A stretch of 17,770 nt of DNA from Candidatus Sulfobium sp. (lineage in GTDB: Bacteria; Nitrospirota; Thermodesulfovibrionia; Thermodesulfovibrionales; UBA6898). Below the pieces are notes generated by a model. That model was not told the origin of the DNA and searched no databases. It saw only the letters and a list, made by a program, of their open reading frames with translations. The translations under genes were made by a program, and so were the position numbers. Each line of letters begins with the position of its first letter. The first letter of the stretch is position 1. The DNA is taken from contig JARRRI010000067.1 in the NCBI GenBank assembly GCA_037380845.1, positions 1 through 17,770 on the forward strand. Reading direction: 5' to 3'. Positions 1 through 17,770 of the stretch are shown here, in pieces.

Positions 1-208
1 CATTTGAGTTCACATCGCGTCCTCCCGGTTGCGCACAAGCGGTAAGCTGACTACTGAAGATAGATTGCGGAATATGGCTGAAGCCCCTCCGGATGGGTCC
101 TCCGAGCAAGACTCCTTCCTGTACTCAACGGCAGTTTCAAATCCTGATAGCTACAGATTTCATGTCCTACTCCCAAACATGCAAGATTTTTAAATTTTTT
201 CAAAACCC

Positions 209-252
209 CCTACTTCTGTAGGATTGACGGGAACTTATGGAAGATGTATCCT
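209..252 (+). promoter_or_regulatory. sigma70-type promoter with an adjacent palindromic site
   Basis: TTGACG (224-229), 17-nt spacer, TATCCT (247-252). Inverted repeat CCTAC-ttct-GTAGG (209-222) lies directly upstream of the -35. If real, the ORF start at 237 is too early. Confidence 0.45.
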
Positions 253-335
253 CGAAATTAAGAACAAGGATGACCACAATTATGAAGGGAGGAGCGAGAA
301 CTAATCCGAAAACAGAATTATTTGGAGATCTGCAC

Positions 336-788
336 ATGAAAACGGCTACTTTAGGAAAGTCTCAGGAAACAAACAGGACCCAAACGGAGCCTATGAGGAT
401 CGTTGTGCGATATTCTGATGGCCAGATCTTAAAAGGTTACACTCAGAACTTTTTCCCTAATAAGCCTGGTTTTCTTGTTACTCCTATTTCTGATAAACAA
501 GCGCACGAACCCCTGGAAGTCCGTATAGAAGATCTCAAAGGTTTGTTCTTTGTCCGTGATTTCGAAGGTCATCCCTCTTATGAAGAGCGCAAACAATTTT
601 TGGAAGACGATCGACCTATTGGTCGAAAAGTGGAAGTGACTTTCAAAGACGGTGAAGTGATAGTCGGCACAACAATGGGCTACGACCCTCTGCGAGCCGG
701 CTTTTTCCTCTACCCAGCTGATTCCGGAAGCAATAATCTGAGGGTTTTTGCTGTGAATGCCGCCGTCAGACAGGTCCTTTTTCTGTAA
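336..788 (+). CDS. DUF6982-like conserved hypothetical protein (two similar beta modules)
   Basis: ORF 237..788 contains RIVVRYSDGQILKGYTQNFFP...LKGLFFVRDF...KVEVTFKDGEVIVGTTMGYDP...GFFLYPAD..SNNLRVF, with an internal pseudo-repeat VxxxDGxxxxGxT. Start moved to ATG 336 (GGAG 8 nt upstream); ATG 393 is also possible. Confidence 0.7.
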   Translation: MKTATLGKSQETNRTQTEPMRIVVRYSDGQILKGYTQNFFPNKPGFLVTPISDKQAHEPLEVRIEDLKGLFFVRDFEGHPSYEERKQFLEDDRPIGRKVEVTFKDGEVIVGTTMGYDPLRAGFFLYPADSGSNNLRVFAVNAAVRQVLFL

Positions 789-861
789 ATGTCGCTTAGA
801 CGTATTAAGAGAGTATCTCGAAGGGGTGGGAATGCAAAAGGTATCAAAGGGATGACTGTCA

Positions 862-1092
862 ATGGCTACTGTGACAGCGCCGGAAAAGAGAGGACACAAA
901 AGATTCAAAAGAAGCTGCGAAGTTGAATTTCAGGTAAACAATAAAATTTATCGAGGAATCACCGACAACTTCTCTATTGATGGGCTCCTTGTTGTGACCG
1001 ACAACCCTCCGGCCCTGGACTCTGTAGTTTCCATAACGCTGCACCTGCCCAACAGTGCACCTTTCGGTTCGCCTTCGGGGATTATGATATAG
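862..1092 (+). pseudogene. PilZ-domain protein, C-terminally truncated
   Basis: KRGHKRF (RxxxR) and DNFSIDG (D/NxSxxG) c-di-GMP-binding motifs. PilZ-like sequence stops after ITLHLPN (~1053); the final beta strands are missing (76 aa). Confidence 0.7.
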
Positions 1093-1262
1093 CGCTTGTT
1101 TTTGAAATGCCAGATAGTGTAAATGCCGCTGCTTTTTCTATGGCGGCCTCCTCAGGAGGCGGTGTAAAAGCCGTTAAGACTACGCAACTGCTGACGACTG
1201 AGGAGGCGGTCGCAGCTATGAAGAAGGCGGCAAAGTCAGGCTACAAGCCTCCTAAAATATAG
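1068..1262 (+). pseudogene. GYD-domain protein, 5'-truncated remnant
   Basis: Not in the ORF track. Reads FAFGDYDIALVFEMPDSVNAAAFSMAASSGGGVKAVKTTQLLTTEEAVAAMKKAAKSGYKPPKI*, with the G[DE]YD signature and a typical GYxPP end; no in-frame N-terminal half. Confidence 0.75.
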
Positions 1263-1401
1263 TCAGCTCTCTTTGCTGGCAGTAAATGAAGTGAGGAATT
1301 ATAGAAAAGGCACCGAGTGGGGGACGCTTCACGCAACATGGACGCCGAAGGCAGCAAAGAAGAAAAAAAGTAGGTACTGAGAAGTAGTTCGGCCACGATT
1401 C

Positions 1402-1444
1402 AGGGATGCAGCTATTTTGAACTTTGCTGCATCCCTTCTTTATT
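1402..1444 (+). terminator. Intrinsic terminator-like hairpin between convergent units
   Basis: AGGGATGCAGC (1402-1412) pairs perfectly with GCTGCATCCCT (1426-1436) around a 13-nt loop, followed by T-rich TCTTTATT. Confidence 0.65.
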
Positions 1445-1478
1445 AAATAACTTCCGACGAGATTTTATGCCAGTCGCA

Positions 1479-2324
1479 TTATCGAGTCTGGGTGGCTTCT
1501 TTTGCCAAAAGACGCAGGTCTAGCGGTTCGCCTTTGCGCTCATCTCTTACCAGACTCCTTGCCCCATTCGGGCACGGCTCTATGCAAGCGCCACACCCCA
1601 TGCATTTCCGCCAGTCCAAAGCTGCGCCCTCTTCCCCCAAAGAGACGGCATCAAACGGACATGCATTGACGCAAGTACCGCAGGCAGAGCAAAGATCTTT
1701 ATCCTCTTTAGCTATGTAGCCAGATGACGCAAGCATCGGGATACCATATTTTGTCATTGCCTCTATTCCTCCGCAGCAGCATTTACAGCAGTTACAGATG
1801 ACATAGAAGCGGTCAAGCATTGCATCTTTGAACCAGGCGCTATGCACATGCCCACGTTTGTGTTCAGCCTCCAGCAGTTCCAGCGCTTCGGACTGGCTTA
1901 GTCTGCGACTGCTTTTGGGGTTGTGTTCCAGGATGAAATCTACAAAGGGTTTGCCAATGACCATACATACCTGTGTCGGTTGGCATGAATTACTACGGGT
2001 ATGGCGGCAACCGCATTCATAAGCTACCACGTCAGGCGGTCCATTGAGCACGATATCGCGGGCCATGGGATAGGGAATGATATGCTCAAGATCTTGAAGA
2101 GGTATATTTCGGTTAAGGGTAATTATCGATTTGGCCTGTTCCTCGGTCAGAACCTTACCGTGATACCGGTCCGACAACCACTTTTTCCCTGCTGGCTTCA
2201 GACGGGGGATAATGTTGAGAAGCAAAACTCTTATATATTGATTCGTCCAGCGCCCATAAATATATCCGTGTGGCCCTTGAAGGTTAAGTATTCTCTGCAA
2301 TCCGCCCTCTGTCATCAACCTCAA
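1479..2324 (-). CDS. Cys-rich 4Fe-4S dicluster (ferredoxin-domain) protein; 5' end possibly disrupted
   Basis: Two CxxCxxCxxxCP motifs (CSACGTCVNACP, CMGCGACIEPCP) plus CGCR, CQPTQVCM and ICNCCKCCCG. The best SD+ATG (2364) is out of frame with this ORF. Confidence 0.85.
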   Translation of the reverse strand: MRLMTEGGLQRILNLQGPHGYIYGRWTNQYIRVLLLNIIPRLKPAGKKWLSDRYHGKVLTEEQAKSIITLNRNIPLQDLEHIIPYPMARDIVLNGPPDVVAYECGCRHTRSNSCQPTQVCMVIGKPFVDFILEHNPKSSRRLSQSEALELLEAEHKRGHVHSAWFKDAMLDRFYVICNCCKCCCGGIEAMTKYGIPMLASSGYIAKEDKDLCSACGTCVNACPFDAVSLGEEGAALDWRKCMGCGACIEPCPNGARSLVRDERKGEPLDLRLLAKEATQTR

Positions 2325-3075
2325 AGTTGAGTACAGTTACGATGAGCAGGATATCCCCTAACATTGTGTCCCTCCTTACTGCGTCAATCAGTTATTAATG
2401 TAAGTTGCCATACCGCCCTAAACAGGTGTCTTGTCAACGGGTCGCTCGATTTTATATGCAGAGGAAACGCCGAACGTAACCGATACTGGGAGGAACGGCA
2501 AATACCTTGCTTCATGCTACACCCCTCTACTGATACGCTATCAAGGAATTTCTTAGCTGTCAAACAGTCAAGCAGTATAACGCTTTCCTAAGGATGCCGA
2601 TTTTGCCACCCGAGGCTACGCGGAGTTCTACACGTACTCGATAACAGTTTCGTTTTCTAATACCTGAGGAGTCTTTTTGTGCTTGACAGGTGCCCGCTAA
2701 ATGGGAGTCGGTGGAATCCGGGCCAGGGGCGATCTATTTTGTCGATCCCGGCGGCCACAGAGTTCGGGACAAAAGTCTTCCTCGCGCCCTTAATGCCTTC
2801 AGCCCGTTGATTACCAGAAGCAACTGTCGGAGATCTCAACGACGGGGAAGGCCAAGACCGACTGAAGCAAAGTATTCATTGTGTACCTGGCGCCGCGCAT
2901 GTTACAGGACAAAGTCTCGGTGAGTTGCATCGGTCGATAACTGCGGACTCTCAGTCATACTCATTCTATTTATATCCCGTGGCGTACGGAACAGCCTTAA
3001 TTTTGCAAAACGCTTCACCGATATCCTATCGACGTGTTATATTTCTTTAAAGGAACAAAGATGGAGAAGAATAAA

Positions 3076-3672
3076 ATGAACAAAAAATATGCGAGAGTTT
3101 TTCAGTTCAAGATTTCTTTGAAGGGAATCAAGCCTCCCATCTGGCGGCGCATACAGGTGCCTGAGACGTACACATTCTGGGACTTGCACGTTGCCGTTCA
3201 GGACGCGATGGGCTGGGCGGATACCCATCTTCACTATTTTGAGGTTGTTAATCCTTCGACGGGAGAGAGAGCAATTAGGTATTCCCGATGAGGACTTCGA
3301 CGATGTCGTCCGCCCCGGGTGGAAACGGAAGATAGCCTCTTACTTCAAGAAGAAGAGCGATAAGGCCAGATACATTTACGATTACGGCGACGACTGGGAG
3401 CACGTAATAACACTGGAAGAGATTCTCCCCCGTGATGAAGCCAACGAATATCCCCTCTGTTCAGGGGGGGCAAGAGCATGTCCGCCGGAAGATTGCGGTG
3501 GGGTTTGGGGTTATGCCGATTTCCTTGAAGCGATAATGGACCCCGCCCATGAAAGCCTTGAAGAAATGCTGGACCGGCCGGAGGGGAGTTCGATCCGGAG
3601 GATTTTGACCCGAAGGATGTCCACTTCGACGACCCCGAAGAGAGACTGAAGAGTTCGCTGGTCATAGATTAA
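3076..3672 (+). pseudogene. plasmid pRiA4b ORF-3 family protein with two frameshifts
   Basis: Frame A: FKISLKGIKPPIWRRIQVP..TFWDLHVAVQDAMGW..THLHYF. Shift in the GA tract at ~3263-3271 to YIYDYGDDWEHVITLE...CSGGARACPPEDCGGVWGY. Second shift at ~3575-3579 to GGEFDPEDFDPKDVHFDDPEERLKSSLVID* (TAA 3670-3672). Confidence 0.88.
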
Positions 3673-3725
3673 CCTTGCAACCCGAAAGTCCTTTCCGCCG
3701 GAACCGATATCCTGTGACCATCACC

Positions 3726-3753
3726 TTGCATTCATCACTTATCAGGCTAAAAT
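3726..3753 (+). promoter_or_regulatory. possible sigma70 promoter for the MFS gene
   Basis: TTGCAT (3726-3731), 16 nt, TAAAAT (3748-3753). Confidence 0.3.
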
Positions 3754-3942
3754 TATGTTAGGCGCGCAAACCAGATTGCCGGAGCGGCAGGCGTGACTGC
3801 TTAAAAAGAATGGACTCCCGATTACTACCTCGGGAATAATGCATAAAAGGAAGCTTTTTACGAAGAAATTAACTTTAATTGTGTCTCCGAGCCTCTGCGG
3901 CGAAAATGCTTTTGGTCCGGTTTTGCCGGTTTAAGGTATCAG

Positions 3943-5265
3943 ATGTCTTCTGTAGACGATAGAGTCAAAAAAAGCCTGAGATATTCCATCTGGGACGGCG
4001 CGTTTGCGGGCGCCATGCAGGGGTTTACCCAGGAATACTTTGCCCCTTTTCTGCTGCTGATCAACGCGACTGCCAGTCAGATTGGCGCTCTGACGGCCGT
4101 GCCCAACCTTGTGGCAGCCATTCTCCAGATCAGGAGCACGGAAGTCAGCGAGTTCCTGGGGTCCAGAAAAAGGGTACTCAACATCTTCGTTTTATTGCAG
4201 GCACTGATGCTCATTCCCATGATGGCCGTCGCTTTCTTCCACGGCAGTGCCGGCAGCGTCTCCGCCTTTATAGTGTTCGTGACCCTCTTCACCGCCTTCG
4301 GGGCCTTTGCAACCCCTGCCTGGGGAAGCATGATGTCAGACCTCGTCCCCGAAGAAAACCGGGGAGATTTTTTCGGCCGGAGGAACGCGCTGGCAGGCAT
4401 AGTGACGATCGCCGCCATGTTCGCCGCTGGATTGATTGTCCACTATACGGAGCCCTTCTCGGCGTATTTCGGCTTCGCCCTGGTATTCGTGGCGGCTTTT
4501 CTCTTCCGGATGCTTTCCTGGTCGTACCTGAAGAAGATGTACGAGCCCCACATGCCGCCGGAATCAGGAAGGGGGCTTGCATTCGTGAAGTTCATCTCCA
4601 GGATAAGGGAGGACAACTTCTCCAGGTTTGTAGTTTCCGTCTCGCTGATGAACTTTTCCGTAAACCTCGCCGGACCATTCTTTGCAGTCCTGATGCTCAG
4701 GGACCTCAAGTTCAGCTATCTAATCTATACGGTCATCATGGTCGCCGCCAGCCTGTCGGTCTTCCTCACCACCTGGCGATGGGGGCGCCATGCCGACCAC
4801 GTGGGCAACATAAAGGTGGTAAAGGCCACCTCACTTCTGATATGCACCATTCCGATCCTGTGGATGATCAGCCTCGATCCTGTCTTTCTGGTCTTCGCGC
4901 AGATCTATTCCGGCTTCCTCTGGGCGGGGTTCAACCTCTCGGCGGCCAATTTCATATATGATGCCGTGCCCTCACGGAGCCGGACAAGGGGCATAGCATA
5001 TTTCAACGTGATTAACGGAATATCCCTTTTCGCGGGTGCAATAACCGGAGGGTATCTTGTCCAAATCCTGCCTCCGCTTCTTGGCTACAGGATCCTGAGC
5101 CTGCTTCTGATATCCACCGTACTCAGGCTTGCGGTCAGGTTCTTCCTGATAACCGGTCTGAAGGAAGTGCGTCCCGTAGGGAGGGTCGGAAACAGAGAGC
5201 TGTTCTTCAGCATTATTGGGGTCAAACCGCTTTTAGGGATTGAAAGGAAAACCCTGAGATACTGA
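3943..5265 (+). CDS. MFS transporter
   Basis: 440 aa with ~12 hydrophobic segments. MFS-like loop motifs WGSMMSDLVPEENRGDFFGRR and WGRHADHVGNIKVV; IYDAVPSRSRTRGIAYF. Confidence 0.9.
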   Translation: MSSVDDRVKKSLRYSIWDGAFAGAMQGFTQEYFAPFLLLINATASQIGALTAVPNLVAAILQIRSTEVSEFLGSRKRVLNIFVLLQALMLIPMMAVAFFHGSAGSVSAFIVFVTLFTAFGAFATPAWGSMMSDLVPEENRGDFFGRRNALAGIVTIAAMFAAGLIVHYTEPFSAYFGFALVFVAAFLFRMLSWSYLKKMYEPHMPPESGRGLAFVKFISRIREDNFSRFVVSVSLMNFSVNLAGPFFAVLMLRDLKFSYLIYTVIMVAASLSVFLTTWRWGRHADHVGNIKVVKATSLLICTIPILWMISLDPVFLVFAQIYSGFLWAGFNLSAANFIYDAVPSRSRTRGIAYFNVINGISLFAGAITGGYLVQILPPLLGYRILSLLLISTVLRLAVRFFLITGLKEVRPVGRVGNRELFFSIIGVKPLLGIERKTLRY

Positions 5266-5457
5266 CGAACTGCCGCTTTAAGACTCATGCCTTTTCGGAA
5301 CCTGTCTCAAAATTGCAATTTGTAAGATTTTAGCTGTCTCTGTCATTCCGGTTTTGGCTCAAAACGACAATTCCGCTGGATCATTAGTCTCAGATCCACC
5401 GACGAACATCATACCAGCGCCGTTTCCGCGATATAAGAGATACCGTTAGAAATGCTG

Positions 5458-5486
5458 TTGACAGTATGCACTTTCAATGCTACGTT
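5458..5486 (+). promoter_or_regulatory. sigma70-type promoter
   Basis: TTGACA (5458-5463), 17 nt ending in TGc (extended -10), TACGTT (5481-5486), upstream of the exported-protein gene. Confidence 0.55.
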
Positions 5487-5565
5487 TCAGCCAGAGGGAA
5501 TATTCTTCCGGCAGGAAATTTAACCCAAGGAGGATGCAATGACGACGTTTTCGAAGGAGGTCAGG

Positions 5566-6375
5566 ATGAAAAAGGCAGAAGCGATTGTTGTGGTAGCAGT
5601 CCTGTTGTTCGCGCTTGCGGCGGGCGCAGAAGATATGCGGCCTCCCAAGGCGATGAATAAAATCGAGCCGTTGCCGCGAGATCTGGAAATTCAGCTGGCG
5701 CTCAGCGCACTGCCTCCACATCTCAGAGATAATGCGACCGTTTATGTGTTAAACCCTGACAAGGGTTTTGAAGTTGCCCGCAAAGGCACAAATGGGTTCC
5801 ACGCCTTTGTCGCTCGAACCGGCGATGATACCTTCAGGGGGTCCTGGCCCTTAACCGCGTATAGAGATGATATTCTCTACCCGATTTCCTTTGATAGTGC
5901 GGGCGCCAGGGCACAGATGCGGGTCTTCTTCGATGCTGCAGAAATGCAGGCCAAGGGCACTCCTCCCGGCGAACTCAAGAAGATCATCAAAGAACGCATC
6001 AGAACCGGATACTATAAGGCGCCGGAACGAGCCGGTGTTTCATACATGCTGTCTCCGATACTGAGGACGTACGAAAACCCGGATAAAAACAACAGGGTAT
6101 ACACCGCAAACGTGCCCCACGTCATGTACTACGCTCCCAATGCGTCCAATGAAGACATAGGCGGGACTCCCCCCAGTATACATATTGTCGGTTATCGCAT
6201 GATTCTTCATGGCCGCTATCCTTTTGTTATAATGCCCGGCCCCCTTGGATACTTCGTCCAGTTTATCGGAATAACAGAAAGAGCGGCCATTGCCAAGGAA
6301 TACGAAGAGATGATTGGAAGACTCTGCAAAATCAAAGAGGTGTGGTGTCTGTCAAGGGAGAAAGATCGATATTGA
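5566..6375 (+). CDS. Exported hypothetical protein (Sec signal peptide)
   Basis: AAGGAGG SD before ATG 5566. MKKAEAIVVVAVLLFALAAGA is signal-peptide-like. Conserved-looking blocks IQLALSALPPHLR, GTNGF, AGVSYMLSP, PHVMYYAP. An in-frame ATG at 5539 also has an AAGGAGG SD. Confidence 0.8.
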   Translation: MKKAEAIVVVAVLLFALAAGAEDMRPPKAMNKIEPLPRDLEIQLALSALPPHLRDNATVYVLNPDKGFEVARKGTNGFHAFVARTGDDTFRGSWPLTAYRDDILYPISFDSAGARAQMRVFFDAAEMQAKGTPPGELKKIIKERIRTGYYKAPERAGVSYMLSPILRTYENPDKNNRVYTANVPHVMYYAPNASNEDIGGTPPSIHIVGYRMILHGRYPFVIMPGPLGYFVQFIGITERAAIAKEYEEMIGRLCKIKEVWCLSREKDRY

Positions 6376-6498
6376 GCAAGAGAAAGGAGGGATGAAGTGG
6401 TGCTGAATGTTCCGTTGCCTTTCGCGCAGTCCTTGAAGTTTGACTTTTTAATGAATATCTTTTGATTGAACGACTTCAAATAAAAGAAGGTGGAAATT

Positions 6499-6570
6499 AT
6501 GCCGGACATTCTTCACAGAGTTGGAATTAAAGCCACACCTAAGAAGAACTGTTCCCCGGGAGGAAAGTGA
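6499..6570 (+). pseudogene. SRPBCC/AHSA1-family N-terminal stub
   Basis: GAAGGTGG SD-like sequence, then MPDILHRVGIKATPKK, which resembles N-termini of AHSA1-like SRPBCC proteins (from recall); unrelated sequence and a stop follow after 23 codons. Confidence 0.6.
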
Positions 6571-6651
6571 AGAACTAAGACAAGATTGTGTTGCAGGCGA
6601 ATAGCTTCTTTTGGTGAAGCTCGCTGTTGCCCTCACGCAAAAAGGCTTGGA

Positions 6652-8025
6652 TCAAGACACGTGTTTCAGTCTCTTCTGCACGTACATCATTCTGTCCGCC
6701 CGAACCAACATTGCACCAACAGAACATGCCCGCTCTGCCGGACAGTGAACTATCCCGTAACTCAGTGATATCTCGTAATCGCGCCCTCTTTCTCTGTTGT
6801 GATCATCTATATTATTCTGCAATCGGCTCACAAGGGCCTCGGCGAATGCGGCGGTATCTTCCATCTGAAAAACAACAAATTCATCCCCGCCGATGCGTGC
6901 GAGAATGTCGGACTCTCGGAAACTTTCCCTCAGGACAGCCGCGACCTCAGTGAGCATTTGATCACCTTTTTGGTGACCTAGTGCATCATTGATCTCCTTG
7001 AGGTTGTCCAAATCGCCCGAGAGAAGGAAGACTCCTTTTCCGAGTCGTCTCGCTACTTTGAGTTGCTGCTCTGCCAAAGTGAAGAAGCCCCGCCTGTTGT
7101 AAAGCCCCGTGAGCTCATCGGTAACCGATAACATGCGGAGTTGATCTTCGATCTGTCTCTTCTCAGTGATGTCGCGAGTTATCCCGAGCAGAGCAATTAT
7201 TTCATGCTTCTCGTCCCTGAGAGGAACAGCGTGTGTCTCCAGCCAACGGTGCCCGCCCCTGAGACCAAATATCTCGAACTCCAACTTCCCCGCTTTTCCT
7301 TTGAATACGCCTTCCGTGAGCTGCTCAAAGGCCCGACGGTGCTCCGGGGCAACCAAAGGGTAGATGCACTTATCTCTCACCTCTTCGAAGGAATCAGCTT
7401 CGATTATAGCCAGTCCCGCCTTGTTCATCTTCAGTAAAGTTCCATCAGAACCAAGCAGCTTCACACATTCGGGCTCACTTTCTATTATGGTCTGCAGAAA
7501 AGTCTCACTTGCCCGAAGTGCGTTTTCTGCAATTTTCCGGTTCGTGATGTCTTCAACTAATCCATCGTAACGGACTATGCGTCCCGTGGCGTCATGGTGA
7601 GGCACCAGAGTATTACGAACCCAGATTACGACACCATCACGACGAATGATCCTATGCTCCAGGGGCGCTACCTCATTACCGCTTAAGAGGTCCCCCAGCG
7701 AAGCTTCGACCATTACTTTGTCATCCGGGAAGATCATGGAGTACCAGAGGTCCGGCTTTAAGTTATAGTCTTCCGGACTGTACCCTGTGACAGTATGGCA
7801 TCCCACACCGTGCCTTGTGTAAACAGCCTTCTCTTCGGAGACCTCGACAGAATAGGTGTAACTAGTGACCGCGTCGATCATCCTCCTATAGCGCTCTTCA
7901 CTTTCTCGAAGCGCGTCCTCTGCCTGTCGACGCAAAGTTTCCGATTCCTTCAATTTGCTGATTTGACGACGCAACTCTTTCAGTTCTATTCTGAGTTGCG
8001 ATTTTGTCTTCCTCGTGTCATTCAT
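6652..8025 (-). CDS. Diguanylate cyclase (coiled coil-PAS-PAS-GGDEF)
   Basis: TDELTGLYNRRGF, DLDNLKEINDALGHQKGD, RESDILARIGGDEF (intact GGDEF and RxxD I-site). Two PAS/PAC units end in EDITNRK and RDITEKR. Start set at ATG 8025 (GGGGG upstream); the track ORF extends to 8091. Confidence 0.93.
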   Translation of the reverse strand: MNDTRKTKSQLRIELKELRRQISKLKESETLRRQAEDALRESEERYRRMIDAVTSYTYSVEVSEEKAVYTRHGVGCHTVTGYSPEDYNLKPDLWYSMIFPDDKVMVEASLGDLLSGNEVAPLEHRIIRRDGVVIWVRNTLVPHHDATGRIVRYDGLVEDITNRKIAENALRASETFLQTIIESEPECVKLLGSDGTLLKMNKAGLAIIEADSFEEVRDKCIYPLVAPEHRRAFEQLTEGVFKGKAGKLEFEIFGLRGGHRWLETHAVPLRDEKHEIIALLGITRDITEKRQIEDQLRMLSVTDELTGLYNRRGFFTLAEQQLKVARRLGKGVFLLSGDLDNLKEINDALGHQKGDQMLTEVAAVLRESFRESDILARIGGDEFVVFQMEDTAAFAEALVSRLQNNIDDHNRERGRDYEISLSYGIVHCPAERACSVGAMLVRADRMMYVQKRLKHVS

Positions 8026-8280
8026 AACTTGGCCCCCTGAATCGCCTAACAACATTAATGTAAGCATAGACCGTGCCAATGACGGCCCCACGCCAGTGGC
8101 TGGTTAAGACATTGCGCATCTGCGTGAGATAGATCAACTATACTTCAATATCAATAGGTTTGCGGATAATTTTGGGAGAAAGCTCTTCGCTGGTTGAGAG
8201 TGTAAGAAAGCCCCTTGACAGGATTTGACAGCTCACGCCCAGATCAGCGGTCTGCTGCGATACTGCCCTTCTCCCAGTAA

Positions 8281-8403
8281 AATAGCGCCCTCAGTTCTCC
8301 AGGGAGAGGTCCCGGTTCTTCTTTTTCAGCAGTTTCCGGATCGTCACCAGGTGTCATGTTCCACGTCGACCGACAAGGGCTCGACCGGGTCTCCCACGAT
8401 CTT
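8281..8403 (-). pseudogene. Decayed second copy of the 3' part of the larC-like gene
   Basis: 8290-8403 aligns with 10016-10131 in the same orientation, with 7 substitutions and 2 single-base deletions by manual alignment. Confidence 0.9.
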
Positions 8404-8415
8404 TAGACAGACTTT

Positions 8416-8518
8416 GGAGACGTTGATGAATTAATTGACTTATTGGGAGAGGGGATGCATAATGGGGCATGCCACGGCATGAGGAAATGACAAAGTTCAC
8501 TAATTCATCGACGTCCCC
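8416..8518. repeat. Inverted doublet of a ~26-bp dispersed repeat (REPIN-like)
   Basis: GGAGACGTTGATGAATTAATTGACTT (8416-8441,+) and GGGGACGTCGATGAATTAGTGAACTT (8493-8518,-), with a 51-nt spacer containing CATGCC-ac-GGCATG. Confidence 0.75.
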
Positions 8519-8699
8519 TATCCTCACTATACGCGGGCGGGGCCCGCAAAAACGGCACCGACGAACGGGAGAGCGCAATGGCAATCGAAATAGGGAAGTC
8601 GGACAGGAGGGCTCGGCGGCGCGGATGGATGAATTTATTTCGACTGTGTTTAAGGCTTAGCTGATCAATTCAAACACACTAAATGTAAGGAGCCCTTAT

Positions 8700-9158
8700 A
8701 TGGGTGTAAAGACGAGCAGTTTGATCACAGGTTTTTTGGCATGCCTGCTTCTGTTATTCTACGCGTCGCTCCTCCATGCCGGTGATGATACGAGATTCAC
8801 TCTAAAAGATGGGGTTATTGATGACTCGCTCCTCGGACTTCAATGGGTGCCGGACCCTGATTGGCCGATGACTCATTATGAGGCACAGAATTATGTCCGC
8901 AGTTTAAGCCTGGCTGGAGGCGGATGGCGTCTGCCGACACGGGCGGAACTGAGGAGCTTATACGATGCATCCAAGCCGGGGCTCATTGATCCGAAGTTTA
9001 ATGCTGGCGGAATGCTTATATGGACGTCAGAGCTGGACGATGCAGATCCGTCGTTCGCGTGGTACTTCAATTTCTACAGTGGCGGTGAGTACAAATACAC
9101 CCGCAGGCCCAATTGCAACTTCTACTTTCACTGCCTGGCCGTACGCTCGCGACGGTGA
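8700..9158 (+). CDS. DUF1566 (Lcl C-terminal domain) exported protein
   Basis: AAGGAG SD; signal peptide ending LLHA; motifs GLQW, GGWRLPTRAELRSL, WTS, AWYFNFYSG, AVR. Confidence 0.88.
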   Translation: MGVKTSSLITGFLACLLLLFYASLLHAGDDTRFTLKDGVIDDSLLGLQWVPDPDWPMTHYEAQNYVRSLSLAGGGWRLPTRAELRSLYDASKPGLIDPKFNAGGMLIWTSELDDADPSFAWYFNFYSGGEYKYTRRPNCNFYFHCLAVRSRR

Positions 9159-9179
9159 TGTGGTTTTTGTGAGACAGCC

Positions 9180-9231
9180 GCGAGGCCGCGTTGCGAGGCC
9201 GCGCGGACGTTGATGAATTAGTTAACTTGTC
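9180..9231 (+). repeat. Dispersed repeat copy preceded by an 11-bp direct duplication
   Basis: GCGAGGCCGCG twice (9180-9190, 9193-9203), then GGACGTTGATGAATTAGTTAACTTGTC (9205-9231). Confidence 0.75.
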
Positions 9232-9459
9232 TATTAGCCTCCTCTCGATCCAGCGGCAGGAATTTTCATTTATACTCCTGAGCCTTCTCAGCCTTATTCT
9301 ACGTGAGGGATACTGTGAGAAGTCATTCGGCGGCGGTCATCTGCAGACCGTGACTTCCCGGTTAAGCAACCCGGCCGGGCATTTCAGCCATCAGGTGAAA
9401 GCCTGTCCCACTGCACAATTCATTTATACCTTCATATTCCCGTCAGTAAGGCCAGGCCC

Positions 9460-9627
9460 TCAACATACCATTGCCCGGGGCTGCATGTATTTCAATATGC
9501 CCTGCGGGTCGCATTCAATGCAGACATCTATGCCCTGTACGATCTGTCTGTCTTCGCATGAGGCATAGGCCCGCCTGAGCGCAGGGTCTTTGATACACAG
9601 ACCGCTTTTGTTAAACAAGTCGAACAT
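9460..9627 (-). CDS. Small Cys-rich hypothetical protein (55 aa)
   Basis: AAGGAGG SD 6 nt before ATG 9627. MFDLFNKSGLCIKDPALRRAYASCEDRQIVQGIDVCIECDPQGILKYMQPRAMVC has 5 Cys including CxxC. Confidence 0.6.
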   Translation of the reverse strand: MFDLFNKSGLCIKDPALRRAYASCEDRQIVQGIDVCIECDPQGILKYMQPRAMVC

Positions 9628-9775
9628 GGCACCCTCCTTCTCTTTTTCCATGCGCCGCCGGAAATTAAAGACTCCGATAACGTCTTCGAGGGTTTAAGTA
9701 ACTCCTTAATGAACCTTATCGTTAACGATACTACCTCCTTTCCCCGAGAGATTCTTCACTCTTTAATTACATTGT

Positions 9776-9791
9776 AGCAATTGTCGTGCCC
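9776..9791 (-). promoter_or_regulatory. sigma54 (-24/-12) promoter
   Basis: Minus strand GGGCACGACAATTGCT fits TGGCAC-N5-TTGCW except at the first base, with exact GG-N10-GC spacing. Confidence 0.65.
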
Positions 9792-9957
9792 TATTGAACC
9801 CTCTTTCCGAAATTCCCGAGCGGCACCGTCGTTGACACAACTATCCGGGTTTATGGAATAAACAGAGTTGAACCTGAAATCTTTGTCCGGTCTTCAGACT
9901 GACCACGGATGTAAATATGACAAAAAATGCAGGTCCTGTGTCGCGGGCAGGCCACGC

Positions 9958-10464
9958 CTAGATGTCCAGCTGTATCGTCTTCTTCGGTTCCCTCAGCCTG
10001 GACTCAATCGCGGCTCTCAGTTCTCCCAGGGAGAGGTCCCGGTTCTTCCTTTTCAGCAGTTTCTGGATCGTAACCAGGGTGTCATGCTCCACGTCGATCG
10101 ACAATGGCTCGGCCGGGTCTCCCACGATCTTCACATCGCACGTGATCGTCTGCCTCCTCCCGTTCACCGCAACGACCAAGTCCCGCCGCTCGTAAGCGAC
10201 CTGCTGAAAGAGATGAAGGGTATCGATCCGGTGGTACCCGGATACCTTCAACTCCCGGGCGAGAAACAGGGCGATGGCCTCTTCGTGCCCGTCGTCGGTG
10301 TCGATGATGAAGACGCTCCCCGGCCGGTTCTTCTTCGTTATGCTCGATATCAGCTGCACATTGCGCGCGCCCAGCTCCATTATCCGCCCCACTGCAAAGC
10401 CGGTCACCTCGGCGGAAACGTGGTCGACCTGGGCAAATAGCAGACGCGCCTTCTTCTTTTTCAT
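9958..10464 (-). CDS. Stand-alone LarC C-terminal-like (DUF111, nickel-insertion family) protein
   Basis: AQVDHVSAEVTGFAVGRIMELGARNVQLISSITKKNRPG resembles the LarC C-domain pattern (ExNxDDxxxExxGxxxxxLxxxGAxDV...MKKNRPG). 168 aa, no His-rich segment. TGATG overlap with the upstream stop. Confidence 0.75.
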   Translation of the reverse strand: MKKKKARLLFAQVDHVSAEVTGFAVGRIMELGARNVQLISSITKKNRPGSVFIIDTDDGHEEAIALFLARELKVSGYHRIDTLHLFQQVAYERRDLVVAVNGRRQTITCDVKIVGDPAEPLSIDVEHDTLVTIQKLLKRKNRDLSLGELRAAIESRLREPKKTIQLDI

Positions 10465-12233
10465 CAGAACTTCAGTCCCTTCATGATATCGGCAGCCAGG
10501 CGCGTGGCGTGCTTGAGACTCGGGGCAGGAAGCGCCAGCAGTACGTCCGCGGCGGTCATCGCCTCCTTCGCCGCCTCGTCGGGGTCCATCCCCATGGCCG
10601 CTGCCATGCAGGCGCAGACCGTGACATCAAGGCAGGAGGCCCCTGAACAGAGCATCTCGATGACGGCCGGCGAGACTGCCGAGATGGCGTCTATGGTGGC
10701 CTGGTCGGCCTTCATCAGTGCCTCGGGTGCCGCCTTAGCCAGGACGTTGTCCAGACGATGGACCGTGCCGTCGATCTTCACCTCGACATCCACGTACGCG
10801 TCAAAGGCGAAGTGACGCTGGGCGAACACATGGGACCTCCGCCCCGACCCCGGTCGAACTTCCCTGAACCGGATGTACTCGATGTCGCGGCCGAGCCTCT
10901 TGCCCATCGCCTTTGCAACCGACTTCTCGAGTGACGCTATCATCCTGTCCTGTGCTTCGCGGATGACCTCGTGCAGTGTCTTACCCTGCTTCATATCGTT
11001 GTAATCGTGCAGTGCCCGGACGGCAACAGCGTTTGTAAACCCCGGCTCGGTGGCCGCAAGGATCATGTCGGTAATGGGTCCCCGTTCGACCGTATCAGCC
11101 TTTCGCGCCAGCACGTTCGTGGCCGTGATGGCCTGGTCCCGCTGGAAATGCATATCCATGGTCTTGTTGATCACGGAAATTATCTCCTCCCGTGATGACC
11201 CCTTGCCCATGAGATAGAGCGCCAGGGTGGGTGTCGTGACCCAGTGGTGGAGCGGGATCACGAGCGGTCCGCCCGACCGTCCCGCCCCGATCGCCGAACC
11301 TTCCTGGATAATCGAGCAGAGCTCGGCGAACATGATCATGCCGACGACGGTGGGTGTGCCGGAATCCTTGAGGATAATAGCCAGATCACCCACTACCCGC
11401 GCAGTGTTCAGCTCCTCGCCCGTGCCGCGGATATGTATAACAGCCGGAAGTCCGGCCTCCTCGACCGCCGCTTTCGCAACGGTCTCCGGCGTCCTGGTCA
11501 CCATAAAGCTGCCGTACTCCTCCCCCACGTAGGCATCGGGATGGATGATCTCAAGCGCCGCCGTGGTCCCGAACAGGGCCGAGAACCAGCGGTTAGGCTT
11601 CATGCCTGCGGAGCCGTACGCCTTGACCATGGCCTTCGTGCCGATGCGGCTGAGCTTCTGGCCGAGCTTGGGGAAGAGATGGTCCTCGCCGATGGCGGAG
11701 TGCCCGATGATCGGGCCTCCTGCGCCAAGCGGCAGAAACTGCGAATCGTACGGGGCGAGGTGCTCGCTCTCCAGGGCCTGGTAAATGGCCAGCGTCGCCG
11801 CGAACCCCGATATCTTGTTGTTCTGCTTCTCGGTGGGAATGGAGGAGACCCGGCCCGAGGGAATGCCGGCCGCCATGCGCGTCACGGCGCCGAGCTTGCG
11901 GTTCGGGCAGGGCATGCCGCACTGCACATTCACGCCGGCCCAGTACAGGAGGACTGCGGCGCAGAGCGCGGCGTTCGCAGGATCGGCCCCGCACTTCATC
12001 AGTTTCCCGACCGCTTTCTTCGCGATGTCGTCTACGTCCGTGTGGATCACGTCGGAAGGCTCCAGCTTCATCTTCCTGCCCCTGTGCATCTCCCGGGCGA
12101 TGACGTTCGAAGCGGCCCAGACGCCAATATTGAAGGCGCCCCATCCGCCGAGGCCGGCTTCGAGTTTGTCTACGGTCAGGTAATCGGGCCGCGCGGTCGC
12201 GGCCCTGAAAACAGCGATGATCTCCCGTTCCAT
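10464..12233 (-). CDS. Uncharacterised ~589-aa soluble protein
   Basis: Long Ala/Gly-rich ORF; AAGGAG SD before ATG 12233 (the track start at 12341 overlaps the upstream gene). Conserved-looking blocks GADPANAAL, NRKLGAVTRMAAG, NNKISGFAA, GHSAIGED, EIIHPDA. No family I can name. Confidence 0.88.
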   Translation of the reverse strand: MEREIIAVFRAATARPDYLTVDKLEAGLGGWGAFNIGVWAASNVIAREMHRGRKMKLEPSDVIHTDVDDIAKKAVGKLMKCGADPANAALCAAVLLYWAGVNVQCGMPCPNRKLGAVTRMAAGIPSGRVSSIPTEKQNNKISGFAATLAIYQALESEHLAPYDSQFLPLGAGGPIIGHSAIGEDHLFPKLGQKLSRIGTKAMVKAYGSAGMKPNRWFSALFGTTAALEIIHPDAYVGEEYGSFMVTRTPETVAKAAVEEAGLPAVIHIRGTGEELNTARVVGDLAIILKDSGTPTVVGMIMFAELCSIIQEGSAIGAGRSGGPLVIPLHHWVTTPTLALYLMGKGSSREEIISVINKTMDMHFQRDQAITATNVLARKADTVERGPITDMILAATEPGFTNAVAVRALHDYNDMKQGKTLHEVIREAQDRMIASLEKSVAKAMGKRLGRDIEYIRFREVRPGSGRRSHVFAQRHFAFDAYVDVEVKIDGTVHRLDNVLAKAAPEALMKADQATIDAISAVSPAVIEMLCSGASCLDVTVCACMAAAMGMDPDEAAKEAMTAADVLLALPAPSLKHATRLAADIMKGLKF

Positions 12234-12267
12234 GATCTTTCTCCTTCTATGGGTTTCCGGTCCCGGC

Positions 12268-13299
12268 TCAGGCGGCCCATTCCCGCGCCACCCGTATGAA
12301 GGCCCGGATATTCTCATGGGGCACACCAGGGGGGATGTCACAGCCCGGCATCAGGATGAACCCTCCATCAGTGCCGACATTCCCGATCACCTTCCGGCAG
12401 GCGTTCTCGACATCCTGCACCGTGCCCTGCAGCAGGACCTTCACCGGGTCCACATTTCCGGCAAAGCACATGGTGCCGTGCAGGATCTCCTTTGCCCTGG
12501 CCATGTCAGTCTTGTGATCGAGGCTGACGCAGTGCGCCCCGGTCCGTGGATAGAGATCGAGGCGGTCCGTGGTGTTGCCGCAAATATGCAGTATGGTCCG
12601 CGCTCCCCTGTCTGCCGCCCAGTTGATGAAGGCCTGCAGGGGCGGCAGCACGTACTGTTCGAACTGCTTCCTCGACATCAGGTCTCCGGAGGCCGTAGGC
12701 TCGCCCAAAAGGACCAGGTCGAGAGGGCCGGGCGGCAGGAGCGGTTCGTACAGGAGTTTCAGCATGTCGACCGCGAACTCTGTCGCCGCCTTCACCAGGC
12801 CCGGGGTTTTGTAGAGCGCCTTCATCATCGCTTCTTCGCCGATCAGCCGCGCCCCCAGGGTAAACGGCCCCCATGCCGTGAGCGTCACCGCATATTCCCG
12901 GCCGAGCGCCTTGTCGACAAGGCCGTAGGCGTCGCGGATGACGGACAGCACGGGATCGCTGCTGATGCGCGAAAGGTCGAGCCCCGCCAGGTCGGACTCC
13001 GCATGCACCAGGGGAGCTTCAAGGTCAGGCGTACCCACCTCGCGGTACTTGATTGTGCCGCCTAGCGCCGCAACAGGAAAATTGGGATATCCGGAGCCTA
13101 CGTAGACGATGTCGCTCTGAAGCTTGCCGGCCATCTCCGTGATCATCCGGGCCATGAGCGAGGGATTAGTGGACATCTGTTGAAAGGAAACGCCGTACTC
13201 GCGCACGCTCCACGTGCCGGCGCCGATCAGCGCCGCCGGGATCCGGTCCGGCGTTTCCCGGTTCAGGGCCCTGCCTATCACTTCGCGGGATGTTTCCAC
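12268..13299 (-). CDS. Uroporphyrinogen decarboxylase-fold methyltransferase (MtaA/CmuA, MT2-type)
   Basis: AGGAGGT SD before GTG 13299. GPFTLGARLIG, EPTASGDLMS, Zn-ligand motif ILHICG, FAGNVDP, GFILMPGCDIP. Lacks the HemE RQAGR motif. Confidence 0.9.
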   Translation of the reverse strand: METSREVIGRALNRETPDRIPAALIGAGTWSVREYGVSFQQMSTNPSLMARMITEMAGKLQSDIVYVGSGYPNFPVAALGGTIKYREVGTPDLEAPLVHAESDLAGLDLSRISSDPVLSVIRDAYGLVDKALGREYAVTLTAWGPFTLGARLIGEEAMMKALYKTPGLVKAATEFAVDMLKLLYEPLLPPGPLDLVLLGEPTASGDLMSRKQFEQYVLPPLQAFINWAADRGARTILHICGNTTDRLDLYPRTGAHCVSLDHKTDMARAKEILHGTMCFAGNVDPVKVLLQGTVQDVENACRKVIGNVGTDGGFILMPGCDIPPGVPHENIRAFIRVAREWAA

Positions 13300-13341
13300 T
13301 GGTGCGCACCTCCTGAAGGTCGCGGACCGACCTGTTTCAAT

Positions 13342-13350
13342 ATTGTACCA
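13342..13350 (-). promoter_or_regulatory. Extended -10 element for the methyltransferase operon
   Basis: Minus strand TGGTACAAT (TGn-TAcAAT) ~43 nt upstream of the GTG start; no convincing -35. Confidence 0.4.
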
Positions 13351-13480
13351 CGGGGAGCGAGGGAGTCCTTGCAGAATTATTTCCGGCATTCACACCTGCT
13401 GACCGGCGGGCGCGGCCGTATCAGGTGAAAGGACAACGAATCACCTGAATGACTTGCGGGAATATTCCCGGCGGCGGGCA

Positions 13481-14125
13481 TCACCTTATTAGCTGCCCTA
13501 TGCTTCCCCAGCGCACCCTGTCTTCATTGCCGTCCCAGGACCAGTATTTGATGAATGCCTCCCCCAGTATGTTGCCCCTGGGGACGAAACCCCAGAAACG
13601 GCTGTCGTATGAATTATCGCGGTTGTCACCCATCACGAAATAGGATCCGGCGGGAACGGTCACCGGCCCGAAATTGTCCCTGGGCGCCTGTTCTTCCGAA
13701 AGATCACCCTTGTCTTTATATATCTCCCGGCCGGTCGCATAAGGAATTCCGTTTATAAAAACCTTTTTGTCTTTGATCTCGACCGTGTCGCGGGGCGTGC
13801 CGATCACACGCTTAATAAAATCCTTGTCAAGGTCCATGGGATACCTGAAAACTATAATGTCGCCGCGCCGGGGATCGCGGACCTCCATAATCCTCTTGCC
13901 GGTGAAGGGCACCTTTGTGCCGTATATGAATTTATTGACCAGGAGATGGTCGCCGATAGCGAGAGTGTTTTCCATCGAGCCTGACGGGATCTTGAACGCC
14001 TGCACGACAAATGTCCTTACAAAAAGAGCGACTACAAGCGCTATGACGATTGATTCTGCGTATTGCCGGAATGCGGATTTCTTTGGGGTCTGCCCGGGGG
14101 CCTGAGGTTTTCGTACGTTATTCAT
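13481..14125 (-). CDS. lepB: Signal peptidase I
   Basis: One N-terminal TM segment; IPSGSMENTL (catalytic Ser), DFIKRVIG (catalytic Lys), GDNRDNSYDSRFWG. Confidence 0.96.
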   Translation of the reverse strand: MNNVRKPQAPGQTPKKSAFRQYAESIVIALVVALFVRTFVVQAFKIPSGSMENTLAIGDHLLVNKFIYGTKVPFTGKRIMEVRDPRRGDIIVFRYPMDLDKDFIKRVIGTPRDTVEIKDKKVFINGIPYATGREIYKDKGDLSEEQAPRDNFGPVTVPAGSYFVMGDNRDNSYDSRFWGFVPRGNILGEAFIKYWSWDGNEDRVRWGSIGQLIR

Positions 14126-14501
14126 AATCTTTCCTTTCCTGCCGGAGTGTATTTATTGATAGATACGCGGGAAATAAGGAAAAGGTTCCGGGCTAAAGAC
14201 AGGCCACGGGCACGATGAATATTCCGACGAACAGGCTGCCGCATGACATCGTGTAGCGGAAAAGCCTCGATGCAAAGAGTCTCTGCGTAAACGGCACGCA
14301 GGCCCTCTGCCCGCGGCATTTTCCACCTCTGTAGGCTAAAGTCCACGGATCGATCGTAAGTGCATTCTCGTCTTGCAAAGACCAATAGGCTCTGAAAACC
14401 GGTGTCGATTTTCACTTGTATCATACATTCTGAAAAGTCTTTGTCCAAGCGTTTGTTAGCGTGAGTTATCTCCACGCTGAACAATCTGACCAAAGCCCGC
14501 G

Positions 14502-14575
14502 TTGACACTGCAGAGGAGTTCGTATAATCGCAAGAATATCACTCCGTTTGACAATCCGGCTCTTTGCGCTAAGCT
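14502..14575 (+). promoter_or_regulatory. Tandem sigma70-like promoters divergent from lepB
   Basis: TTGACA (14502-14507)-N15-TATAAT (14523-14528) and TTGACA (14548-14553)-N16-TAAGCT (14570-14575). Confidence 0.5.
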
Positions 14576-14610
14576 ATAAACGACACAGCAGACGTTGCAG
14601 ACACAGACTT

Positions 14611-14634
14611 GGGACGTTGACGGATTAGTTGACT
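14611..14634 (+). repeat. Dispersed repeat copy
   Basis: GGGACGTTGACGGATTAGTTGACT, preceded by ACAGACTT as at the 8416 copy. Confidence 0.65.
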
Positions 14635-14770
14635 AATACAGGAAGAAAGGCTCAATAGCCAATGCCGCTGCGGGTTGTACGGACAGACCGGAAGGCGGCA
14701 CTTAAGGGGGTGTGAGATGAAGAAGGGGTCCATTGGACAGAAGACGAGACGGCTTCGCGAGGTGAAGGCT

Positions 14771-15226
14771 ATGAGATACGCAATCGTGATGGTCCTGTTT
14801 TTCGTGTCTTTTGCACTGTCTCCTTTGCCTGCAGCTCAGGCAGAAGATTTGAACGTCTGCATCAGCCTGTCCACGGGTATGCCAGGCGCTCCTTCTGTGA
14901 CCCTCGACCTGTTTGCAAGCTACAAGGCCCCGACAGTCTATGGGTTGAACGGGACAGCATTGTCGACCCAGGCCACTTTCCCTCCGACAGAACTCTCTTA
15001 TGTCCTGAGCGGTACCGCAGATATCACGACTACGTCGGCGGTCGACCTCTCGCTTACGGGCACGGCTGAAGACGGGTCCTGCGATGATTGCATCAAGGAA
15101 GTGGTCTTTCATGTCGTCTTTGACGGTGCAAATGATCGTTACACGCAGATCATCAGAAACGCGAAGGACGGCACCACCAGCATACTGACCGGAAGGGCGG
15201 AAGTGGCCCAGAGCTGCGGCAAGTAG
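14771..15226 (+). CDS. Exported hypothetical protein (4 Cys, beta-rich)
   Basis: GAGGTG SD before ATG 14771; signal peptide MRYAIVMVLFFVSFALSPLPAAQA with an AQA cleavage motif; Thr/Ser-rich mature part. Alternative ATG at 14717. Confidence 0.75.
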   Translation: MRYAIVMVLFFVSFALSPLPAAQAEDLNVCISLSTGMPGAPSVTLDLFASYKAPTVYGLNGTALSTQATFPPTELSYVLSGTADITTTSAVDLSLTGTAEDGSCDDCIKEVVFHVVFDGANDRYTQIIRNAKDGTTSILTGRAEVAQSCGK

Positions 15227-15389
15227 AGCCTAAAAAGGGACAGGCTACTTTATCGAATCACTCTTCTGCTTAAATGTGACTCACGATTATGCCGTTCAGT
15301 CTCATGGGTGCCCGAGCCCCGACAAACATCTTCAGGCCAGGTGTGTGATAAAATAGCGGCAAATACACCTTGAGAAATCCATTCCCTTC

Positions 15390-16355
15390 ATGCCAGAAGA
15401 AACCACGTTTTCATACAGGATCTCGGCCCGGTTTGCGGACAGGAGTCTTATAGATTTTCTCGCCGGACGGTTCAAATACCGGCCCCCGGCAGAATGGCTG
15501 CAGATGATCGGACTCGGGAAAGTGACGGTCAACGGGGAGACAATAACGGCCGAGCATCGCCTGAAAGAAGATGATATTGTTTCCTATTTCGAGGTCCTCA
15601 ACGAACCTCCTGTAAACAGAAACATACAAGTTCTCCATGAAGAAGAAACCTTTCTCGTAGCAAATAAACCCGGCAACCTGCCGTCTCATTCCGGCGGAAG
15701 ATACATCAGGAGCACTTTCATATTCCTTTTGCGCAGGCGAATGGCCGACAGGGGATTTCAGGGCACCGTTCACCTTGCGCATCGACTGGACCGGGAAACA
15801 AGCGGCGTCATCGTTGCCGCCAAGACGGCAGTCGCACACCGGTCGCTCCTGCGGCAGTTTGGAGCCGGGACGGTAAAGAAGGAGTATATCGCGGTAGCCC
15901 GCGGAATAATCAATCACGATTCGTTTAGAGTTAAGGGCTTCCTGGCGCCTGACAGGGACAGCTGCATCTCGATAAGAAAGAAGGTCGTTTTCGACGACGC
16001 CGCAGACTCCAAATACGCCCACACTGCTTTTGACGTCATGGAGCGCCTCGCATCGTCCACGGTGGTCAGGTGCAGGCCCGTCACCGGAAGGACAAACCAG
16101 ATCAGGGTCCATCTGGAACATGCCGGGCATCCGCTGGTGGGTGATAAGTTATATGGAAGGACCGATGATGAATTTCTTGCGTTTGCAAGAAATGTCAGGG
16201 CTGGAGATTACGGTCTTCCCTGGCTGGAAACTCCGAGGCACCTTCTTCATGCCTCACGGCTTGTCATTAATCATCCGTTATCCGGCGAGCTGCTTGCCTT
16301 CGATGCGCCCCTGCCGGAAGATATGAGATCATTCATCCTCAAAAATCGCTCCTGA
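15390..16355 (+). CDS. RluA-family pseudouridine synthase with N-terminal S4-like domain
   Basis: NKPGNLPSH, HRLDRETSG (catalytic Asp), KKEYIAV, TGRTNQIRVHL..GHPLVGDKLYG, HLLHASRL. Confidence 0.95.
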   Translation: MPEETTFSYRISARFADRSLIDFLAGRFKYRPPAEWLQMIGLGKVTVNGETITAEHRLKEDDIVSYFEVLNEPPVNRNIQVLHEEETFLVANKPGNLPSHSGGRYIRSTFIFLLRRRMADRGFQGTVHLAHRLDRETSGVIVAAKTAVAHRSLLRQFGAGTVKKEYIAVARGIINHDSFRVKGFLAPDRDSCISIRKKVVFDDAADSKYAHTAFDVMERLASSTVVRCRPVTGRTNQIRVHLEHAGHPLVGDKLYGRTDDEFLAFARNVRAGDYGLPWLETPRHLLHASRLVINHPLSGELLAFDAPLPEDMRSFILKNRS

Positions 16356-16499
16356 TTGCTGACAATTTCCGATCGCATCGGGAAAACGAAAAAGGGCAGG
16401 TTACCTTTTTGGGGAGTGACATGGGATAAGACCGGCCTGTCCGCATTTAAAGGAAAGGAATAGAGCTGGGAATGTCCCCTATTCAGACCGTCCAGAAAG

Positions 16500-17702
16500 T
16501 CAGGACTGTGCCTCACCCATCTCGACAGCCTGCCTGAATGCCAGGTCAAACCCCGGCAGGGCATTTTCAATAGTCTCATATCCCGGCGTAAAACAGATCC
16601 GGAAATGACCCGGGACGTCCATAGTGGAACCGGGGATACAGAATATATCGTGCCTGGCAAGGAGCTCGATAAAGGCTTCGTCGTTCTGCCAGGGAGAGCG
16701 GACGAGCATGTAGAAGGTTCCTTCAGGCAGGAGCACTTCATAGCCGATCGCCGTCAGTGCAGCGCAAAGGCGGTCACGCTTTCTCTGGAAATGGTCAATA
16801 TCTATCCTGATCCCGTCGAGGTCACCCAGGGCGTGCTGCAACAGGGCGTTGGGGAAAGACCAGCCGTTCATCATCTGTAGCCCGAGGAGGGACTTTCTAA
16901 TCAGGGCCCTTTCCGGCATCTGGGGAGGAAGCGCGATAAAGCCGATTCTTTCCCCGGGGGCAAGGAGCACTTTCCCGTATGTGTAGATCAGAAACGATTC
17001 GGGGTAAAAAGAGACGGGACTCGGATAGGGCTTCCCGTCGAATACTATCCTGCTATATGCCTCGTCTGAAATGAGATAAACGGTTCTGTCTGATTTCCGG
17101 CTTTTTGATCCAAGCATCTCGGCCAGGTCCCTGAGGACTTCCGAAGGATAAATTCTTCCCGTAGGGTTCTGGGGCGAGTTGATTATAACGGCCCGGGTCT
17201 TCGGTCCGATCGCCTCGTCTATCGCCCTCAGATCGAGATCGAAGGTCCCAGCCTGCGCCCTTATCCTGACAGGTACGCCGCCCGCATTGAGAATCATTCC
17301 TTCATACTGAAACCACGGAGGACTAATGAATATAACCTCATCGCCGGGGTCGACGATCGTTCCCAATACAACTGCAAGCGCCGCTATCGCTCCGTTCGTC
17401 AGGAAGATGTCTTCCGCCTCGAAAGGAATATTCCGCCATTGCTGCAGTGAACCCGCCACCACCTCGCGCGAGCCGGTCTCGTTCATCTTGTAGGCATACC
17501 AGTGTTTATTACGCGGCTCTATCCACCGGCTGTATGCATCGACAAGTTCCCTGGGTGGCATTTCGTGAGGGTTCCCTATAGTGAAATCGCAGATGCCGGA
17601 CTCTTCGCGCCTGCGGGACCATGTCGAGTCGTTCAGAAAATGAAGAATGGACGACATGGAATCAAGAAGTCTGAAAGACCGTACAGAGACGGGCCCGGAC
17701 AT
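16500..17702 (-). CDS. PLP-dependent aminotransferase class I/II (aspartate aminotransferase-like)
   Basis: GAGGAG SD; IGNP, INSPQNPTG, ISDEAY, YTYGKVLLAPGERIG (PLP lysine), PEGTFY, HFRICF. Confidence 0.95.
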   Translation of the reverse strand: MSGPVSVRSFRLLDSMSSILHFLNDSTWSRRREESGICDFTIGNPHEMPPRELVDAYSRWIEPRNKHWYAYKMNETGSREVVAGSLQQWRNIPFEAEDIFLTNGAIAALAVVLGTIVDPGDEVIFISPPWFQYEGMILNAGGVPVRIRAQAGTFDLDLRAIDEAIGPKTRAVIINSPQNPTGRIYPSEVLRDLAEMLGSKSRKSDRTVYLISDEAYSRIVFDGKPYPSPVSFYPESFLIYTYGKVLLAPGERIGFIALPPQMPERALIRKSLLGLQMMNGWSFPNALLQHALGDLDGIRIDIDHFQRKRDRLCAALTAIGYEVLLPEGTFYMLVRSPWQNDEAFIELLARHDIFCIPGSTMDVPGHFRICFTPGYETIENALPGFDLAFRQAVEMGEAQS

Positions 17703-17770
17703 TTATTTCTCCTCTTTGAATGCTTGCCTTATGGAAAGGGTACCAACAGAGGCGGACCGTGTCAACAGGC

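Follow-up and report, generated by a model that had tools for sequence, protein, structure and literature searches.

To our knowledge, only a few protein folds use the nickel-pincer (NPN) cofactor. According to the study on NphT (Nat Chem 2026, PMC13524815), LarA has a unique α/β fold, and NPN enzymes other than LarA exist and were found through gene-neighbourhood logic; NphT itself has an aldo-keto-reductase (AKR) fold and binds the cofactor covalently. The same study profiled Pfam co-occurrence, and a family lacking a Pfam model could thus escape it (PMC13524815). In a further paper, ~15% of genomes are reported to have larBCE without larA (PMC11796402), and LarC, which consists of LarC1 and LarC2, is presented as a CTP-dependent cyclometallase in another (PMC13510736). 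A search of the nickel-pincer literature returned LarA, Lar-biosynthesis and NphT work only. By literature search, we found no paper that combines LarB/LarE/LarC or the nickel-pincer cofactor with URO-D, MtaA or methanopterin, and nothing on nickel-pincer with ornithine cyclodeaminase and LarE that matches the gene combination described below.

The stretch of DNA that we analysed (the window) is 17,770 nt long and comes from a Candidatus Sulfobium sp. genome. Reading of the ORFs and the sequence places three genes of the same direction on the minus strand, where they fill positions 9958–13299:

12268..13299, minus strand: gene of a 343-aa URO-D family protein, MtaA/CmuA-like Zn methyltransferase, GTG start (Pfam URO-D)
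10464..12233, minus strand: gene of a 589-aa protein from a family without characterised members, candidate client of the nickel-pincer cofactor (no Pfam or NCBIfam match)
9958..10464, minus strand: gene of a 168-aa protein, putative diverged paralog of LarC2 type (LarC C-terminal domain; PF01969, NF052512)
12234..12267, minus strand: 34-nt intergenic spacer with the Shine-Dalgarno sequence GAAGGAG at 12241–12247 (sequence reading)
13309..13350, minus strand: AGGAGG (13309–13314) and the extended −10-like motif TGGTACAAT (13342–13350) (sequence reading)
8290..8402, minus strand: decayed copy of the LarC2-like gene, limited to its 3′ part (tblastn and DNA alignment)

A preliminary description of this DNA had reported three linked minus-strand genes with a 34-nt gap, a TGATG overlap and a Shine-Dalgarno sequence of their own, and both this operon structure and the gene identities are borne out by the sequence, the gene spacing and the Pfam URO-D and PF01969 matches. 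The 34 nt lie between the stop of the methyltransferase gene (12268) and the ATG of the 589-aa gene (12233), while in TGATG (10462–10466) the stop of the 589-aa gene overlaps the start of the 168-aa gene by one base; these two genes are translationally coupled in the window. AGGAGG stands 9 nt ahead of the GTG start of the methyltransferase gene, a start that we prefer over the ATG at 13389 because homologues of the methyltransferase are 342–344 aa long. The extended −10 that had also been described is present as a motif at 13342–13350, but it was not among the sites of a generic sigma-70 consensus scan, and we therefore count TGGTACAAT as a motif match only. The earlier observation that the trio is GC-richer than its surroundings holds as well: its GC content is 0.624, versus 0.508 for the rest of the window and 0.534 for the genome (sd 0.023, windows of 3342 nt). 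Indeed, only one of 2879 genome windows of 3342 nt reaches 0.624, namely the trio itself, which makes it the GC-richest 3.3-kb stretch of the host genome. Approximately 1.6 kb downstream lies the decayed LarC2-like copy, with tblastn pieces of 80–88% identity and DNA that is ~90% identical across ~113 nt apart from two single-base deletions. The trio may be a horizontally acquired cassette, the invariant core of which would be the 589-aa protein and its dedicated, diverged LarC2-type protein.

None of the corrinoid protein, RACo, LarB, LarE and LarC1 is encoded within the window. The preliminary description was correct in noting the lack of partners there, but all of them are present elsewhere in the genome, which is 100% complete by marker genes: LarC (TIGR00299, 188.7 bits; contig C23), LarB (267.1 bits), LarE (302.1 bits), at least four corrinoid-protein genes and five RACo-like genes, with corrinoid protein and reductive activase genes on contigs C41, C14 and C22. 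LarA was not found in the host genome.

The 589-aa protein falls outside any characterised family in Pfam, NCBIfam and PDB searches. At E ≤ 0.1 its profile search gave no Pfam or NCBIfam family, and thus neither Lar_N (PF09861, LarA), nor the aldo-keto reductase profile seen in NphT, nor the corrinoid MT1 families (MtaB, MttB and relatives). When PDB sequences were searched with a profile of the family, only a chance-level match came up (E 0.73), a protein atlas search gave nothing usable, and literature full-text searches found no paper on the family. Its AF2 model (pLDDT 83.3, pTM 0.87) is predicted to be nearly all α-helical, in contrast to the α/β fold of LarA. Fold searches covered the whole model and the N-terminal 330 residues: Foldseek against the PDB reached a top E of 0.019 (TM about 0.1) and 0.04, respectively, and VIA-align wide a top Z of 6.4 and 5.0, both under the level that the tool gives as meaningful for helical proteins. 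McrA and McrB rows are among these matches (Z 5.7, 4.4, 4.0 and 3.2), and we treat them as noise; for the alpha subunit of methyl-coenzyme M reductase, Z was 5.7 with the whole model (113 residues aligned) and 4.0 with the N-terminal part, values that according to the notes of the tool fall within the noise for helical proteins, and Pfam gave no match.

Homologues of the 589-aa protein are nonetheless plentiful. One search returned 237, every named one of which is annotated as hypothetical, and a second returned 868, possibly overlapping with the first set; identities are 53–95% across phyla, and the source names place the family in Nitrospirota, Nitrospinota, Desulfobacterota, Chloroflexota, Thermoleophilia and Firmicutes. 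Residues conserved across the family are of the types Lys, His, Arg, Asp and Glu (K113, K136, K289, H178, H231, H267, R112, R119, E228 and D233, among others), and the family alignment contains no Cys that is conserved throughout. Such a set would suit a nucleotide cofactor that is tethered or coordinated, but it is non-specific. Complex prediction for the 589-aa and LarC2-like proteins scored 0.00 in two runs, performed without controls.

The 168-aa protein matches PF01969 (Ni_insertion) with 45.5 bits against a cut-off of 22.1 (E 7.5e-12), at profile positions 242–363 only. With only this C-terminal third matched, the LarC1 domain with its histidine-rich nickel site is absent. On the LarC2 model NF052512 the protein scores 40.4 bits, under the cut-off of 50, and the LarC2-like proteins score 40–53 bits as compared to 134 bits for the true LarC C-domain. 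The residues shared with true LarC2 are D14, G22, G32-A33, K44-K45, R47-P48-G49, E71 and G76, and several motif positions, the one observation here that bears on CTP binding and CMPylation, are common to the 168-aa protein and the LarC C-domain of the host itself. Its top PDB sequence match is MK0293 of Methanopyrus kandleri (3c19; residues 9–127), likewise a stand-alone LarC2-like domain and of similar size. The similarity is weak (E 7.5e-4), however, and the accessible text of the papers that mention MK0293 describes no function for it. The window had been described as encoding a stand-alone LarC C-domain, and a LarC2-type domain does stand alone here. Several other loci have a full-length LarC beside the LarC2-like gene, however, and since the host also encodes a complete LarC, the protein is probably a diverged LarC2 paralog and not simply one half of LarC.

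To place the trio in context we surveyed 104 related loci, which fall into 62 clusters at 90% identity (21 in the clade of the window and 41 in a distant clade), and mapped neighbouring genes by tblastn of marker proteins. Because many of the loci are short, neighbour counts vary with flank length and are lower bounds. The LarC2-like gene adjoins the 589 family in 89/104 loci and 53/62 clusters, and the two proteins constitute the conserved core. The trio as a whole is syntenic in other loci, but the methyltransferase gene adjoins the 589-aa gene in only 32/104 loci; it lies near the pair in 15 of the 21 clusters of the window's clade versus 3 of the 41 distant ones, and is thus a clade-specific third partner. 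LarB, LarE or LarC1/LarC occur in the fetched flanks of 28/104 loci and 15/62 clusters, in several unrelated arrangements: LarE-LarB-589′-UROD-589-LarC2like-LarC1 in L016 (316, 298 and 191 bits, all over the curated cut-offs), 589-DUF2267-LarC2like-LarE-LarB-CooS in L017–L022 and L043, 589-LarC2like-LarC-LarE-LarB in L054, L058–L061 and L068, and LarB-LarC1-589-LarC2like in L082, L092, L098 and L100. In these 15/62 clusters the 589-aa gene, like LarA in lar operons, stands in one string with the cofactor genes, where a cofactor client would be expected. The differences from lar operons are the extra LarC2 paralog and, in the window's clade, lar genes that are usually elsewhere in the genome; no more than 2 of the 21 clusters of this clade have them beside the pair, and they are absent from the window itself.

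Because the pair sits among nickel-pincer genes elsewhere, the 589-aa protein may represent a novel type of nickel enzyme. It is quite possible, and our tentative preference, that the NPN pathway has in the 589 family a hitherto undescribed client that works in C1 metabolism, with the LarC2 paralog as its dedicated loader or activator. We infer that the 589-aa enzyme would receive the cofactor made by LarB, LarE and LarC, or a nucleotidylated form of it, and that the LarC2 paralog would load or activate it, much as LarC2 itself binds CTP and transfers CMP to the precursor of the cofactor. The preliminary description had suggested that the coupled LarC-like domain might mature a metalloenzyme, and the constancy of the pair and the lar flanks in 15/62 clusters lend support to this idea, if not through any lar gene in the window. 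A precedent is NphT, which is likewise distinct from LarA and was proposed because its gene adjoins lar genes where the genome or cluster has no LarA. The 589-aa protein differs in having neither an AKR nor any other Pfam match and no fold match, and it is a candidate client, whereas NphT was shown to bind the cofactor.

Alternatively, the pair might consist of maturation or biosynthesis factors, such as a variant nickel insertase or a protein pair that modifies the pincer cofactor (the 589-aa protein acting with LarC1 or replacing it), or they might serve the maturation of a different nickel enzyme, for example CODH. This would be in keeping with the adjacency of the two genes, with the loci in which the 589-aa gene lies between LarC1 and the LarC2-like gene, and with the CooS-type genes that adjoin in 12/104 loci and in 7 of the 21 clusters of the window's clade. 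We nevertheless regard it as unlikely. CooS is adjacent in none of the 41 distant clusters, and in L060-type loci a full-length LarC (456 aa, PF01969 positions 2–361) stands beside the pair, so that no LarC function is missing there. In the lar gene strings the 589-aa gene takes the place that LarA has in classical lar operons. The size of the protein and its identity across phyla would also be more enzyme-like than chaperone-like.

The genomes that carry the family give a mixed picture. Of 22 other carriers, 20 have a LarB over the cut-off, 19 a LarE, 19 a full or split LarC and just 5 a LarA. LarB over the cut-off was not found in G003, nor LarE in G008 and G014, nor full LarC in G005 and G015. 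Carriers of the L017 type have another LarB and another LarE elsewhere in the genome, and the Lar copy in their cluster therefore looks dedicated. On the other hand, in a sample of the phylum LarB is over the cut-off in 144/201 genomes and the 589 family present in 2/201, and two genomes of the same taxonomic family that lack the 589-aa gene still have LarB; the lar genes of this lineage thus need no 589 family to explain them, and co-occurrence with LarB is a weak, non-discriminating argument. In one carrier (G002 = G149, 89% complete) we found no LarB, LarE or full LarC; sequence may be missing there, because this genome also lacks the weak PurE-type match that the other genomes give.

Carrier G002, the 47/62 clusters with no lar gene in the fetched flanks and the score of the LarC2-like protein under the LarC2 cut-off would all agree with a pair that has nothing to do with nickel or methyl transfer, for instance a nucleotide-dependent enzyme with a LarC2-fold subunit as its CTP/NTP-binding module, whose neighbours reflect shared regulation in anaerobes. 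This seems to us distinctly unlikely, as lar genes turn up repeatedly, in four or more gene orders and in distant lineages, for which chance or co-regulation alone is a poor explanation, and as the LarC2 motif positions listed above are kept.

The methyltransferase belongs to the URO-D family (PF01208, 184.8 bits versus a gathering cut-off of 23.9, E 3e-54, residues 4–341). It aligns with MtaA (4ay7, E 1.8e-22), with LHICGN and PGC matching the same strings, which we take to hold the Zn ligands of MtaA (H-x-C … C motif). In this respect it resembles the MtaA/MtbA/CmuA enzymes that work with a corrinoid protein and RACo, and genes for a corrinoid protein, RACo and DUF1638 do occur in related loci. 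In contrast to these enzymes, it remains under the cut-offs of TIGR01463 mtaA_cmuA (157.9 bits, cut-off 235.4), the MtaA model NF040654 (120 bits, cut-off 400) and the MtbA model NF041608 (115.5 bits, cut-off 600), and the window encodes neither the corrinoid protein nor the reductive activase that usually accompany an MT2 in its operon. No MtaA/MtbA/CmuA-type system with a 589-aa or LarC2-like partner was found in the literature.

Both clades show a C1-metabolic gene context. In the window's clade, CooS-type proteins and DUF1638 are each encoded near the pair in 7/21 clusters, and in one cluster (L005–L007 and L041) the pair follows immediately on genes for URO-D, a corrinoid protein, RACo, DUF1638 and another URO-D. 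In the distant clade, which has neither corrinoid protein nor RACo in the fetched flanks, β-RFAP synthase, an MtdB-like protein, FwdD, FwdB (547 bits) and FwdA (721 bits) flank the string LarB-LarC1-589-LarC2like. The first of these contexts, the URO-D gene beside the pair in 32/104 loci and the corrinoid-protein and RACo-like genes of the host would accord with the earlier idea of the 589-aa protein as a novel MT1, specific to its substrate and loading a corrinoid protein, with the MtaA-like protein as MT2 and the LarC2-like protein in a role unrelated to nickel, but this now appears the weaker idea and highly doubtful, given that the loci with the full corrinoid set already hold two URO-D-type methyltransferases, that URO-D is near the pair in only 3/41 distant clusters, that the 589-aa protein matches no MT1 family, is predicted to be nearly all α-helical and has no family-wide Cys for a Zn site, and that the recurrent lar genes would be left unexplained.

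Returning to the 589 family as an NPN client, the clade-specific MtaA-like Zn methyltransferase would supply the substrate with a methyl group or take one off it, and this handling of a methyl group would place the chemistry in C1 metabolism. A more specific version, to which we give only a slight chance, is that the family is a further NPN scaffold, without structural precedent, for C1 hydride transfer at the methyl/methylene level, with the obligate LarC2 paralog supplying a cytidylylated (dinucleotide) cofactor or loading the cofactor; hydride transfer would then connect oxidation with methyl transfer by corrinoids or with C1 units bound to H4MPT.

The 589 family is a large unnamed family that has its own LarC2 paralog and occurs repeatedly inside lar gene strings. 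Since it has no Pfam model, it could be overlooked by neighbourhood pipelines based on counts of Pfam families. It is a concrete, testable candidate for a missing nickel-pincer user in anaerobes and, if this is true, nickel-pincer chemistry would have a place in C1 metabolism.

The trio lies on C67, a contig that makes up the entire window, in a host genome of 3.18 Mb and 104 contigs rated 100% complete. The three minus-strand genes of the preliminary description were borne out exactly, and a fragment of gene 3 was found downstream of them:

12268–13299, minus strand: gene 1, URO-D family, GTG start, 343 aa
10464–12233, minus strand: gene 2, the 589-aa protein
9958–10464, minus strand: gene 3, LarC2-like, 168 aa
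8290–8402, minus strand: decayed copy of the 3' part of gene 3, about 113 nt, approximately 90% identical, two single-base deletions

Genes 1 and 2 are spaced by 34 nt, with GAAGGAG 7 bases ahead of the gene 2 ATG, while genes 2 and 3 overlap in TGATG. The GTG start of gene 1 is preceded by AGGAGG and, 43 nt upstream, by a TGGTACAAT motif; the list from a generic promoter scan does not include TGGTACAAT. With a GC content of 0.624, versus 0.508 for the rest of the window and about 0.534 (sd 0.023) for the genome, the trio (9958–13299) is the highest among 2879 genome windows of 3342 nt. Among named genomes, the 589-aa protein has its closest relative (90% identity) in a Candidatus Sulfobium MAG that carries the same trio but in other surroundings (L002), and an 89% identical family member occurs in a genome of a different family within the phylum. 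Lying some 1.6 kb beyond the downstream end of the cassette, the decayed copy of gene 3 may be the scar of an insertion or rearrangement. Together with the GC excess, these observations point to horizontal acquisition of the trio. The family is sporadic: 2 of the phylum's 201 sampled genomes have it, the host's among them, and both other genomes of the host's family lack it. The cassettes of L002, L003, L013 and L015 are likewise higher in GC than their own flanks.

At E ≤ 0.1, profile searches assigned the 589-aa protein to no family of Pfam or NCBIfam, and sequence searches gave no match in the PDB or the protein atlas. Its AlphaFold model is confident (pLDDT 83.3, pTM 0.87) and nearly all alpha-helical. 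No fold match was convincing for this model or for a separate one of residues 1–330 (pLDDT 85.4): the lowest Foldseek E-values were 0.019 and 0.04, and the highest VIA Z-scores 6.4 and 5.0, respectively. A word-indexed search returned 237 homologues; the 120 listed were 53–95% identical, every named one was called hypothetical, and their source names were of Nitrospirota, Nitrospinota, Desulfobacterota and Firmicutes. When 1.84 billion representatives were searched exhaustively, there were 112 matches, with about 16 full-length clusters at 31–56% identity, and no link to any other family. A distant-clade query retrieved 868 proteins at E ≤ 1e-20, with source names of Chloroflexota, Thermoleophilia and Desulfoscipio. 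Nearly invariant polar residues are shared by both clades (N111, R112, K113, R119, K136, N139, H178, E183, D184, E228, H231, D233, H267, K289, D290, E311, R406, R465 and D478); no cysteine is conserved across them. Frame changes break the 589-family gene at L023:6001–7777 and L024:6001–7765, the latter into several pieces, in a genome where LarC is also split and has a stop codon; the split 589-family genes could be decay or assembly error. Because loci L006 and L007, which come from a Nitrospina MAG and a Desulfobacteraceae MAG, agree throughout in protein matches and coordinates, the binning of at least one of them is open to doubt.

Gene 1 belongs to the URO-D family (184.8 bits) and comes nearest to MtaA/CmuA, yet stays under every curated cut-off. 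Its alignment with MtaA (4ay7) conserves LHICGN and PGC, which we take to be the zinc ligands. For gene 3, the match to the nickel-insertion profile is confined to the profile's C-terminal part (PF01969 positions 242–363, E 7.5e-12). Gene 3 scores 40.4 on the NCBIfam LarC2 model against a cut-off of 50, versus 134 bits for the C-domain of the host's real LarC; among solved structures, its closest relative is MK0293 (PDB 3c19, E 7.5e-4), an uncharacterised protein. Beside the pair in one related locus (L060) stands a full-length LarC (456 aa, spanning profile positions 2–361); the LarC2-like protein therefore counts as an additional paralog and is more than a detached half of LarC. One study describes LarC2 as binding CTP and proposes that it CMPylates the precursor ahead of nickel insertion in LarC1 (PMC13510736).

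Using marker proteins and tblastn, we mapped 104 loci (23 from species genomes, 80 from metagenomes, and the window), which group into 62 clusters when the 589-family protein is clustered at 90% identity.

Neighbours of the 589-family gene within the fetched flanks: loci; clusters; window's clade; distant clade (lower bounds, because many loci are short)
LarC2-like: 89/104; 53/62; 19/21; 34/41
URO-D: 32/104; 18/62; 15/21; 3/41
LarB, LarE or LarC1/LarC: 28/104; 15/62; 2/21; 13/41

The constancy of the LarC2-like neighbour would also suit a 589-aa/LarC2-like maturation factor that is not itself a client of the nickel-pincer pathway, an explanation that we consider unlikely; the neighbouring full-length LarC speaks against it. 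Where at least 3 kb was available on both sides, a lar gene was present in 7 of 14 distant-clade representatives versus 0 of 12 from the window's clade, the L017-type cluster being represented here by a locus without lar genes. Gene order among lar-linked loci varies by lineage:

LarE-LarB-589'-UROD-589-LarC2like-LarC1: L016, two 589 paralogs, 39% identical
589-DUF2267-LarC2like-LarE-LarB-CooS: L017–L022, L043
589-LarC2like-LarC-LarE-LarB: L054, L058–L061, L068
LarB-LarC1-589-LarC2like: L082, L092, L098, L100

In L016, from a Thermodesulfovibrionales genome, the paralogs lie at 2913–4679 and 6001–7770 with the URO-D gene between them in one lar-type string, and a further copy is on another contig (L011). 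Loci L017–L023 and L043 have a DUF2267 protein between the 589 and LarC2-like genes, and a conserved upstream set replaces URO-D: a GntR/UTRA regulator, two to three small PNPOx-like proteins, and a 233-aa protein in which several long hydrophobic stretches were read by eye.

The preliminary description had found neither Lar nor corrinoid partners in the window. Their absence from this contig stands, but both are present in the genome: LarC (C23), LarB (C9) and LarE (C32) each exceed their curated cut-offs and are scattered rather than clustered, whereas LarA is absent. The genome also carries several corrinoid systems. C41 encodes RACo, a corrinoid protein and URO-D, plus a URO-D/CobW fusion and DUF1638; at C41:8000–26000 the fusion is 487 aa long, and a CbbQ/NorQ-type AAA protein and an 898-aa protein without a Pfam match accompany the set. 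C14 encodes MTHFR, two URO-D proteins, a corrinoid protein and RACo; at C14:2000–13000 the closest in-genome paralog of gene 1 (48% identical) adjoins the reductase and the second URO-D, followed by RACo, and the corrinoid-protein match falls within that region too. LarB passed its cut-off in 20 and LarE in 19 of 22 further carrier genomes; a full or split LarC was present in 19 and LarA in 5. This co-occurrence says little, because 144 of the phylum's 201 sampled genomes also have LarB above the cut-off, and the lineage's Lar genes occur also without the 589 family. Against a nickel-pincer role, one carrier of the trio (G002, also G149; locus L003; 89% complete) had no detected LarB, LarE or full-length LarC; part of its sequence may be missing, because it also lacks the weak PurE-type match given by every other carrier. 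Physical lar linkage is, moreover, rare in the window's own clade. A function unconnected with nickel is a rival reading and in our view quite improbable.

Within the window's clade, CooS-type proteins and DUF1638 each stand beside the pair in 7 of 21 clusters, and a complete corrinoid set (URO-D, B12-binding protein, RACo, DUF1638) does so in one. A distant subclade has LarB-LarC1-589-LarC2like embedded among tetrahydromethanopterin/methanofuran C1 genes, namely beta-RFAP synthase (214 bits versus 113.5), archaeoflavoprotein AfpA-type, Mpt_N (MtdB-like) and ATP-grasp proteins, FwdD, FwdB (547 bits) and FwdA (721 bits). The pair thus adjoins C1-carrier enzymes in two independent clades. Such a cluster surrounds the pair in L104, L092, L082, L100, L099, L073, L091, L110 and L090, and source names of close proteins suggest Chloroflexota and Thermoleophilia. 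In L003 (224–2170), L004, L024, L033, L036, L039 and L042, the position immediately upstream of URO-D is taken by a CooS/prismane-family protein that is just 24–28% identical to the CooS of L017-type loci. The earlier proposal that the 589-aa protein is an MT1 would fit the corrinoid neighbours and is, given the lar strings, very doubtful.

As the most likely explanation, we tentatively favour a role for the 589-aa protein in C1 metabolism as a new client of the nickel-pincer pathway. The LarC2 paralog would then serve specifically this client, as its loader or activator, and the MtaA-like enzyme would be a partner in methyl transfer that is clade-specific. A full-text literature search, with most subscription journals outside its reach, returned no paper on the 589-aa family and none linking lar genes with URO-D/MtaA, corrinoid or methanopterin genes. 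Published studies report larBCE without larA in about 15% of genomes (PMC11796402) and two non-LarA users: NphT, of aldo-keto-reductase fold, found via LarC neighbourhoods without LarA, and an ornithine cyclodeaminase, which uses a dinucleotide form of the cofactor (PMC13524815). On the favoured explanation, the trio would belong to a cofactor system of the lar type that has a client family without precedent and an additional LarC2 paralog.
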